DNA of 35,029 nucleotides from a virus. Taxonomy: Duplodnaviria > Heunggongvirae > Uroviricota > Caudoviricetes. The stretch is taken from the IMG/VR virus record IMGVR_UViG_2737471845_000031, positions 1 to 35,029 of that record. One strand, 5' to 3'. The translations under genes were made by a program, and so were the position numbers. Of the stretch, positions 1-35,029 are shown in pieces. Below the pieces are notes generated by a model. The model did no database searches, was not told the origin of the DNA, and worked only from the letters and a program-made list of their open reading frames with translations. Positions within the stretch are counted from its first letter, which is position 1, and each line of letters starts with the position of its first letter.

Positions 1-1122
1 TCACCAGTAAATATAAACTGCGCCATTTGCTCCGGCACCCGACTGACCCGTTGATGAATTAGGACATAATCCTGCACCGCCACCTCCAGGCCCAACTGCT
101 GATACCGCTTTTCCGTTAGCTGTATCTCTGAATGAACCTGCTCCTCCGGGGCCACCACCAGAACCACCATTACCAGCCCCCGATGCGGCAGAAGCAATGG
201 AACCTGGAGAACCTGGCCCAAGCGATGTATTAATTGTTCCCCCGACACCAACTGCGCCTAACCCTCCGGAAGGCTGGCCTCCGCTATAGCCTCCGGAAGC
301 TGACATGTAAGTCCCGAAACTGCTCGAGCCACCATTTTTACCGTTTACAGAAATACCAGACACAGGCGCACCACCGGCACCAACCGTAATCGAAACACTG
401 TTTATACCAGTTAAATCTACCAGTCCCTCAGCAACTCCGCCCCCACCACCTCCTCCGCCACATGTAACGGCTGAAGCGGTTGTTGAACCTATCCCTCCTG
501 ACGCACCGCCACCAATAACTTTGACGTAACATTTTCTTCCTTTGCGCAACTCTTCAGGAACAGTCCAGCTTGTTACTCCAGCCGTTGTGAAGGTAACCAG
601 ATTTCTGAACCCAAATGAACCTTCTCTCAAACCAAGGTTTTTGACAAACAGCGCAGGCTCAGGAATATCTGCGCCGTTCTGGTCTTTAGCCAGCTTTTCC
701 GCCAGCTTGTTCAGTACCGTAGTCGCAAAGTTTGGATCATTACCGAGAGCGTCAGCCAGCTCTTTAAGCGTATCCAGTGTCTCAGGGGCGCTGCCTGCAA
801 GTGCCGCAAGTGCTTTGGCCACAAACTCCGTCGTCGCCAGCTTTTTGCTGTTATCACCATTTGCAGGTGTAGGTGCTGTTGGTGTGCCGGTGAATGTCGG
901 ACTGGCTTTCGTCGCGTACTGGGTATGCGGGTCAACTGCCGCGATATGTGCAGCCAGGTCTGTTCCGCTTTTTTCGACCTTCTGTTTGAGGTATGACGTT
1001 CGGCTGGCCAGTTGTTTAGCCTGGCGGTTAGAAATTCCGTCAGGTCCGCCCAGAACGGGGTCAGAGACCTCAATCTGGTATATGCCGCTTTCCCACTGCG
1101 GGGTTTCGGGTAGATTTGCCAT
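1..1122 (-). CDS. tail fibre protein with Gly-rich C-terminal domain
   Basis: Complete 373-aa ORF (ATG 1122, stop at 1-3, GGGAGC RBS). Contains the conserved fibre motif PETLDTLKELADALGNDPNFATT found in P2 H / lambda Stf-type fibres. C-terminal ~170 aa is Gly/Ser-rich low complexity. Confidence 0.8.
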   Translation of the reverse strand: MANLPETPQWESGIYQIEVSDPVLGGPDGISNRQAKQLASRTSYLKQKVEKSGTDLAAHIAAVDPHTQYATKASPTFTGTPTAPTPANGDNSKKLATTEFVAKALAALAGSAPETLDTLKELADALGNDPNFATTVLNKLAEKLAKDQNGADIPEPALFVKNLGLREGSFGFRNLVTFTTAGVTSWTVPEELRKGRKCYVKVIGGGASGGIGSTTASAVTCGGGGGGGGVAEGLVDLTGINSVSITVGAGGAPVSGISVNGKNGGSSSFGTYMSASGGYSGGQPSGGLGAVGVGGTINTSLGPGSPGSIASAASGAGNGGSGGGPGGAGSFRDTANGKAVSAVGPGGGGAGLCPNSSTGQSGAGANGAVYIYW

Positions 1123-1124
1123 AA

Positions 1125-1703
1125 TTAACTGCTCCCGTGGTTGTAACTACCGTCATAACGGGTAGTACTGTTGTATCGAATGGCGACAGACTGATATTCC
1201 AGACTTGCCAGATGACAGCGAGCCGGAGCAAAGGCAGCAAGCGTCTGACGTAACAGCGCCGCCTGATCGTTAGTGATGGGTTGTTGAAGGATGACGCGAT
1301 AGACTGCCCAGGCTTGTGCATCACCATGGACGAAAAGCCCGTTGTACGTGTGTCTGCCGTCATAGCCAATCTGCCCCGTACCTTCAATCAGATCCACTTC
1401 GCCGAAGCCAAAACGGCGGATAATTTCCCGGATTGACCACGGTGTTCCTTTATAGCGGTGTAGCTCGATAGCGGATTTGATAAGCATGCGGCGTACATCG
1501 TCCGATTCCGCCAGTTCCCAGCCATCGCCGAACAGCGAGAACTGCTCGCCAAGCCATGGCAGCGCGGAACTGTCGACAATATCGACGAGACCGACCATCA
1601 GTACGCTCAGGTCGATGTTATCCAGCCGTCCGGCCAGTCTTCCCAGCGTTCTGAGACTGATATCACCCTCAAGCGGTGGCGGGAGTTGTAGCACCTCAGC
1701 CAT
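1125..1703 (-). CDS. baseplate protein (P2 gpI / Mu gp48-like)
   Basis: 192-aa ORF immediately upstream of the tail fibre and downstream of the J-like gene, with stop/start coupling; position and size match the P2 gpI-type baseplate protein. Confidence 0.6.
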   Translation of the reverse strand: MAEVLQLPPPLEGDISLRTLGRLAGRLDNIDLSVLMVGLVDIVDSSALPWLGEQFSLFGDGWELAESDDVRRMLIKSAIELHRYKGTPWSIREIIRRFGFGEVDLIEGTGQIGYDGRHTYNGLFVHGDAQAWAVYRVILQQPITNDQAALLRQTLAAFAPARCHLASLEYQSVAIRYNSTTRYDGSYNHGSS

Positions 1704-2799
1704 CGGACACCCCGGTCATGTTAAGAGTGATCGCCGTACAGTTTGCCCATTCGTTTTCTGCCACCACCCTCAGTGCCGGTGTCACCAGTTCGACCTGGTA
1801 CACCCCGGAAACGGACAACACGCTGATAATCTGGCTGGGAACAATATCGCGCCCCAGCGTGGCGGTACGGGATGCCACCCAGTTCTGTATGGCGCTGTTA
1901 GCGTTGTCCTTTACCAACCTTGCATCCTGATCACGATAGATCGTAATCCTGGCTTCAATGGTGTAATCCACCTGAACAGGTGTTTTAGCCCGCACGGTAT
2001 CAGTGAGTGGTCTGACTTTTTCGTCAGAACAGAAACTCTCTACCAGAGTGAGGATACTGCTGTCCGGCAGACCAGTGCTGAGCAGCGGATACAGCTCGAC
2101 AGTGCCGGGAGCGGGAGAAAGAACAGCAACGTCGACAATGCCGGGATGCGCCCCCATAGCATGAAAACGGTATGCACCACGGCTTCCGGCATTGGTGAAT
2201 GACTCCGGGGCCAGCCTGATACGCTCCCGGAGCCGGTCATCGTCTTCCTGCTCTGAACCGCCAGAGCTGGCCGTCAGATTGGTCACCAGCAGGTCAATGT
2301 TATCAATCTCATCGAGTAACTGACTGACCTGCGCCGGTTGCCAGCCGTTGCCAGCGGTACCCGGCTCGGTACAGGTGGCCGTGACATTGACCAGCAGCAA
2401 TCCGGCCTTCAGCACCACATCTGTATCGGTGGCAAAAATAATACTGTCGGAAGCGCTGACGCGGGTGCCTGCCGGGATCAGCACATCAATGGCCAGTGCC
2501 TCATCCACAGAGAACTGAAGTGTGGTGGTGGCAGGCTGCGCAGCAAGGCGGTATACACCGACCAGTTCACCGAGGTAATCAATCATCGGCTCACGGGAAA
2601 AAGCGACCAGATTCTGCTTCGCCGCCTCCTGTACTGCCACCCTGACCAGCATTTCGCGATAGGCCCACAGGTCAATCAGCAGACGTTCAGCCTGTGCCGG
2701 GTACAGCGTTTTTCCGGTATCCTCTTCATACTTCGCAATCATTTCTGCCGTGATTTTATCGGCATCGCGTTCAATAAAATCGGGTTCTGTCAGCGCCAT
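1696..2799 (-). CDS. baseplate J-like protein (Mu gp47 / P2 gpJ family)
   Basis: 367-aa ORF in the conserved position between the gp25-like wedge gene and the gpI-like gene; size and order typical of Baseplate_J proteins. Confidence 0.75.
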   Translation of the reverse strand: MALTEPDFIERDADKITAEMIAKYEEDTGKTLYPAQAERLLIDLWAYREMLVRVAVQEAAKQNLVAFSREPMIDYLGELVGVYRLAAQPATTTLQFSVDEALAIDVLIPAGTRVSASDSIIFATDTDVVLKAGLLLVNVTATCTEPGTAGNGWQPAQVSQLLDEIDNIDLLVTNLTASSGGSEQEDDDRLRERIRLAPESFTNAGSRGAYRFHAMGAHPGIVDVAVLSPAPGTVELYPLLSTGLPDSSILTLVESFCSDEKVRPLTDTVRAKTPVQVDYTIEARITIYRDQDARLVKDNANSAIQNWVASRTATLGRDIVPSQIISVLSVSGVYQVELVTPALRVVAENEWANCTAITLNMTGVSDG

Positions 2800-3137
2800 A
2801 GCAGTTCCTGAGTACGGGGTTGTCCGTCTGAGCCTTTCCAGCTCACCCGGAGCGTAAGATGTTCGCCGTCGACGGCGGGTTTAACCGACATAAGCTGGCA
2901 GCGGGGTTCCCAGCGCCTGATGGCATCGACGGATTCGCGAACCACATGCGGAATGGCCCGGTCGACAGGCCAGTCGATATAAAGGTGCAGATTGCTGCCG
3001 AACTCCGGGCGATGCGGGTCGCTGCCGCGGGGAGTCCGCAGGATGATCTGGATGGACTGCCGGATATCATCCAGCCCCCGGACGATTTCGCCGGGAGCCT
3101 GCAGAGCTGGTTGCCAGAATACTGAGGTCGTTTTCAT
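2790..3137 (-). CDS. baseplate wedge protein (GPW / T4 gp25-like)
   Basis: 115-aa ORF with the gp25/GPW-type motif region DDIRQSIQIILRTPRGS; sits between the gpV-like and gpJ-like genes. Confidence 0.75.
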   Translation of the reverse strand: MKTTSVFWQPALQAPGEIVRGLDDIRQSIQIILRTPRGSDPHRPEFGSNLHLYIDWPVDRAIPHVVRESVDAIRRWEPRCQLMSVKPAVDGEHLTLRVSWKGSDGQPRTQELLWR

Positions 3138-3193
3138 GGAGGCAGTATTGCCCCCGGGAAGTAAGCGCCGATATTAAAGGCGTTTAAGAAGGT

Positions 3194-3721
3194 TCAATGG
3201 GAATGGTGATTAGAGTTCTGACCATCAGCAAATATGTTACCCGTTGCATGGGCGCTTCCGTTGATTTCCAGATCACCATTGAGTGTCGCGGGGCCGTTGA
3301 TCGTGGTAACTCCCGTGAGGTCGAGGTTTTTCCCTTTGAGAGAGATATCAGCGGCAACCTCCACCACGATACGCTCAATACCTCCTCTGACCGTCAGCGT
3401 ATGGGTCGCGCGGTTATAACTGAACTCCGCGCCATCAGCGTATTTCGTACCCCGGACGTTTTTATCACTGAACGGCGGTTTATCGACGTCTGAGTACACC
3501 GCGCCCAGAATAACACCATCCTCGCCGTTGGCATCGAGCAGCACCTCAACCTGCTCCCCCACGTCAGGGAGCCAGTAATCCTTGTTATCCTGGGTATTGC
3601 GCTGTAGCACGTTAAGCCAGTTTGTGCGCAGATTATCGCATTCAGGCAGACGAACGCGGGCCTGAACCCTGTCGGCATCAACGGCACTGACCGTACCGAT
3701 CTGACGGGTGACACCAGTCAT
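3194..3721 (-). CDS. baseplate assembly / spike protein (P2 gpV-like)
   Basis: 175-aa ORF, Gly-rich beta-type sequence, placed between the gpD-like hub and gp25-like wedge genes as in P2/Mu tail modules. Confidence 0.7.
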   Translation of the reverse strand: MTGVTRQIGTVSAVDADRVQARVRLPECDNLRTNWLNVLQRNTQDNKDYWLPDVGEQVEVLLDANGEDGVILGAVYSDVDKPPFSDKNVRGTKYADGAEFSYNRATHTLTVRGGIERIVVEVAADISLKGKNLDLTGVTTINGPATLNGDLEINGSAHATGNIFADGQNSNHHSH

Positions 3722-4872
3722 TTTTTCTTCTCCTTAATCACCGTCGATGTACTGCCATCCGGGTGATAAACCGTGAGTTTCTGAGTTTTTTGTTTTTTCC
3801 CTCTTGTGACTGGCCCCCGTGCCACTTCCAGCTCTGTGGTGTAGCCGCTGTTACGCTCAAACGCATGGCGGGCAGTGATTATCAGCCATGGACCGGATAA
3901 CTGTCCAAAGCCCACCAGTTCAATTTTGTTGCCTGCTGTCAGTTGAGGCGTTCCCGTCAGCGTCAGGGAGCCGTTCTGCTGGTATTCGTTATGTCTGGCC
4001 AGTGCTGAATCCGCTTTAATCCGGGCACTGTCCGGGTCGCTGACGCGGCTGTTAACTTTAAGTGAGTCAGCGCTGGTAACCTTACCGCCTTTGAGCTTTT
4101 TGTCGCTTTCACGGGTACCACCATCAGCTTCGTAGACGATCAGTTTTTTACTGCTGCTTTTCTGGTGTTTTACCTTTGCAGATTTATAGACCCGGTTGAT
4201 GGTGTCACGCAGGGAAAAGCAGGCCACATCCTGCGGTTTTAACTGCCTGACCGGCTCCTGACTGCGCAGTGTGGCCAGATGAGAAAAAATCAACTGGTCA
4301 CTGACCACTTTCACTGCATAACCATACTCGCTGGCCAGCCGGCGCAGAAAACCCACGTCGGTTTCAGCATACTGGGTCACCCGGTCGATTCTGATGGACT
4401 CAATGCTGCCCACCAGTTTCAGCCGGTGCTTTCTGGCAATCCGCCCCGCAACAGCTGCCAGCGTGGTGTTCTCAAAACCACGGCTGGATTTAGTCCGCAG
4501 AGCACTGTTAACCGAGGTGGCCACCCCACGGATAGCGACAACGGACGCGGGCGAACTCACTTCGATCTCGTCTATTGAGAATGTACCGCAGGACAGCAGT
4601 TTCTCGCCCTGATAACCCATTTTCAGCGTCAGCGTGTCACCCTTGCCCGGATACCACTTATCCAGCCAGCGGCCATCGGTGTCGTCCAGCTCCACCTCAA
4701 TGGTATCGGACTCATTTTTGATGTTATCGCTCCAGACCACACGGGTGACATAAGGCGCGATATCAGAGGTGATGTTTTTCTGCAGATACCACAGAGTGAA
4801 TACCGGCGTCAGCACATCGCTGACGCCGGTTAACGCTGATGTGGCTTGCGCAGTACTGTTTATCTCAGCCAT
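3718..4872 (-). CDS. tail/baseplate hub protein (P2 gpD / Mu P-like)
   Basis: 384-aa ORF following the tail protein X-like gene; size and position match the 'late control D' tail proteins. Confidence 0.65.
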   Translation of the reverse strand: MAEINSTAQATSALTGVSDVLTPVFTLWYLQKNITSDIAPYVTRVVWSDNIKNESDTIEVELDDTDGRWLDKWYPGKGDTLTLKMGYQGEKLLSCGTFSIDEIEVSSPASVVAIRGVATSVNSALRTKSSRGFENTTLAAVAGRIARKHRLKLVGSIESIRIDRVTQYAETDVGFLRRLASEYGYAVKVVSDQLIFSHLATLRSQEPVRQLKPQDVACFSLRDTINRVYKSAKVKHQKSSSKKLIVYEADGGTRESDKKLKGGKVTSADSLKVNSRVSDPDSARIKADSALARHNEYQQNGSLTLTGTPQLTAGNKIELVGFGQLSGPWLIITARHAFERNSGYTTELEVARGPVTRGKKQKTQKLTVYHPDGSTSTVIKEKKK

Positions 4873-5075
4873 GGGGCAATATCCTCTTCTGTACGGGCAT
4901 CTTCAGCCTCAATAACCGGGATCAGTAACAACAACCCGGAGGGCAGCACCGGCGTAATGGCCACGTGCGGATTGGCTGCAATAATCCGGGGATAGCCCAG
5001 CGGGTCACCGTAGTACTGCCATGCCAGCGAATCCCAGCGCTCTCCGTCACGGGTAATATGTTCAAGAAACATCAC
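4860..5075 (-). CDS. tail protein X (LysM-like)
   Basis: 71-aa ORF; motif GERWDSLAWQYYGD...IIAANPHV...LPSG resembles the LysM-like P2 gpX family. Confidence 0.6.
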   Translation of the reverse strand: MMFLEHITRDGERWDSLAWQYYGDPLGYPRIIAANPHVAITPVLPSGLLLLIPVIEAEDARTEEDIAPWLR

Positions 5076-5956
5076 ACACTCCTCGTCAGTATTCTGGCGG
5101 CCATTGCACTTAATCCCGGAGACATGCGGTTGAATGCTGTGCCGGCGGCGTTAAGCTGCCCGGAAACGGTATCCAGAGCACCTGCAATATTTCTTTTGTC
5201 CACACCACTCAGCGCCGACTGCGCCTGCTGTACATACGTGGCTGCCTCACTGGCTGTTCTGGCCAGACTGATGGCATCGGGCATGGATTCAGAGAGTGCA
5301 TTAAACGCCGGAATACTTTTCCCCAGAGCGCCGGATATATTACCCAGTCCGCTCATCAGTCCCGGCACACGGGTCAGCGCGACAACGGGGTTACCCTTCA
5401 TTTTCTGCGCCACCCGAACGGCACTGATAGTGGTCTGGAGTACAGACTGCGCCTGTTTCGCATAGTTGACGCCGTTACGGACGAACTGCGCCACCCCGGA
5501 AGGCGATGGAACAGCACCCGATACAGCTCCGGCACCGGGAACCTGCCTGCGTATTGCCGGCGGTTGCAGAGGATTTTTCGGGTCACCGGTGTATTCCCGG
5601 AGAGACACGGTGGCACTGACAGCCAGCACGTTACCGGTGCTGTCTGTCTGCTCGCTGGTTGCGGTCACATCGGTAATCACGAACCAGCCGCGATAGTCAC
5701 CGTTGCCGAAGACCAGCGCCAGTGCCTGATGGGCCTTCATGGCTGTTCGCACTCTCGCCAGCTCCACGTCGGGCACACAATAATGCTGATGGAAGACCAG
5801 GCTTATCTGGATTTCGTCCAGCCTGTCGCCGACAAACTGCAGGCCGGGTTTACCCTCGATGCGGGCATGCTCCGCATAATCGACGCCAAACGTGGCCTCG
5901 AAGCCGTCCCAGTAGGTAATCAGTTCAAACTCAATATCACCCAGTACGGCAAACAT
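5072..5956 (-). CDS. tail protein downstream of tape measure (Mu N / DNA-circulation-like position)
   Basis: 294-aa ORF directly after the tape measure gene with stop/start overlap; the Mu N position. Family assignment is tentative. Confidence 0.45.
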   Translation of the reverse strand: MFAVLGDIEFELITYWDGFEATFGVDYAEHARIEGKPGLQFVGDRLDEIQISLVFHQHYCVPDVELARVRTAMKAHQALALVFGNGDYRGWFVITDVTATSEQTDSTGNVLAVSATVSLREYTGDPKNPLQPPAIRRQVPGAGAVSGAVPSPSGVAQFVRNGVNYAKQAQSVLQTTISAVRVAQKMKGNPVVALTRVPGLMSGLGNISGALGKSIPAFNALSESMPDAISLARTASEAATYVQQAQSALSGVDKRNIAGALDTVSGQLNAAGTAFNRMSPGLSAMAARILTRSV

Positions 5957-8421
5957 CAGCTGTACTCCTTACGTTGTTTCTGAGCCAGCAGACGCTCCAG
6001 CATTTTTTCCAGCTCATGCAGGCTCATATTCAGGGCACCAGCCAGCCCGGCAGGCGCTGCGGTTTCCTTACCATTGAGGAAAAACTGAGGATTAAAGCTG
6101 ACCTGGATACCGCCAGACGCTCCACCGCCGGTTGCAGTTGCGCCACGGCCTGAATATCCGGCAGCCATGATTTCCGGCGACGGGATACGGGGAACATCCG
6201 GTGTCATTTCAGCGGCCAGGCGCTGCCCGGCCAGTGCAGCAAGCGGAGTGGTCCGTTGCAGGCCAATGGCGGCACCCTGCGCGATATTGTCACCAAAGCC
6301 TATAAACACGCGACTCGGTGAATGGATGCCCAGCTTTTCGCTGAACCAGTCACTGATGCTGTCACCCATTCCGGTTATGCTGGTTTTCAGTGACTCCCAT
6401 TTGTTTCTGATGCCATTTATCAGCCCGTCGATAAGATGACCACCGAAGTCGGTGAACTTCGCCGGCAAATCAACGCCGAGATATTTCAGCGCAGCCGCAA
6501 AGGCTTTATAAAGCAGACCCGCCGGAGACCAGTTAACCAGCAGTTTACCAATTCCCGCGATGCCGCCGTTAAAGGCTTCCTGAATGTCAGCCCAGCGCTG
6601 TTTAAACCAGCTACTGACTGCGCCCCAGTTGCGGTAGATAAGGTAAGCTGCTGCCGCGACGGCGGTGATAGCGAGACCGATGGGATTCATCATCAGCGCC
6701 CGGCCAATCCAGAGAAGGGCACGTGCAGCAATCATAAAACCGCGAACGAGGCTGCCCGCCAGAACTTTGCTGAGTTTCAGTCCTCCGCTGGCCAGCCGGC
6801 TGAATCCAGTGACAAGCCAGCGTAATTTGCCACCTTCTCCGAGTGCGGTAGTCAGTCGACGCCAGTTGGTCCGCAGTAAAACAGCATTTTTCCAGACGCT
6901 TACAAAGGGGGAAATAAGGAGATTCAGCCCAAGCTTGAGACCGATAGTGGCCATCCTGAAAGCGAGTAATGCGCCCACAACCTTTATGGTGCTGCTGACG
7001 AGCTGCGGATTTGCCGCTATCCATTTGCCGACGCTGTCCATTAAAGGAATAAATGTTTCACCCAACTGGAGCAAAGCCGGACGCAAGGATTGCCCGATGC
7101 TGATAGCAGAATCATTAAAGCCGATCTGCATTCTGCGCCAGCGACCTTCAAGCGTATCATTCTGCTTTGCAGCATCCTTATCCAGGGTAGACATTGCAGC
7201 CGGAGCATTCATTTCCTGCTTACTGGAAAGGTATTTATCCCAGCCCTGTCGCATTGACAGTAAATGGTTGACAGTCTGAATATCGGTAAAGACCTCAGCC
7301 AGACCAAATGACTCCATGAGTTTCTGCTGACCTTCCTGATCGCCTCTTGCTCCTGCAGCTTTCCATTGCTGCAAAAACGCTTTGCCTTTACTGTCGATAA
7401 AACGGTTGGCAATCATCAGTGAAGCTTCGTACTGCGAAAAACCCTGAGCGACGTAATTCTGCATTGACCCCTGGTAATCCACCCCGGCTTTAGCATATTT
7501 CTGGATGGTATCTCCGCGGCCCATTGCTGCCAGCCAGTTGGACATATTGGTGACCGCTTCCTCTGCAGAGCCACTACCTTTACCGACCTCCAGACTGGCA
7601 ACAATCTGGGTAATCGCATCTTTTCCATAAATGCCACGGGCAGCGAAGGCTTTAGCCATACCGGGTAATGCTTTTGCCATATCCTTCAGCTCAAATGACC
7701 CAAGTTTGGCTCCTGTTGCCGCAATACCAAATGCCTGTTCAAGTTCTTTCGCATCAGTGATTCTGAGTGCATCGCTGAAGGCATAAGTCATTTTGGCAAG
7801 GTCGGTCATATCGGCTTTGGTTGCTGTAGCGGTCTTTCCAAGCATCTCTGCAAACGTTGCTGCCCGTTCGGGGGCCATACCATCAGCAACTAATTGTCCG
7901 ACTCCCCCTAACAGAGACTCCTGCAGTTGGTTAACCTTCAGCGAGGCCTGTCTGATAGCCAGGCCAATTGCACGTTCCTGTTTTGCATCCAGGTCTCCTG
8001 TGACACTGATATCCCGTAACTGTGATTCAAACGAGGCATATTGTTTAACCGAGGCCATGACCGGTGCGCCCAGCGTTCTGCCAATAGCATAGGTTTCTGC
8101 ACCCTGACCATAGAGCGCCAGGCGGTTAGCCTTCAACGCATCACCGGTGGCTGATACTGCTGACAGACGGCGCTGCTGACGTTCAATTTGCTCCATGGTG
8201 CGGCTTACCCGCAGCAACTCGCTGTTGAGATGCTGCATCCGGGAAGAACCCAGTTGACCATAACGTTCTGTTGCCCGGGTTAAGGCATTCTGGCGTTCCT
8301 GCAGACGGCGGGAGGTATCACCAAGGGAATCAAGGGCGCGTCGGGTGCCACTGACGGCTGAGCGGAAGCTGCTCCCGACAATGCCGCCAATAATGACGCC
8401 GACTGAAAATTCACTGGCCAC
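5956..8421 (-). CDS. tail tape measure protein
   Basis: 821-aa ORF, the longest in the tail module, mostly helical/Ala-rich with hydrophobic segments; located after the chaperone gene. Start is GTG at 8421 (AGGA RBS). Confidence 0.85.
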   Translation of the reverse strand: MASEFSVGVIIGGIVGSSFRSAVSGTRRALDSLGDTSRRLQERQNALTRATERYGQLGSSRMQHLNSELLRVSRTMEQIERQQRRLSAVSATGDALKANRLALYGQGAETYAIGRTLGAPVMASVKQYASFESQLRDISVTGDLDAKQERAIGLAIRQASLKVNQLQESLLGGVGQLVADGMAPERAATFAEMLGKTATATKADMTDLAKMTYAFSDALRITDAKELEQAFGIAATGAKLGSFELKDMAKALPGMAKAFAARGIYGKDAITQIVASLEVGKGSGSAEEAVTNMSNWLAAMGRGDTIQKYAKAGVDYQGSMQNYVAQGFSQYEASLMIANRFIDSKGKAFLQQWKAAGARGDQEGQQKLMESFGLAEVFTDIQTVNHLLSMRQGWDKYLSSKQEMNAPAAMSTLDKDAAKQNDTLEGRWRRMQIGFNDSAISIGQSLRPALLQLGETFIPLMDSVGKWIAANPQLVSSTIKVVGALLAFRMATIGLKLGLNLLISPFVSVWKNAVLLRTNWRRLTTALGEGGKLRWLVTGFSRLASGGLKLSKVLAGSLVRGFMIAARALLWIGRALMMNPIGLAITAVAAAAYLIYRNWGAVSSWFKQRWADIQEAFNGGIAGIGKLLVNWSPAGLLYKAFAAALKYLGVDLPAKFTDFGGHLIDGLINGIRNKWESLKTSITGMGDSISDWFSEKLGIHSPSRVFIGFGDNIAQGAAIGLQRTTPLAALAGQRLAAEMTPDVPRIPSPEIMAAGYSGRGATATGGGASGGIQVSFNPQFFLNGKETAAPAGLAGALNMSLHELEKMLERLLAQKQRKEYS

Positions 8422-8513
8422 GGTGGCTATCCTCTGAAAGCAAAAAAACGGAAGGGAAGTGTCTGAACCCCATGCAGAACAGCCGCGACTGGCGGCTGTT
8501 AAGTGATACGTTG

Positions 8514-8771
8514 TTACTGATTGTCGCCGAACTCGCTTTTGATTTGCTCTTCAGCCTGCTCCAGCCACATCTCCAGATCGTCAGTATCGAGGGCATCAAT
8601 CTCCCCCGGCTGAAACCTGAACCATCTCGCCAGCAGGCCCTGCGCCTGCATCAGTGTTTTTGTCGCTCTTGCCCAGCCCAGTGATTTTCTGAAATCGTTT
8701 CTGCAGCTCCATATAGTCGGCAAGATCCATGTTATCGAGGTCTTCCGGGAGGATACCGGTGCTACGGGCAA
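8514..8771 (-). CDS. putative frameshift extension of the tail assembly chaperone (E'-like)
   Basis: Second ORF overlapping the 3' 176 nt of the chaperone gene. Frame opens at 8771 directly after a stop, has no ATG, and encodes an acidic tail (DDLEMWLEQAEEQIKSEFGDNQ). It is in the +1 frame relative to the chaperone. Confidence 0.3.
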   Translation of the reverse strand: MPVAPVSSRKTSITWILPTIWSCRNDFRKSLGWARATKTLMQAQGLLARWFRFQPGEIDALDTDDLEMWLEQAEEQIKSEFGDNQ

Positions 8772-8937
8772 TCAGTGGTTCGTCCCAGTCTGCCGGGTCT
8801 TTGTTGATTTTGCGCACCTGCTTCAGGTCTTTTACTGTCAGGCGTTTCAGTTCAATCTGTTCAATTCTGGTACCTGCAGCAGTGGTGAAAGGATAAGACA
8901 GCGTAAAAGTATCGGACTGGGTCTGTGACATGATCAT
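8596..8937 (-). CDS. tail assembly chaperone (P2 gpE / Mu gp41-like)
   Basis: 113-aa ORF between tube and tape measure genes; ATG 8937 with AAGGAG RBS; sequence pattern LKRLTVKDLKQV...ADYMELQKRF typical of this chaperone family. Confidence 0.65.
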   Translation of the reverse strand: MIMSQTQSDTFTLSYPFTTAAGTRIEQIELKRLTVKDLKQVRKINKDPADWDEPLIARSTGILPEDLDNMDLADYMELQKRFQKITGLGKSDKNTDAGAGPAGEMVQVSAGGD

Positions 8938-9028
8938 ACTCCTTTGTAAATTCAGAGCAGTATGTCTGGCGGTGGACGTGACGGATATTAAAGGAGATTA
9001 AGAAGAAGGGGCCGGAGCCCCTGTGATG

Positions 9029-9310
9029 TCAGCAAGTGCGAAAACCCTTGCAGTTACGCAGGAAAGCGATGAGAAGCGCCTTTCCCTCAGATTTGCCGAT
9101 GCCGGAGAACCAGTGGTCGGGCGGCTCCCATGCTTCAATCAAATCGGCCAGTTTGCGGGCCTTTGAACGTGTGCAGTCAATCGGGTCATTGGTTTTACGG
9201 GTATTAAAAAGGGTTTCCACCCCCGGAATATCAAGGAGGGTAAACCACGTACCATTTGACATGCCCAGTGACGCACATCGCCCTCCTTTGTCAGTCAGTT
9301 CAACACTCAC
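9029..9310 (-). CDS. hypothetical protein (small gene between tube and chaperone)
   Basis: 93-aa ORF, GTG start 2 nt after the tube stop with a CGGGGG RBS, followed by a GGGGC/GCCCC hairpin. No recognisable family. Confidence 0.35.
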   Translation of the reverse strand: MSVELTDKGGRCASLGMSNGTWFTLLDIPGVETLFNTRKTNDPIDCTRSKARKLADLIEAWEPPDHWFSGIGKSEGKALLIAFLRNCKGFRTC

Positions 9311-9312
9311 CG

Positions 9313-9834
9313 TCAGCCCCCGATATTGATCCGATAGTCAGTCAGTTGATCAACGCCACCGACGCGGAAGATGTTGGCCAGATAGTCCAGTTGCAGCAAC
9401 TCTTCACCATCCAGTACCTGTCTGATATACGTGCAGGTGAAGCTACTGGAGAACTCGGCGTTCTCGTGCTGTTTAAACGTCCCCAGCGGGTTCTTCTTGA
9501 ACATAATTGTCAGGAAGGTGACCAGCGGGATTTCGTCGATCAGCCCCTGCGAGCTGTAGCGCTGGACGCTGGAGCGACACTGCAGCGCCAGCGACTTGTA
9601 CGGGTTCGCGGCAGACAGCATCGCATCGCGGTAAAAGCTGTTCCATTTGATTTCGCCTTCCAGTTTGTCAAAACCAGCCGGGAGTTCCACCTTACCCACC
9701 ATCCCCAGTGCCTTGTGTTCCTGCATAATCATGGAGACATCGGGGAGTTTAACCTCCTCAGCCCGTCCCAGCAGGTTAGTACCATCCAGATAGATGTTGG
9801 CATTCGTGATTCGGTTTATCTCAATCTTTGACAT
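9313..9834 (-). CDS. major tail tube protein
   Basis: 173-aa ORF immediately after the sheath gene (TGATG stop/start overlap); C-terminal region ...YIRQVLDGEELLQLDYLANIFRVGGVD... resembles P2 FII-type tube proteins. Confidence 0.8.
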   Translation of the reverse strand: MSKIEINRITNANIYLDGTNLLGRAEEVKLPDVSMIMQEHKALGMVGKVELPAGFDKLEGEIKWNSFYRDAMLSAANPYKSLALQCRSSVQRYSSQGLIDEIPLVTFLTIMFKKNPLGTFKQHENAEFSSSFTCTYIRQVLDGEELLQLDYLANIFRVGGVDQLTDYRINIGG

Positions 9835-11261
9835 CAGTTGCCCCCTTTCAGGGTTAACAGGTATTCCGAGGTGATCTCAGTCTCAAACGTCAGTCGCTCC
9901 AGCGGCGGTGGTGGCGTATATTTGTAGCTCAGCAACAGGTGCCCGGCGGCCAGCTCCGTTTCCGGATTGCGGGCCGGATCAAACCAGCAACGGAAGCCCA
10001 GTACCGCGCCATCACCAGTCATTTTGCGACCGTAGGCGTTGACCGACTCCGTCAGTGCATCAATCAGCGCCTGAGTAATCGGCATGTCGATGTACTGCTG
10101 GCTGAAGTAACGAATGGACTCATTGATCACATCACCGGTGCGGCGAACGTTCTCAAAGTTACGCATATGGGTGACCGTTGGCCATGCTGCCGTCCGGTTA
10201 CCCCACAGACGAAGGCCGCTGCCGTAACTGCTGAATACCGTGGTGATCCCCTGTTCGTTAAGCAGGTTCACCTCGCTCTGCGGATCGTCAATCATTGCCG
10301 ACAGCTGGCGCTCCACGCCGGTGATCCCCAGAATTTCCTGATTGGAGGATGACCACCAGTACCCTTTGTCCAGGTCGACTTTGGCACGCAGGCCCGCCGC
10401 ACGCTGGCTCAGTGGCTCCAGACGTTCCGTGTTCGTCACCGGGTCATATACCTTCACATGCGGGTAGCACAGGCGGACACGGTCAGAGCTGGTATTAAAG
10501 TTAATGGTGCCTTCCGGGCCTCGTCCCGCCAGAGCCTGCGCAAAAGTGGTACCAACCGGCGCATCAATATAGGTTACTGCTCCCAGTTTCTCAGCCATGG
10601 CGATAAGCTCAACCGAGACGCTGTTCTGGGTGCAGAATACCGGAGCAATCAGGATTTTGGCGAAGTAGCCAAACAGGTTAAAACTGTCGTTAAGCAGCTT
10701 CATGCCGGTACGGTTGCCTGCAGCGTTAACGGTACCGATGATATCAGCCGGGGTGACTTTGGTCGGATCAGCATAGTTATAGCTGGCCTTCACCGTTGCA
10801 TCTGCAGCAATGCTTTTACCCAGGTTAGTAATCACCCCGGTCTGTGCATCAAGCGAGTAGTCCTGACCTTCAACATAAGGCTGACCGTCGCTGTCCGGTT
10901 TCAGTACCAGCTGCGCGACCACCGGATTAGCCAGCCGGGCTCTGCCTGTCGCCTTGTCGAACGACACATTCTCACTGACCACAGCGGTTTTATGCACAGA
11001 CGGATCGAGTACGTTAATGACCAGAACGGTGCCTGCACCATGGTCATAAATCGCATCCAGCGCCTGTGGAATGGTAAAGCCGGTGAACTGGCTGCCAAAT
11101 GCCGCAGCGTCTTTCTCAGACAGGCACTGTACCAGCGTATTGACATCCCCCATTGGTGCGGTACCAATCAGGCCAATAACGGCAGATTTCACCGTTTTAA
11201 CCGGGCGGGCACCGTTTTCCACTTCAATGGTTTCCGGACCATGCAGATAGTTAGCTGACAT
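9834..11261 (-). CDS. tail sheath protein
   Basis: 475-aa ORF with GGAGG RBS, located upstream of the tube gene; size and position characteristic of contractile-tail sheath proteins. Confidence 0.85.
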   Translation of the reverse strand: MSANYLHGPETIEVENGARPVKTVKSAVIGLIGTAPMGDVNTLVQCLSEKDAAAFGSQFTGFTIPQALDAIYDHGAGTVLVINVLDPSVHKTAVVSENVSFDKATGRARLANPVVAQLVLKPDSDGQPYVEGQDYSLDAQTGVITNLGKSIAADATVKASYNYADPTKVTPADIIGTVNAAGNRTGMKLLNDSFNLFGYFAKILIAPVFCTQNSVSVELIAMAEKLGAVTYIDAPVGTTFAQALAGRGPEGTINFNTSSDRVRLCYPHVKVYDPVTNTERLEPLSQRAAGLRAKVDLDKGYWWSSSNQEILGITGVERQLSAMIDDPQSEVNLLNEQGITTVFSSYGSGLRLWGNRTAAWPTVTHMRNFENVRRTGDVINESIRYFSQQYIDMPITQALIDALTESVNAYGRKMTGDGAVLGFRCWFDPARNPETELAAGHLLLSYKYTPPPPLERLTFETEITSEYLLTLKGGN

Positions 11262-11502
11262 GGGCGTCCTCCGTTTTCACCTCGCTGTCACCGCCGTTCC
11301 TGCGCTTTGGTGACTGCACAGCCGGTGTGCCGGCGGGTTTAATTTCTTCAGATACCGGCGTCAGATGCTTCAGCGCCACCAGTACCTTCACGTAGTCATG
11401 CTCCTCCGGCAGGGAAACAGTCTTCCCCGGCCAGAGCAGGATTTCGGTTCCGTCCGACAGCGTGACGCCGCTGGCCGGGCCGGAATAGCGGTATTCTTTC
11501 AT
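11251..11502 (-). CDS. hypothetical small protein (Mu gp38 position)
   Basis: ~83-aa ORF upstream of the sheath gene, ATG at 11502 overlapping the upstream stop (ATGA). Confidence 0.45.
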   Translation of the reverse strand: MKEYRYSGPASGVTLSDGTEILLWPGKTVSLPEEHDYVKVLVALKHLTPVSEEIKPAGTPAVQSPKRRNGGDSEVKTEDAHVS

Positions 11503-11966
11503 CACTCGCTTTCCTCATAGTTCACTTCAGTTAACAGCGGGCCGGACGGTAAATCGCTGTCTTCGATAAAGACGCTTTCAGTCGCGAAGTCGAGGGCGTA
11601 CTGCCACAGCCCCCTGACTTCACCGATAAACACCTCGCGGGTCAGCCAGATACGGCGGCGGCACCCGGGCGGGGTGTAGCCACCAAGAATGCGGCGGACA
11701 GCATCCAGGACATTAATCGCCCCTTTTTTACCGTTGAGCTGTCGGAAGACCACCGTGACGCAGAGCTGGATAGTCTGAGGCTGGATCACCGCACCGGTAT
11801 CATCCGGCCTGTCGAAACGCGATCCTGCATAGCTCAGCAGCAACGCCCCGACAGAATGATTGAGGCGGTATTCGGACGGCTTTTCCGGGAAGTACTCAAC
11901 CTGCAGCTGAGGCAGCTTCTCGCGCAACCGGGCCAGCACCGCATCAAGGACGGGCAGAACATTCAT
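11502..11966 (-). CDS. head-tail joining protein (Mu gp37-like)
   Basis: 154-aa ORF in the gp36-gp37-gp38-sheath order of Mu-like phages; translationally coupled to neighbours. Confidence 0.5.
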   Translation of the reverse strand: MNVLPVLDAVLARLREKLPQLQVEYFPEKPSEYRLNHSVGALLLSYAGSRFDRPDDTGAVIQPQTIQLCVTVVFRQLNGKKGAINVLDAVRRILGGYTPPGCRRRIWLTREVFIGEVRGLWQYALDFATESVFIEDSDLPSGPLLTEVNYEESE

Positions 11967-12412
11967 CAGTATTTCTCCAGTAAGCCGTCACGACCGCCGA
12001 AAGTGGCCGGGCGGCTGCGTACACGAAACTCTCCTGGCTCAGGCATATCTTTCTGAGTGGACGGCAGCCCCAGCGTAAGCCTGTTATCACGTAACTCCTT
12101 CAGTTGCCGCAGCGCTTCTTTGTGGTCATCCTTCACCGTATCCGGGAGGTCACCTTCCGGGCGGCGGGCGTAGAGCCGGTAACGGACCAGCGTGATGGCA
12201 ATGTCCCGCAGAACGGTCGGTATCTCCGCCAGCGGCAGGATATAGCGTCCGCGCAGATGGGCATCAATCAGCTCGTCGGCATAGCGGATACAGCTCTCCA
12301 CCACACGGGTATTCACTGTCGCAGGCGAGTCGAAGTCCATCTCTTCACTGGTGAGCTCGATCAGCGTTCGTTCCGGCACCTGCTCAAGCAAATCCTCCAG
12401 GGTGCAGTACAT
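11966..12412 (-). CDS. head-tail connector/adaptor protein (Mu gp36-like)
   Basis: Likely start is ATG 12412, 1 nt after the upstream stop (TGAcATG), giving ~148 aa; the ORF-track start at 12574 would overlap the upstream gene. Confidence 0.5.
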   Translation of the reverse strand: MYCTLEDLLEQVPERTLIELTSEEMDFDSPATVNTRVVESCIRYADELIDAHLRGRYILPLAEIPTVLRDIAITLVRYRLYARRPEGDLPDTVKDDHKEALRQLKELRDNRLTLGLPSTQKDMPEPGEFRVRSRPATFGGRDGLLEKY

Positions 12413-12413
12413 G

Positions 12414-12752
12414 TCACACCCCGCGCAGGATACGAATGACGTCGCCTTCACCCCCGGCTTCATCAAGTGCAATACCACAGGATTTACCGTCGCCGGACTG
12501 CGGCACGGCTCTGGCCTGAGCATCTGACTGAACAGCCACACCACGGCTGACCGCAGCACCGGCCTCAACAGCAATAATGCCCAGAACGCTCACCGGCGTG
12601 CTGTCGCCGGTAACAGCATCCACTTCGGCAACCCCGAGCGCTGCGGCACCGGCTTTACAGGGGGTATTATCTGCCCCGACAAAACGCTGCTGTGCCAGTT
12701 CTGCCCCTGCCGTTACGGTTGTAATCAGAATGACCTGCTGAGTGGTTCCCAT
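12414..12752 (-). CDS. small Ala/Gly-rich head-associated protein
   Basis: 112-aa ORF with a strong AAGGAGG RBS directly downstream of the major capsid gene; composition typical of small capsid-associated proteins. Function not established. Confidence 0.45.
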   Translation of the reverse strand: MGTTQQVILITTVTAGAELAQQRFVGADNTPCKAGAAALGVAEVDAVTGDSTPVSVLGIIAVEAGAAVSRGVAVQSDAQARAVPQSGDGKSCGIALDEAGGEGDVIRILRGV

Positions 12753-12761
12753 AACGCCTCC

Positions 12762-13715
12762 TTATTTACTGATACCGGTGATGAGATACCCGGCATCGCC
12801 ACCAACCACGGCGACTTTGTAGATATCGGTATAACGGCAGTACTTCACCTTGCCACCGGCACCGTCGTATTTGTCTGCAACAGGCATCCCCTTACGGCGC
12901 AGGGTGTAGCCGAAGGACGGCTCGTTCTCGTCCGCGCTGTCCGCCCCCGGCTGCGGCTTGCCGACGTAGTGCAGCATCAGGTTGTCTCCCCAGATATCCG
13001 CCGGCACGCTGTCCCTATCCATTGCCGCTTTCATGGATGGCAGGGAGACAGGGGCACCGATGACGATCTCTTCGATCTGAAAGAGGTCCTGCAGGATCTC
13101 CGTAGTGATGCGCTTGCGTTCGTTGGCTCCGATGGCAGCCTGAATCGCCGGGTGGAACTTCAGCAGCGCCATCACGCTGGCACCCATGGTCATCAGGTTA
13201 GGACGCAGCCCCGTGGCCGTACGGACCGCTTCCATACCGGCTTCAATCACCCCGATGGGGTCCCCCTTACCACCGGCCCAGCGATCACTGGCTGTCAGTT
13301 TTTTAACGTGCCCGGTACGGTAGACCTTTTCATCCTGAGCCAGACGGGCGGCGATAAGTTCACGGCGCAGATTCACGCCATTCGTGGCGCGACGGATGGC
13401 CTTGCTCTCCTCGTTAAACATGGACTCCGCCTGCTCGCGATAGTCCACCGGCGCAGCCAGATCGTGCTCACCCAGCACCAGATCAAGCGTGCCGGTTTTC
13501 TCACGGACCAGAACATTGCTGTCCGCCCCGACGGCACGCTCAGTGTCATATTCCACAAAGGCGGTTTTCCCGAAGGTCGGCACACGCACGCCTTCCTTGT
13601 CCGTCAGCACGACGGGGAAAATACGTTCGCCAATGAATGCGGCATTTTTATAGCCTCGGGCGATACTGGTCAGTACCGGATCAACGACACGTTTACCTTT
13701 TAAGTAATCAGACAT
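12762..13715 (-). CDS. major capsid protein
   Basis: 317-aa ORF with strong AAGGAG RBS, directly downstream of the protease/scaffold gene and upstream of connector genes; size and position match a major head subunit. Confidence 0.8.
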   Translation of the reverse strand: MSDYLKGKRVVDPVLTSIARGYKNAAFIGERIFPVVLTDKEGVRVPTFGKTAFVEYDTERAVGADSNVLVREKTGTLDLVLGEHDLAAPVDYREQAESMFNEESKAIRRATNGVNLRRELIAARLAQDEKVYRTGHVKKLTASDRWAGGKGDPIGVIEAGMEAVRTATGLRPNLMTMGASVMALLKFHPAIQAAIGANERKRITTEILQDLFQIEEIVIGAPVSLPSMKAAMDRDSVPADIWGDNLMLHYVGKPQPGADSADENEPSFGYTLRRKGMPVADKYDGAGGKVKYCRYTDIYKVAVVGGDAGYLITGISK

Positions 13716-13729
13716 GATTTCTCCTTAAA

Positions 13730-14845
13730 TTACAGGCAGCGTGCGACAGCAGCCTCATAGCTGATGCCTTCTTTTTTGGACAGGGCCACTGCTTTCTGAT
13801 GCAGGGCCAGACGCTCAGGATCGGCTTCCGCAAACTCCGCCACATCCACCTTCACCGTGTCGCCGACACGCTCCTTTGTGGCCTGTTCGGCGAAATTCAT
13901 CACCGGCTCCCCGTCGGAGAGCAATGAACGGAAGGCGGTGGCCAGCGGCGTGCGGCTTTCCCCCTCAGCAAACTCCACCGGCTTGTCGCCACCGGCGACG
14001 GCATCCAGCAGGGCAACCACCACGGAGGAGGCGCGGGGAGCCAGACGCCCCTCTGCGACCAGTTTTTCTGCAAAGGCCACATTGTCCTTATGCAGTTGCT
14101 CCTGTCTGGCCTGTGCATCACGCGCATCGCGATCAGCAGCCTGCTGCTTCAGGCGGCGGTTCTCCTCCTGAAGGGCTTCAATCTCTTCTTTTGTCATCGA
14201 TGATTCCTCGTTACTTGCGGAAGACGGCACCTGGCCTGTCTCACTGAATTGTGCACCTGCTGCATCCTGCGACGGTGTGTCGCGGTACGCCTCTTCGCGC
14301 AGATTGTTGAGCTGCCATTCCGGCAGGACTTTTTCTGCTTCGTCCAGACTGAAGCGGGCGATCAGAAAATCGCGCAGCTTTCCCCACAGGGAGGCATTCG
14401 TGATGGCCTGCCAGTCGGCGAACTCCACCACACCTTCTTCCTGCTCACTGAAGGACACCTGTTTCAGCCCCTTGACGGAAGGTGGCTGTGCACCGAGAAA
14501 GCCCACATGGCGAAGGTAGAGCACGCCGGGCTTCGGATTGGACGGTGAATCCGGGAGGTAGAAAGAGGCGGACACTTTTTTGAATCGTCCGTCGGTGACC
14601 ATCTCAGCAAACTGCGGGTCCAGCTGGGCAGGCTCTGCCATCAGATCGACGCCGCTGAGCGACAGGGCTTTCACCCAGCCCCACGCCGGGTCTTCCGTTC
14701 TGGGATGACCAATCACGAGTGGTGCTTCATGGACGGACGGGTCATAGGCTTTCACGCAGGCGGCAAGATCGTCTGGCGTGAACGGCAGTTTTTTGCCGTG
14801 CATATCGGTATGAGTACCGGCTTTAAAAATGTGAATGGCTGACAT
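13730..14845 (-). CDS. prohead protease / scaffold protein (Mu I-like)
   Basis: 371-aa ORF; N-terminal region followed by a charged coiled-coil region (EEIEALQEENRRLKQQAADRDARDAQARQEQL); position between G-like and capsid genes as for Mu I. Confidence 0.7.
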   Translation of the reverse strand: MSAIHIFKAGTHTDMHGKKLPFTPDDLAACVKAYDPSVHEAPLVIGHPRTEDPAWGWVKALSLSGVDLMAEPAQLDPQFAEMVTDGRFKKVSASFYLPDSPSNPKPGVLYLRHVGFLGAQPPSVKGLKQVSFSEQEEGVVEFADWQAITNASLWGKLRDFLIARFSLDEAEKVLPEWQLNNLREEAYRDTPSQDAAGAQFSETGQVPSSASNEESSMTKEEIEALQEENRRLKQQAADRDARDAQARQEQLHKDNVAFAEKLVAEGRLAPRASSVVVALLDAVAGGDKPVEFAEGESRTPLATAFRSLLSDGEPVMNFAEQATKERVGDTVKVDVAEFAEADPERLALHQKAVALSKKEGISYEAAVARCL

Positions 14846-14869
14846 TTTGCTGTCCCGCGTTATGTTGTC

Positions 14870-14908
14870 GGAGACAGTTTGTGAGAAATGCAGGCCCGGC
14901 GATTTTAA
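14870..14908 (-). promoter_or_regulatory. candidate activator-dependent late promoter and leader upstream of protease/scaffold gene
   Basis: Minus-strand TTAAAATC (-10-like), 23 nt, then CTGTCTCC; the same arrangement with identical spacing lies upstream of the holin gene. No good -35. Confidence 0.45.
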
Positions 14909-14970
14909 TCTGCTTTAGAAAACATCAGGGGAGAAGGACAGGGAAAGCAATGCGGTGAACCGGAGGCGGT

Positions 14971-15013
14971 TATAAAACAGAGGCTGTAAAGCCTTTATAA
15001 AGGTAATACAGCC
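14971..15013 (-). terminator. candidate intrinsic terminator after the G-like gene
   Basis: Inverted repeat GGCTGTA / TACAGCC enclosing the palindrome CCTTTATAAAGG, followed on the minus strand by TCTGTTTTATA. Confidence 0.5.
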
Positions 15014-15059
15014 CCTCATTCGCTGGCAATGATAAATCACCCGCCTGAAGAGAGAAAAC

Positions 15060-15518
15060 TCAGCGACGGGCCGCTGATTCAAGATGGCGGACAATGGTAT
15101 CTAGGATGGGGATTACCACTTCAGGCTGTAGTTCTCCATCCCCCGTCACCGGCAGGAACGGGCGGGCCGGAAGTTCAACAGACTCATTACGCCCCGTTTT
15201 ACCCCCGAACTGGTGAATGGCACCGTAAACAACGTTGGTCCCCACAACAGCCTGCCGGTCGTCATGGTCGGTTGATACTGACCCCATCAGACGCCCGGTA
15301 TCCTGCAGTGTCTGCCCGTCACGTTCTTCCGCTGCCAGCGAGGGCATCCACCCCGGACGCCCCTCATCAAGAAAGTTAAACTGTGTTTCCGCCAGCAGGG
15401 TTCCGGCGATTTTGCGCATCGCGGGCTCCAGGTCTGTGGCAGCAAGATCCAGCGCACGGAGGCTCCGGCGCAGGGATTTATCGTTAATGGTGATACTGAC
15501 CAGGTTATCGGAAGCCAT
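15060..15518 (-). CDS. virion morphogenesis protein (Mu G-like)
   Basis: 152-aa ORF with AGAGGA RBS directly after the F-like gene; conserved F-G order of Mu-like head modules. Confidence 0.65.
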   Translation of the reverse strand: MASDNLVSITINDKSLRRSLRALDLAATDLEPAMRKIAGTLLAETQFNFLDEGRPGWMPSLAAEERDGQTLQDTGRLMGSVSTDHDDRQAVVGTNVVYGAIHQFGGKTGRNESVELPARPFLPVTGDGELQPEVVIPILDTIVRHLESAARR

Positions 15519-15520
15519 TG

Positions 15521-16342
15521 TTATCCTCTCAGTTCCTGTTGTGCCAGTGGCTGAAGCGTACCCTGATAGCGGGCCAGGTCGGGACGGTATGCTGCCCCCG
15601 GTGCATAAGACCAGCCGACGTCGGTGGTCACCTTCGTGGTGCCGGTATTAAAGGTGGCCACGTTCCGCATTTCGCCGGTTTTCTCTGAGACCAGTTTCAG
15701 TTCCCGGCCCATGGCAGAGCCGGAGCTGATAACCTTCAGGCCACGGGCACGGACATCCGCCGCACTCAGGGCAATCACACTACAGCGGCAGCGCCAGCCG
15801 TTCGGCGGGTAAAATGCCTGCCAGAACGGGTCATCCCAGCGCAGCACCAGACCATGCAGCGCCAGATGGCTCCTGCGGGTATGGCTGTCGTTGATGCCGG
15901 TATACATCCAGTACGGCCTGTCGTCGACGTTTTCCATCTGTTCCGCCCAACGACCGGCGCTGTAGAGTACGGACATATTGGTGCGAAAGATGGTATCGAG
16001 CCGCCACGGACTGCCCTGCTGAATGGTGACCGGCTCACCCGTTACCGGGTCAGTCGTGTCACGCGGTCCCCACCATCCCTTGCGCTTCAGCGCCGGCTCC
16101 AGCTCCTGTCGGAACCAGCGATCGGTTTTTCCTTCATCGACAGCCTGCTGCAGTGCCCCACGAATATCTTCCAGGATATCCAGGCGGGTCACTTTAGCGA
16201 CGGTAAAGGCGCGGGCATGGGCTTCCTGCCACATTTCTTCCCAGTCCCAGGTAATCTGATACCCTTTGGACTTCAGGTAGCTGATTGCCCGCTTCGGGGG
16301 AAGCGTCATGCAGTACGCCAGTTCAGCCGTTGTCACGCTCAT
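15521..16342 (-). CDS. minor head / head morphogenesis protein (Mu F-like)
   Basis: Follows the portal gene. Likely start ATG 16342 (GGGGG RBS), overlapping the portal end by ~20 nt; the ORF-track start at 16369 is TTG. Confidence 0.7.
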   Translation of the reverse strand: MSVTTAELAYCMTLPPKRAISYLKSKGYQITWDWEEMWQEAHARAFTVAKVTRLDILEDIRGALQQAVDEGKTDRWFRQELEPALKRKGWWGPRDTTDPVTGEPVTIQQGSPWRLDTIFRTNMSVLYSAGRWAEQMENVDDRPYWMYTGINDSHTRRSHLALHGLVLRWDDPFWQAFYPPNGWRCRCSVIALSAADVRARGLKVISSGSAMGRELKLVSEKTGEMRNVATFNTGTTKVTTDVGWSYAPGAAYRPDLARYQGTLQPLAQQELRG

Positions 16343-17816
16343 GCAGACGCCCCCAGATATTTGCCACAAAGAGAATGCGGGCCAACCGTTCCTGCAGATC
16401 GTCCGTGTTCATCTGAGGGTAGAGCTCCGCCAGTTCGCCCAGCAGCTCAGACGGGTTAACCCCATTTTCGACCCGCTTAAACAGAGGTGCCAGGACGGGT
16501 TCCAGCGTGCCATTTAACACACCTCCGTTCATCAGAATGTCCAGCGCGTCGTCAAGCTGCTGTTGTGCATCATGATCGGCGCTTATCGCCTCGGCAAATT
16601 CCGCAGGCACTGCCCCGTCCGCAACCGGTGCATCAGAGAGGTCAATATCCCCCTCCTGCAGCTGGTACTCCCGCATGAAGTACTGCGGGGTCAGGCGCAG
16701 TCCCGCGCGGGTGAGTTTTTCGTCGCGGGTGGCGCGGGTGTCATCAATGGTCTCCTGTTCCCACATGGCCCAGACCGGACACGGCACATCGCCGAAGTTC
16801 AGGGTGACCACCGTTCTGATAACCTGATTCACTGCTGCCTGAATGATGTCCGCATCCGCATCGCGGATATCAGCCGTTACCTCCAGCCCGGCCTGTGCAG
16901 AGGCCTTGTTACTGTTCGCTTCCGTGGTCTGATTCTGACCAAGTAATGCAATGGAGATCTCACTGCGTGACAGTGTGATCAGCTCGCGGAATACCTCGCT
17001 GCTGTCCGCCTTACCATCCGCGGCTTTGAGTTCGATGCTGCTGTCATCGGGGATGGCGGCCACCGCGTCCTCCACCATCTGCTCCATGGAGTCCAGCAGT
17101 TTTTCAATCTCTGCATCATTTGCACCCCTCGGGTGCTTACCGATCACCCACGGGGAGCCAAACTTTTCGGCAAAGCGGAGCCAGAATTTCATCCCGCCTT
17201 TCTTGAAGGCGACCGGCCAGAAGCACATGGACAGGTCAGGGAAACCGTAAGGATTGTCATACGAGGCATCCTGTGCCGGCACCACGAATTTTGACGGTGA
17301 CAGCAGCTCACCCTCCACACCCGCATCACGCGCCCGGAAGCGCAGGCAGTTGTCCGTATCAAACTGAAACCACTCAGGCGGTTTGCCGACAATATCCGTC
17401 ACCGCCCACGCCCTGACCGAACGGCCCCACATGATTTCACAGGGCTGATACCCGTAGAGCACGGCATCGCTCATCTCACCGATGATGCGGGACAGATCCA
17501 GATCGTCGAGCATGTCGCGGATGAAACGGAAGACCCGGGCAGAAGCGTGACCGCGCTCCAGTCCACGCTCCAGCGATTTGAGCGCTGCTTTACGTCTGCG
17601 GATACAGCCCCCGACCAGCGGGTCGGTGCGCAGTTCGCGGTAGATACGGATATCCCGTCCCTGAGCCTTGAGAATGGGATCAGGATTGGGCAGATACATG
17701 CCCAGTCCGTAAAAGTCGATCGCGCGGCTGCGGGAGGCAATCTGCGCGGTCAGTGATTTCTGAGGCTCAGAAAAAGCAACAAATTCATCGGGTGAAACCC
17801 AGATACCCCTCGCCAT
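16323..17816 (-). CDS. portal protein (Mu gp29-like)
   Basis: 497-aa ORF immediately downstream of the large terminase (TGATG overlap), followed by the F-like gene; acidic C-terminal region. Confidence 0.85.
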   Translation of the reverse strand: MARGIWVSPDEFVAFSEPQKSLTAQIASRSRAIDFYGLGMYLPNPDPILKAQGRDIRIYRELRTDPLVGGCIRRRKAALKSLERGLERGHASARVFRFIRDMLDDLDLSRIIGEMSDAVLYGYQPCEIMWGRSVRAWAVTDIVGKPPEWFQFDTDNCLRFRARDAGVEGELLSPSKFVVPAQDASYDNPYGFPDLSMCFWPVAFKKGGMKFWLRFAEKFGSPWVIGKHPRGANDAEIEKLLDSMEQMVEDAVAAIPDDSSIELKAADGKADSSEVFRELITLSRSEISIALLGQNQTTEANSNKASAQAGLEVTADIRDADADIIQAAVNQVIRTVVTLNFGDVPCPVWAMWEQETIDDTRATRDEKLTRAGLRLTPQYFMREYQLQEGDIDLSDAPVADGAVPAEFAEAISADHDAQQQLDDALDILMNGGVLNGTLEPVLAPLFKRVENGVNPSELLGELAELYPQMNTDDLQERLARILFVANIWGRLHERDNG

Positions 17817-19339
17817 CAGAATCCCTCCAGCATACGGGCCGCCTGACGACGACGGCGTGAGCTTGCCTTCACCGGCCCTTTGTTAATTTCACGGCTGGCG
17901 AAATACGCCAGCGCCAGTGCGATGGCTGAATCCCCGTGGCGTTTACCACCATCAGCCTTTGCTTTTGAGCGTTGCTCCGGCACGCGGGGGACACCGTTCA
18001 CCACCTGAACGGCCCGCAGGTCATCCAGTGTGTCTTCATCCTTTGGTAAGTCCACCAGGTTACCGTCTTCCAGTGCAGCTTTGACCGGAGGCATATGCTC
18101 CCGGTACCAGCCTTCGGTTGGCATCACCTGCTGAACCCGGCTGGAGCCGTAGCGCTGCATGGCGTATTCAGCCAGATAGGCACCATTACCACGGGCATCA
18201 AACGCAGCACCCAGCAGACCGGGCAGGCCATCCATCAGATACCAGGTGATTTGCTCCTGCTGCCTGAACGGCACGTTACGCAACTCCAGTACGAATGGCA
18301 CGCGTCGTATCAGGTTCTTCTCCTGCAGCAGGGGATAGTCCACCGACAAATCACCGCTACGGCCAAAGTCGCGCCCCAGAAAAGAGCGGGCACCAGCGGG
18401 GAGCGCCTCCAGCAAGGGTTTCAGATGCTCATCAAGCCAGTCCTGCGTCTCGCGGAAGCGAACCTCATCAGACAGCAGCTCATAACCTTCCTTGCAGGTC
18501 AGACGCAATACCGGCGTATCAGCGGACATGCGGGACTCTATCAGGGCTCGGGACAGCCAGGCACCGCCACCGTTGGCCGGAATACAGTCAAGCTCTTCGG
18601 ATGCACCGGCACCGTAGAATTTGTACACTGACGCCATCCAGGCCTGCTCGGATGCCTCCGACCATTCCTTCCCGGTGCGCAGACAAACGCGCCGGAACAG
18701 CCCCTCAGATACGGCTTCCCGGAAAGTGATGCGATGTACGCTGCCTCCCTGACGTCCGGCACGGATATCCCCGATAAGCGTATTGAACGGATTGTCGTCA
18801 CCGTCATGGGTGGAGATAACGCGTACCTTTCCCCCCCAGATAAGCATCGCCAGCGCCGCTTTCAGCAGTTCGTCCAGTTGCTCATGGAACGCCGCTTCGT
18901 CGATAACAATAATACCCTGACGGCCACGCAGGTTAGACGGGCGGCTGGAGAGCGCAACAATACGAAAGCCGGAGTCAGGAAATTTGATGGTGTAAGTCCT
19001 GATGTGTTTGTCGTCGTCGTCCTCTTCCCAGAATCCTTCTTCAATTTCACTGGCCGCATAGTTGAATGCCCGTGCCCACATCGCACACGCCTGAATGTAT
19101 TCGACGGTCATGTCCTGGTTATAAGCGATGTAATACACATTCATCCCGCCTGCTGGCGCAGAAGAGGCGGCGGTCAGTACGTTATCGGATGCCTCAGCCC
19201 ATGTAATACCGGTACGACGGCTCTTTTCTATCACCTTAAGCGGAGAGGCATCTGCCACCCAGCGCTGCTGGTAGGGCAACAGAACGGGAGGGGCCTTATA
19301 ACTCGCGGTGTCAGGAATGTGCGGCGGCAGCTCCGTCAT
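17816..19339 (-). CDS. terminase large subunit (Mu gp28-like)
   Basis: 507-aa ORF with a P-loop-like segment (KSRRTGITW) and a Walker B-like IVIDEAAF; located between the gp27-like and portal genes. Confidence 0.85.
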   Translation of the reverse strand: MTELPPHIPDTASYKAPPVLLPYQQRWVADASPLKVIEKSRRTGITWAEASDNVLTAASSAPAGGMNVYYIAYNQDMTVEYIQACAMWARAFNYAASEIEEGFWEEDDDDKHIRTYTIKFPDSGFRIVALSSRPSNLRGRQGIIVIDEAAFHEQLDELLKAALAMLIWGGKVRVISTHDGDDNPFNTLIGDIRAGRQGGSVHRITFREAVSEGLFRRVCLRTGKEWSEASEQAWMASVYKFYGAGASEELDCIPANGGGAWLSRALIESRMSADTPVLRLTCKEGYELLSDEVRFRETQDWLDEHLKPLLEALPAGARSFLGRDFGRSGDLSVDYPLLQEKNLIRRVPFVLELRNVPFRQQEQITWYLMDGLPGLLGAAFDARGNGAYLAEYAMQRYGSSRVQQVMPTEGWYREHMPPVKAALEDGNLVDLPKDEDTLDDLRAVQVVNGVPRVPEQRSKAKADGGKRHGDSAIALALAYFASREINKGPVKASSRRRRQAARMLEGF

Positions 19340-19884
19340 GATACCACCCCCAGAATTTCCCGGCGCAGTGCCTGTACGGCTTCCGCAGAGAGCCCGCCCT
19401 TACGGGCAATTTTCTCGGCGGCAGCGGCAGCACGTTCAACCCTCTCTCTGACTTCTGCCTGATAGCGCTTGAGGTTGACCGAGGCGCGGGTCAGTGTGGC
19501 GATATTTTTTGAAGCCGTTGCCAGCAGTTTTGCCCGGGCGAAGGGATCGTCGTTTTCCCGCGACTCCTGCAGGCGCATCAGGATATCCGTCATTTCGGTC
19601 TGGACGAGGGTTATCAGCCCGGCTGAACGGTCATCAGGATCGTCTCCGGCCTCCCGGGCAAGCAGACGCGCTGCCTCGGTTGCCGCCCGCACCCGGGCCA
19701 GTTGCTGCTCCATTTTGTAGCCAAACCGCTGCAGGGAAGAGCGGGTGATGCTGTACCCCTTTTCCTTCAACAGACTTTCAAGCTCTGCATAGCCGGTGAA
19801 ATTATTCTCCGTCAGTGCCCGCTCAAGCCAGCGACGGACCTCCTTCGGCAGAGAATCAATGCTGCTGCGACGTCCCATAATCAC
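19336..19884 (-). CDS. terminase small subunit-like protein (Mu gp27-like)
   Basis: 182-aa ORF overlapping the large terminase start (ATGA); basic N-terminus and helical C-terminus. Start may be GTG 19884 or ATG 19878. Confidence 0.6.
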   Translation of the reverse strand: MIMGRRSSIDSLPKEVRRWLERALTENNFTGYAELESLLKEKGYSITRSSLQRFGYKMEQQLARVRAATEAARLLAREAGDDPDDRSAGLITLVQTEMTDILMRLQESRENDDPFARAKLLATASKNIATLTRASVNLKRYQAEVRERVERAAAAAEKIARKGGLSAEAVQALRREILGVVS

Positions 19885-20192
19885 TCACTCCAGTATTTTT
19901 CCGGGCGGGCAATACCGGGGCCGCATTCCACGGTGTATTCCACAATATCCACACCAAGGCGACTCAGATCGGCAAACCAGTCACCGGAAGGCCTCTTCTC
20001 CAGTTCCACCATCTTGCGATCTGCCAGGTAATCAAGCTCACGGCGCAGCTCCAGTTGCGTGGTGTCCGGGTAGATGGCGCGGGACACTTCCAGCAGCAGC
20101 GTCTCGCTGGCGGTATAAGGGCGGATTTTGTTCAGGGCAACCAGCAGACTCCAGCGCAGGGATTCACGGCGTACCCGGGTAATATCGACCAT
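19881..20192 (-). CDS. hypothetical late protein (Mu gp26 position)
   Basis: 103-aa ORF, translationally coupled within the late operon. Confidence 0.4.
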   Translation of the reverse strand: MVDITRVRRESLRWSLLVALNKIRPYTASETLLLEVSRAIYPDTTQLELRRELDYLADRKMVELEKRPSGDWFADLSRLGVDIVEYTVECGPGIARPEKYWSE

Positions 20193-20518
20193 TATTGACC
20201 TCCGGTATTGCGGTACTGCTGTACCACTTCCAGTTTGTTGTAGAGCGCGTCCAGTTTGGCCTCGATGACTGTCTGGCCACGGATATAATCCTCGCGACGG
20301 ACATAATTCAGCGGTAAATCCGCTTTAAATCGCATAAATTCTTTTTCCAGTTCGCCCCAGTTGGAGGCGGACTGTTGCAGGGCCTGCTCAAGGGAGGCGA
20401 ATCGTGCCGCCTGGCGTTCTTCTGTTTTACTGAACAACCATTTGGCGAGCCCTCCCACAAACCCCATGAAGGTGAGCAAAAAACTCACCACCGTCCAGAA
20501 TTCAACCTGCAGTGTCAT
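20192..20518 (-). CDS. membrane-anchored coiled-coil protein (Mu gp25 position)
   Basis: 108-aa ORF with an N-terminal TM helix (FWTVVSFLLTFMGFVGGLAKWLF) followed by a helical domain. Confidence 0.4.
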   Translation of the reverse strand: MTLQVEFWTVVSFLLTFMGFVGGLAKWLFSKTEERQAARFASLEQALQQSASNWGELEKEFMRFKADLPLNYVRREDYIRGQTVIEAKLDALYNKLEVVQQYRNTGGQ

Positions 20519-21168
20519 TTCTGTAATCCTTCCCGTTCATCCAGTAGCGCGTTTATCTGGTTTCGCCAGCGACGACATTGCCCTGCGTTGTCGATGATGT
20601 TGGCAAGGACGTCAAGCTGGGAGACACCCGAATTGCGTAACCGGGCGTCAGCGGTTTCAGGTTGCCCGGTCGCTGCGCCAGTGCCGGTGCCAGCGGCGGC
20701 AACTGAGTCTGAATGACCGGTGTCGACGGATGCGTTGTCGTATCCGAGTGCGGCGTTGTACTGGCGCACGAAACCGCGAGTAAACACGCACTCAATGGGA
20801 TGGCTCTTACCTTTTTCATCAATCCAGCGCTGTGTGACATCGTTAATTTGCCCCTGTAGTTGTTTGTTCTGGTCCTCCAGTTGAGCAATCTGCTCAAGAT
20901 AACCAGCTTCAGCCCGTTGCCCGGCGGCTACCTGCTCCTGATAACGCTCAGACCATGCGCGCAACGCCGCCACCTCACGCCGGGCCTGTTCTGCCCGGTA
21001 TCCGTCAAAATCCGCCTGCAGGCGGCTGAGCGCCGCCTGACCGTCAGCGGAGGCCCGGTCGTGGCCTGTGCTGTATCCCAGCCACCAGATCGCCAGCAGG
21101 AAGGTGTTCAGGAGAATGGCCAGCATAATGACCCGCCACGGCAGCGACCGTAACTTACGTACCCACAC
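20515..21168 (-). CDS. i-spanin (Rz-like)
   Basis: Basic N-terminus, one TM (MLAILLNTFLLAIWWLGY), then a long predicted coiled coil. Likely start GTG 21168 with GGGGAGGGG RBS; the ORF-track start 21270 overlaps the endolysin. Confidence 0.6.
   Translation of the reverse strand: MWVRKLRSLPWRVIMLAILLNTFLLAIWWLGYSTGHDRASADGQAALSRLQADFDGYRAEQARREVAALRAWSERYQEQVAAGQRAEAGYLEQIAQLEDQNKQLQGQINDVTQRWIDEKGKSHPIECVFTRGFVRQYNAALGYDNASVDTGHSDSVAAAGTGTGAATGQPETADARLRNSGVSQLDVLANIIDNAGQCRRWRNQINALLDEREGLQK
20553..20819 (-). CDS. o-spanin (Rz1-like lipoprotein), embedded in the i-spanin gene
   Basis: +1-frame ORF wholly inside the Rz-like gene: signal peptide MKKVRAIPLSACLLAVSC with lipobox-like Cys, then a short Pro-rich mature region. 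Confidence 0.55.
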   Translation of the reverse strand: MKKVRAIPLSACLLAVSCASTTPHSDTTTHPSTPVIQTQLPPLAPALAQRPGNLKPLTPGYAIRVSPSLTSLPTSSTTQGNVVAGETR

Positions 21169-21886
21169 AGCTTGCCCCTCCCCATGAGAGATAACGCGGG
21201 GCCAGCGTGAACAGGATGCGCTGGGGATAATGACGGTTCTCCCGCCAGCTGGCAGCATTGCGTCCGGCATTCACCGTGGCGACATGTCCGAACCAGCGGG
21301 TACGGTCCAGCCCTTTCTGTGATGCAAGTTGCCTGTCCCGCTGTACCCAGCCCAGACCACCGTTATAGCCCGACAGTGTCATGGCCATACGCTCGCAGTC
21401 GTTGGCGGCGCTGACGCGCTGCCACAGCCAGCGGTCATAACTGACCAGCGCCCGGATAGCCCATGCCGGATTAAACGGCTCTCGACTGCTCAGCGCCGGC
21501 ATCAACTGGCTTATCCAGTCGGCAGTGGCAGGCATAAACTGCGCCAGTCCCTGAGCGCCAGCCGGCGAGATCGCATCAGGTCGCCAGCCGCTTTCCTGAT
21601 GCAGTTGCGCAGCGAAATCAGCCACCGGCGCAGACAGTCCCCATTCAAGCCGGGCATTACGGATCACATCATCGCGATACTGCAGCGCAGCCTGCGGAGG
21701 CTGCGCTGCGCGGGCCTGACTGAAGAAGCCGCCACACCAGAGCAGCCAGACAATCACCAGGTTGCCAGTAAGTTGCCACCAGAAGCTGTATTTATCGTTA
21801 CGTGGTTCTCCGTGTCTGATGGCGGTTACGCCCAGACCAAAGGCGAACAGAATAATGAGGGTGATTTGAGGCCAGTTCATGGTCAC
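21155..21886 (-). CDS. lytic transglycosylase endolysin with N-terminal membrane segments (SAR-like)
   Basis: 243-aa ORF with SLT-type motifs (HQESGWRP, GAQGLAQFMPATA) and two N-terminal hydrophobic segments. Start GTG 21886 overlapping the holin stop, or ATG 21880. Confidence 0.75.
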   Translation of the reverse strand: MTMNWPQITLIILFAFGLGVTAIRHGEPRNDKYSFWWQLTGNLVIVWLLWCGGFFSQARAAQPPQAALQYRDDVIRNARLEWGLSAPVADFAAQLHQESGWRPDAISPAGAQGLAQFMPATADWISQLMPALSSREPFNPAWAIRALVSYDRWLWQRVSAANDCERMAMTLSGYNGGLGWVQRDRQLASQKGLDRTRWFGHVATVNAGRNAASWRENRHYPQRILFTLAPRYLSWGGASCVGT

Positions 21887-22233
21887 AGTCCTGTTGCCAC
21901 AGCCAGACAGATCGCTGCAACAATCAGTGCACGGCGGATTAACGCAGCAGCAAACACAAGGTGAAGGCCGGTCTGCACAGGGAAACGCCCTTCAGCCATC
22001 AGCCTGTCGTCATGTTTCAGGTACTGACCGGGACGGGCTTTGGGGAAGAGCGAACGGTCAAGCCAGTAACCCAGCACTGCTGCCAGCGTGATGAGTGCCA
22101 GCTTGTAGATCACAACAGGCAACTGCTGTGGCGAGACCAGAGCGATGGTGCCCAGCAACAGCACTGAGGTCAGCAGCCAGCCGCTGAGGCGAGGTTTTTT
22201 AACAGGGGGAATGAATTTTTTCAGGCTTTTCAT
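21883..22233 (-). CDS. holin-like membrane protein
   Basis: ~116 aa from ATG 22233 (AAGGAG RBS); three predicted TM segments; first gene of the lysis cassette. The ORF-track start at 22266 is less likely. Confidence 0.55.
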   Translation of the reverse strand: MKSLKKFIPPVKKPRLSGWLLTSVLLLGTIALVSPQQLPVVIYKLALITLAAVLGYWLDRSLFPKARPGQYLKHDDRLMAEGRFPVQTGLHLVFAAALIRRALIVAAICLAVATGL

Positions 22234-22252
22234 GTGTGTCTCCTTGTCTGGT

Positions 22253-22291
22253 GGAGACAGCATCACAAATACAGGGCGCGAAGGATTTTAA
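22253..22291 (-). promoter_or_regulatory. candidate activator-dependent late promoter and leader upstream of lysis genes
   Basis: Minus-strand TTAAAATC, 23 nt, CTGTCTCC, then ACCAGACAAGGAGACACAC-ATG; CTGTCTCC can pair with GGAGACA that includes the SD. Poor -35. Confidence 0.45.
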
Positions 22292-22363
22292 AGCGCGTTA
22301 AGAGAGCCGGGGATACGGGGTGTGCAGGATAAACGATGAATTATTCACAGAGGAGAATACGAT

Positions 22364-23107
22364 ATGACGCACACACTGAATCCGGTCATCACTGTCACTG
22401 TGTCCGGTCCTGTGGGCAGCGGTAAAAGTTACGTACTGGCGCGGATAGAAGAGATGGTGAAACAGGAACTCGGAAACAGCGTCATTGTCGATGCTGCTGA
22501 CGTGGAGAATGAGCGCCGTATGAGTGGCGATGATCTGACGACCTGGCAGAAGCCACGGGCTGGCACAGTGATCAGGCTGGAGGAATACACGGGACAGGGC
22601 CTGTTGTCATACGGCGAGGAGCGTATCTGTCGGACGAATGAGCTGCTGGATGTTATATGCCCCACGGGCCGGCAACCCTGGATACTGCCCGATGCACTGC
22701 ATGCCACCATTGCGGCACTGATGACAGTTTACGATCAGGAGCTGCTCATGAAGGAGTTACGTAAACTCGCTGGTCAGCCAACAGAATGTTTTTCGGCCCC
22801 GAAGTACGGGAAGCAGGAACACATCCCGGTGAACACAATCCCCGTTAACCAGCCTCCCCGGTTCTTCGACGAATACATTCTGACACCGGAAAATAAAGCT
22901 GAGCATGAAGAGATCAAAGCGGCGTTGTTCCGGGAAATCAGGAAGATTGCTGAAATGCAGCTGGAGGGCGGGCTGGACAGAGTGATGGCGAGAGGAGAAT
23001 GGGAATCGCTGTTTGAAAAAGTTTCCCCGGAATTGCTTCCCCTCGCACTGGCTATCGGGATTATGCAGACAACGGATAAACCTCACTTACGTTCATTAAA
23101 CACGTAA
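22364..23107 (+). CDS. hypothetical P-loop (Walker A) protein
   Basis: 247-aa ORF, ATG 22364 with AGGAGA RBS; N-terminal VSGPVGSGKSYVL Walker A-like motif; no further recognisable domain. Divergent from the late operon. Confidence 0.5.
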   Translation: MTHTLNPVITVTVSGPVGSGKSYVLARIEEMVKQELGNSVIVDAADVENERRMSGDDLTTWQKPRAGTVIRLEEYTGQGLLSYGEERICRTNELLDVICPTGRQPWILPDALHATIAALMTVYDQELLMKELRKLAGQPTECFSAPKYGKQEHIPVNTIPVNQPPRFFDEYILTPENKAEHEEIKAALFREIRKIAEMQLEGGLDRVMARGEWESLFEKVSPELLPLALAIGIMQTTDKPHLRSLNT

Positions 23108-23487
23108 CGCATAATCCGGGATACGCATTCAGCGATGACTGCATTTTCACCGGTTTTTACTGCATCCAGAAGCGACTCTTTAAATGGCACGGGCCGGGGC
23201 TGCAGAAAGGTCGGCATGGCATTGAGCAGACAGAGCGTTTTTTCCGTGAGGACGACATCAGCCGCTCCCACAGCCAGCAACTGAGAGTAACGAATATAGC
23301 TGTTATCCCGAAGCCATATCAGCGTATCAATAAAATACCGGCACTTTTTCTGGTCGTGATCAACCTGGTCCGGGATATCGAAAAAACCAGAATAAATCAA
23401 AACCTGAGGTACCGGATGCGTGTTCAGTAATCGGCAGAATATTTTGCCGGTGAGTACATAAAAATCATCATTTAAGGAGTGCATCAT
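23083..23487 (-). CDS. hypothetical protein, paralog B of the 23951-24331 gene
   Basis: 134-aa ORF filling the gap between flanking plus-strand ORFs. Alignable blocks with paralog A (IFCRLLNTHP ~ IFGRLYESFP, FIDTLIWLRDNSY ~ FLDTVDWLKNSGY, VVLTEKTLCLLNA ~ AVLTAKGLEVLNA). Confidence 0.45.
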   Translation of the reverse strand: MMHSLNDDFYVLTGKIFCRLLNTHPVPQVLIYSGFFDIPDQVDHDQKKCRYFIDTLIWLRDNSYIRYSQLLAVGAADVVLTEKTLCLLNAMPTFLQPRPVPFKESLLDAVKTGENAVIAECVSRIMRYVFNERK

Positions 23488-23701
23488 GAATCCCCGATTA
23501 ACGTTAACAGAACATCAGCGCCGTGCTGAAGCAGTGAACAATGTTCTGGAAGATATTATCCGGTTACATCGCGGAGAACTGAGTATCTGTCGTGCCACTG
23601 TTCATTTTCAGGAAATACAAAAGCAGTTTGATACTTCTGTTTTTGCAGAAGGGCTCACTTACGCCCTGGACCAGATAAGGTCAGAAAATCACCCCGGATA
23701 A
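23486..23701 (+). CDS. hypothetical small protein
   Basis: 71-aa ORF with AAGGAG RBS 6 nt upstream; its start overlaps the divergent paralog B start (CATG). It may instead be non-coding leader. Confidence 0.35.
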   Translation: MNPRLTLTEHQRRAEAVNNVLEDIIRLHRGELSICRATVHFQEIQKQFDTSVFAEGLTYALDQIRSENHPG

Positions 23702-23757
23702 TCCCTAAACCGCATTAACAGAAATCCCACTATCCCTGCCGCATCATGAAAGAACGA

Positions 23758-23785
23758 CCAGCCCGGCACCCGAAAGCCGGGCTGG
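23758..23785 (-). terminator. GC-rich hairpin (candidate minus-strand terminator)
   Basis: Perfect 10-bp inverted repeat CCAGCCCGGC / GCCGGGCTGG with 8-nt loop; minus-strand downstream sequence is TCGTTCTTTCATG. Confidence 0.4.
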
Positions 23786-23890
23786 CCATCGTCCCACAGG
23801 AATGCACTGTGAGCCGACCGAGGTTCAGTCAGTCTCGTGAGACCAGACTAGCCTGCCATATTTTTAATAATTGTAAAATGTTTACAGATT

Positions 23891-23992
23891 ATGAAAACGC
23901 AGACATTACCCATCGTTCCATGGATTGGTGGCAAACGCTGCCTTGCGATATTACATAAGACCACGAGACATATATTGCAGACCTATTCCTAG
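23891..23992 (+). pseudogene. diverged 5' remnant of a second Dam methyltransferase gene
   Basis: Encodes MKTQTLPIVPWIGGKRCLAILHK..., matching the Dam N-terminus MKEQSLPIVPWIGGKRRLAKHILPQ; stops after 33 codons and runs into the 3' end of the paralog A gene. Preceded by a ~90-nt leader ~70% identical to the leader of the intact dam. Confidence 0.5.
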
Positions 23993-24331
23993 AGTCTGGC
24001 TAACCAGTGATCGCAACGCTTCTTTCCCTTCAATTTTTATAGAGTCAGATATTCTGGCCCCCAACGGTTTTTCCAGACTTCCAGGCGTAGCGTTTAATAC
24101 CTCAAGACCTTTAGCCGTTAGCACTGCGTTGTGGATCCCCCCAGAACTACGCGCCCCGATTAAATAGCCACTGTTTTTAAGCCAGTCTACGGTATCAAGA
24201 AAAAAAGTAAGTTCATTCTGTCTAACGATATCAACTGCCTTTATATCAATTTTGACGGGGAAAGATTCGTAGAGTCTCCCAAATATCTCACCAACTATTT
24301 CATTAAACCGCTCAATATTTTTTGGGGCCAT
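23951..24331 (-). CDS. hypothetical protein, paralog A (possible winged-helix protein)
   Basis: Likely ~126 aa from ATG 24331 (GGGAG upstream); the ORF-track start at 24415 would cover a hairpin. Contains an LT-x-KG-like segment (AVLTAKGLEVL). Divergent from dam. Confidence 0.5.
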   Translation of the reverse strand: MAPKNIERFNEIVGEIFGRLYESFPVKIDIKAVDIVRQNELTFFLDTVDWLKNSGYLIGARSSGGIHNAVLTAKGLEVLNATPGSLEKPLGARISDSIKIEGKEALRSLVSQTLGIGLQYMSRGLM

Positions 24332-24378
24332 GGTATTAGTAACTCCCTTTAATTGTCGCCCATGAAATATGCAAATAA

Positions 24379-24411
24379 CATGAAAAGAGCGACTCACCTT
24401 GTGCAGCGAAC
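24379..24411 (-). terminator. hairpin (candidate minus-strand terminator or insulator) between dam leader and paralog A
   Basis: 13-bp inverted repeat GACTCACCTTGTG / CACAAGGCGAGTC (one mismatch) with 7-nt loop; minus-strand downstream sequence GCTCTTTTCATGTTATTTGC. Confidence 0.4.
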
Positions 24412-24525
24412 ACAAGGCGAGTCATCAACTTACAGGTATGAGCTGTGAGTCAACCGAGGCTCTTCCGTTCTCGAGAACAAGGGAAGCCTATCGCATTTTC
24501 ATCTAATGAAAAAGGCTTACAGATA

Positions 24526-25290
24526 ATGAAAGAACAATCTTTACCCATCGTCCCCTGGATTGGGGGAAAACGTCGTCTGGCCAAACACATTCTGCCTCAG
24601 TTCCCACTCCATACCTGCTATGTGGAGCCATTCTGCGGCGCAGCAGCACTTTATTTTCTCAAGACTCCCAGCAAGATCGAAGTCATTAACGATATCAACG
24701 GTGAACTGGTAAATCTGTATCGGGTAGTAAAGCATCATCTGGAAGAATTTGTCCGCCAATTCAAATGGGCGCTGGTTAGCCGGCAGATCTACAAATGGCT
24801 GCAGATCACCCCGGAAGAAACACTGACGGATATCCAGCGTGCGGCACGGTTCTACTACCTCCAGAAGCAGGCGTTTGGGGGCAAGGTGGCAGAGCACAGC
24901 TTCGGCACCTCCACCACCTCCCCGCCACGCTTCAACCTGCTACGGATTGAAGAAGAACTGTCAGCGGCACACCTGCGGCTTTCCAGAACGGTGATAGAAC
25001 ACATGGACTGGCACCAGTGCATTAAGCGTTATGACCGTCCGCACACGCTGTTCTACTGTGATCCGCCCTATCTGGGGACGGAAGGCTATGGTGTGGATTT
25101 TCCTGAAGAGAACTACACACTACTCGCAGAACTGGCACGGTGCATCAGAGGAAAGATGATTATCTCGGTGAATGACATTCCGCAGATGCGTCGGGTGTTC
25201 ACTGAACTGAACATACAGACGGTGAATATCAACTACAGTCTGGCGGGGAAACCCACGCCACGCCGTGAACTGGTAATCTGCAACTTCTGA
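24526..25290 (+). CDS. dam: DNA N6-adenine methyltransferase (Dam family)
   Basis: 254 aa from ATG 24526; N-terminus LPIVPWIGGKRRL, FCGAAAL SAM-binding-type motif and catalytic DPPY, as in Dam-family N6-adenine methyltransferases. No adjacent restriction endonuclease gene. Confidence 0.85.
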   Translation: MKEQSLPIVPWIGGKRRLAKHILPQFPLHTCYVEPFCGAAALYFLKTPSKIEVINDINGELVNLYRVVKHHLEEFVRQFKWALVSRQIYKWLQITPEETLTDIQRAARFYYLQKQAFGGKVAEHSFGTSTTSPPRFNLLRIEEELSAAHLRLSRTVIEHMDWHQCIKRYDRPHTLFYCDPPYLGTEGYGVDFPEENYTLLAELARCIRGKMIISVNDIPQMRRVFTELNIQTVNINYSLAGKPTPRRELVICNF

Positions 25291-25319
25291 ACAAAACCGG
25301 AAAGCACAATGCTTTCCGG
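25291..25319 (-). terminator. intrinsic terminator between convergent dam and repressor genes
   Basis: Perfect 10-bp stem CCGGAAAGCA / TGCTTTCCGG with 3-nt loop, followed on the minus strand by TTTTGT; sits right after the dam stop. Confidence 0.55.
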
Positions 25320-25405
25320 TAAACCAAACAACTTCCACTATGTCACTGGCGATGTTTTCTGAAAGCATCCAGATCAACCACGCGCCCTTTGTGTCCAGGT
25401 CAAAA

Positions 25406-25744
25406 TCAGCCTGCGAGTTTGCTTGGTTTGGGTTGAATGAAGACTTTGCCGACCTCAAGAATTGCCCTCCGTTGTTCGGGGCTCATTTCGTCGAATGCAT
25501 CCATTAACTCTTTCTTTTCTTGTGACACATAAGGTGCAACAACAGGCTGACTCCGCACCCCAGTAACTACATACAAAATATCTACACCGATTTCTGATAG
25601 TGCAGATAACTGCACTGCAGTAGGAGAAGTGCGATCTTTTTCCCAATCAATGAAAGTTCTCTTTGCCACACCTATAGCATCAGCCAACCCTTGCTGTGTA
25701 AGAGATAGACGCTCTCTTTCTTCTTTAATACGTAACCCGATCAT
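25406..25744 (-). CDS. XRE-family HTH lysogeny repressor
   Basis: Likely 113 aa from ATG 25744; HTH region LSLTQQGLADAIGVAKRTFIDWEKDRTSP. Divergent from the early operon, as for Mu c/ner. The ORF-track start 25897 would overlap the early gene by 53 nt. Confidence 0.75.
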   Translation of the reverse strand: MIGLRIKEERERLSLTQQGLADAIGVAKRTFIDWEKDRTSPTAVQLSALSEIGVDILYVVTGVRSQPVVAPYVSQEKKELMDAFDEMSPEQRRAILEVGKVFIQPKPSKLAG

Positions 25745-25768
25745 GTGAGTTTTTCTGCACTCTTTAAG

Positions 25769-25797
25769 TTGACTGGTGAGATAATCTGCACCATAAT
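25769..25797 (+). promoter_or_regulatory. early promoter (sigma70-like) with candidate operator repeats
   Basis: TTGACT (25769-25774), 17-nt spacer, CATAAT (25792-25797), ~47 nt upstream of the first early gene. TCTGCAC occurs twice (25754, 25785) and ATAATCT twice. Confidence 0.55.
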
Positions 25798-25844
25798 CTA
25801 TCACACATAAGGCAAACATCATTGCATCAACAAAGGAGACAACG

Positions 25845-26033
25845 ATGACTGCAGAACAAGTCAAAGCTCTCTTCCGCCAGCGCGGGATCACTTTCACCCG
25901 CTGGGCAGAAGAAAACGGCTACAACCGCAATGAGGTATACCGCGTTCTCAATGGGCAGACCAAAGCCCGTTACGGTAAATCCCATGAAATCGCCGTGAAG
26001 TTGGGGCTGAAATCAACAGCTCAGGCAGCCTGA
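25845..26033 (+). CDS. Cro/Ner-like small DNA-binding regulator
   Basis: 62-aa ORF, AAGGAG RBS 6 nt upstream, first gene of the early operon divergent from the repressor; helical basic protein. Confidence 0.55.
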   Translation: MTAEQVKALFRQRGITFTRWAEENGYNRNEVYRVLNGQTKARYGKSHEIAVKLGLKSTAQAA

Positions 26034-26085
26034 AGATTTTGAGTCTTTGTAAAAGGTTATCACATATCGCAAAAGAGGTATGCAG

Positions 26086-26394
26086 ATGAGTAAGACGAAT
26101 GTTTCAAGCTCCGGCAGTCGCATCCTCCGGGTACTCAAAGCGCTGCGCGGTCATGCCCTGAACGGTATTTCCAACGGTGAACTGGCGGCAGCACTGCACG
26201 AGTCACTGGCAAACATCAACCGGGCACTCAACACCCTCATTGAAGAAGGGTTGGCCCTGAAACTGGAAAACGGGCGTTTCGCGCCGGGCATCCAGTTACT
26301 GCAGATCGCTATGGCCCACAGTAACGAGATGGCACGTGCACAGGATCGCATTAACGAAATCAACCAACGTGTCATTTCAGGTAGTCGTTTGTAA
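26086..26394 (+). CDS. winged-helix DNA-binding protein
   Basis: ~102 aa from ATG 26086; HTH-like segment ISNGELAAALHESLANINRALNTLIEEGLA. Confidence 0.45.
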   Translation: MSKTNVSSSGSRILRVLKALRGHALNGISNGELAAALHESLANINRALNTLIEEGLALKLENGRFAPGIQLLQIAMAHSNEMARAQDRINEINQRVISGSRL

Positions 26395-26404
26395 GGAGTA
26401 ATAA

Positions 26405-27316
26405 ATGGGACGCACCAAATCACCGATTAACACTGAACTGAACGCCGAGGTACCGCTGTCGGATGATCTCAATGTCAGTCTGAACGCCATGACACAGCAT
26501 CGCATGGAGATCATGCAGCAGTTTGGCGATGGTCAGCCCTATGAGCGTGATCGCATAGTTCATGAGGCTCGGTTTTATATGGCACAGAGCGCTGAGGCCA
26601 TGCTGGAAGCAGGTAAACGACTTATTATTCTCAAAGAAAATGAACCACACGGGGACTTTGTTGGAATTGTAGAAGAACAACTTGGTCTGCATGTGCGCGC
26701 AGCACAACGAATGATGAAAGCATCTTTGAAATACCTTTCACCAAAACTAGAGCCAAAAGCGACAACGTTGTCGCTTTTAGGTAAGGCAAAATTATTTGAA
26801 CTTGTTGCTGAAGATGACGACGACCTTGCTGAACTGGCCGACGGCGGCACAGTCGCAGGACTGACGCTTGACGATGTTGATCGCATGTCAGTACGTGAAT
26901 TGCGTCAGGCCCTGCGCGAAGCGCGCGAAACCAACGCAGCACAACAGCGCGTACTCGCCGACAAAAATGAAAAAATAGACTCACTCTCCACCAGACTGGA
27001 GAAGAAATCCCGTATTCAGCCGCCTGAGCCTGATGAGGAGGTTAAGAAGCTGCGGGCGGAAGTGACAGCATTAGCGGTTGAGGCGGAATCTGCCATCGCC
27101 GTTCGACTGTCCAGCGCTTTTGAGACACTGTGCGCATATTGTGCTGAAAACATGATTGATACCCCCAGAGACTTCATGGCAGGCCTGGTCTGTCAACTGG
27201 AAAGCACAGCGCGTAGCCTGCGCTCCACATTTGACCTGCCGGACGAGCCAACAGGCGATGTCGCGCCTTCATGGCTGACTGAGCCGACGCCACAGATTAA
27301 CGGGCTGGAGGCATAA
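26405..27316 (+). CDS. hypothetical early protein with acidic and coiled-coil regions
   Basis: 303-aa ORF, AAGGAG RBS 6 nt upstream; located just before the transposase gene. Confidence 0.5.
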   Translation: MGRTKSPINTELNAEVPLSDDLNVSLNAMTQHRMEIMQQFGDGQPYERDRIVHEARFYMAQSAEAMLEAGKRLIILKENEPHGDFVGIVEEQLGLHVRAAQRMMKASLKYLSPKLEPKATTLSLLGKAKLFELVAEDDDDLAELADGGTVAGLTLDDVDRMSVRELRQALREARETNAAQQRVLADKNEKIDSLSTRLEKKSRIQPPEPDEEVKKLRAEVTALAVEAESAIAVRLSSAFETLCAYCAENMIDTPRDFMAGLVCQLESTARSLRSTFDLPDEPTGDVAPSWLTEPTPQINGLEA

Positions 27317-27319
27317 CCA

Positions 27320-29089
27320 ATGAATGCTGCCCTGACTGAACGACTGGTTTATGTCGCCCGCGCGGCACGTGACGCGGGGCATGGTAAACGCGGTGCAGTA
27401 TACGACGCTGCCTGTGCTGAACTTGGCATGTCCCGCGCCACTCTGCTGCGCAGGCTGAAGGAGGTCTCTGTGACTGATAAACGCAAAAAACGCGCCGATG
27501 CCGGGCGCAGCGCCCTGACCCGCGACGAAGCCGCGCTGATATCTGCCACACTGCGTGAGGCCACCCGCAAGAACGGTAAGCGTCTCTATTCCATCGCAGA
27601 TGCAGTGGAAACCCTGCGGGCTAACGGCTTTATCACCGCAGGCAGAACAGATGAAACCACCGGTGAGTTTTTCCCGTTGTCTGAAGATGCCATCAGCCGT
27701 GCCCTGCGTAACTATGGCCTGCACCCGGAACAACTGGATGCCCCTGCACCACATACCGAAGTGGCCAGTCTGCATCCCAATCATGTCTGGCAGATTGACG
27801 CCTCACTCTGCACGCTTTACTACCTGAGCAATGGACATAAAGGGCTGCAGGTGATGGACAGCGCGAAGTTCTACAAGAACAAGCCCGCTAACCTTGCCCG
27901 TATCGCCAGTGACCGCGTGTGGAGTTACGAGATTACCGACCATGCCAGCGGCTGGATTTACGTTGAGTATGTGACGGGGGCGGAATCCGGTGAGAACCTG
28001 TGTTCTGTGCTTATCAACGCCATGCAGGAGCGTGGCGGCGCAGACGTGCTGCACGGCGTGCCGAAAATACTCTATCTCGACCCCGGCTCGGCAAACACCG
28101 CGGGTATGACGAAAAACATGTGTCGCTCACTGGGCATCGACCTGATAGCGCACAAGCCGCATAACGCCCGCGCCACCGGACAGGTGGAAAAGGCGCGTGA
28201 CATTATCGAACGCAAGCTGGAGCCGGGTCTGAAGTTCCGGCCGGTTCACAGTCTGGAAGAACTCAACGCGCTGGCCGCGAAATGGCGCAGCCACTTTAAC
28301 GCCACGGCTGTTCACAGCCGCCACGGTAAAACCCGCACGGATATCTGGCTGAAGATTACTGCTGAGCAGCTGAAAAAAGCGCCTTCCGTTGAGGTATGCC
28401 GTGAACTGGCTGTGGCGGCACCAGAACTCCGCAAAGTCACGCCAAAACTTCGTGTCTCGTTCCGGGGCACTGAATTTGACGTATCAACGGTACCGGGCGT
28501 ACTGGTCGGTGAAAAACTGATGATTACCCGTAACCCGTGGCGCAGCGATGTGGCACAGGTGGTTCTGACCGGTGAGGACGGCCACGAGACGTTCTTCCTG
28601 GTCGAAGAGGTCAGAAAGAACGAGTTTGGCTTTGCTGAAGGCGCGGCGGTATTTGGCGAAAGTTACAAAGCCCTGCCGGAAACACCGGCACAGACGGCGG
28701 CAAAAGAAACCGAAGCGCTGGTCACCGGTACAGACAACGCCGCAGATGCAGCTGCCGCACGCAAGGCGAAGGCGCTGCCGTTCGGCGGGCGGCTTGACCC
28801 GTATAAACATATTGATGACGCCACACTTCCGGCCTATATGCCGAAGCGAGGTCAGGCCTCTGACGTACGCGGACCGCGCACTGAACAGCGTCCCATGACT
28901 CATGTGGAGGCCGCGAAAGCCCTGCGCGGGAAGTTCAGCGCCAACGGCCTTACCTGGACGCCGGAACATTACCGCCAGTTAACGGCACAGTACCCGGACG
29001 GCGTACCGGAAGCTGCACTGGATGAAGTCATGGCCACGCTGACCACGCCGGCCCGCAGCAGCGTTATCAGCATTGTTAACGGCAACTAA
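27320..29089 (+). CDS. phage DDE transposase (rve-type catalytic core)
   Basis: 589-aa ORF with candidate catalytic D (HVWQIDASL), D (LYLDPGSAN) and E (ATGQVEKA), the last pair ~36 residues apart (D,D-35-E); N-terminus unlike MuA. Confidence 0.85.
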   Translation: MNAALTERLVYVARAARDAGHGKRGAVYDAACAELGMSRATLLRRLKEVSVTDKRKKRADAGRSALTRDEAALISATLREATRKNGKRLYSIADAVETLRANGFITAGRTDETTGEFFPLSEDAISRALRNYGLHPEQLDAPAPHTEVASLHPNHVWQIDASLCTLYYLSNGHKGLQVMDSAKFYKNKPANLARIASDRVWSYEITDHASGWIYVEYVTGAESGENLCSVLINAMQERGGADVLHGVPKILYLDPGSANTAGMTKNMCRSLGIDLIAHKPHNARATGQVEKARDIIERKLEPGLKFRPVHSLEELNALAAKWRSHFNATAVHSRHGKTRTDIWLKITAEQLKKAPSVEVCRELAVAAPELRKVTPKLRVSFRGTEFDVSTVPGVLVGEKLMITRNPWRSDVAQVVLTGEDGHETFFLVEEVRKNEFGFAEGAAVFGESYKALPETPAQTAAKETEALVTGTDNAADAAAARKAKALPFGGRLDPYKHIDDATLPAYMPKRGQASDVRGPRTEQRPMTHVEAAKALRGKFSANGLTWTPEHYRQLTAQYPDGVPEAALDEVMATLTTPARSSVISIVNGN

Positions 29090-29100
29090 GGAGGGAAACA

Positions 29101-30266
29101 TGCTGGTACTGAAGCAGCAACTGAAAGAGGCCCGTATTCCACAGGCGGTGGTGGCGAGAGCTGTCGATGTTTCTGAGGCCACGCTGGCCCAGATTGTGAA
29201 TCATAACGCGTGGCCCCGCACCAGCCCCGGAGAAGTGCGCCGGCGTCTTGCGTCCTGGCTGGAAAGTCAGGGGATTGATACAGCGAAGAGTTTTGATGCT
29301 GTACAGGGCGCGGCCACGCCCCGTACAGCGGGTACCACAGATAAAACGAGCCTCAGTGAGGAAGAGAATATGTTACTCAAAAAACAGGTGTTATTTCCAG
29401 CAACCAAAAAAGCGTTTGGTCTTTTCCGTGACCCGTTCGCCGACGAAGCCATGCAGGGTTCTGATGATGTGTTCACCACCCCGGACATTCGCTACGTGCG
29501 TGAGGCGCTGTACCAGACAGCCCGTCATGGCGGGTTTATGGCTGTCATCGGTGAGTCCGGTGCGGGTAAATCCACGCTGCGCCGTGACCTGACTGAACGT
29601 ATCAACCGCGAGAATGCGCCGGTAATTATTATCGAGCCATACGTCATCGCCATGGAAGACAACGATGTGAAAGGGAAAACCCTGAAGGCAGCAGCGATTG
29701 CCGAAGCCATTATCAGTACCATCGCACCACTGGAAAGCATCAGACGCAGTCAGGACGCCCGCTTTCGCCAGCTGCATCGCGTCCTGAAAGACAGCCGCCA
29801 GGCGGGGTTCAGCCACGTTCTGGTGATTGAGGAAGCCCACAGTCTGCCCGTTCCGACACTGAAACACCTCAAACGCTTTTTTGAGCTGGAGTCCGGTTTC
29901 AAAAAACTGCTGTCCATCGTGCTGATTGGCCAGCCGGAACTGGCGACAAAACTGTCTGAACGCAATATGGAAGTCCGTGAAGTCGTTCAGCGCTGTGAGG
30001 TGGTCGAACTTCTGCCTCTCGACAATAACCTTGAAGAGTTTCTGACGTTCAAACTGCAACGGGCCGGTAAACAACTGACGGACATTATGGACGCCGGCGC
30101 AGTGGATGCCATACGTGCCCGCCTGAGCAATCCGGGAAGTCATCGTAAAAACAGGGTCAGCCTGCTGTATCCGCTGGCCGTCAGTAACCTGGTGATAGCC
30201 GCCATGAATCTGGCCGCTGAAATCGGGGTTCCACAGGTCAACGCTGACGTTGTCAAAGGGGTTTAA
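29101..30266 (+). CDS. transposition ATPase (AAA+ target-DNA activator, MuB/TnpB-like role)
   Basis: ~388 aa from ATG 29101 (GGAGGG RBS); N-terminal HTH-like region, Walker A GESGAGKST, Walker B HVLVIEEAH; directly downstream of the transposase. Confidence 0.8.
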
Positions 30267-30268
30267 TA

Positions 30269-30538
30269 ATGAAATCCATCACAGGTATCAACCAGCAAAT
30301 CAGCAAAGTGCAGTCAGCCATTATGGCGCTTATGGCAACGAACACGGATGTACAAAGCATCACCATCAGGGGCAATAAACCTGTCATCCGCGTTTCCCGG
30401 AGTGCGCATTGCATGCGCATGCTTGAACAGGGGAAAGCCAGTTATCTGTATACCGGTCATGACCACAGGGGACATTTCCGTCAGGGCGTTTTCGAACTGC
30501 ACGGCTGTCGCGTCGTGTGGCCGGAATCTTTGTGGTAA
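30269..30538 (+). CDS. hypothetical protein
   Basis: 89-aa ORF with AAGGGG RBS, between the ATPase and gam. Confidence 0.4.
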   Translation: MKSITGINQQISKVQSAIMALMATNTDVQSITIRGNKPVIRVSRSAHCMRMLEQGKASYLYTGHDHRGHFRQGVFELHGCRVVWPESLW

Positions 30539-30565
30539 TCAGCACAACCGGAGAAATCATAAAAT

Positions 30566-31096
30566 ATGGCAAAAAGTACAAAAGGGGCAAAACGTATCAA
30601 GTCCGCAGCGGCACTCTGGGTACCGGGGACACGCGAAGAGGTCATTGAGGGCATCAGACTGCTCGGTGACGCACAACGTGAACTGGTCAGGGCTGAAACA
30701 GAAATGAATGACGCCATTGGCGATATCACCGCACGTTATGCCCCGCTCACCGAGAGCCTGAAAAAACGCATGTCAGAACTGCAGTCCGGTATCCAGACAT
30801 GGTGTGAGGCACACCGTGATGAACTGACCGGCAACGGGAAGGTGAAGTTCGCTAACCTCACCACCGGCGAGGTGCAATGGCGAAACCGTCCGCCATCAGT
30901 CAGTATCCGTGGAGCGGATAATGTTATTGAACTACTGAGACGTCTGGGGCTTGAGCGCTTTATTCGTGTAAAAGAGGAAATAAATAAAGATGCCATTCTG
31001 AATGAAAAAGAGGCCGTGAAAAATATTCCCGGCATTACCATAAAAAGTGATATTGAGGATTTTTCAATAATTCCTTTTGAGCAGGATGTGCAGTAA
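30566..31096 (+). CDS. gam: host-nuclease inhibitor Gam (Mu Gam family)
   Basis: 176-aa ORF closely resembling Mu Gam along its length (KRIKSAA..., PPSVSIRG..., GLERFIR..., IEDFSIIPFEQ). Confidence 0.85.
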   Translation: MAKSTKGAKRIKSAAALWVPGTREEVIEGIRLLGDAQRELVRAETEMNDAIGDITARYAPLTESLKKRMSELQSGIQTWCEAHRDELTGNGKVKFANLTTGEVQWRNRPPSVSIRGADNVIELLRRLGLERFIRVKEEINKDAILNEKEAVKNIPGITIKSDIEDFSIIPFEQDVQ

Positions 31097-31193
31097 ACAC
31101 ACCACGTTAATTATTTAATAAAAACATTTTCTTTTTTATTCCGGCGTCAGCGCCGTGGGCTTCTGCACGCCGGAAACAGAGGAGAATTAAATT

Positions 31194-31388
31194 ATGATAT
31201 TTAAATGTATTCAGTGCGAGAGGGATATAACAGCCCTGCGTTTTCACAGCGCCATCGCCGTGATGTCCGGTAAATACCACGTACCTGCAGTACGCGTCAC
31301 CCTGGTCTGTCCGTACTGCAGTCAGCATTTTTCGGCAGATGTGCCCGTTATGGAATTCTCCCGCCCTGACAGGGAGGAAGCGCAATGA
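31194..31388 (+). CDS. small zinc-ribbon protein
   Basis: 64-aa ORF with GAGGAG RBS and two Cys pairs (CIQC ... CPYC). Confidence 0.4.
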   Translation: MIFKCIQCERDITALRFHSAIAVMSGKYHVPAVRVTLVCPYCSQHFSADVPVMEFSRPDREEAQ

Positions 31389-31657
31389 TTACCCCACAGG
31401 AAGCACATCAGCGCACCCGCGCCCTTGTTGAACGGTATCTCAACGAGTGTGAATGCCGTGACCTCACCGATATCATGTGCGCCCTGACGGCGTTAATCAG
31501 CATGGCCACGCAGGCCATTGTGGCGACTAACGGAAAGGAGGCCGCCCTGCAGATACTAGTGAACACACTCACCCACGCGGCAGAGCACGAGGTGCCGTAC
31601 CGGATGGAAATCACTGCAGAAGGCGACCTGCACATCATTGTTGACCGGAAGCACTGA
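31385..31657 (+). CDS. hypothetical protein
   Basis: 90-aa ORF translationally coupled to the upstream gene. Confidence 0.4.
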   Translation: MITPQEAHQRTRALVERYLNECECRDLTDIMCALTALISMATQAIVATNGKEAALQILVNTLTHAAEHEVPYRMEITAEGDLHIIVDRKH

Positions 31658-31666
31658 GGGCGCGGC

Positions 31667-31963
31667 ATGACACGGAACACCATACTCACCCGCACCGCCC
31701 TCTACCGTCTGGCCCTGCAGCGTTTCGGGCCGGACGCACAGGCCCTGAAACTGACAGAAGAGGCCGCTGAACTGGCGGCCAGTGCTGCCCGCAATCTGAA
31801 CGGACAGGGCAGCGAAAGCGACCTCGCGGCAGAGCTGGCAGACGTGGAAATCATGACAGAGCAATTGCGCCTTCAGGGGATGGACCGGCTGATTGACTTC
31901 CACAAACAGAAAAAACTGGAACGTCTGGCTGCACGACTGGGCGTGATTTACACGAACGAGTAA
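31667..31963 (+). CDS. MazG-like nucleotide pyrophosphohydrolase domain protein
   Basis: 98-aa all-helical ORF with MazG-type pattern LKLTEEAAEL ... ELADVEIMTEQL ... K..LERL. Confidence 0.5.
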   Translation: MTRNTILTRTALYRLALQRFGPDAQALKLTEEAAELAASAARNLNGQGSESDLAAELADVEIMTEQLRLQGMDRLIDFHKQKKLERLAARLGVIYTNE

Positions 31964-31977
31964 CCGGGAGGCATTCA

Positions 31978-32193
31978 ATGGCTGACATACTCAGGGAAAT
32001 CACCGCATGGATACTGATTCTTACTGGCCTGGCGACATGCCTCAGTGCGGGGGCAGCCCTGGCTGCCCTGCTGATGCACATAACAACACAGTGGTTATGG
32101 GAAAAGCTTAAAGCAGCATACAGCCTGAAAGAGCTGTCCGACGCTGTCCGGGCATGGAAACGGCAGAAAAATACCGGAGATACAGAACAATGA
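31978..32193 (+). CDS. small membrane protein
   Basis: 71-aa ORF with one TM segment (AWILILTGLATCLSAGAALAALL). Confidence 0.35.
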   Translation: MADILREITAWILILTGLATCLSAGAALAALLMHITTQWLWEKLKAAYSLKELSDAVRAWKRQKNTGDTEQ

Positions 32194-32873
32194 CAGACCA
32201 GAATAAACACATTGAGAAACTGAAAAAGTTGCTGGCGCTGGCCGCATCCGGCAACCCGCACGAGGCCGCTCTGGCACTGCGCCGAGCCCGTAAACTGATG
32301 GATGTTCACGGCATCACACATTCCGACATTGCTATGAGTGATATTGATGAAACCATCAGTCATTACTGGCCGACAGGCAGTCTCCGTCCACCGCGCTACA
32401 TGCTGGGCCTGATGAACATCATCCGCGAGGCATTTGGTGTTAACTCCATCATTCACCCCGGCACGCATCCGTCTGTGGGGTTCTACGGTAACCGGGAACG
32501 AGCGGCACTGGCTGCGTACACCTGGGAAGTGCTGGTCCGCCAGCTGAAAAAGGCGCGTCAGCAGTATATCAGCGCACAGAACAAAAGAATAAAAAACGCC
32601 ACCCGTACCAGCCGTGGAGACCAGTTTGCTGAAGGCTGGGTACTGGCCGTTATCAGTAAAATACAGTCCTTTGCCCTGACCGATGATGAGCGTGAACTGA
32701 TGCAACAGTGGCTGGAACATAAATACCCGCAAACGCAAACCACCAGGGCGCGTCAACCGGGAAGAAGCCGCAATGGCGACGCCTCGCGCTATGCGGGGTT
32801 TCGTGAAGGGCAGAACGTCAGACTGCACCGCCCGGTCAGTGGGCAGGAACAACAGAAACTGGAGGCCAGATGA
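32190..32873 (+). CDS. conserved phage protein (DUF2786-like N-terminal motif)
   Basis: ~227 aa from ATG 32190 (GGAGA RBS); N-terminal IEKLKKLLALAASGNPHEAALALRRARKLM motif typical of this prophage family. Confidence 0.5.
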   Translation: MTDQNKHIEKLKKLLALAASGNPHEAALALRRARKLMDVHGITHSDIAMSDIDETISHYWPTGSLRPPRYMLGLMNIIREAFGVNSIIHPGTHPSVGFYGNRERAALAAYTWEVLVRQLKKARQQYISAQNKRIKNATRTSRGDQFAEGWVLAVISKIQSFALTDDERELMQQWLEHKYPQTQTTRARQPGRSRNGDASRYAGFREGQNVRLHRPVSGQEQQKLEAR

Positions 32874-33100
32874 TTACGCTATCAGGTAACAGCCGGAAAT
32901 TAAAAGCCTGCCGAATATCTGCCAGATACCTTTTTGCCCGCGCCTTTTTTAAGAACGTCAGGCCGGGGATCACAATTGGTGTTATTGCCGGACGCGAACA
33001 GGTTGAAAAATACATGTCAGGTGCATGGTGGAATAACGACCCTGTCATTGCTGCCCGTAATATTCATATCAGTTGGGGGGATATTCAGAATGACTGCTGA
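32870..33100 (+). CDS. hypothetical protein
   Basis: 76-aa ORF coupled to the upstream gene; weak support. Confidence 0.3.
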   Translation: MITLSGNSRKLKACRISARYLFARAFFKNVRPGITIGVIAGREQVEKYMSGAWWNNDPVIAARNIHISWGDIQNDC

Positions 33101-33305
33101 ATCTGTTGTATGTGCCCTGTTCTGGTATTGTTTTGTCGGTTGGTGTACTGCTGAACTGCACCGCCGTTCAGGGTTTTATTCACGTTACAGTGGTGCCGGC
33201 TACTGGATTAGCTGGTCGGTGATGTTCCTGTGCTGGCCTGTGGCGCTTCCTTTATATGTCGATTATATCGGTGGCGCAGGTAAAAGGAGCAACGATGATG
33301 ACTAA
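33090..33305 (+). CDS. small membrane protein
   Basis: ~71 aa from ATG 33090; two hydrophobic segments. Confidence 0.35.
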   Translation: MTAESVVCALFWYCFVGWCTAELHRRSGFYSRYSGAGYWISWSVMFLCWPVALPLYVDYIGGAGKRSNDDD

Positions 33306-33747
33306 ACAACGTCTTATCCAGCTCATTCATATTGCCCGTAATGAACTGGGTATGGATGAAGACACCTACCGCCAGATGTTACAGGGGCTGACCGGTAAAG
33401 CCTCAACCAAAGGAATGGATACCACACAACTAAACTGCGTGCTGGAATCCATGAAAAGGAAAGGCTTTCGCGTTAAGCCTGCCGGAAAAGCCAGCTCCGG
33501 TTTACCGCTGGATAACCATCCGCAGTCCAGGAAAATCCGTGCGCTATGGCTTGAAATGGCTGCTGCCGGCATTGTTCGTGACCGTTCAGAAAATGCATTA
33601 GCGCGGTGGATCAAGCGGGAAACGGGCATCAGCGCCCTGCGCTGGCTCAATACTGAACAGGCAAGCAGTGTTATTGAGAAACTGAAGAAGTGGCAGCACA
33701 GAGCTGCGGGAGTAAAACATGAGCGACCTGAATCAGTTTCGAAGTAA
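33295..33747 (+). CDS. gemA: GemA-like regulatory protein (Mu gp16 family)
   Basis: ~150 aa from ATG 33295 (AAGGAG RBS); N-terminus KQRLIQLIHIARNELGMDEDTYRQML typical of GemA/gp16 proteins; immediately upstream of mor. Confidence 0.7.
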   Translation: MMTKQRLIQLIHIARNELGMDEDTYRQMLQGLTGKASTKGMDTTQLNCVLESMKRKGFRVKPAGKASSGLPLDNHPQSRKIRALWLEMAAAGIVRDRSENALARWIKRETGISALRWLNTEQASSVIEKLKKWQHRAAGVKHERPESVSK

Positions 33748-34117
33748 AGGGCCGGAACTCCTGGTGGAGCTGGCACAGCATACCTCTGAGACCGTTCGCG
33801 AGATTATTGATATTGAGCCCGCAATTGCCGACCAGATTGGTCAGGCCGTCGCGAACCGAATGATGCAGGTCTGGGGCGGGCAAAACGTTTATTTCCCGAT
33901 GGGCATGGTATGGAAGGTCAGTCAGCGCGACCGGGAAATCTTCAGGGAGTTTAACGGACGCAACCACCACGAACTGGCCCGCAAGTTTGGTGTTTCGCTT
34001 CAGTGGGTCTACAGCGTGGTTAAGCGGGTCAGAAAAGAAGAACTGGATCGGATGCAGGGCAGGTTGTTTGATGAAGATCTGCCAGAGGAGACGAAAGACG
34101 TTAACAAATCCAGATAA
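33719..34117 (+). CDS. mor: Mor/C-family transcriptional activator
   Basis: 132-aa ORF with the Mor/C C-terminal HTH region FREFNGRNHHELARKFGVSLQWVYSVVKR; last gene of the early operon; the only Mor/C homolog in the window. Confidence 0.8.
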   Translation: MSDLNQFRSKGPELLVELAQHTSETVREIIDIEPAIADQIGQAVANRMMQVWGGQNVYFPMGMVWKVSQRDREIFREFNGRNHHELARKFGVSLQWVYSVVKRVRKEELDRMQGRLFDEDLPEETKDVNKSR

Positions 34118-34160
34118 TTCCTGCTTGTTAAAGTCCTTTCAAAAATCTCCTTATTGTATA

Positions 34161-34193
34161 AAAGCACGGTAGACCCCTTACCGTGCTTTTTTT
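34161..34193 (+). terminator. rho-independent terminator of the early operon
   Basis: 11-bp perfect stem AAAGCACGGTA / TACCGTGCTTT with 7-nt loop, followed by a T-run, 44 nt after the mor stop. Confidence 0.75.
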
Positions 34194-34231
34194 ATGCTCT
34201 CTCTTTAGTATTCAGGATGCAGGGAGAAAAT

Positions 34232-34864
34232 ATGTTTGACGTTTCGTTGTTAAATCTGCCATGGGCAACACTGGTGACCCTGACCAGTGGCTATATTGGG
34301 TATTTTATTGCGAATGTGGGACTGAAGGATCACCACAAGCCCATTGAGGTGACTTTTTCTTCGCTGATTTTTGGCCTGACAGCAATGATGGCTTACCAGG
34401 CTGTTATGTGGGCAGGTCTGAATGCCTGGCTGGCAACACCACCAGCACTTCTGTGTGCCGTTACATGCGGTGCGTGGTGGCGCAGGTACGGTCGCAAATG
34501 GATGTACAGATTACTGTGGAATAATGATATTTCATGGTCTGACGATACCAGCTCAGCATGGCAGGCAATGTTTGATCAAACAGGCTTCAGCGTTACCGAG
34601 GTCAGAGTGATTCTTCGCGATGGTTCCGGTATGATGTCACGGCTGCCAGGGAACTTTGAAGAGTGGCCTAACGGTCCGTTTACCCTGGGGAATAAAGGCG
34701 ATATGGTTCTTTACGTCACGCACAGCAGCCCTTCAGGCAGTAACGAATGGGAAGAGTATAAAGGCGTGGTTGATAAGTACTGGGGAGCTCTGGCAACCTA
34801 TATTCCAGCAGATCAGATTGCCAGAGTGGAGATCAGGCGCGTTCGTGCAACGAACGATGAATGA
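34232..34864 (+). CDS. hypothetical membrane protein with soluble C-terminal domain
   Basis: ~210 aa from ATG 34232 (GGGAGA RBS); the ORF-track start 34154 overlaps the terminator. Three predicted N-terminal TM segments, then a hydrophilic domain. Phage or host origin unclear. Confidence 0.5.
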   Translation: MFDVSLLNLPWATLVTLTSGYIGYFIANVGLKDHHKPIEVTFSSLIFGLTAMMAYQAVMWAGLNAWLATPPALLCAVTCGAWWRRYGRKWMYRLLWNNDISWSDDTSSAWQAMFDQTGFSVTEVRVILRDGSGMMSRLPGNFEEWPNGPFTLGNKGDMVLYVTHSSPSGSNEWEEYKGVVDKYWGALATYIPADQIARVEIRRVRATNDE

Positions 34865-35029
34865 TGTTTATTTTTTCCCTGGGGCAGGGGCTGCCGGCAT
34901 AGTGGTTTTATTGGCAGAGGAAGACGATTCTCCTTTTCTACCGGAATCGCGCTCGAACGTCACGATGTGCTTGCTTTTGGGCTTTTCTGAGTAATCCAGG
35001 CTATCATGCTTATTGTTTTGAGTAGTCAT

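Follow-up and report, generated by a model that had tools for sequence, protein, structure and literature searches.

A recombination scar exposes a widespread, apparently undescribed RNA element of phage dam and com genes

The leader in front of the intact dam gene of an Escherichia coli prophage is one copy of a widespread structured RNA element of about 150 nt that is tied to phage dam and com genes and has apparently not been described. Its structure, and the tie of that structure to the start codon of the following gene, are established here by comparative analysis of sequences from many lineages. We infer from these comparisons that the leader is most likely a cis-acting translational gate, both the gating and its direction being read in this way. 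In the window, by which we mean the whole 35,029-nt stretch of DNA that was analysed, the element occurs twice, and it was this duplication, by all appearances an ordinary recombination scar, that exposed it. A joint explanation, in which the leader would gate translation and the second copy would have arrived with a foreign fragment that integrated into dam, is the one we favour, with moderate confidence.

The repeated leader and its distribution

The DNA of the window is that of a transposable, BcepMu-like E. coli prophage. By megablast it is about 92% identical to Escherichia phage PhiKM, a classified Bcepmuvirus, and its flank at 23300-23946 is 95% identical to the same phage. It is of the Bcepmuvirus type both by DNA identity to a classified member and by its Mu-type early genes, with Mor, GemA and Gam domains present and a transposase gene downstream. 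Genes for lysis and structure are on the minus strand and read leftward, orf247, orf71 and dam lie on the plus strand, and to the right of dam come a repressor gene (minus strand), a Ner-like gene and the genes for the transposase, Gam, GemA and Mor. Strain M-17 and three other complete genomes match 23400-25400 at 100% identity. The intact dam (24526-25290, plus strand) encodes a D12-class N6-adenine methyltransferase (PF02086, E = 1.1e-27, 97.8 bits against a cut-off of 22) whose translation contains the DPPY motif as FYCDPPY. Phage DNA methyltransferases shield phage DNA from restriction but can harm the host, and the timing of their expression therefore matters. No com gene was found beside dam in the window; a CxxC...CxxC protein at 31191-31385, considered as a candidate for Com, is unrelated and lacks a Com Pfam match.

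The initial annotation had reported a repeat of about 70% identity upstream of dam, and alignment confirms it over a greater length than was claimed: 23796-23937 and 24432-24572 are 71.8% identical over 142 nt (blastn, E = 5e-15), homology far beyond chance. MAFFT and a repeat search agree with blastn and carry the homology leftward through the GC hairpins and rightward to dam codon 19. One module is thus present twice, at 23747-23946 and 24382-24581, its copies having diverged to about 72% identity, and each copy runs from its hairpin through the leader into the first dam codons. The two hairpins had been described as unrelated in sequence; although their stems read differently, they fall in the same columns of the alignment and the changes between them are compensatory, so that they belong to the repeat, as one of its covarying helices. 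With covariance model R1, which was built from relatives, copy B, the full element before the intact dam (24382-24530, plus strand), scores 119.3 bits (E = 2e-25), and copy A, which is of the resident type and now a relic (23747-23895, plus strand), scores 108 bits; the covariance model search of the window found no further copy. The dam-like start of 33 codons that had been annotated behind copy A does exist as an open reading frame (23891-23992, plus strand), but its likeness to dam covers 19 codons only and ceases at 23946, the remaining 14 codons coming from the antisense of the 3′ end of the gene X2.

Leaders of this kind stand before dam in many prophages and named phages. A Dam-based scan with one genome per species gave 80 loci from gamma-, beta- and delta-proteobacteria that have an upstream architecture in common, and model R1 recognises the element at its full length, on the strand of dam, in 70 of the 80, as it does in both window copies; two further loci break off at contig ends, and in Pantoea stewartii only the 3′ part is left. 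Among phages the model matches PhiKM, KP12, phiE125, KS9, VP882, phiHAP-1, UMP151 and TJ1. The element precedes dam in unrelated phage types: phiE125 and KS9, where it lies behind lysis genes, VP882 and phiHAP-1, where it lies behind tail gene D, Pseudomonas UMP151 and Curvibacter TJ1. A covariance model search of phage Mu found no copy.

In about a dozen lineages a small zinc-finger open reading frame is placed between the element and dam, and this is Com (PF10122, E = 2e-18 and 3e-15). A motif-only scan of viral contigs yielded 120 loci, in 96 of which dam follows, in five com and dam, and in ten com and other genes; the remaining nine are made up of five chance matches rejected by the covariance model and four loci with too little downstream DNA. 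The other cargo found behind com includes colicin M-like, B-lectin and beta-helix proteins and an ATPase-acetyltransferase fusion. Since the element also heads com, and com with other cargo, it is not specific to methyltransferases. What had been suggested on first inspection, that the leader is a regulatory element controlling the methyltransferase, thus holds as regards a conserved, non-coding and dam-linked sequence, whereas the restriction to the methyltransferase does not.

No family of Rfam 15 matches the window at gathering thresholds, and at E values up to 10 only chance-level matches appear over 23650-24650 and in ten diverse loci. We found no description of the element in the literature; a 2023 catalogue mentions four candidate RNAs, not given names, that lie ahead of genes for N6-adenine methyltransferases (PMC10690425). 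The element is present in well-studied phages (phiE125, KS9, VP882, phiHAP-1) and before bacteriocin-like cargo, yet it is not in Rfam, and through a single prophage family it is carried by about a tenth of complete E. coli genomes.

Fold of the leader and its link to the start codon

In the fold, given here in the coordinates of copy B on the plus strand, helix P1 closes a three-way junction with H1, which stacks directly on P1, and Hmid, and H2 follows. The 5′ strand of P1, AAGAGC (24385-24390), pairs with GCTCTT (24459-24464) and covaries with it, columns 6:93 of alignment A3 reading GC34/AU8/CG6 and columns 7:92 AU30/GC19. H1 (24391-24423, inverted repeat I5), with arms at 24391-24403 and 24411-24423, has two-sided changes at 11 of its 13 pairs, and Hmid (24429-24449, or 24429-24451 with the TC that follows; CTTACAG ... 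CTGTGAG) covaries at 57:74 (AU36/GC10) and 59:72 (AU30/UA11/GC6). H2 (24458-24488), the 5′ base of which overlaps the 3′ strand of P1 (24459-24464), differs in sequence in every lineage, and H3 (24496-24512), a small AU-rich hairpin of the MFE fold, is optional across lineages, its place being taken by different hairpins elsewhere. An extended H2 stem, pairing AGGCU with AGCCU, was rejected; it shows no two-sided changes and clashes with the covarying P1.

In the genome alignment of 50 sequences 81.6% of cells are paired, against 30-40% with slid partners, a level that 0 of 500 shuffles reach, and 25 of the 28 pairs carry changes on both sides. An independent viral set of 93 sequences gives 85.9% paired against 28-44%, again with 0 of 500 shuffles, and the Hmid pair 62:75 of that set is divided almost evenly between UA (49) and AU (42). 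Unaided, RNAalifold recovers P1, H1 and Hmid. The bases of the junction are near-invariant (GC|G at P1/H1 and CCAAGG before the 3′ strand of P1), and the apex UG..CA of H1 is conserved, with a loop-closing position that alternates between C..A and U..G.

The same helices decide how the short open reading frame of the leader (M-x-C-E-x-T-E...) is to be read, which could be imagined to act as a leader peptide or as an upstream open reading frame coupled to dam. Such frames are indeed present in both window copies, initiated by an ATG at the same place, and to this extent the earlier observation stands; their conservation does not, as the ATG, which sits in the loop of Hmid, is found there in only 21 of 72 leaders. 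Length and sequence vary, the second codon changes non-synonymously (H/R/S/Y/N/L) among close relatives, an AGG lies 1-2 nt before the ATG and so too close to serve as a Shine-Dalgarno site, and the conserved bases form covarying helices instead. A role for the encoded peptide or for its translation is hardly credible on this evidence.

The fold is connected to the start codon by two complementary segments. The ribosome-binding segment T (GGCTTACAG; 24514-24522), the spacer and the dam ATG (24526) together occupy 24514-24528 on the plus strand and find their complements at 24443-24451 and 24484-24489. The first of these, the 3′ arm of Hmid together with TC (24443-24451), is complementary to 24514-24522, and the resulting long-range helix is 77% paired with two-sided changes at six of nine pairs, as exemplified by the covarying partners CUGUGAGCC/GGCUCACAG, CUGCAAGUC/GGCUUGCAG and CACGUGUCC/GGACACG. 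The second, a conserved AAGCCTA (24484-24490, plus strand), is complementary to AGGCTT of the ribosome-binding region; this helix, P5, is 83% paired and covaries at 124:184 (AU27/GC9) and 126:182 (GC32/UA6). The two anti-start segments, the Hmid 3′ arm and AAGCCUA, compete for the same bases.

In the viral alignment, tests with fixed columns score the long-range helix and P5 no better than shuffles, the reason being that the start region there is not aligned by structure and that a single Burkholderia lineage with a shifted register dominates the set. These tests were replaced by register-free duplex energies of cognate and non-cognate partners, by which the cognate duplex is the better one in 61 of 72 leaders (-10.6 versus -7.2 kcal/mol for non-cognate) and, in a second set, in 56 of 60 (-9.7 versus -6.3 kcal/mol). 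Nearest-neighbour folding closes the start region no more with the full leader than with a 45-nt local context (6.95 versus 6.81 kcal/mol), and no covariation support was found for any state that frees the start site, nor for the H2 extension. The idea that dam is regulated through its leader finds a physical counterpart in a part of the leader complementary to the ribosome-binding region; that it does regulate is what we infer from the sequence.

Long-distance anti-Shine-Dalgarno pairing underlies the fold-back inhibition of hok and the coupling of coat and replicase in MS2. In these systems, as in the gate proposed here, the start site is closed by a segment some 60-100 nt upstream for which an alternative hairpin competes. 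The sequences and contexts are unrelated, however, and the present element differs in having two competing anti-start segments and a conserved junction domain.

We propose a model for the leader in the context of the phage transcript that most reasonably fits these observations. In 52 of 81 loci an open reading frame on the same strand stops only 0-20 nt short of the element, too close for a promoter to fit in between, and the element therefore lies on a plus-strand polycistronic RNA. The junction (P1, H1 and Hmid) and hairpin H2 would be transcribed together with dam on the plus strand, and either CUGUGAGYC of the Hmid 3′ arm or AAGCCUA would hold the region from the Shine-Dalgarno sequence to the start codon in a helix. 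The first downstream gene, dam here and com elsewhere, would stay closed until a trigger remodels the junction domain, and in this manner the gate may stop read-through transcripts from expressing a late gene that could do harm. Should the model be right, the element would represent a compact and portable control module for toxic genes and a second layer of control alongside Com.

A more specific version of the gate makes the P1/H1/Hmid junction a sensor, either a riboswitch or a protein-binding operator, so that the freedom of the anti-start segments would depend on a small molecule or a protein bound there. The architecture lends itself to such a reading, as a covarying three-way junction with near-invariant bases is followed by anti-start segments in the order of a sensor and its expression platform, the aptamer role of the junction being putative; the conserved UG..CA apex of H1 and its alternating C..A / U..G loop closure point the same way, and the movement of the module among unrelated phage types argues for self-contained control. 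Against it, no Rfam riboswitch matches, the sequence names neither a ligand nor a protein, and the downstream genes are heterogeneous (dam, com and bacteriocin-like cargo). We regard a sensor as a rather doubtful refinement of the gate. In particular, feedback by Dam itself or the sensing of S-adenosylmethionine is unlikely, since com with non-methyltransferase cargo is also found behind the element.

Strand of the element and comparison with known systems

The strand on which the structure acts can be judged from the mismatches within its helices, and these do not all point in one direction. Most of the non-Watson-Crick cells of P1, H1 and outer Hmid read A.C on the plus strand (clustered, 69 against 26 G.U), and P1 of the viral set has 29 A.C and 0 G.U. 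An RNA of the plus strand normally shows the reverse of such an excess, and A.C on the plus strand is G.U on the minus strand, so that these helices favour a minus-strand transcript. SymR is a cis-antisense RNA over the 5′ UTR of the toxic gene symE, and a cis-encoded antisense small RNA of the minus strand could, in the same manner, block or modulate translation of dam or com through base pairing to the mRNA leader. It would start near the dam start codon and run leftward through the mirror images of H2, Hmid and H1, and it could coexist with the sense leader.

Such an antisense RNA gains some further credit from the Hmid duplex, which is stabler on the minus strand in 65 of 72 leaders, and from the whole junction, which is recovered more often by the minus-strand MFE. 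The greater stability of Hmid is partly compositional, however, because the strands of the junction are rich in A and C, and the advantage of the Hmid extension is largely so (non-cognate 4.6/7 versus cognate 5.6), while z-scores against composition-matched shuffles are alike on both strands. The wobble pairs of H2 (46 G.U versus 4 A.C on the plus strand), and those of the long-range helix and P5, in both of which G.U exceeds A.C, are biased to the plus strand. A promoter-like site, TTTTCA-16-TACAAT, is present on the minus strand of copy A (23897-23870) but not in copy B or in other lineages, and at H1 of copy B the minus strand has a terminator-like site (24424-24390 plus CTCTTTTCAT), the tail after H1 being U-rich in enterics only. 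In addition, the element abuts the stop codon of upstream genes on its own strand.

Weak minus-strand matches to SymR (RF01809) in two loci were also considered in favour of an antisense RNA. The likeness consists in a GC hairpin with the apex GUG-N6-CAC near the start region of a gene that has to be kept silent. The two matches score 29.8 and 28.4 bits, about half the gathering score, and rest on one hairpin apex; where a member of the family would reach at least 61 bits and align in both stem-loops, only the 3′ hairpin aligns well, and the antisense promoter is not conserved. A reciprocal search of the symE/symR locus with model R1 gave 8 bits and one hairpin. A minus-strand small RNA gene had been the first reading on the strength of the promoter- and terminator-like sites and of folding confined to enterics, and it was downgraded when wider sampling brought out the link to the start codon, the plus-strand wobble of H2, the long-range helix and P5, and the abutting open reading frames. 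We keep an antisense RNA as a rival, one we think unlikely but worth holding in mind, because the A.C excess stays unexplained.

Two bolder possibilities, that the module is a bidirectional unit with a plus-strand leader and a minus-strand antisense RNA bearing the mirror junction, or that the junction is the sensor of a new class of riboregulator, are rather speculative and taken together have only a small probability in our view. In the first case the opposite wobble biases among the helices would be the footprint of selection on both transcripts, and the pairing of the two RNAs would decide whether the start site opens. In the second the element would gate toxic late cargo (modification enzymes, colicin M-like proteins and lectin-like bacteriocins) in many temperate phages.

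The plus-strand gate invites comparison with the com-mom operon of phage Mu, in which the zinc-finger protein Com opens a translation inhibition structure (PMC6483171, PMC3299994). Common to both is a late, host-harmful DNA-modification gene with its start site in mRNA structure (PMC6483171, PMC3299994), and the likeness extends to the Com homolog found between the leader and dam in about a dozen lineages. The structure in Mu, however, lies between com and mom and is the target of Com, whereas the present element lies upstream of com or dam and not between com and the modification gene; moreover, it spans some 150 nt with a three-way junction and is absent from Mu, and the window has no com beside dam. 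Also comparable are hin1523 of FluMu and nma1821 of Pnme1, modules of Mu-like prophages that join com to a non-specific adenine methyltransferase (Drozdz et al. 2012, PMC3299994); there, as in our loci, com of a transposable prophage is followed by a methyltransferase instead of mom. Tight control of these modules has been proposed because uninduced cells show no activity (PMC3299994). The enzymes themselves are the subject of that paper, which also considers possible Com sites where the methyltransferase gene has its 5′ end and describes no structured element ahead of the operon (Drozdz et al. 2012, PMC3299994).

Origin of the second copy

The two copies in the window are best understood from genomes that have one. 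Among 5426 complete E. coli genomes 556 match the region, only six of them across its full length; about 550 related E. coli genomes and PhiKM carry one copy and lack some 635 bp relative to the window, while the six two-copy genomes are all 98-100% identical. The single-copy sequences L021 and L005 are 97% identical to 23740-23946, and likewise to copy A, and 96% identical to 24616-25290, with 34 nt between these blocks in place of the 669 nt of the window. A foreign segment of 669 bp (23947-24615) thus replaces 34 nt of the resident type (blastn against L021 and L005). Its contents are the minus-strand gene X2, leader B and the first 30 codons of dam, and the intact dam is accordingly a mosaic in which codons 1-30 are foreign and the remainder is of the resident type, with the boundary near 24616. 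The left junction, CCTTGC|GATATT, lies 5 nt past the stop codon of X2. The best match of leader B is 82%, in Symbiopectobacterium, and no close donor of the foreign segment was found among the E. coli genomes and all fetched loci.

The simplest history would be a single integration with one end anchored by homology. A foreign fragment made up of X2, its own leader and dam codons 1-30 would have integrated into a PhiKM-like prophage of the BcepMu type, at the right by homologous recombination inside dam and at the left by illegitimate joining at codon 19 of the resident dam. The resident leader and a dam stub of 19 codons would have been left upstream as a decaying relic. The window would then owe its second copy to a foreign cassette that already had a leader when it recombined into the beginning of dam, and copy A and the 33-codon frame would both be relics of that event.

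That the duplication serves a function, with the tandem leaders or the dam stub regulating dam or X2 through titration of a regulator or antisense transcription across X2, is very improbable. The junction domain of copy A is intact (108 bits), and copy A lies upstream of X2 and convergent with it, so that passing transcripts would be antisense to X2. On the other hand, the arrangement is confined to six of 556 related genomes, all 98-100% identical; the ribosome-binding segment of copy A reads TGT where nearly all relatives keep GGC, which means that a conserved feature has been lost; and the junctions are what one integration event would leave if homology had guided just one of its ends. Nothing in these genomes hints at a regulatory purpose for the duplication, which looks like an insertion scar. 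As a recombination scar, the duplication illustrates how accessory genes enter this hotspot: homology within a conserved gene fixes one end of the incoming DNA, and a diverged duplicate of the regulatory region stays behind.

The cargo of the insertion, X2 (23951-24331, minus strand), encodes 126 aa, is annotated as a coding sequence by PGAP in M-17 and belongs to phrog_2266 (PHROG E = 1e-35). A resident paralog, X1 (23083-23487, minus strand), is assigned to the same phrog_2266 and is 28% identical to it (blastp, E = 4e-12). X2 shares 57% amino acid identity with genes of Photorhabdus prophages, and in these prophages the X2 homolog lies downstream of dam.

Conserved apex and a natural deletion variant of the leader

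Within the structured leader RNA that precedes dam or com, the apex of helix H1 is almost invariant, with UG ... CA at columns 22-33 of our alignment of leader sequences (A3), corresponding to window 24401-24413 in copy B, the leader of the intact dam. The first and last bases of the loop alternate between C..A and U..G, and the wobble geometry is identical for both combinations. This arrangement looks like a recognition feature, and the same apex is found in the hairpin of the E. coli symE 5' UTR and its cis-antisense RNA SymR (GUG-CGCCAA-CAC). In Pantoea stewartii ATCC 8199 (L049, 2410-2505) the leader before dam is reduced to its 3' part, from AGCCTGCC on, such that the local anti-start helix is retained and the junction domain is swapped for unrelated sequence. 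This leader is a natural deletion variant and could be used as a comparison.

The leader-com pair ahead of other cargo

The element is also present together with com, which encodes a zinc-finger protein, ahead of cargo other than dam in IMG/VR contigs L149, L150, L155, L169, L171, L219 and L235. Proteins of the colicin M-like (PF14859, E 5e-18), B-lectin, beta-helix and DUF642 types are encoded behind the pair across these contigs, as is a P-loop ATPase-GNAT fusion. It is possible that leader and com together serve prophages as a general-purpose cassette for the control of toxic cargo. The early operon of the window carries a zinc-ribbon-like ORF of 64 aa (31191-31385, plus strand; CxxC ... 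CPYC) between gam and the downstream genes, which is without a match to the Com Pfam family.

Possible insertion history to the left of dam

A conserved box, GGTGGAGACAGCATCACAAAT ... GGATTTTAAAGCGCGTTAAGAG, adjoins the holin start at window 22251-22305 and can be read on the minus strand as a good -10 (TAAAAT) with a poor -35; a late promoter dependent on Mor/C would be expected to look this way. The box recurs in loci of Mixta, Brenneria and Photorhabdus, where it lies immediately upstream of the leader. As a partial copy of the box, TAAACCGCATTAACAG, precedes leader A, the relic leader, at 23706-23721, we suggest that orf247-X1-orf71 is also an insertion at this locus. X1 (23083-23487, minus strand) and X2 (23951-24331, minus strand) are paralogs, both in phrog_2266, for neither of which did Pfam or PADLOC return a match; their sequence pattern, G-Y-[IL] ... 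LT.KGL..L, may be that of a putative winged-helix domain. In Photorhabdus prophages an X2 homolog lies downstream of dam in convergent orientation. The divergent start codons of X1 (minus, 23487) and orf71 (plus, 23486) overlap at 23485-23488 inside CATCATG, and either one gene call may be wrong or the two may have in common a tightly packed control region.

Probable terminator downstream of dam and record labels that look doubtful

In the gap where dam and the repressor gene converge, a strong hairpin at 25296-25320 is followed by a T-run on the minus strand only (ACCGGAAAGCATTGTGCTTTCCGGT TTTGTT). The repressor transcript probably terminates at this hairpin, which would guard dam and the lysis genes against leftward read-through. 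The labels of two phage records (OM835952.1 and OR820920.1) look doubtful: a Klebsiella phage KP12 clone is filed as Vequintavirinae but its contig has a BcepMu-type gene order, and the Dam of a record under the name 'Bacillus phage vB_BpuM-ZY1' shares 66% identity with that of the window.

Follow-up and report, generated by a model that had tools for sequence, protein, structure and literature searches.

The question raised by this locus is what is modified by a DNA methyltransferase encoded beside the immunity repressor of a transposable prophage, and at which stage of the phage life cycle such modification would occur. The window, by which is meant the whole 35,029-nt stretch of DNA that was analyzed (IMG/VR record IMGVR_UViG_2737471845_000031), is a BcepMu-like (BcepMu-type), Mu-like transposable prophage of E. 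coli, in which the gene order of BcepMu is recognizable as Mor, gp16, Gam, an ExeA-like B protein, an rve transposase, a ner-like gene, the repressor, a variable slot, holin/SLT lysis genes, and Mu-type head and tail genes. The closest phage record is PhiKM, classified as Bcepmuvirus, and the prophage of E. coli M-17 is 99.985% identical to that of the window. The methyltransferase gene lies in the variable slot, with the lysis cassette on one side and the immunity repressor gene on the other, outside the late operon and opposite to it in direction (Table 1). As had been noted from the sequence alone, it is convergent with the repressor gene, from which it is separated by a 115-bp spacer. We propose, with a probability of roughly 0.6, that it encodes a lytic-phase anti-restriction orphan D12 methyltransferase which probably acts on adenine N6 and probably at a site other than GATC.

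Table 1. Features of the methyltransferase locus (positions are those of the window)
Feature	Position	Strand	Evidence and remarks
Degenerate duplicate of the 5′ part of the cassette	23748..23957	+	tblastn, blastn, direct repeat D1, alignment A2
Conserved intrinsic terminator, immediately upstream of the methyltransferase leader	24380..24424	-	15-bp stem and U-tract; -26 kcal/mol (minus) versus -19.3 (plus)
Conserved leader of the methyltransferase gene, ~100 nt	24425..24525	+	Alignment across genera
Methyltransferase CDS, 254 aa, alpha-class/D12 DNA amino-methyltransferase	24526..25290	+	ORF, Pfam, PADLOC, PGAP, AF2
W-I-G-G-K N-terminal motif, motif X region, residues 11-15	24556..24570	+	G13 and K15 invariant in family; aligns with EcoDam KWAGGK
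F-C-G-A-A, AdoMet-binding motif I, residues 36-40	24631..24645	+	G38 invariant; fits F-x-G-x-A
Target-recognition hairpin equivalent, residues 117-136, FGGKVAEHSFGTSTTSPPRF	24874..24933	+	HMMER alignments, column composition, pLDDT 81-87
D-P-P-Y, catalytic motif IV, residues 179-182	25060..25071	+	Invariant across 81 homologues
GC-rich hairpin, 11 bp, between the convergent methyltransferase and repressor genes	25296..25320	.	Fold -19.2 (minus) and -17.6 (plus) kcal/mol; z -4.7 and -6.8
Immunity repressor gene, HTH_3/DicA-like	25406..25864	-	Pfam, NCBIfam, PGAP; homologous to BcepMu gp17

A predicted intact D12 amino-methyltransferase

The open reading frame runs from an ATG at 24526 to a stop codon at 25288 to 25290, and its product is identical to RefSeq WP_000664223.1, annotated by PGAP as “DNA adenine methylase” in E. 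coli M-17 with exactly the same coordinates. An alternative in-frame GTG at position 24445 would lengthen the protein by 27 codons; the ATG is taken as the start because homologues comprise 254 to 256 amino acids and the Pfam match begins at residue 11. This match, to PF02086 (MethyltransfD12), extends over profile positions 1 to 248 of 253 (E=1.1e-27; 97.8 bits against a cut-off of 22 bits), and the protein also matches phrog_56 (329 bits) and the PADLOC MTase_II profile PDLC03253 (374 bits). The order of its motifs is that of the alpha class, namely, GxK (X), FxGxG (I), the target-recognition region, and (D/N)PP(Y/F) (IV). All 10 columns that are invariant in an 81-member family alignment (G13, K15, G38, D56, E158, D170, D179, P180, P181, and Y182) are retained, no catalytic residue being disrupted, and the earlier description of a complete gene with a DPPY motif thus holds.

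The AF2 model of the protein (pLDDT, 92.3; pTM, 0.90) displays a Dam-type fold, with Foldseek matches to EcoDam and DpnM at E values of 6.5e-18 to 3.1e-16 and TM scores of 0.77 to 0.81; by enzyme, the TM scores are 0.79 to 0.81 for EcoDam, 0.79 for both DpnM and M.CbeI, and 0.68 to 0.70 for T4Dam. The gene is, on these features, predicted to encode an intact, AdoMet-dependent D12 DNA amino-methyltransferase.

Relationship to Dam and the GATC question

The assignment of the gene to the Dam family in the sequence-only reading stands in the loose D12/alpha-class sense but not in the strict one. The product attains 112.8 bits against the NCBIfam model TIGR00571 (“dam”), a borderline score below the cut-off of 114.85, and 65 bits against the Dam equivalog NF008152, for which the cut-off is 441; its identity to EcoDam, M.CbeI, and DpnM is 24%, 26%, and 31%, respectively. 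In EcoDam, residues K9, Y119, N120, L122, R124, and P134 participate in the reading of GATC, and the fourth base pair is no longer discriminated once R124 is mutated (PMC4417163). Five of these are replaced in the window enzyme (K9 by P10, N120 by G118, L122 by K120, R124 by A122, and P134 by S132), while Y119 is conservatively changed to F117; the column that holds Ala122 is variable. The equivalent of the recognition hairpin is without the FNG-L-x-R...FNVP signature of GATC/GATATC enzymes, is three residues shorter than those of Dam and DpnM, and equals that of M.CbeI in length. Besides Dam and DpnM, the FNG..R..N...FNVP signature is carried by M.EcoRV as well.

As the residues with which EcoDam, T4Dam, and DpnM read GATC are absent, the specificity of the enzyme is probably non-GATC, and on sequence criteria it lies outside the Dam family sensu stricto in both its score and its GATC-reading positions. 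Position 120 is occupied by K or R in 76 of 98 sequences, and a basic residue here could stand in for EcoDam R124. Loss of the EcoDam contact residues is in itself no proof of another target, the first-base-pair contacts of T4Dam and EcoDam already being partly different. The phage contains fewer GATC sites than expected (observed/expected, 0.58), which speaks, although as a weak argument, against reliable self-methylation of this site; as a clue to the target, palindrome statistics of the phage returned only generic depletion of CTAG and GATC.

It is unlikely, though the best placed of the alternatives, that the enzyme is instead a GATC-specific Dam paralogue which tops up host Dam on rapidly replicating or transposing phage DNA, where full GATC methylation would avoid MutH nicking, or which serves Dam-less hosts. 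Its best sequence and structure matches do include the GATC enzymes DpnM and EcoDam, its TIGR00571 score falls just 2 bits short, relatives are automatically annotated as “Dam” or “DpnIIA,” and GATC methylases are carried by many phages of Dam+ hosts, including T2, T4, T1, and P1. Against this stand the replaced equivalents of R124, N120, L122, P134, and K9, the missing signature, the shortened hairpin, and the depletion of GATC, as well as the TT01 methylome study discussed below, in which GATC is given to the prophage enzyme plu2942 and a “?” to plu3449, the ortholog of the window gene. E. coli K-12-type hosts are Dam+, and a GATC-specific gene would therefore be largely redundant there.

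Regulatory signals and expression in the lysogen

The terminator upstream of the leader retains its position in prophages of E. coli, Klebsiella, Photorhabdus, Xenorhabdus, Brenneria, and Mixta, with compensatory changes in 8 of 17 pairs, and is read as a terminator of the opposite strand because its fold is stronger on the minus strand. The hairpin between the convergent genes precedes a minus-strand T-run and is for this reason regarded as the terminator of the repressor transcript; it probably also ends the methyltransferase mRNA. The leader itself contains a dyad, TACAG-N7-CTGTG (24431 to 24447), the palindrome GTTCTCGAGAAC, and an AAGCCT...AGGCTT pair which flanks the Shine-Dalgarno sequence. 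A structured 5′ untranslated region or known RNA was considered for the leader and rejected, since no Rfam family is matched, the fold is weak and barely exceeds that of shuffled sequences (z = -1.96), and the strong hairpin favors the minus strand.

The degenerate duplicate comprises a terminator hairpin (approximately 23756 to 23787), a dyad (23795 to 23811), a leader, and the truncated beginning of a methyltransferase gene (ATG at 23891, with 19 matching codons), this 5′ copy lying 635 bp upstream of the intact gene. An inserted phrog_2266 gene (23951 to 24331, minus strand) is flanked by the duplicate and the intact cassette, and a dyad search located CACAG-N7-CTGTG in just the two leader copies. 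Because the promoter search yielded neither a sigma-70 consensus upstream of the methyltransferase gene nor meaningful 9-mers common to the leader and other intergenic regions, the timing of expression is something we infer.

Such timing is suggested by plu3449 (M.PluTORF3449; 256 aa; BX470251, positions 4059699 to 4060469) of Photorhabdus laumondii/luminescens TT01, an 83% identical ortholog and the sole member of the family with published data. It occupies the same syntenic position in a BcepMu-like prophage, between holin/SLT lysis genes and the early operon of HTH repressor and rve transposase, the TT01 locus differing in that no extra accessory genes lie between holin and methyltransferase. 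In uninduced cultures, the expression of plu3449 was <0.001x that of gyrB in each of three growth phases; it is listed as solitary with the target “?,” and the eight methylation motifs of TT01 are all attributed to other enzymes, none to plu3449, with target predictions taken from REBASE (PMC6092372). The “?” entered for so close an ortholog agrees with the earlier caution that target specificity is not readable from sequence, while the suggestion, made at the same time, that the gene could act in regulation is disfavored for the lysogen by the silence of plu3449 and by its lack of an attributed motif.

For the same reasons, it is quite improbable that the gene functions in lysogenic conversion, that is, that it is expressed from the prophage and methylates the host chromosome, thereby reprogramming host expression or guarding against incoming restriction-modification elements. 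Such a function would suit a gene that adjoins the immunity repressor, lies outside the late operon, and possesses its own conserved leader, and orphan methyltransferases such as Dam and CcrM can be epigenetic regulators. The ortholog at the same genomic position nevertheless adds no motif to the TT01 methylome, and any repressor-strand transcript that reads past the hairpin at 25296 to 25320 would be antisense to the gene until it reached the terminator at 24380 to 24424.

Target base

The product of the reaction is probably N6-methyladenine, an assignment that follows the family majority. The gene had been described from its sequence as an N6-adenine methyltransferase; the DPPY-bearing D12 enzyme is borne out, and the adenine is an extrapolation, since an about equally close DPPY relative, M.CbeI, makes N4-methylcytosine (m4C). 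M.CbeI (PDB 7M6B) is a D12 enzyme with a DPPY motif (PMC3425538, PMC8616854), and with the family profile it is matched at an E value of 8e-36, between DpnM (3.5e-38) and EcoDam (5e-34). The window enzyme is not more closely related to M.CbeI than it is to the enzymes that act on adenine.

That it might be an N4-cytosine methyltransferase of the alpha-class, DPPY-bearing M.CbeI/DmtB type is regarded as very improbable. This possibility gains something from the profile values, from an identity to M.CbeI that slightly exceeds that to EcoDam (26% versus 24%) together with the TM score of 0.79, from a hairpin that aligns gap-free with that of M.CbeI (FSGTVDSGGYS versus FGGKVAEHSFG) where Dam and DpnM require a three-residue insertion, and from M.CbeI having itself been misannotated earlier as an adenine enzyme of the D12 type. 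The alpha-class m4C enzymes described so far number just two, both of which are GGCC specific, whereas D12 enzymes overwhelmingly produce m6A; the identity shared with M.CbeI is low, with no specific clustering, and the related phiE125 gp27 is reportedly an adenine methylase.

Orphan status and mobility of the cassette

The sequence-only reading had found no partner endonuclease in the window, and this observation was upheld. Among the four neighboring ORFs, no nuclease was detected by Pfam, NCBIfam, or PADLOC, nor was there a defense match, and PGAP annotates no endonuclease in the M-17 prophage, which is 99.985% identical. In 80 loci with homologues of 62 to 88% identity, the genes that flank the methyltransferase most closely on either side hardly ever recur from one locus to the next; baseplate, tail-fiber, and terminase genes are the only neighbors seen repeatedly, and comparative context across these loci revealed no restriction partner. 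The methyltransferase is an orphan, without a recognizable cognate endonuclease that adjoins it or is co-conserved with it.

There is accordingly little reason to see in it the modification half of an unrecognized restriction or defense module formed with the P-loop protein encoded at 22364 to 23107 and two phrog_2266 paralogues, a remote prospect. The adjoining ORFs are without a Pfam, NCBIfam, PHROG, or PADLOC function assignment, one of them has a Walker-A motif (GPVGSGKS; weak AAA_30 match), and Type II endonucleases are often missed by HMM detection, all of which would accommodate such a module. These neighbors are not, however, conserved with the methyltransferase: the TT01 gene lies directly beside the holin gene with none of these ORFs, KP12 is without the P-loop and phrog_2266 ORFs, no neighbor family co-occurs in the 80 loci, and the ORFs sit on alternating strands.

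The orphan methyltransferase gene, together with its terminator and conserved leader, constitutes a mobile cassette, or moron, in the variable slot between the repressor gene and the lysis/late operon. In BcepMu this slot holds other genes (gp18 to gp20), PhiKM, KP12, and TT01 carry the methyltransferase gene beside differing neighbors, and Burkholderia phages of the phi1026b type harbor 65% identical copies after their lysis genes. Least probable of all is an inactive relic, for which the silence of plu3449 in the one lysogen studied and the truncated 5′ copy upstream might be cited, given a full-length ORF with every invariant residue kept, a conserved leader, homologues of 62 to 95% identity over many genera, and the presence of the gene in 528 E. 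coli genomes.

Comparison with characterized modification systems

EcoDam, DpnM (M1.DpnII), and T4Dam, the GATC-specific alpha-class N6-adenine methyltransferases with solved structures, resemble the window enzyme in Pfam family, fold, and motif order (WxGGK, FxGxG, DPPY), and Dam and T4Dam are likewise orphans. Chromosomal Dam differs in that the window gene is prophage borne and its ortholog is silent in the lysogen. M.CbeI and DmtB share with it the D12 fold, the DPPY motif, a near-equal hairpin length, and an F-[SG]-G-x-V pattern, at similarity scores on a par with those of Dam. M.CbeI, by contrast, belongs to a restriction-modification pair (with CbeI), originates from a thermophile, and methylates cytosine in GGCC, and the mutual identity of M.CbeI and DmtB is 57% versus the 26% between the window enzyme and M.CbeI.

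Hia5, Hin1523, and Nma1821 are non-specific adenine methyltransferases encoded at the mom position of Mu-like prophages of Haemophilus and Neisseria (PMC3299994). Like the window enzyme, enzymes of the Hia5 type are orphan DPPY enzymes of Mu-like transposable phages without mom, with a presumed role in broad protection from restriction. The family was compared through a proxy, the com-linked SuMu gp53, which is taken to be a Hia5 member from its position and host; only the DPPY and GxK motifs are common to it and the window enzyme (E=0.008), and it attains only 23 bits against PF02086. No com-like ORF lies upstream of the methyltransferase gene, which is situated in the central slot and not at the genome end, and a Hia5/Hin1523-type enzyme replacing mom was rejected on the proxy comparison and the absence of com.

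M.EcoGII and M.EcoGI are, similarly, prophage-encoded orphan adenine methyltransferases, and M.EcoGII is also silent in the lysogen. These enzymes and ORF17 of VHML differ from the window enzyme in being of the beta class, with DPPY N-terminal to FxGxG and the Pfam domain N6_N4_Mtase; no PF01555 match was obtained for the window enzyme. A relationship to M.EcoGII/M.EcoGI was rejected on account of this domain order, as was one to VHML ORF17, the “life-cycle regulator” Dam, an N6_N4_Mtase protein of the beta class.

Mom of Mu is a probable functional analogue, being a DNA modification enzyme of a transposable phage that shields progeny from restriction. It differs in its acyltransferase fold, its N6-acetamido-adenine product, and its control by Com, C, and Dam/OxyR, with neither homology nor a common regulatory architecture.

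Proposed role and distribution

As a lytic-phase anti-restriction enzyme, the methyltransferase would be produced only after prophage induction, a timing that the single ortholog in uninduced cultures suggests. With AdoMet as methyl donor, it would methylate a flipped base on its exocyclic amino group, most likely adenine N6, and would act on replicating phage DNA ahead of packaging, such that progeny genomes might reach new hosts already protected against methylation-sensitive restriction systems. By analogy, this role would parallel that of Mom in Mu and of Hia5/Hin1523 in the Mu-like phages of Haemophilus, the enzyme being unrelated to these at the subfamily level.

A more far-reaching proposal, which we put forward tentatively as possible rather than probable, is that the family represents a third alpha-class D12 branch with a short, M.CbeI-like hairpin that reads a non-GATC target, and that it constitutes a lytic-phase device of broad anti-restriction function parallel to Mom and Hia5. 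Were this so, the target could be a specific motif that is new, one that is short or relaxed, or even cytosine N4, and the enzyme would serve prophages of the BcepMu-like type, and many of the P2- or lambda-like types, in both Dam+ and Dam- Proteobacteria.

The gene is of a common phage kind to which the standard annotation pipeline already gives a name, its class having been known for decades, and it may be regarded as a routine phage moron encoding an ordinary orphan methyltransferase. It is present in 528 of 5,426 complete E. coli genomes (~10%), homologues of 62 to 95% identity occur in many genera, and the family, which is prophage borne and spread over the Proteobacteria, comprises 635 clusters at E<=1e-30 in a library of 50%-identity representatives. 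Very common though it is in enterobacterial and betaproteobacterial prophages, a recognition sequence has been assigned to no member, and the automatic label “Dam/DNA adenine methylase” claims more than the sequence features support. Practical interest is modest, but definition of the target would fill a gap in the annotation of prophage methylomes and could account for part of the host-range behavior of BcepMu-like phages; if its specificity is relaxed, the enzyme might become an additional tool of the Hia5/M.EcoGII kind.

An intact D12-class methyltransferase in the repressor-holin slot

From position 620 to 35029 the window is 99.985% identical to a prophage of E. coli M-17 which interrupts otsA, with uspC and flhD adjoining, and its nearest phage record is Escherichia phage PhiKM, classed in Bcepmuvirus. 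Positions 1 to 619, containing the 3′ part of a tail-fiber-region gene on the minus strand, fail to align with the M-17 prophage and represent a swapped host-range module. The gene order is BcepMu-like, with a Mor-family activator, gp16, Gam, an ExeA-like B protein, an rve transposase and a ner-like gene on one strand, and a divergent HTH repressor, followed on the repressor strand by the holin, the SLT endolysin and Mu-type head and tail genes. The slot between repressor and holin, occupied in BcepMu by the unrelated genes gp18-20, houses the methyltransferase gene in this prophage, as it does in PhiKM, KP12 and Photorhabdus TT01, although the companion genes differ. The sequence-only reading had placed this gene correctly; it is real and, because it lies on the strand opposite to that of the repressor and late genes, convergent with the repressor.

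The encoded protein matched PF02086 (D12 class N6-adenine DNA methyltransferase; Pfam) over profile positions 1 to 248 of 253 (E = 1.1e-27; score 97.8 bits, gathering threshold 22). An alternative in-frame GTG would lengthen it by 27 residues; the ATG is taken to be the start because homologs measure 254 to 256 residues and the profile match begins at residue 11. A PGAP coding sequence with exactly the same coordinates is annotated as a "DNA adenine methylase" (WP_000664223.1). Invariant columns, as defined by alignment with 80 homologs of 37 to 89% identity, are all retained (G13, K15, G38, D56, E158, D170, D179, P180, P181 and Y182). The earlier claim of a complete DPPY methyltransferase is therefore borne out by a full-length frame with DPPY and every invariant residue present, and the disruption of catalytic residues, which would have spoken against it, was not seen in this alignment. 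What is shown is an intact alpha-class protein, predicted to act as an AdoMet-dependent DNA amino-methyltransferase.

Features of the methyltransferase region (window nucleotides unless residues are stated)
Feature	Position	Strand	Remarks
Holin-upstream element	22281-22308	-	TAAAAT -10-like hexamer; -35 poor
247-aa protein, phrog_3787	22364-23107	+	Walker-A motif GPVGSGKS
Paralog, phrog_2266	23083-23487	-	repressor-lysis slot
71-aa protein, phrog_4490	23486-23701	+	
Terminator-like hairpin	23748-23790		
Degenerate cassette duplicate	23748-23957		direct repeat of 24380-24581
Dyad CACAG-N7-CTGTG	23795-23811		copy in the duplicate leader
Paralog, phrog_2266	23951-24331	-	repressor-lysis slot; function unknown
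Hairpin with U-tract (leader-proximal terminator)	24380-24424	-	directly upstream of methyltransferase leader; hairpin also delimited as 24390-24424
Dyad CACAG-N7-CTGTG	24431-24447		copy in the methyltransferase leader
Alternative GTG start	24445	+	
Methyltransferase, 254 aa	24526-25290	+	ATG at 24526; stop at 25288-25290
W-I-G-G-K	residues 11-15	+	
AdoMet motif F-C-G-A-A	residues 36-40	+	
DPPY	residues 179-182; 25060-25071	+	
11-bp GC-rich hairpin	25296-25320		T-run on - strand; between methyltransferase and repressor stops
Repressor ORF (PGAP)	25406-25864		
Suggested repressor start	25744		ATG; 112 aa
Sigma-70-like promoter	25769-25797	+	TTGACT-17-CATAAT
ner-like gene start	25845		ATG

Target base and target sequence

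Family profile searches matched DpnM (3.5e-38), M.CbeI/7M6B (8e-36), EcoDam (5e-34) and T4Dam (2e-12). Against the AF2 model of the protein (pLDDT 92.3), Foldseek TM values were 0.79 for both DpnM (m6A in GATC; 31% identity over part of the protein) and M.CbeI (m4C in GGCC; 26%), 0.79 to 0.81 for EcoDam (m6A in GATC; 24%) and 0.68 to 0.70 for T4Dam (m6A in GATC); EcoDam and DpnM are 31% identical to each other. In NCBIfam the protein scored 112.8 on TIGR00571 "dam" (cut-off 114.85) and 65 on the Dam equivalog NF008152 (cut-off 441), and it is Dam in a loose sense only.

In EcoDam, K9 and Y138 read the first base pair, L122 and P134 contact the third, and R124 touches the guanine of the fourth, where discrimination is lost in R124A, while Y119 intercalates and N120 hydrogen-bonds (PMC4417163). 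High-posterior HMMER alignments place P10, F136, K120, S132, A122, F117 and G118, respectively, at these positions. Within the recognition region only F117, G118/G119, K/R at 120 and F126-G127 are family-conserved, and a three-residue insertion is required to align it with those of Dam and DpnM, whereas that of M.CbeI (FSGTVDSGGYSQQSFENRF) aligns without one. The enzyme is, as judged from these replacements, without the GATC-reading apparatus. GATC occurs 94 times in the phage against 163 expected under a maximal-order Markov model of the whole window (observed/expected, 0.58), which suggests, though weakly, that the phage does not depend on GATC methylation of its own. CTAG is still rarer (0.47, GATC being second), and GGCC stands at 0.77.

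M.CbeI, likewise alpha-class and with DPPY, had been labeled an adenine methylase, yet its product is N4-methylcytosine in GGCC (PMC3425538, PMC8616854). DPPY and D12 membership thus fix neither "GATC" nor, strictly, "adenine," in agreement with the earlier statement that the target cannot be read from sequence. Adenine is the most probable target base, since nearly all characterized D12 enzymes make m6A. As for the label "Dam-family N6-adenine," assignment to the D12 class stands, but strict Dam membership does not, given the missed cut-offs and replaced contact residues, and with M.CbeI making m4C the label exceeds the evidence.

Other phage-encoded methyltransferases were also considered. 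The nonspecific Hia5/Hin1523 enzymes take the place of mom downstream of com in Mu-like prophages of Haemophilus and Neisseria (PMC3299994). Membership of this kind was ruled out, as the methyltransferase linked to com in Haemophilus phage SuMu, taken as a proxy for that family, has only the DPPY segment in common with the protein (E = 0.008) and no com-like gene was found upstream of the methyltransferase gene; the SuMu enzyme itself scores 23 bits on PF02086, barely at the Pfam threshold. Kinship with M.EcoGII, M.EcoGI and VHML ORF17 was likewise rejected, all three being beta-class. With respect to all of these enzymes, the methyltransferase is at most a functional analog, not a member.

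Orphan status and distribution

The four neighboring ORFs, whose products include divergent phrog_2266 paralogs (27.5% identity), are of unknown function in PHROGs; the phrog_2266, phrog_3787 and phrog_4490 proteins returned no matches in Pfam, NCBIfam or PADLOC, nuclease, restriction and defense families included, and are candidate superinfection-exclusion or defense morons. PGAP annotation of the M-17 prophage names no endonuclease. The family was further assessed at 80 loci encoding 62 to 88% identical proteins in Gamma-, Beta- and Deltaproteobacteria (one genome per species, all ORFs within 3.5 kb clustered). The nearest gene was unique or near-unique upstream in ~60 and downstream in ~68 of these loci, and the sole recurrent neighbor families were baseplate wedge/J-like (18 loci), tail fiber (16), large terminase (12) and gpI-like baseplate (11) proteins, of which the tail fiber and both baseplate families were always upstream and co-oriented. 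With neighbors mostly unique or near-unique apart from these phage genes, the family is prophage-borne, mobile between phage types and devoid of a conserved partner. The absence of a partner endonuclease, noted earlier, thus holds across the neighbors, the PGAP annotation and the 80 loci, and the gene is shown to be an orphan, horizontally mobile as a cassette.

In lambda-like Burkholderia phi1026b-type phages the family gene comes after the lysis genes. In many betaproteobacterial prophages (loci L016-L087, e.g., L049, L062, L063, L067 and L074) it closely follows baseplate/tail-fiber genes in the same orientation, an end-of-late-operon placement like that of mom in Mu, whereas enterobacterial BcepMu-like prophages use the central slot. 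The gene is carried by 528 of 5,426 complete E. coli genomes (≥80% nucleotide identity), and HMMER retrieved 635 clusters at E ≤ 1e-30 from 1.84 billion representatives. Searching of representatives also returned proteins of 813 to 2,505 aa (P0123, P0143, P0148, P0151, P0180, P0228 and P0252) with two to four tandem methyltransferase-like stretches of 27 to 34% identity, which appear to be multi-methyltransferase fusions; such fusions occur on plasmids and jumbo phages.

Terminators, leader, and neighboring promoters

The leader-proximal terminator (-26 kcal/mol as minus-strand RNA versus -19.3 on the plus strand) occupies the same position in prophages of six genera (E. coli, Klebsiella, Photorhabdus, Xenorhabdus, Brenneria and Mixta), with diverged stem sequences and compensatory double changes in 8 of 17 pairs; in TT01 the methyltransferase and the holin promoter region adjoin it on either side. 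It is read as an intrinsic terminator which halts repressor-strand transcription ahead of the late (lysis) promoter region, and its probable effect is to shield the late promoter from transcripts that run on out of the repressor operon. Transcription of that kind would also be antisense to the methyltransferase gene. Three intrinsic-terminator-like hairpins lie on the repressor/late strand between the repressor and the lysis cassette.

Downstream of this terminator, a leader of ~100 nt is conserved across genera and contains the dyad, a 12-bp palindrome with co-varying halves, and AAGCCT...AGGCTT around the Shine-Dalgarno sequence. The dyad, nearly invariant across genera, may constitute a regulator-binding site. 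Within the window it is confined to the two leader copies, with 0 and 1 mismatch; three further sites with one mismatch are probably fortuitous. Searches of the leader for a sigma-70 consensus promoter, an Rfam family or a convincing RNA fold were negative. The second dyad belongs to a degenerate duplicate of the 5′ part of the cassette, in which the minus-strand terminator, the dyad and the leader are followed by ~19 initial codons (MKTQTLPIVPWIGGKRCLA...). Both copies (72% over 97 to 142 nt) bracket the inserted phrog_2266 gene at 23951-24331 and resemble a scar left when a cassette inserted or recombined; PhiKM, KP12 and TT01 have no such scar.

The element upstream of the holin, GGATTTTAAAG(C/G)GCGTTAAGAG, recurs at ~5805-5826 of the comparison locus L090; prophages of E. 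coli, Photorhabdus, Xenorhabdus, Brenneria and Mixta have all conserved it, and it is probably an activator-dependent lysis/late promoter. The best sigma-70-like promoter of the region (10 of 12 matches) faces the ner-like gene from within the 5′ end of the annotated repressor, a position which suggests that the true repressor start is the internal ATG, with the HTH beginning near the N terminus.

A silent ortholog and the proposed role

The Photorhabdus homolog CAE15823.1 (P0337 in our searches; BX470251.1, 4059699-4060469) has coordinates identical to those given for plu3449 in the TT01 methylome study (PMC6092372). It shares 83% identity with the window protein and has the same genomic place, flanked on one side by holin and SLT genes and on the other by an HTH repressor, an IclR-like gene, an rve transposase and an AAA protein. 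In that study plu3449 is solitary, within prophage region P80 and with its target given as "?"; its expression was <0.001× that of gyrB in exponential, late-exponential and stationary phase, and all eight methylated motifs were assigned to other enzymes (PMC6092372). As this ortholog, the methyltransferase is thus shown to be silent in at least one lysogen, and this silence, together with the lack of a credited motif, speaks against a function in the lysogen before induction. It is compatible with, though no proof of, expression confined to the induced state, as is reported for M.EcoGII.

The cautious interpretation offered earlier is largely right and the finding an ordinary one; what has been gained is that "Dam-family N6-adenine" is too strong a label for an enzyme lacking GATC-reading apparatus, not of the Hia5/M.EcoGII kind and with an ortholog silent in the lysogen. 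We propose that, following prophage induction, the methyltransferase would act on phage DNA as it replicates, and incidentally on that of the host, methylating a short motif, probably not GATC, and that packaged genomes would then be protected, on entering the next host, from methylation-sensitive restriction.

Follow-up and report, generated by a model that had tools for sequence, protein, structure and literature searches.

Phage Mu possesses several operator copies (O1-O3), one of which overlaps the promoter Pe, and two promoters, Pe and Pc. Its c/ner switch is one point of reference for the locus described here, since in both cases a transposable phage carries a leftward repressor gene that diverges from a rightward ner-A-B operon (Mu is cited in PMC3820752 and PMC9936078). 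A second is provided by the Pseudomonas transposable phages B3 and Fc02, for which PMC9936078 describes divergent, overlapping promoters (pE and pC2) and a distal promoter (pC1). According to the same account, the pE operon begins with ner, a thermosensitive mutant of the B3-like phage Fc02 shows that the gene at the position corresponding to the repressor gene considered below is the immunity repressor, and the lysogenic transcript of Fc02 starts ~1.7 kb upstream and runs antisense to ner (PMC9936078).

Lambdoid switches of the CI/Cro type (P22 C2, 434) combine a repressor of the same HTH fold class as the one found here, a palindromic operator over the lytic promoter, and a divergent cro-like first gene. 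Operators within genes are also familiar: lac O2 in lacZ, gal OI in galE and TP901-1 OD in mor are auxiliary intragenic looping operators, found 100-400 bp from the primary operator. Finally, C.Kpn2I, a small XRE-type HTH regulator, has its sole palindromic site inside its own ORF, where a roadblock has been demonstrated (PMC6237814). A search of the literature on the operator or switch of BcepMu or Bcepmuvirus returned nothing specific and no experimental work, and an experimental description of a BcepMu-type immunity switch in E. coli was likewise not found.

The window (the whole stretch of 35,029 nucleotides that was analysed) is an E. coli Bcepmuvirus-like (BcepMu-type, Mu-like) transposable prophage. 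A 2.1 kb segment spanning the switch is 100% identical to chromosomal prophage DNA of E. coli M-17 and other strains; related DNA is carried by 595-635 of 5426 complete E. coli genomes (~1 in 9), ST131 strain EC958 among them; and the nearest isolated phage, at 84% identity over 81% of the query, is Escherichia phage PhiKM of the genus Bcepmuvirus. The rightward early operon comprises, in order, a ner-like gene, an IclR-type wHTH gene, a DUF3102 gene, a DDE transposase gene (A; assigned through its rve domain and PHROG 310) and a gene for a MuB-like, or B-like, ATPase (PHROG 296, transposition protein). Judged by gene content and similarity, membership of the Bcepmuvirus type is indicated by the DDE transposase together with the MuB-like ATPase, by the divergent late genes, and by PhiKM as the nearest classified phage. 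The late genes (head, tail, lysis) occupy 1-23487, all on the minus strand, and the early genes 25845-35029, all on the plus strand; the two groups diverge from the dam/repressor region, which is the layout of BcepMu and not that of Mu.

An earlier note, drawn from the letters of this DNA, had proposed a divergent control region for the repressor and the early operon, with a near-consensus sigma-70 promoter and two repeated 7-mers as candidate operator half-sites. The proposed gene boundaries are confirmed, as is the divergent control region, which is that of a temperate transposable phage: the intergenic interval 25745-25844 is flanked by two start codons, that of the repressor at 25744 on the minus strand and that of the ner-like gene at 25845. 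The elements of the locus, in order along the window, are as follows.

25406..25744, minus strand: immunity repressor gene c, 112 aa, with an N-terminal XRE/HTH_3 domain.
25600..25615, unstranded: O3, GTGCAGATAACTGCAC, a perfect palindrome (GTGCAG-ATAA-CTGCAC) in repressor codons 44-49 (VQLSAL).
25745..25760, plus strand: O2, GTGAGTTTTTCTGCAC, adjoining the repressor start codon, 31 bp from O1.
25769..25774, plus strand: -35 hexamer TTGACT of the early promoter Pe, from a consensus scan.
25776..25791, plus strand: O1, GTGAGATAATCTGCAC, at positions 2-17 of the 17-bp Pe spacer.
25792..25797, plus strand: -10 hexamer CATAAT of Pe, from a consensus scan, with a 17-nt spacer to the -35 hexamer.
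25793..25844, plus strand: immunity-independent DNA common to heteroimmune prophages, comprising the -10, the leader and a Shine-Dalgarno sequence, AAGGAG (25833-25838).
25795..25803, minus strand: a possible, weak promoter for the repressor (Pc), in the form of an extended -10 (TGaTAGATT) placed back-to-back over the Pe -10.
25845..26033, plus strand: first early gene, whose Ner-like HTH product of 62 aa belongs to the BcepMu gp16 family (PHROG 925, E = 4e-33).

The interval is quite probably the immunity switch of this phage, with Pe driving the early operon and the XRE-type repressor reading the 16-bp operators O1-O3. What sequence comparison establishes is the identity of the genes, the presence of the promoter and of three copies of the operator, and the co-variation of the operators with the repressor allele. 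Both functionally and in its layout the switch is of the standard temperate-phage kind, and joins the gene order of Mu and B3 to a lambdoid-type HTH repressor and palindromic operators. It departs from Mu in that the repressor is of the XRE/HTH_3 type, the operators are of a 16-bp palindrome type, and the genome order is BcepMu-like; in further contrast with Mu, no IHF site was identified at the switch. B3 and Fc02 are tied to it by a homologous repressor (37% identity to that of B3) and by a ner-like gene of 54-71% identity, and the overlap of the candidate Pc with the Pe -10 resembles that of pE and pC2 in B3, as described in PMC9936078. In contrast to Fc02, no such distal repressor promoter was found by the scans made here, and operators are defined here, whereas the part of PMC9936078 that was consulted defines none.

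With the lambdoid switches the locus shares each of the elements listed above; unlike them, it has a single operator within the promoter spacer, with the other copies dispersed, instead of three in tandem, and its repressor is without an S24 domain, though such a domain is present in sister repressors that share its HTH. In lac, gal and TP901-1 the intragenic site lies in a regulated gene, whereas O3 lies in the codons of the regulator's own DNA-binding domain. Like C.Kpn2I (PMC6237814), the locus has an intragenic palindrome next to divergent, overlapping promoters; unlike C.Kpn2I, it belongs to a phage switch and not to a restriction-modification system, and the C.Kpn2I site is near the 5' end, whereas O3 is one of three sites and is placed at codons 44-49. 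Thus, the arrangement is not new in kind, since intragenic auxiliary operators and self-gene roadblocks are both already known, and the one feature of the switch that is mildly out of the ordinary is the intragenic operator.

The assignment of the repressor draws on several comparisons. The protein matches Pfam HTH_3 at 31.7 bits (cut-off 23; residues 6-51) with no other domain, matches PHROG repressor families as well as proteins annotated ‘immunity repressor’ and ‘CI-like repressor’, and shares 37% identity with its counterpart in phage B3; among solved structures the N-terminal domain of P22 C2 comes closest (E = 2e-4), and this class of HTH forms dimers on palindromes of about the size of O1-O3. 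The HTH_3 match, the divergent gene and the palindromic operator over the lytic promoter would together class it as a phage repressor of the XRE, or Cro/C1-type, HTH group. Pfam found no Peptidase_S24 domain in the 112-aa protein, and Phage_CI_repr scored 18.1 bits against a cut-off of 22; by this measure the repressor does not appear to be of the cleavable type typified by lambda CI and LexA. Since the repressor is without an S24 domain, LexA-like autocleavage cannot be the induction route in the immunity type shared by M-17 and the window. A winged helix of the kind found in the Mu repressor and the MuA N terminus gave no Pfam match in the protein, the families matched being of the XRE-type HTH only. 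A single-sequence AlphaFold2 model of the repressor reached a pLDDT of 49 and was too poor for use.

The early promoter described in the earlier note (TTGACT, 17 nt, CATAAT) is present, and its position is conserved in all relatives. Pe matches the sigma-70 consensus at 10 of 12 positions and is the sole promoter-like site returned by the consensus scan on either strand of 25300-26500; shuffled sequences contain 1.2 +/- 1.3 promoter-like matches per 1.2 kb, so that a single match, taken alone, is not beyond chance. A -35-like hexamer (TTGATA, TTTACA, TTGCTC or TTGACA) stands at the same position in all immunity types, as does a conserved -10, NATAAT. The hexamers of Pe, a spacer within the range of 16-18 nt and the conservation of its position across five immunity types argue for a sigma-70 promoter, with the early transcript predicted to start at ~25804-25806. 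An alternative -10 (GATAAT, 25780-25785) was rejected because it is not conserved in relatives. The protein encoded immediately downstream falls below the gathering score of Pfam HTH_35 (17.9 bits against a cut-off of 25) and has no PDB relative at E <= 1; its homologues are annotated ‘Ner-like antirepressor’ and ‘BcepMu gp16 family’, and its position and size agree with a Ner-like role.

The 7-mer TCTGCAC is the end of a longer 16-mer direct repeat, GTGAGTTTTTCTGCAC / GTGAGATAATCTGCAC, identical at 13 of 16 positions with a spacing of 31 bp, and a 16-mer pair of equal quality arose in 0.4% of shuffles. Both copies, O2 and O1, take the 16-bp form GTGAG-N4-TCTGCAC, in which TCTGCAC is the good half. 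Relative to the ideal operator form, GTGCAG-N4-CTGCAC, the left half (GTGAG) of O1 and O2 is consistently imperfect, and the affinity of these two sites and their occupancy by a symmetric dimer are uncertain for that reason. In relatives with repressors 57-94% identical to that of the window (gathered from genomes and viral contigs, plus a search that used the palindrome itself), GTGAG, TCTGCAC and the -35 are constant, while the linker from O2 to the -35 varies, as do the centres of O1 (ATAA, GAAA, GTAA, ATTT, TTTT, GTTT) and O2 (TTTT, TATT, TCTT).

The pattern GTG-N7-CTGCAC has four exact matches in 35 kb, three of them within 192 bp at the switch. First-order Markov simulations yielded 0.55 sites per window and no case among 300 with even two sites within 200 bp; the pattern was chosen after the data had been seen, which makes these simulation P values optimistic, and they count as support and not as proof. 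The fourth match (GTGACATGTACTGCAC, 12402-12417, minus strand), in the late-gene region, was set aside as a chance occurrence, ~0.5 being expected per window. As a separate observation, the copies in Candidatus Symbiopectobacterium (L010 and L011; insect symbionts) have O2 and O3 intact and O1, the -35 and the -10 degraded (TTGGCT ... CCGCAC CATGAT), a state consistent with a decaying prophage that still keeps its repressor gene.

The earlier proposal of an immunity switch within 100 bp stands as regards the switch and fails as regards its confinement, since the best operator copy, O3, lies 130 bp inside the repressor gene, centred 145 bp from O2 and 176 bp from O1. Its codons specify VQLSAL, the helix that follows the recognition helix in the alignment with P22 C2. 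Among 17 distinct sequences (49-100% amino acid identity) O3 is invariant, synonymous sites included: V44, Q45, L46, S47 and A48 are each encoded by a single codon, while the neighbouring A43, L49 and S50 vary synonymously. Highly degenerate codons (four- and six-fold) are fixed at 4 of 4 positions in O3 versus 0 of 19 other invariant residues (Fisher's exact test, ~1e-4), and in most lineages O3 is, of 284 offsets within the gene, the one most similar to the upstream region. Selection on the synonymous sites of O3 is evident in these alignments.

The association of O3 with the HTH domain extends to distant relatives. Repressors with the same HTH and other C-termini (S24 in L053, L054 and L114; other in L129 and L118) still keep O3, and these relatives, whose first early genes are different and unrelated, carry GTGCAG-N4-CTGCAC, perfect or nearly so, in a 17-bp early-promoter spacer 172-176 bp from O3. 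Moreover, the O3 16-mer is itself the promoter-spacer sequence of L053, L054 and L125; the early promoter reads TTGACT-A-GTGCAGTTATCTGCAC-TATCGT in L053 and TTGATT-A-GTGCAGTTATCTGCAC-TATATT in L125. The S24-like domain of L053, L054 and L114 carries a GDSM motif, and the fusion of the same HTH and operators to S24 in these viral contigs indicates that a DNA-reading module has been recombined with different induction modules. L053 had no match in the phage collection that was searched.

A second clade appears to have arrived at the same design. Repressors of the EC958 type have an operator of their own, TGCTCA-N6-TGAGCA, in the early-promoter spacer, and a copy with perfect arms inside their own repressor gene (L005, 1255-1272 and 1483-1500, 228 bp apart; also L155 and L161-L165). 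The intragenic copy falls at different codons (LLTG[M/V]S), its arms are invariant and its N6 centre varies among relatives of 64-100% identity; on this comparison the EC958-type clade is a second, independent case of an intragenic operator. The presence of such a site in two independent repressor clades offers a directly testable case of a regulator that binds its own gene. In the EC958-type prophage the repressor start codon is also seen to form a further half-site (ATG-AGC-A).

O3 may be inferred to act as a high-affinity anchor. The fuller reading is that the highest-affinity operator resides in the repressor's own HTH codons 44-49 and is kept through exchanges of C-terminus and of host phage as a ‘reader plus site’ cassette, where it would serve as a looping anchor and/or a roadblock, with the second clade independently alike; the odds for this combination of claims are judged to be about even. 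The alternative that survives best holds that only O1, and perhaps O2, are operators, and that O3 is kept for a feature of the mRNA, as a recombination joint, or through constraint on the HTH codons. Three of the five immunity types (L004, L006 and L008) revealed no intragenic operator copy, so that the site is not obligatory for the switch design; the spacing of O1 and O3 is not constant in phase (172-176 bp); and the most distant lineage, L019, has two synonymous changes within the 16-mer, all of which favour this alternative. It does not readily explain, however, why O3 should have the very sequence of the promoter-spacer operator of L053, L054 and L125, why synonymous sites should be frozen while flanking codons vary freely, or why the unrelated EC958-type clade should show the same arrangement with its own operator; nor does any Rfam family match the region. 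It is accordingly regarded as unlikely, though it keeps a real share of the probability. Among Pseudomonas relatives without the VQLSAL motif no intragenic site was found, and none that covaried at the same codons (‘YLAAVA’).

A further question is what the repeated 7-mers of the intergenic interval represent. Both are present in the interval, as the earlier note states, TCTGCAC at 25754-25760 and 25785-25791 and ATAATCT at 25781-25787 and 25793-25799, and it had taken both as candidate half-sites. Its reading in the strict form, with both 7-mers as half-sites and the whole switch within 100 bp, draws some support from shuffles of the 100 bp, in which one repeated 7-mer appears in 20% and two in only 1.6%. 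For TCTGCAC the proposal was sound in substance, since this 7-mer is the conserved half of an operator, albeit one of 16 bp and not of 7. ATAATCT does not survive the comparison with relatives: phages with the same repressor HTH have GAAATCT, GTAATCT or ATTTTCT in place of its first copy, which belongs to the variable O1 centre, and its second copy is composed of the -10 and leader, and is common to heteroimmune phages with unrelated repressors and operators. The strict form of that reading is therefore improbable.

The heteroimmune relatives also indicate which protein the repeats belong to. In many E. coli prophages the similarity to the query sets in only at 25793 and continues rightwards (97.9% identity), which places a recombination joint at the -10. 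Across the five immunity types compared, the -10, the leader and the ner-like gene are kept in all while the repressors differ, and each type has its own palindrome of 16-18 bp at Pe spacer positions 2-17; those of the four other types are TGCTCATAATTATGAGCA, ATCCCATTTTTGGGAT, GTCTAATTTTTTAGAC and GAGAACAATAGTTCTC. A rule for the group follows, of a conserved promoter scaffold, a repressor-specific 16-18-bp palindrome in its spacer and a recombination joint at the -10, and the spacer palindrome becomes a means of predicting homoimmune prophages. For the immunity type of the window, the analysis supplies the operator sequence.

The possibility that the repeats are sites for the Ner-like early protein (a Cro analogue) and not for the repressor has to be weighed against these comparisons. 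In phage Mu, Ner binds between the divergent promoters, and the repeats here flank the Pe -35. However, M-17 and EC958 encode an identical Ner-like protein (WP_000123378.1) together with different repressors, and their spacers are wholly different (GTGAGATAATCTGCAC versus TGCTCATAATTATGAGCA). Because the palindrome co-varies with the repressor allele while the Ner-like protein is identical, the repeats belong to the repressor; the same palindrome, moreover, accompanies the same HTH despite unrelated first early genes. Assignment of the repeats to Ner is thus very improbable, and it follows from the same co-variation that any Ner-like site must lie in the shared segment 25793-25844. Within that segment, 12 of the 13 leader variants from the different immunity types have the leader core CAAACATCATTGCA (25813-25826) unchanged; this core represents a candidate Ner-like site, although constraint and recent common ancestry are inseparable there. 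A leader hairpin, GCAA-N6-TTGC, was rejected as a structural RNA, as no compensatory changes occur across the 13 leader variants, and Rfam returned no match at E <= 1 in 25200-26500.

The comparison of immunity types yields a further observation about the repressor itself. Its C-terminal ~45 aa (residues ~64-112, 25406-25555) are nearly identical across immunity types, while the N-terminal HTH domains differ; the shared tail reads SPEKKELMDAFDxMxPEQRRAILEVGK..QPKPSK (L155, L161, L164, L169). In an immunity swap, therefore, nothing but the HTH domain and the operators is replaced, and possible roles for the shared tail are dimerisation or the sensing of an inducing signal.

The existence of the intergenic region depends upon the true start of the repressor gene. 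RefSeq WP_224154089.1 gives the repressor 152 aa, with a start at 25864 and an extension that runs through the control region into the ner-like gene. The idea that no intergenic control region exists, although the frame is open in the window allele and PGAP annotates it so, is scarcely credible, since relatives of 91-94% identity have a stop in this frame six codons ahead of the ATG, others have several, and the HTH domain of the short form begins already at its residue 2. The 25744 start is conserved, and other RefSeq genomes annotate the short form; because the extension is broken by stops in relatives, the short gene and the intergenic region are real. In the annotation of PhiKM, a matching repressor CDS is missing from the correct strand of the corresponding region (L002, 3166-3557).

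With the short repressor as the reader of O1, O2 and O3, a working scheme for the switch may be proposed from the geometry of the sites. The spacer of a promoter is the classical position for strong repression, and a dimer on O1 would occupy the DNA between the two hexamers of Pe and keep RNA polymerase out. O2, three helical turns upstream on the same face, could allow cooperative binding, and O3 might promote occupancy of the two imperfect sites, O1 and O2, by protein-protein contacts over a loop of 145-176 bp. The distance from O1 to O3 ranges from 172 to 176 bp between lineages, which argues against strict helical phasing of a small loop. Transcription of the repressor gene might also meet a partial roadblock at O3, and negative autoregulation would result.

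The promoter from which that transcription would start is less clearly marked. The consensus scan found no minus-strand site in 25300-26500; the best minus-strand score in a crude PWM scan, 7.7 versus 13.4 for Pe, is that of the extended -10 at 25795-25803, which is conserved in all immunity types and is tentatively put forward as a weak candidate for Pc. O1, O2 and O3 are all downstream of this only candidate. A leaderless start was excluded, as no -10-like hexamer is present 7-12 nt upstream of the repressor ATG; no Shine-Dalgarno sequence precedes that ATG, which O2 adjoins.

Two minor observations concern adenine methylation. A gene for a D12-class adenine methylase (Dam-like) occupies 24526-25290, directly downstream of the repressor gene and convergent with it, and a GATC at 25739-25742 overlaps the repressor start codon (CCGATCATG) and is retained in most relatives.

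Follow-up and report, generated by a model that had tools for sequence, protein, structure and literature searches.

Which functions does a transposable prophage carry in the stretch between gam and gemA, and are they directed at the host cell? The window studied here, that is, the whole stretch of 35,029 nt that was analysed, is a BcepMu-like transposable prophage, and a run of small genes lies between its gam and gemA genes. To our knowledge, none of the early accessory genes of this prophage family has been studied to date. Our analysis indicates, with moderate confidence, that the cluster is the variable, non-transposition tail of a BcepMu-like early operon of about 8.3 kb, and that it probably serves to condition the host for replicative transposition.

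Results

Seven genes between gam and gemA

A first-pass annotation of the window had placed seven small ORFs between gam and gemA. The ORF listing agrees with this, as does the RefSeq/PGAP annotation of E. coli M-17, which carries the identical prophage: 31194-33305 holds exactly seven plus-strand coding sequences, named o1 to o7 here (Table 1), and the bounds given were exact, with 31194 as the start of o1 and 33305 as the stop of o7. A purine-rich Shine-Dalgarno sequence is located 5-10 nt upstream of each ORF. Between o1 and gemA there are seven junctions; at five of them the genes overlap by 4-11 nt, three times as a 4-nt ATGA overlap. Where gaps occur inside the cluster they measure at most 14 nt. 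The GC content of the cluster is that of the adjoining phage genes.

Table 1. Features of the early region of the prophage, with positions in the window.
Feature	Position	Strand	Description
Promoter-like site	25769..25797	+	TTGACT-17-CATAAT; consensus scan, 10/12 matches; candidate early promoter
gam	30566-31096	+	Host-nuclease inhibitor, upstream anchor; Phage_Mu_Gam E 5.5e-41, phrog_491 E 1.8e-73
Structured intergenic element	31126..31187	+	RNA fold dG -29.2 kcal/mol, z -4.9
o1	31194-31388	+	64 aa; four-Cys zinc ribbon; first gene after gam
o2	31385-31657	+	90 aa; orphan
o3	31667-31963	+	98 aa; predicted MazG-like all-alpha NTP pyrophosphohydrolase
o4	31978-32193	+	71 aa; predicted single-pass membrane protein; optional cassette
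o5	32190-32873	+	227 aa; DUF2786 + DUF7168
o6	32870-33100	+	76 aa; orphan; optional cassette
o7	33090-33305	+	71 aa; probable two-pass membrane protein; two allele classes
gemA	33298-33747	+	Downstream anchor; Pfam GemA E 1.6e-40; PGAP 'gp16 family protein'
mor	33719..34117	+	Middle/late transcription activator, last operon gene; PGAP 'Mor transcription activator family protein'; tblastn to Mu Mor and C
Terminator-like hairpin	34160..34190	+	Strong, intrinsic type, operon end; 13-bp stem then T-run; terminator scan

All seven genes are under purifying selection, with pairwise dN/dS values of 0.08-0.37 among prophage variants. PGAP calls every one of them, and all have a PHROG match that spans the whole protein or nearly so. 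In o1, only the plus-strand frame is open in every variant (dN/dS 0.08), and even homologues with about 30% identity retain the four cysteines of its product. Together with the Shine-Dalgarno sites, this makes it hardly credible that some of the seven are spurious gene calls, even though the annotators of Escherichia phage PhiKM (PQ738613, Bcepmuvirus) skipped o1 in favour of a minus-strand CDS and o6 offers little variation to judge by (dS only 0.048). The minus-strand CDS of PhiKM opposite o1 is interrupted by stops in some variants and has no family match. Minus-strand ORFs of the cluster, including a 333-aa antisense ORF opposite o5, were likewise rejected as genes, having no match to any Pfam or PHROG family.

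An early operon-like layout

From about 25.8 to 34.1 kb every gene is located on the plus strand, and the genes have an operon-like layout. The promoter-like site sits in the annotated divergent repressor/early-gene region and, judged by its sequence, may be the promoter of the operon that holds the cluster. The operon would then start with this promoter at about 25.8 kb, continue with the transposase, a B-like ATPase, gam, o1-o7, gemA and mor, and close with a terminator at 34.16-34.19 kb. Consensus scans found no promoter-like or strong terminator-like site between 31.1 and 33.3 kb; a stable hairpin follows gam. The layout and the analogy with Mu suggest that the cluster is part of the early operon. 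Upon induction or infection, o1-o7 would be co-transcribed with the transposition genes and their translation would be partly coupled.

Flanked by gam and gemA, the cluster has the transposition genes (A and B) on its 5' side and a mor-type activator on its 3' side. It is syntenic with Mup11-Mup15 of Mu, between gam (Mup10) and gemA (Mup16). The region of Mup11-Mup15 lies within the semi-essential early region of Mu (PMC4553209), and the synteny hence places our cluster inside the Mu-type semi-essential early region, as had been proposed from the first reading.

o3 is a predicted MazG-type pyrophosphohydrolase

The MazG-like pyrophosphohydrolase named in the first-pass annotation corresponds to o3, which has a MazG/HisE-type helical fold and the metal motif E32-x2-E35-x20-E56-x2-D59, in agreement with the pattern E-x2-E-x(12-28)-E-x2-D. 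The residues E31, E32, E56 and D59 are invariant, and E35 is found in 17 of the 21 aligned homologues (K in one, a gap in three). The protein itself stays under the gathering thresholds of the Pfam families MazG (PF03819) and PRA-PH (PF01503), with 14.5 bits against a cut-off of 21.3 bits; the best member of the o3 family reaches E 4e-4 for PRA-PH and E 0.019 for MazG. Searches of PDB sequences with o3 and with the o3 profile gave no significant match. Comparison of the profile with E. coli MazG and with gp06 of BcepMu by hhalign was not significant either, with the catalytic motif stretch alone being aligned. The family is confined to BcepMu-like phages of Enterobacterales, and tblastn against 50,697 phage records returned BcepMu-like relatives only.

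Among the seven proteins, o3 is the sole one with a predictable activity, that of a MazG-type nucleotide pyrophosphatase. It would be Mg2+-dependent and would cut NTPs or alarmone nucleotides at the EExxE...ExxD site, which provides a directly testable enzymatic hypothesis.

o5 belongs to a widespread family of DUF2786 and DUF7168 proteins

The protein first described as DUF2786-like is o5. It exceeds the Pfam gathering thresholds for an N-terminal DUF2786 (PF10979; 42.9 bits against a cut-off of 23.9, residues 20-56 of the 239-aa ORF) and for a subsequent DUF7168 (PF23771; 94.9 bits against 25.5, residues 58-200 of the same ORF), and is thus a full-length member of the DUF2786/DUF7168 family (phrog_421). 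The protein is basic. It has a helical hairpin at its N terminus and an alpha/beta core that looks KH-like, in which the canonical KH order beta-alpha-alpha-beta-beta-alpha with a GXXG loop between two helices was not found. A PDB sequence search with o5 gave no significant match, and the literature searched holds passing mentions only of DUF2786, DUF7168, PF10979, PF23771 or phrog_421. We consider it probable that o5 binds single-stranded nucleic acid.

Homologues of o5 number in the hundreds and are found on phages as well as conjugative plasmids. In transposable phages of Enterobacteria and Pseudomonas they keep the position between gam and gemA at about 35% identity, on conjugative plasmids they are located among small genes without known function, and large lytic phages whose hosts are unrelated also carry them. 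The presence of the family in such different phages and in plasmids fits general DNA or RNA handling as well as anti-defence. A pairing of DUF2786 proteins with a small membrane partner was considered and rejected, since the neighbours in H72, BR58b and plasmids of Acinetobacter and Yersinia are unrelated and mostly soluble. For a family without assigned function, o5 is the most useful handle. Its place is fixed, and the E. coli prophage that carries it is inducible and open to experiment.

o1, o2 and o6 are a zinc ribbon and two orphans

The zinc-ribbon protein of the first reading is o1 (phrog_3401, E 2.8e-40). Its cysteines C5/C8 and C39/C42 (CxxC...CPxC) are conserved in all divergent homologues. 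No Pfam zinc-ribbon family scored above threshold with o1. The family is tiny, with 10 representative clusters found by phmmer among 1.84 billion proteins, and no domain fusion was seen among the relatives in this set of representatives.

The two proteins that had been called hypothetical, o2 and o6, are indeed orphans without assignable function. For o2 (phrog_3691), 37 homologues were found, nearly all in E. coli, with 51-100% identity and mosaic alleles. The allelic hot spot is the N-terminal half, and the highest values of nucleotide diversity, 0.08-0.09, are reached over 31406-31525. With a dN/dS of 0.29 and a raised dS, positive selection on o2 was rejected as an explanation; the high dS points to the exchange of old alleles, which fits better. 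The product of o6 matches phrog_3681 (E 4.4e-54). The gene is lost in two relatives (L039 and L041), replaced by a 135-aa phrog_1621 gene in two others (L003 and L024) and split by an IS3-family insertion in one more (L025). All three proteins, o1, o2 and o6, may be small binders of some partner.

o4, o7 and the turnover of cassettes

Two small membrane proteins had been proposed. For o4 (phrog_3958) this is clear, with a transmembrane segment that reaches a Kyte-Doolittle maximum of 2.02 over residues 12-30. For o7 (phrog_6436, E 2.4e-14), which has two aromatic hydrophobic stretches, the maximum is 1.51, and it is hence only probably a membrane protein. Both would insert into the inner membrane.

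The interval between gam and gemA varies from 400 to 3466 bp across 76 loci, which comprise 66 distinct sequences. Some relatives have o4 and o6 while others lack them, and the sites of greatest diversity are o2 and o7; in close relatives o4 is either missing or replaced by a 67-70% identical allele together with an extra gene. Two allele classes of o7 are about 41% identical, and nucleotide diversity rises to 0.32 over 33086-33325. Among the cassettes that relatives carry here is one with a match to phrog_1518, 'host nuclease inhibitor'. The block is thus an array of cassettes that undergoes turnover, and it probably evolves by gain, loss and allele exchange of cassettes among related prophages.

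A structured element follows gam

The intergenic element between gam and o1 folds more stably than every one of 200 shuffled sequences. Its core is a GC hairpin at 31139-31175, and in the predicted fold a U-tract (31126-31135) pairs with the Shine-Dalgarno region of o1 (31178-31187). The element is thus predicted to sequester the ribosome-binding site of o1. It occurs as a single copy in the window (covariance model, 86.6 bits), and a search of the whole window at gathering scores gave no match to an Rfam family. Three near-identical E. coli variants each have one broken pair in the hairpin.

Phage Mu has the same architecture after gam, and so do 34 of the 38 distinct post-gam sequences from relatives. 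The covariance model recovered BcepMu-type hairpins strongly and Mu-type hairpins marginally (18 bits, E 0.11), and in the MAFFT alignment the stems of the two types are one column out of register. Because of the marginal recovery, the two types can be said to share their architecture alone and not an established homology. The element probably sets how strongly the cassette block is expressed in comparison with the conserved block A-B-gam. It may thereby explain how conserved and variable early genes are expressed separately in Mu-type phages.

The prophage is common in E. coli

The region 31100-33350 is 100% identical to the prophage of E. coli M-17, which adjoins an otsA fragment, uspC and flhDC in the RefSeq/PGAP annotation. 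The cluster was found in 640 of 5426 complete E. coli genomes, and 617 E. coli genomes carry at least 80% of it. Strains EC958 and uk_P46212 are among them, which we take to belong to the pandemic ST131 lineage. The prophage family is thus present in about 12% of complete E. coli genomes, and its early accessory genes would be expressed in very many induction events.

Discussion

Our analysis shows that the seven genes are real and laid out like an operon, and it shows the folds and motifs of o3 and o5, the turnover of cassettes and the distribution of the block. When the genes are expressed, what their products do biochemically and how they act on the host are inferred. NCBIfam gave no match for any of the seven and searches of PDB sequences gave nothing significant, in line with the earlier statement that most of these proteins have no assignable function. 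The likeliest role of the gene products is to prepare the host cell for replicative transposition.

A narrower interpretation is that the cluster is an anti-defence island, active against restriction, abortive infection or nucleotide signalling, in which o3 may work like Atd1 on (p)ppGpp or signalling nucleotides. Host takeover and anti-defence had been put forward in the first reading, and no test in this analysis supports either function. We regard the anti-defence interpretation as rather doubtful. The cluster is located in the early operon beside gam, a known host-nuclease inhibitor, and its relatives carry the phrog_1518 cassette at the same position. Cassette turnover with the allele diversity at o2 and o7 adds to this, as does the occurrence of o5 homologues on conjugative plasmids among small uncharacterised genes. 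Moreover, the MazG-like protein Atd1 of Pectobacterium phage PcCB7V blunts TIR-STING toxicity, and thus protects against it, by hydrolysis of (p)ppGpp (bioRxiv 10.1101/2022.06.09.495361). Turnover and the Atd1 precedent are, however, circumstantial support. A cyanophage MazG is reported not to hydrolyse alarmones (PMC6850273), so that the precedent is not general; substrates differ among the published phage MazG enzymes (bioRxiv 10.1101/2022.06.09.495361; PMC6850273). None of the seven proteins matched a PADLOC defence-system model, and among the families searched here no similarity to known, characterised anti-defence proteins was found. The dN/dS values are below 1 throughout, and the divergence of o2 comes with a high dS. 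The spread of o5 to large lytic phages of unrelated hosts, together with its stable placement in transposable phages, looks more like a core DNA or RNA function.

Another interpretation is that o5 and o3 are helpers of phage DNA metabolism and not directed at the host at all. In this case o5 would bind nucleic acid at intermediates of transposition or replication, while o3 would sanitise or balance the dNTP pool. The conserved place of o5 in Enterobacteria and Pseudomonas phages and its basic, KH-like nature fit such a role, and the same region of BcepMu holds an annotated pyrophosphatase, an HU protein and an SSB-like protein. MazG enzymes are classically house-cleaning NTPases (PMC10014863). 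On the other hand, Mu transposes without any homologue of o1-o7. Furthermore, o5 is missing from three close relatives (L044, L045 and L049) that have the same transposition genes, and o3 is missing from two (L040 and L043). On balance we hold this proposal to be rather unlikely.

A more far-reaching combination appears improbable to us: that o3 counteracts abortive infection in the manner of Atd1, that o5 is a general establishment factor which, for phages and conjugative plasmids alike, masks or protects single-stranded or linear DNA as it enters the cell, and that the RNA after gam is an undescribed translational gate of Mu and BcepMu types that doses the accessory genes. It is very unlikely that the small membrane proteins and orphans are morons for lysogenic conversion or superinfection exclusion expressed from the resident prophage, since, despite the two small hydrophobic proteins o4 and o7 and the high frequency of the prophage in clinical E. 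coli lineages, the cluster has no promoter-like site, matches the adjoining phage genes in GC content and consists of tight, partly overlapping genes in an early operon, which is repressed in Mu-type lysogens.

Taken as the tail of an early operon that conditions the host, the cluster leaves present knowledge intact. Its limits are clear, but as a set of phage genes without assigned function it is nothing out of the ordinary.

Comparison with known systems

Among MazG-like enzymes, the known systems nearest to o3 are the MazG protein SSO3215 (1vmg), HisE, the integron iMazG (2q5z) and phage Atd1. It is small and single-domain, as are iMazG and Atd1, but it stays under the Pfam MazG and PRA-PH thresholds.

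A close relative is phage PhiKM, which has 96% nucleotide identity over the cluster and the same gene order; it differs by another o7 allele (41% identity) and by an o2 allele that is 83% identical. In Burkholderia phage BcepMu, the type member of the genus, the same operon segment comprises gp07-gp03 between the B-like gp08 and the GemA protein gp02. The pyrophosphatase annotated there, gp06, is not significantly similar to o3. BcepMu also differs in that it has no annotated gam; instead, it carries DUF3164, HU and a DUF2528 protein, described in the record as single-stranded DNA binding.

Unlike Mu, our prophage shows the BcepMu-type organisation, with the late genes on the opposite strand, and it has a Tn552/rve-type transposase and an ExeA-like B protein. 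A tblastn comparison of o1-o7 with Mu gave no match with E below 0.1, and homology to gp11-gp15 was thus not found. What Mu and this prophage have in common is a same-strand run of small genes, annotated without function, between gam and gemA-mor, and a structured gap of about 97 nt 3' of gam.

Results

Prophage and gene calls

A search of the complete E. coli genomes revealed that positions 31100-33350 match the chromosome of E. coli strain M-17 with 100% identity; there the prophage adjoins a truncated trehalose-6-phosphate synthase gene, uspC and flhDC. Moreover, Escherichia phage PhiKM, whose record gives the genus Bcepmuvirus, is 96% identical across 30500-34200. Of 5426 complete E. coli genomes, 640 carry the cluster, 617 of them with a coverage of 80% or more. 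Among 711 places, the only plasmid-borne copy lies on CP088398.1 (352748-353428; a 377-kb E. coli record), with an o5 that is 97.8% identical.

The late genes occupy the minus strand (1-22.3 kb). On the plus strand, between about 25.8 and 34.1 kb, lie the repressor region, the transposase, the B-like ATPase, gam, the cluster, gemA and mor. In the identical prophage, PGAP also annotates a DNA adenine methylase gene (about 24526-25290, plus strand) that precedes the repressor region and is not part of the early operon; as an anti-restriction candidate it is more obvious than any cluster gene. Where Mu has kil, the B-like gene and gam are separated by an 89-aa gene (30269-30538, plus strand; phrog_2041, function unassigned), which is 35-61% identical between relatives, compared with 82-94% for the B-like gene and 74-79% for gam at the same loci. 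Near the prophage end, after the terminator-like hairpin that follows mor, 34154-34864 encodes a hydrophobic protein of about 210 aa, for which no NCBIfam or PADLOC match was found.

The seven small genes o1-o7 were called at 31194-33305 by the first-pass annotation. These coordinates are exact, the ORF listing and PGAP agree, and the flanks were identified as gam and gemA (Pfam E 5.5e-41 and 1.6e-40). A Shine-Dalgarno-like sequence precedes each gene, and neighbours either overlap, three times by ATGA, or are separated by at most 14 nt. Pairwise dN/dS, determined from 24-42 related loci per gene, is 0.08 for o1, 0.29 for o2, 0.13 for o3, 0.37 for o4, 0.09 for o5, 0.37 for o6 and 0.33 for o7; therefore all seven are under purifying selection in the called frame. 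The record of PhiKM (PQ738613) has a hypothetical CDS opposite o1 (4608-4829, about 31107-31330 of the window, minus strand). The o1 plus frame is the sole frame open in all variants; conservation favours o1, and the opposing CDS has probably been annotated in error. No Pfam or PHROGs match was obtained for minus-strand ORFs of the cluster, and spurious calls among the seven genes are essentially excluded.

Features of the cluster and its surroundings (window positions)
Feature	Position	Strand	Size or structure	Basis
Promoter-like site	25769-25797		divergent repressor region	consensus, 10/12 matches
Structured intergenic element	31126-31187		GC hairpin 31139-31175 inside clamp	RNA folding
o1	31194-31388	+	64 aa	ORF listing, PGAP
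o2	31385-31657	+	90 aa	ORF listing, PGAP
o3	31667-31963	+	98 aa	ORF listing, PGAP
o4	31978-32193	+	71 aa	ORF listing, PGAP
o5	32190-32873	+	227 aa	ORF listing, PGAP
o6	32870-33100	+	76 aa	ORF listing, PGAP
o7	33090-33305	+	71 aa	ORF listing, PGAP
Terminator-like hairpin, very strong	34160-34190		right after mor; 13-bp stem, then T-run	

Encoded proteins

The functional labels of the first-pass annotation held. The proposed zinc ribbon of o1 consists of CxxC (residues 5-8) and CPxC (39-42), both kept in homologues from other enterobacterial prophages down to about 30% identity. This gene persists in the interval more than any other and invariably comes first after gam in the compared loci; among 1.84 billion proteins its family forms 10 representative clusters, with no domain fusions seen. 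Of the two supposed membrane proteins, o4 has one clear transmembrane segment, and the case of o7, with two aromatic hydrophobic stretches, is less firm. The hypotheticals o2 and o6 match only PHROG families without assigned function.

The MazG-like label of o3 can be accepted at the level of fold and motif. The protein matches phrog_2245 ('nucleoside triphosphate pyrophosphohydrolase'; E 2.8e-34), and its matches to Pfam PRA-PH and MazG are sub-threshold. In 21 aligned homologues, all from Enterobacterales, E31, E32, E56, D59, E61 and E65 are invariant, and E35 is present in 17. Because these acidic residues yield the MazG motif E32-x2-E35-x20-E56-x2-D59, we accept o3 as a member of the all-alpha NTP pyrophosphohydrolase superfamily and a putative enzyme.

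For o5, both DUF2786 and DUF7168 exceed the Pfam thresholds, as the DUF2786-like label implied. In the predicted model (pLDDT 86, pTM 0.78), a helical hairpin at the N terminus is followed by a beta-alpha-beta-beta-alpha core and further helices. The modelled core lacks the first KH helix and the GXXG loop; it resembles KH domains but does not belong to them. The protein is basic (pI 10.2), and a structure search gave 30 predicted viral structures at E <=1e-3, all uncharacterised. Homologues occur in 178 phage records (Ralstonia, Pseudomonas and others) and 283 plasmid records, 226 of them conjugative and mostly from Acinetobacter. The Pseudomonas transposable phages H72 and BR58b likewise carry the homologue between gam and gemA. 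In NZ_CP016302, a conjugative plasmid of A. baumannii, the homologue belongs to a series of small unassigned genes (5244-9971) upstream of parAB. One gene of this series is H-NS-like and another is a short 'type I R-M subunit M' fragment; the series resembles plasmid establishment or leading-region gene sets.

Cassette turnover

Eighty viral contigs encoding Gam relatives (61-99% identity) were compared. The gam-gemA interval is between 400 and 3466 bp long, and 76 loci contain 66 distinct interval sequences. More distant relatives retain only subsets, for example o1, o3 or o5, together with other small unassigned genes, one of which matches phrog_1518 ('host nuclease inhibitor').

Exchange is also seen in close relatives, prophages that share 94-100% identity with the window in A, B, gam and gemA. 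Some loci lack o4, and elsewhere it is a 67-70% identical allele accompanied by an extra 127-aa gene; o6 is missing in some, gives way to a 135-aa phrog_1621 gene in others and is split by an IS3-family element in one. In the latter locus (L025, 8417-9630), the inserted DNA, about 1.26 kb, encodes IS3-family-like orfA/orfB transposases in minus-strand ORFs, which suggests that o6 is dispensable for prophage maintenance. Two allele classes of o7 are about 41% identical, and o2 is 69-83% identical in most loci, compared with 93-100% for its neighbours. Across 17 collinear variants, nucleotide diversity has two maxima, one in the 5' half of o2 (31406-31525; 0.08-0.09) and one in o7 (33086-33325; 0.32), and is mostly below 0.04 elsewhere. 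Since the o2 alleles are mosaics of a few N-terminal types and dS is raised along with dN, we read their divergence as a sign of old alleles being exchanged, not of demonstrable positive selection.

RNA element after gam

Neither a promoter-like site nor a strong terminator-like site was found inside the cluster by consensus and terminator scans. The sole sizeable gap, 97 nt after gam, has a stable predicted fold (dG -29.2 kcal/mol, z -4.9), in which a U-tract (31126-31135) pairs with the Shine-Dalgarno region of o1 (31178-31187). The outer pair of the hairpin shows a C-G to U-A double change in two relatives, and one pair is broken in each of three near-identical variants. The element is missing where the next gene abuts gam. 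A canonical terminator was ruled out on either strand, and Rfam held nothing resembling it. After gam, Mu (6340-6426) and Mu-like contigs carry an AT-rich box, a TTTCTTTT tract, a 7-bp GC stem and the Shine-Dalgarno sequence of the next gene; the stem sequence differs from that of the window, whereas the arrangement is the same. A covariance model gave a single match in the window (86.6 bits) and recovered the Mu-type element only marginally. We infer that, between the conserved A-B-gam block and the cassettes, the element serves to gate translation or mRNA stability.

Discussion

Overall, our data identify the cluster as the accessory part of the predicted early operon in a transposable, BcepMu-like prophage. 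Its genes are real, co-oriented and probably in part translationally coupled, and they evolve as exchangeable cassettes. We consider it fairly probable that their products condition the cell during early lytic development. Here o3 would contribute nucleotide hydrolysis and o5 nucleic-acid binding, while the zinc-ribbon, orphan and membrane proteins would act on host partners.

The first-pass annotation thus stands as an observation, and in part only as an interpretation. Its proposal of an anti-defence function is possible, with a fairly low probability. Position, cassette turnover and the precedent of Atd1, a phage MazG-like enzyme that hydrolyses ppGpp and protects against TIR-STING toxicity (bioRxiv 10.1101/2022.06.09.495361), form its entire basis, and PADLOC found no defence genes. 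A cyanophage MazG is reportedly unable to hydrolyse alarmones (PMC6850273). About equally likely is a phage-intrinsic role of o5 and o3 in DNA metabolism. A role as morons or in lysogenic conversion is unlikely because of the operon layout.

Of the products, o5 is of interest as a DUF2786-DUF7168 protein spread across mobile elements and found here in a tractable setting, and o3 as a putative MazG-like enzyme that can be tested. The conserved post-gam RNA element is a third source of modest interest.

As the first-pass annotation proposed, the cluster occupies the position of the semi-essential early region of Mu, which has five genes (Mup11-15) at the same place, unrelated to o1-o7. BcepMu carries there an annotated pyrophosphatase, DUF3164, HU and an SSB-like protein. 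The pyrophosphatase, gp06 (NC_005882, 2668-3105), lies in the equivalent early segment and has only an ELAD-type motif stretch in common with o3, hhalign being not significant; nucleotide pyrophosphatases may be a recurrent theme of this early region. The cluster is an uncharacterised instance of an already known region type, the Mu-type semi-essential early region (PMC4553209).

Follow-up and report, generated by a model that had tools for sequence, protein, structure and literature searches.

The right end of an Escherichia coli transposable prophage carries two genes whose products, so far annotated as hypothetical proteins, very probably belong together as a conserved and self-contained two-gene unit that moves between unrelated temperate phages and islands of Alpha- and Gammaproteobacteria. 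The virus window (that is, the whole stretch of 35,029 nucleotides analysed here, IMG/VR record IMGVR_UViG_2737471845_000031) is a BcepMu-like, Mu-type prophage whose closest deposited phages are classified as Bcepmuvirus. The minus strand, from position 1 to approximately 23,000, holds the tail, head and lysis genes, and the early operon on the plus strand ends with gemA (33256–33747; Pfam GemA, E = 1e-40) and mor (33719–34117; Pfam Mor, PF08765, E = 1e-43); the RefSeq copies of the mor product are annotated as Mor family protein. Here mor serves as context, and only its last 13 or so codons fall in the cassette segment. What is new in this work is that the large and the small gene that follow mor are recognised, from sequence comparisons, as a conserved convergent unit.

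The limits of this unit were established by comparing prophages at different chromosomal positions. When the copies of strains ABU 83972 and FORC_031 were aligned, identity continued for 196 bp past the window and ceased after ...CATTTATCTCATGTCTGATCA, beyond which both sequences diverge. A third insertion site showed the same phage end, and the common sequence reaches ...GTCTGATCA at at least three insertion sites; the opposite phage end in ABU 83972 is ...CATTTATCGCGCGGCGCATCA. The element of this strain has 5'-TG...CA-3' termini and ATTTATC repeats at both ends, and a 6-bp target sequence of rstB (ACAAAT) is duplicated on either side of it, all of which are marks of transposition. The cassette genes are followed by the truncated rstB in ABU 83972 and by a CP4-type island in FORC_031, and further copies adjoin tar/cheW, hofO, BMC-shell genes and a TonB-dependent receptor gene. 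The accessory segment, present in some relatives and absent from others, covers positions 34078–35029 of the window, as indicated by the similarity of cargo-less relatives and of PhiKM, which ends at approximately 34074–34077; it extends 196 bp further, to the phage end at the window-equivalent position 35225, with a total of about 1.15 kb. The cassette lies within the phage ends, with mor on one side and the terminal transposase-binding repeats on the other, and is therefore phage cargo and not host DNA; that it is a phage-borne accessory cassette is close to certain. The original prediction had placed the membrane-protein gene near a possible prophage boundary. A boundary is indeed close by, but the true one is located 196 bp past the last base of the window; the annotation is corrected to this extent, given that the right border set by the prophage caller is 196 bp short and that the last two genes are those of the phage.

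That the segment might be flanking host DNA, or that its reading frames arose by chance, has the position at the window edge as the only point in its favour, and its probability is practically negligible. Both genes are 100% identical at unrelated chromosomal sites, always next to mor and inside the phage ends, and host sequence begins only after the common terminal segment of 196 bp, which excludes a host origin. The genes were not found at one chromosomal locus of strains lacking the prophage, but travel with it to different sites. Chance reading frames were likewise discarded, given that both genes match conserved PHROG families and show the substitution pattern of purifying selection.

Of 5426 complete E. 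coli genomes, 130 contain the terminal 910 bases of the window, mostly with 100% identity; all the copies are chromosomal, with scattered coordinates and no more than three per genome. The gemA-mor module was detected in approximately 640 of these 5426 genomes, and the cassette is contiguous with it in 114–118 (114 when a probe spanning the junction of mor and the following ORF was used), so that it is carried by about one fifth of the prophage family. In most of the genomes with gemA-mor, similarity to the window ends at approximately 34074–34077, inside the last codons of mor, and in most relatives the phage end is found about 150 bp after this gene. This is the case of EC958, where nothing lies between mor and a phage end (...TCATTTATCTCAAGTCTAATCA) located about 150 bp downstream; FDAARGOS_1258 and AR_0013 are similarly empty after mor, and CFSAN051542 and phage KP12 have an unrelated ORF of 109 residues instead of the cassette. 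The cassette is an optional accessory insertion of this prophage family. The suggestion that it could be a terminal moron is upheld by its location inside the phage ends and by its absence from most of the otherwise near-identical prophages; as a prophage moron, it is ordinary in kind. The defective prophage of FORC_031, which lacks the transposase genes, keeps an intact cassette. Two further lines of reasoning were considered and set aside: the position after mor, mostly vacant or taken by a Gp27-family ORF, gives no support to a defence hotspot, and the GC content of the cassette (0.44–0.52, versus 0.44–0.61 in the rest of the early region) is not distinctive as a sign of foreign origin.

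The membrane-protein gene (34232–34864, plus strand) starts with an ATG at 34232, preceded by the ribosome-binding site GGGAGA (34222–34227), and ends with the stop codon 34862–34864. Its product of 210 residues corresponds to phrog_12870 (E = 6e-134) and to the RefSeq hypothetical protein WP_000460689.1. It had been described from the sequence as a protein of about 210 residues with three N-terminal transmembrane segments, and this description agrees with the ORF and with three hydrophobic peaks that match the predicted helices. The small gene (34868–35029, minus strand; phrog_15726, WP_001571575.1) encodes 53 residues; its ATG corresponds to the last three bases of the window, and its stop codon begins three bases after the end of the large gene. 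A short convergent ORF on the minus strand, from the window edge to 34868, had also been predicted, and it is present as such in the ORF list. Families 12870 and 15726, both of unknown function, match the large and the small protein, respectively, from end to end. Homologues of the large protein number 72 in a word-indexed search and 521 clusters at 50% identity in an exhaustive search; almost all of them have 196–250 residues and one single architecture. The substitution ratios indicate that both cassette genes are under purifying selection. For the large gene, pairwise dN/dS between the window allele and two E. coli alleles was 0.09–0.10, and a comparison of these two near-identical alleles with one another gave 0.28; for the small gene it was 0.16–0.30 in frame versus 0.6–6 in the shifted frames.

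The convergent arrangement is not particular to this prophage. An ORF of 40–66 residues converges on most of the intact copies of the large gene that were examined, and in 13 of 15 loci the distance from stop to stop is between -4 and +7 nt. The pair is found after mor in BcepMu-like prophages of Citrobacter, Serratia, Salmonella diarizonae and Symbiopectobacterium. In an HK97-like phage it is located between the connector and head-closure genes, within the late structural operon, where the membrane-protein gene has its own promoter-like site. In a rhizobial prophage it is placed at the end, after a Dam methylase gene and next to serS. It also occurs in islands of Bradyrhizobium, Afipia and Devosia, and the large gene was found in addition at a locus of Allosphingosinicella. 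No Mu-type early genes were found beside the pair in the Bradyrhizobium island, and no neighbouring phage operon is evident either there or at the Allosphingosinicella locus.

The small protein is hydrophilic, with the motif D-Y-S-E-K-P-K and a C-terminal tail PAAPAPGKK, and it is predicted to be disordered, without secondary structure (pTM 0.16); the Pfam search detected no DNA-binding domain in it. A search of the whole database with this protein retrieved close relatives only, and the more distant partners were identified from their position and motifs and not from search scores. An aromatic-x-x-P-K/T motif runs across the small proteins, as DYSEKPK in enteric bacteria and as two or three copies of N-[YFH]-x-P-x-T in the alphaproteobacterial ones. 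Most of them end in a proline-rich stretch followed by lysine, e.g., PAAPAPGKK, PPAPLGKK, PPPSPKKK and PPPPKK; a few enteric alleles do not. The presence of a convergent ORF beside most copies of the large gene, the shared motifs, the spacing of the stop codons and the in-frame dN/dS together indicate that the small ORF is a real gene and a conserved partner, and not an artefact of the window edge. Nevertheless, an E. coli allele (L030) has the small ORF truncated before the proline tail, and in Pantoea persica (L015) it has been lost, with the membrane-protein gene intact in both cases, so that the tail does not behave as an obligatory antidote.

With regard to the large protein, its hydrophobic peaks are centred near residues 22, 50 and 70 and coincide with the helices of the AlphaFold model (mean pLDDT of 85.6, from an alignment of 36 sequences). 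These three helices (residues 11–27, 37–60 and 65–97; positions 34262–34522, plus strand) form the membrane domain, and they are followed by a C-terminal, cytoplasmic beta domain with a predicted Sm-like fold (residues 101–205; positions 34532–34846, plus strand). There are five K/R versus one D/E after helix 3, and no K/R before helix 1; according to the positive-inside rule, these charges point to an N-out/C-in topology. A short N-terminal helix and a strongly bent five-stranded beta-sheet were taken as the criterion for an Sm/LSm/Hfq fold, and in Foldseek searches the LSm proteins ranked first but with non-significant E values. On the basis of the model, it is likely that the large protein resides in the inner membrane, N-out/C-in, with a cytoplasmic Sm-like beta-barrel domain. 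Helix 1 and the KDHHK loop that follows it are the most conserved regions of the family, and the C-terminal domain has the conserved motifs ISWSD..SAW, PNGP..G and GD..YVTH; helix 1 and the polar residues H35, D104, D157, H164 and R202 vary little or not at all between Alpha- and Gammaproteobacteria. Weak collinear matches to DUF6338 (PF19865) were obtained for 20 of the 36 members of the family, in which residues 43–136 of the protein align with positions 54–144 of the profile, covering helices 2 and 3 and the start of the C-terminal domain. The window protein itself had no match to this profile at E ≤ 1; its homologues score 14–28.5 bits, and one of the ten tabulated (28.5 bits) exceeds the gathering threshold of 26.5 bits. 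Judged from these scores, the large protein would be a distant relative of DUF6338 and not a member by the Pfam threshold. The resemblance includes the length, given that DUF6338 is also an uncharacterised membrane-protein family of about 205 residues. Pfam and NCBIfam gave nothing for the window protein, and no solved structure related to it was found among the PDB sequences. In the literature, WP_000460689.1, WP_001571575.1 and PF19865 are not mentioned, and DUF6338 is named once, in passing.

The sequences between mor and the cassette, and those between the cassette and the phage end, contain several putative transcription signals. The early operon ends with an intrinsic terminator (34160–34196, plus strand) formed by a 13-bp stem at 34160–34190 with a 5-nt loop and a T-run that reaches 34196. 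The start of the membrane-protein gene had been placed 39 nt after this terminator, which is in good agreement with an ATG located 42 nt past the last paired base and 36 nt past the T-run. A hairpin with a T-run is found approximately 35–45 nt before the membrane-protein gene in eight of nine Enterobacterales loci; locus L008 has an extra ORF of 95 residues instead. On the reverse strand the terminator reads as the stem followed by TTTTAT, and it may also stop the transcripts of the small gene. A scan at the 9-of-12 level detected no plus-strand promoter before the membrane-protein gene. In our own scan, a candidate weak promoter-like element, TAGACC-17-TATGCT, with 8 of 12 matches (34170–34198, plus strand), was noticed nested in the terminator; this layout is shared by L012/L013 and L027 and is absent from L011, L014 and L017. 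Since the membrane-protein gene stands behind a terminator and without a convincing promoter, it may be silent in lysogens. The small gene, on the other hand, is preceded in all of the eight Enterobacterales loci by a sigma-70-type promoter-like site, TTGAAA-N18-TAGAAT, located 37–44 nt upstream, which is exact in five loci and has one hexamer or spacer change in three, and which is followed by an AAGGA ribosome-binding site. In the phage analysed here this promoter-like site is just outside the window (window-equivalent 35102–35073). A terminator-like hairpin is present on the same strand between the small-gene promoter and the phage end, and it would block read-in from host DNA.

Other possible regulatory elements were evaluated and rejected. 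A hairpin that could sequester the ribosome-binding site of the small ORF (-24.8 kcal/mol, z = -2.3) has the -35 hexamer of the promoter inside its upstream arm; transcripts that start at the conserved promoter lack this arm, and for this reason the hairpin could affect only read-in transcripts. In phage Mu, the promoter recognised by Mor has no -35 element, and the dyad to which Mor binds has its centre at -43.5 (PMC4287176). The geometry of the window would fit a Mor-dependent promoter, with the terminator dyad centred at 34175 and TAGTAT at 34206–34211; however, the spacing is lost in L027 and L012, and no similar dyad was found elsewhere in the window. A search of the terminal 1.2 kb for known RNA families gave nothing near any gathering score.

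As an overall explanation, to which as a whole we give a little less than an even chance, we propose that this accessory convergent cassette consists of an inner-membrane protein and a partner gene that would restrain it, most plausibly as a membrane-acting anti-phage module. By analogy with other Sm-like domains, which generally assemble as rings, the cytoplasmic domain of the large protein would probably assemble into a ring, and the helices would thereby come together as a pore-like structure or as one that perturbs the membrane. Transcription of the small gene would start at its own conserved sigma-70 promoter, located at the phage end, run inward and need no phage regulator. The interval between the two genes is too short to hold a terminator, so that the small-gene transcript should continue in antisense through the membrane-protein gene and could extend up to the mor terminator. 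This antisense overlap would be the means by which the small gene restrains the membrane protein at the level of RNA, and the small protein would probably do so at the protein level as well, with its proline-rich tail bound to the beta-barrel. Control of the membrane protein by either the antisense transcript or the partner is plausible, although we do not consider it the more probable outcome. A role that benefits the lysogen against other phages, by exclusion or abortive infection, is put forward tentatively, as less probable than not; it is a guess from the pattern of a dispensable, membrane-targeted product with an independently promoted partner that recurs in unrelated temperate phages, a pattern typical also of toxin-antidote modules, and the exclusion genes of the transposable Pseudomonas phage Fc02 (PMC9936078) offer a precedent. 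The most specific version of this proposal, that is, a phage-conflict system in which a ring-forming Sm-like membrane pore is kept shut by an antisense-coupled proline-rich peptide and opens when control is lost during infection, is rather improbable; the opened pore would abort the infection or exclude the entry of DNA. Some observations run against an anti-phage role: the large gene lacks a convincing promoter, PADLOC gave no match, most relatives have nothing after mor where a hotspot would hold known defence genes, and the large gene stays intact in alleles whose small ORF is shortened or missing. Known exclusion proteins usually expose a periplasmic domain, and the large protein is predicted to place almost nothing beyond the cytoplasm, which speaks against exclusion; superinfection exclusion, the function first suggested for this gene, is on balance neither upheld nor contradicted.

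Among the alternatives, the cassette could be an accessory of the lytic cycle, in which the membrane-protein gene is expressed only upon activation of the early operon, when some transcripts pass the mor terminator, and acts either as an early block of secondary infection of a committed cell or as an adjustment of membrane physiology, and in which the constitutive antisense transcript of the small gene silences the membrane-protein gene in the lysogen. The orientation of the membrane-protein gene, which is that of the early operon, its position 36–42 nt past the terminator with a strong ribosome-binding site, and the absence of a promoter of its own at the 9-of-12 level are all consistent with this idea, as are the conservation of the terminator followed by a ribosome-binding site in eight of nine Enterobacterales loci and an independently promoted small gene whose transcript must overlap the membrane-protein gene. 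However, the pair of the HK97-like phage is in a late structural operon, with a promoter-like site for the membrane-protein gene; the Bradyrhizobium pair has no Mu-type early genes beside it, and neither there nor in Allosphingosinicella is a phage operon evident. These settings indicate that the function is not tied to the Mu-type early programme and, together with the fact that most of the prophage family dispenses with the cassette, they make the lytic-cycle explanation unlikely.

A module of the toxin-antidote (addiction) type that ensures the maintenance of the prophage or island, with a pore-type membrane toxin and with the convergent transcript, the small protein or both as antidote, would account for the tight convergent pair and its obligatory transcript overlap, for a membrane protein accompanied by a small, fast-evolving and constitutively promoted partner, for the presence of the pair on many kinds of mobile element, and for its retention in the FORC_031 prophage that has no transposase genes. 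We regard it as quite improbable, in view of the fact that type I toxins are short peptides of less than 60 residues, as opposed to a two-domain protein of 210 residues, that the small ORF is protein-coding and under purifying selection, and that intact membrane-protein genes occur with a truncated or missing small ORF; besides, transposable prophages do not excise and thus have little need for an addiction module. Little probability is given to a lysogenic-conversion channel or sensor, i.e., a minimal MscS-like channel or a membrane-tethered ligand binder that alters the stress tolerance of the host, for which the parallel with the MscS core (N-out, three helices, a cytoplasmic Sm-like beta domain) and the invariant or nearly invariant helix 1, H35, D104, D157, H164 and R202 in Alpha- and Gammaproteobacteria could be invoked. 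The readings are consequently ranked, in order of decreasing probability, as an anti-phage role, an early lytic role, an addiction module and a channel unrelated to phage.

The comparison with known systems gave partial likenesses. No family of PADLOC-DB v2 matched either protein at E ≤ 1, and searches of Pfam, PHROGs, NCBIfam and PADLOC revealed no similarity to known exclusion proteins (T4 Imm and Sp, P22 SieA, HK97 gp15, and the Cor and Llp types). RexA/RexB of phage lambda is a two-component exclusion or abortive infection system of a prophage, with a membrane channel as one of the partners. The cassette resembles it in being a prophage pair formed by a polytopic inner-membrane protein and a soluble partner, and in being dispensable for phage growth; in contrast, no sequence or profile similarity was detected, the rex genes are co-directional and located in the immunity region, and the cassette genes converge with touching stop codons and have a disordered peptide of 50 residues as the soluble partner. 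The large protein also shares with the core of MscS, which is N-out and has three helices and a cytoplasmic Sm-like beta domain, the predicted three helices in N-out/C-in orientation and the cytoplasmic Sm-like beta domain; this is a likeness in architecture only, at the level of a predicted model, and no evidence of common descent, and homology to the MS_channel core was looked for and not found. In Bacillus subtilis, txpA/RatA and bsrG/SR4 are prophage type I toxin-antitoxin systems with convergent transcripts that overlap at their 3' ends. These resemble the cassette in their convergent arrangement on prophages, in the 3' overlap that it imposes on the two transcripts and in having one product targeted to the membrane, but the membrane protein of the cassette has 210 residues with a folded cytoplasmic domain and the opposing ORF is coding; with only the forced transcript overlap in common, membership of this class was rejected. 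A type II toxin-antitoxin operon was rejected as well, given that the genes converge and that the small protein has neither a DNA-binding domain nor a predicted structure. Class I holins also show three helices and an N-out/C-in topology; however, the phage already encodes a putative holin, its lysis cassette lies far from the membrane-protein gene, and holins are not known to have a folded C-terminal domain of 110 residues. Foldseek searches of BFVD gave weak, non-significant matches to LydA-type and other three-helix holins (E values of 0.02–0.9), so that neither a holin nor, in view of the empty PADLOC result, a known defence system finds support. A CBASS Cap15-like effector, defined by membrane helices with a beta-barrel and by linkage to a cyclase, was considered and rejected. 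The transposable Pseudomonas phage Fc02 has olg1 and gene 10, which overlap on opposite strands and for which exclusion activity was shown experimentally (PMC9936078). This phage is also of the Mu type, and the likeness extends to small accessory genes near a genome end, on opposite strands and with overlapping transcription; the differences are that olg1 and gene 10 are at the other end of the genome, on the repressor/ner side, that they overlap completely and that their proteins are unrelated to those of the cassette. The most fitting description of the cassette is that of an uncharacterised, DUF6338-like moron whose convergent design is both unusual and conserved.

Small units of this kind have repeatedly proved to be defence, exclusion or toxin-antidote systems. 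The present one matches no catalogued system and, with about 0.9 kb, is small enough for direct testing; since distant phages have kept the same two-gene design, it may reasonably be regarded as a candidate for a new small conflict system. If the proposed ring-pore conflict system were true, it would provide the first function for the DUF6338-like superfamily, and if the cassette were neutral or purely regulatory, it would be an ordinary moron. The unit is present in approximately 2% of the complete E. coli genomes, which include the therapeutic bacteriuria strain ABU 83972 and ST131 isolates.

The borders of the window are gene borders: position 1 is the stop of a minus-strand tail-fibre ORF and position 35029 falls on the ATG of the small ORF of the cassette, the convergent gene pair that follows mor; the prophage itself extends past the window at both sides. 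On the left, as seen in the copy of strain ABU 83972 (locus L036, 1136-4770), the tail-fibre gene is longer, and genes for tail-fibre assembly and for an invertase-like recombinase, together with an inverted fragment of a tail-protein gene, are also present before the phage end. On the right, the prophage continues for 196 bp (locus L003, 6911-7106).

Around the start of the small gene, two signals were found in the L003 copy. One is an inverted repeat of 16-17 nt, CATTGGAATCATCCTTT / AAGGATGATTTCAATG (L003 6908-6926 and 6968-6986, which correspond to positions 35027-35045 and 35087-35105 counted on from the window), that joins the RBS and start codon of the small ORF to the -35 region of this ORF's promoter. 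Transcribed into RNA, the repeat folds with -24.8 kcal/mol (z -2.3), and it would mask the RBS only in transcripts that read in from beyond this promoter; alternatively, the repeat could be a protein-binding site. The other signal is a terminator-like hairpin on the minus strand, GGTTCTGGTGAACAGAACT, followed by a T-rich tail (L003 7039..7021, equivalent to approx. 35158..35140). It is located between the phage end and the small-gene promoter, in the orientation for stopping transcription that comes in from host DNA.

The large protein of the cassette was also aligned with the mechanosensitive channel MscS from E. coli using hhalign. A single stretch was aligned, residues 144-158 (window 34661-34705) to MscS residues 160-174, with 'WPNGPFTLGN' in the large protein and 'IPNGKIIAGN' in the β domain of MscS. 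This alignment is not significant (probability 0.1%); the stretch falls nevertheless in the structurally equivalent domain.

The prophage copy in FORC_031 (L004 3669-4981) is missing the transposase and ExeA/B-like genes as well as gam and genes next to them, so that the genes preceding gemA come almost directly after DUF3102; gemA, mor and the cassette are kept with 100% identity. Other cassette alleles carry an additional ORF between mor and the terminator (L027 2663-2905 and its equivalents in L030 and L038/L039; L008 7690-7977), none of which has a Pfam match on record. In E. coli this ORF encodes 80 residues and is cysteine-rich, and the one from Serratia marcescens (L008), with 95 residues, is unrelated to it.

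In the decaying genomes of Pantoea persica and of the Arsenophonus and Phlomobacter symbionts (L015, L016 and L024), the small ORF has been lost or can no longer be recognised. A deletion removes four residues (YGRK) from the large gene in L015 and L016, and in L024 this gene is a pseudogene. A distant family member from an Allosphingosinicella MAG (L031 8756-10371) has a C-terminal extension of 30 residues rich in Ala, Pro and Ser, and a convergent ORF of merely 33 residues, proline-rich. It lies two genes from a Peptidase_M78 and DUF4411 pair, which is often found together on mobile or defence islands. Among deposited phage genomes, only that of Synechococcus phage Ssp-JY41 encodes a homologue of the large protein, with 29% identity; the gene begins at the first base of the linear record (L037 2983-3726, record positions 1-744).
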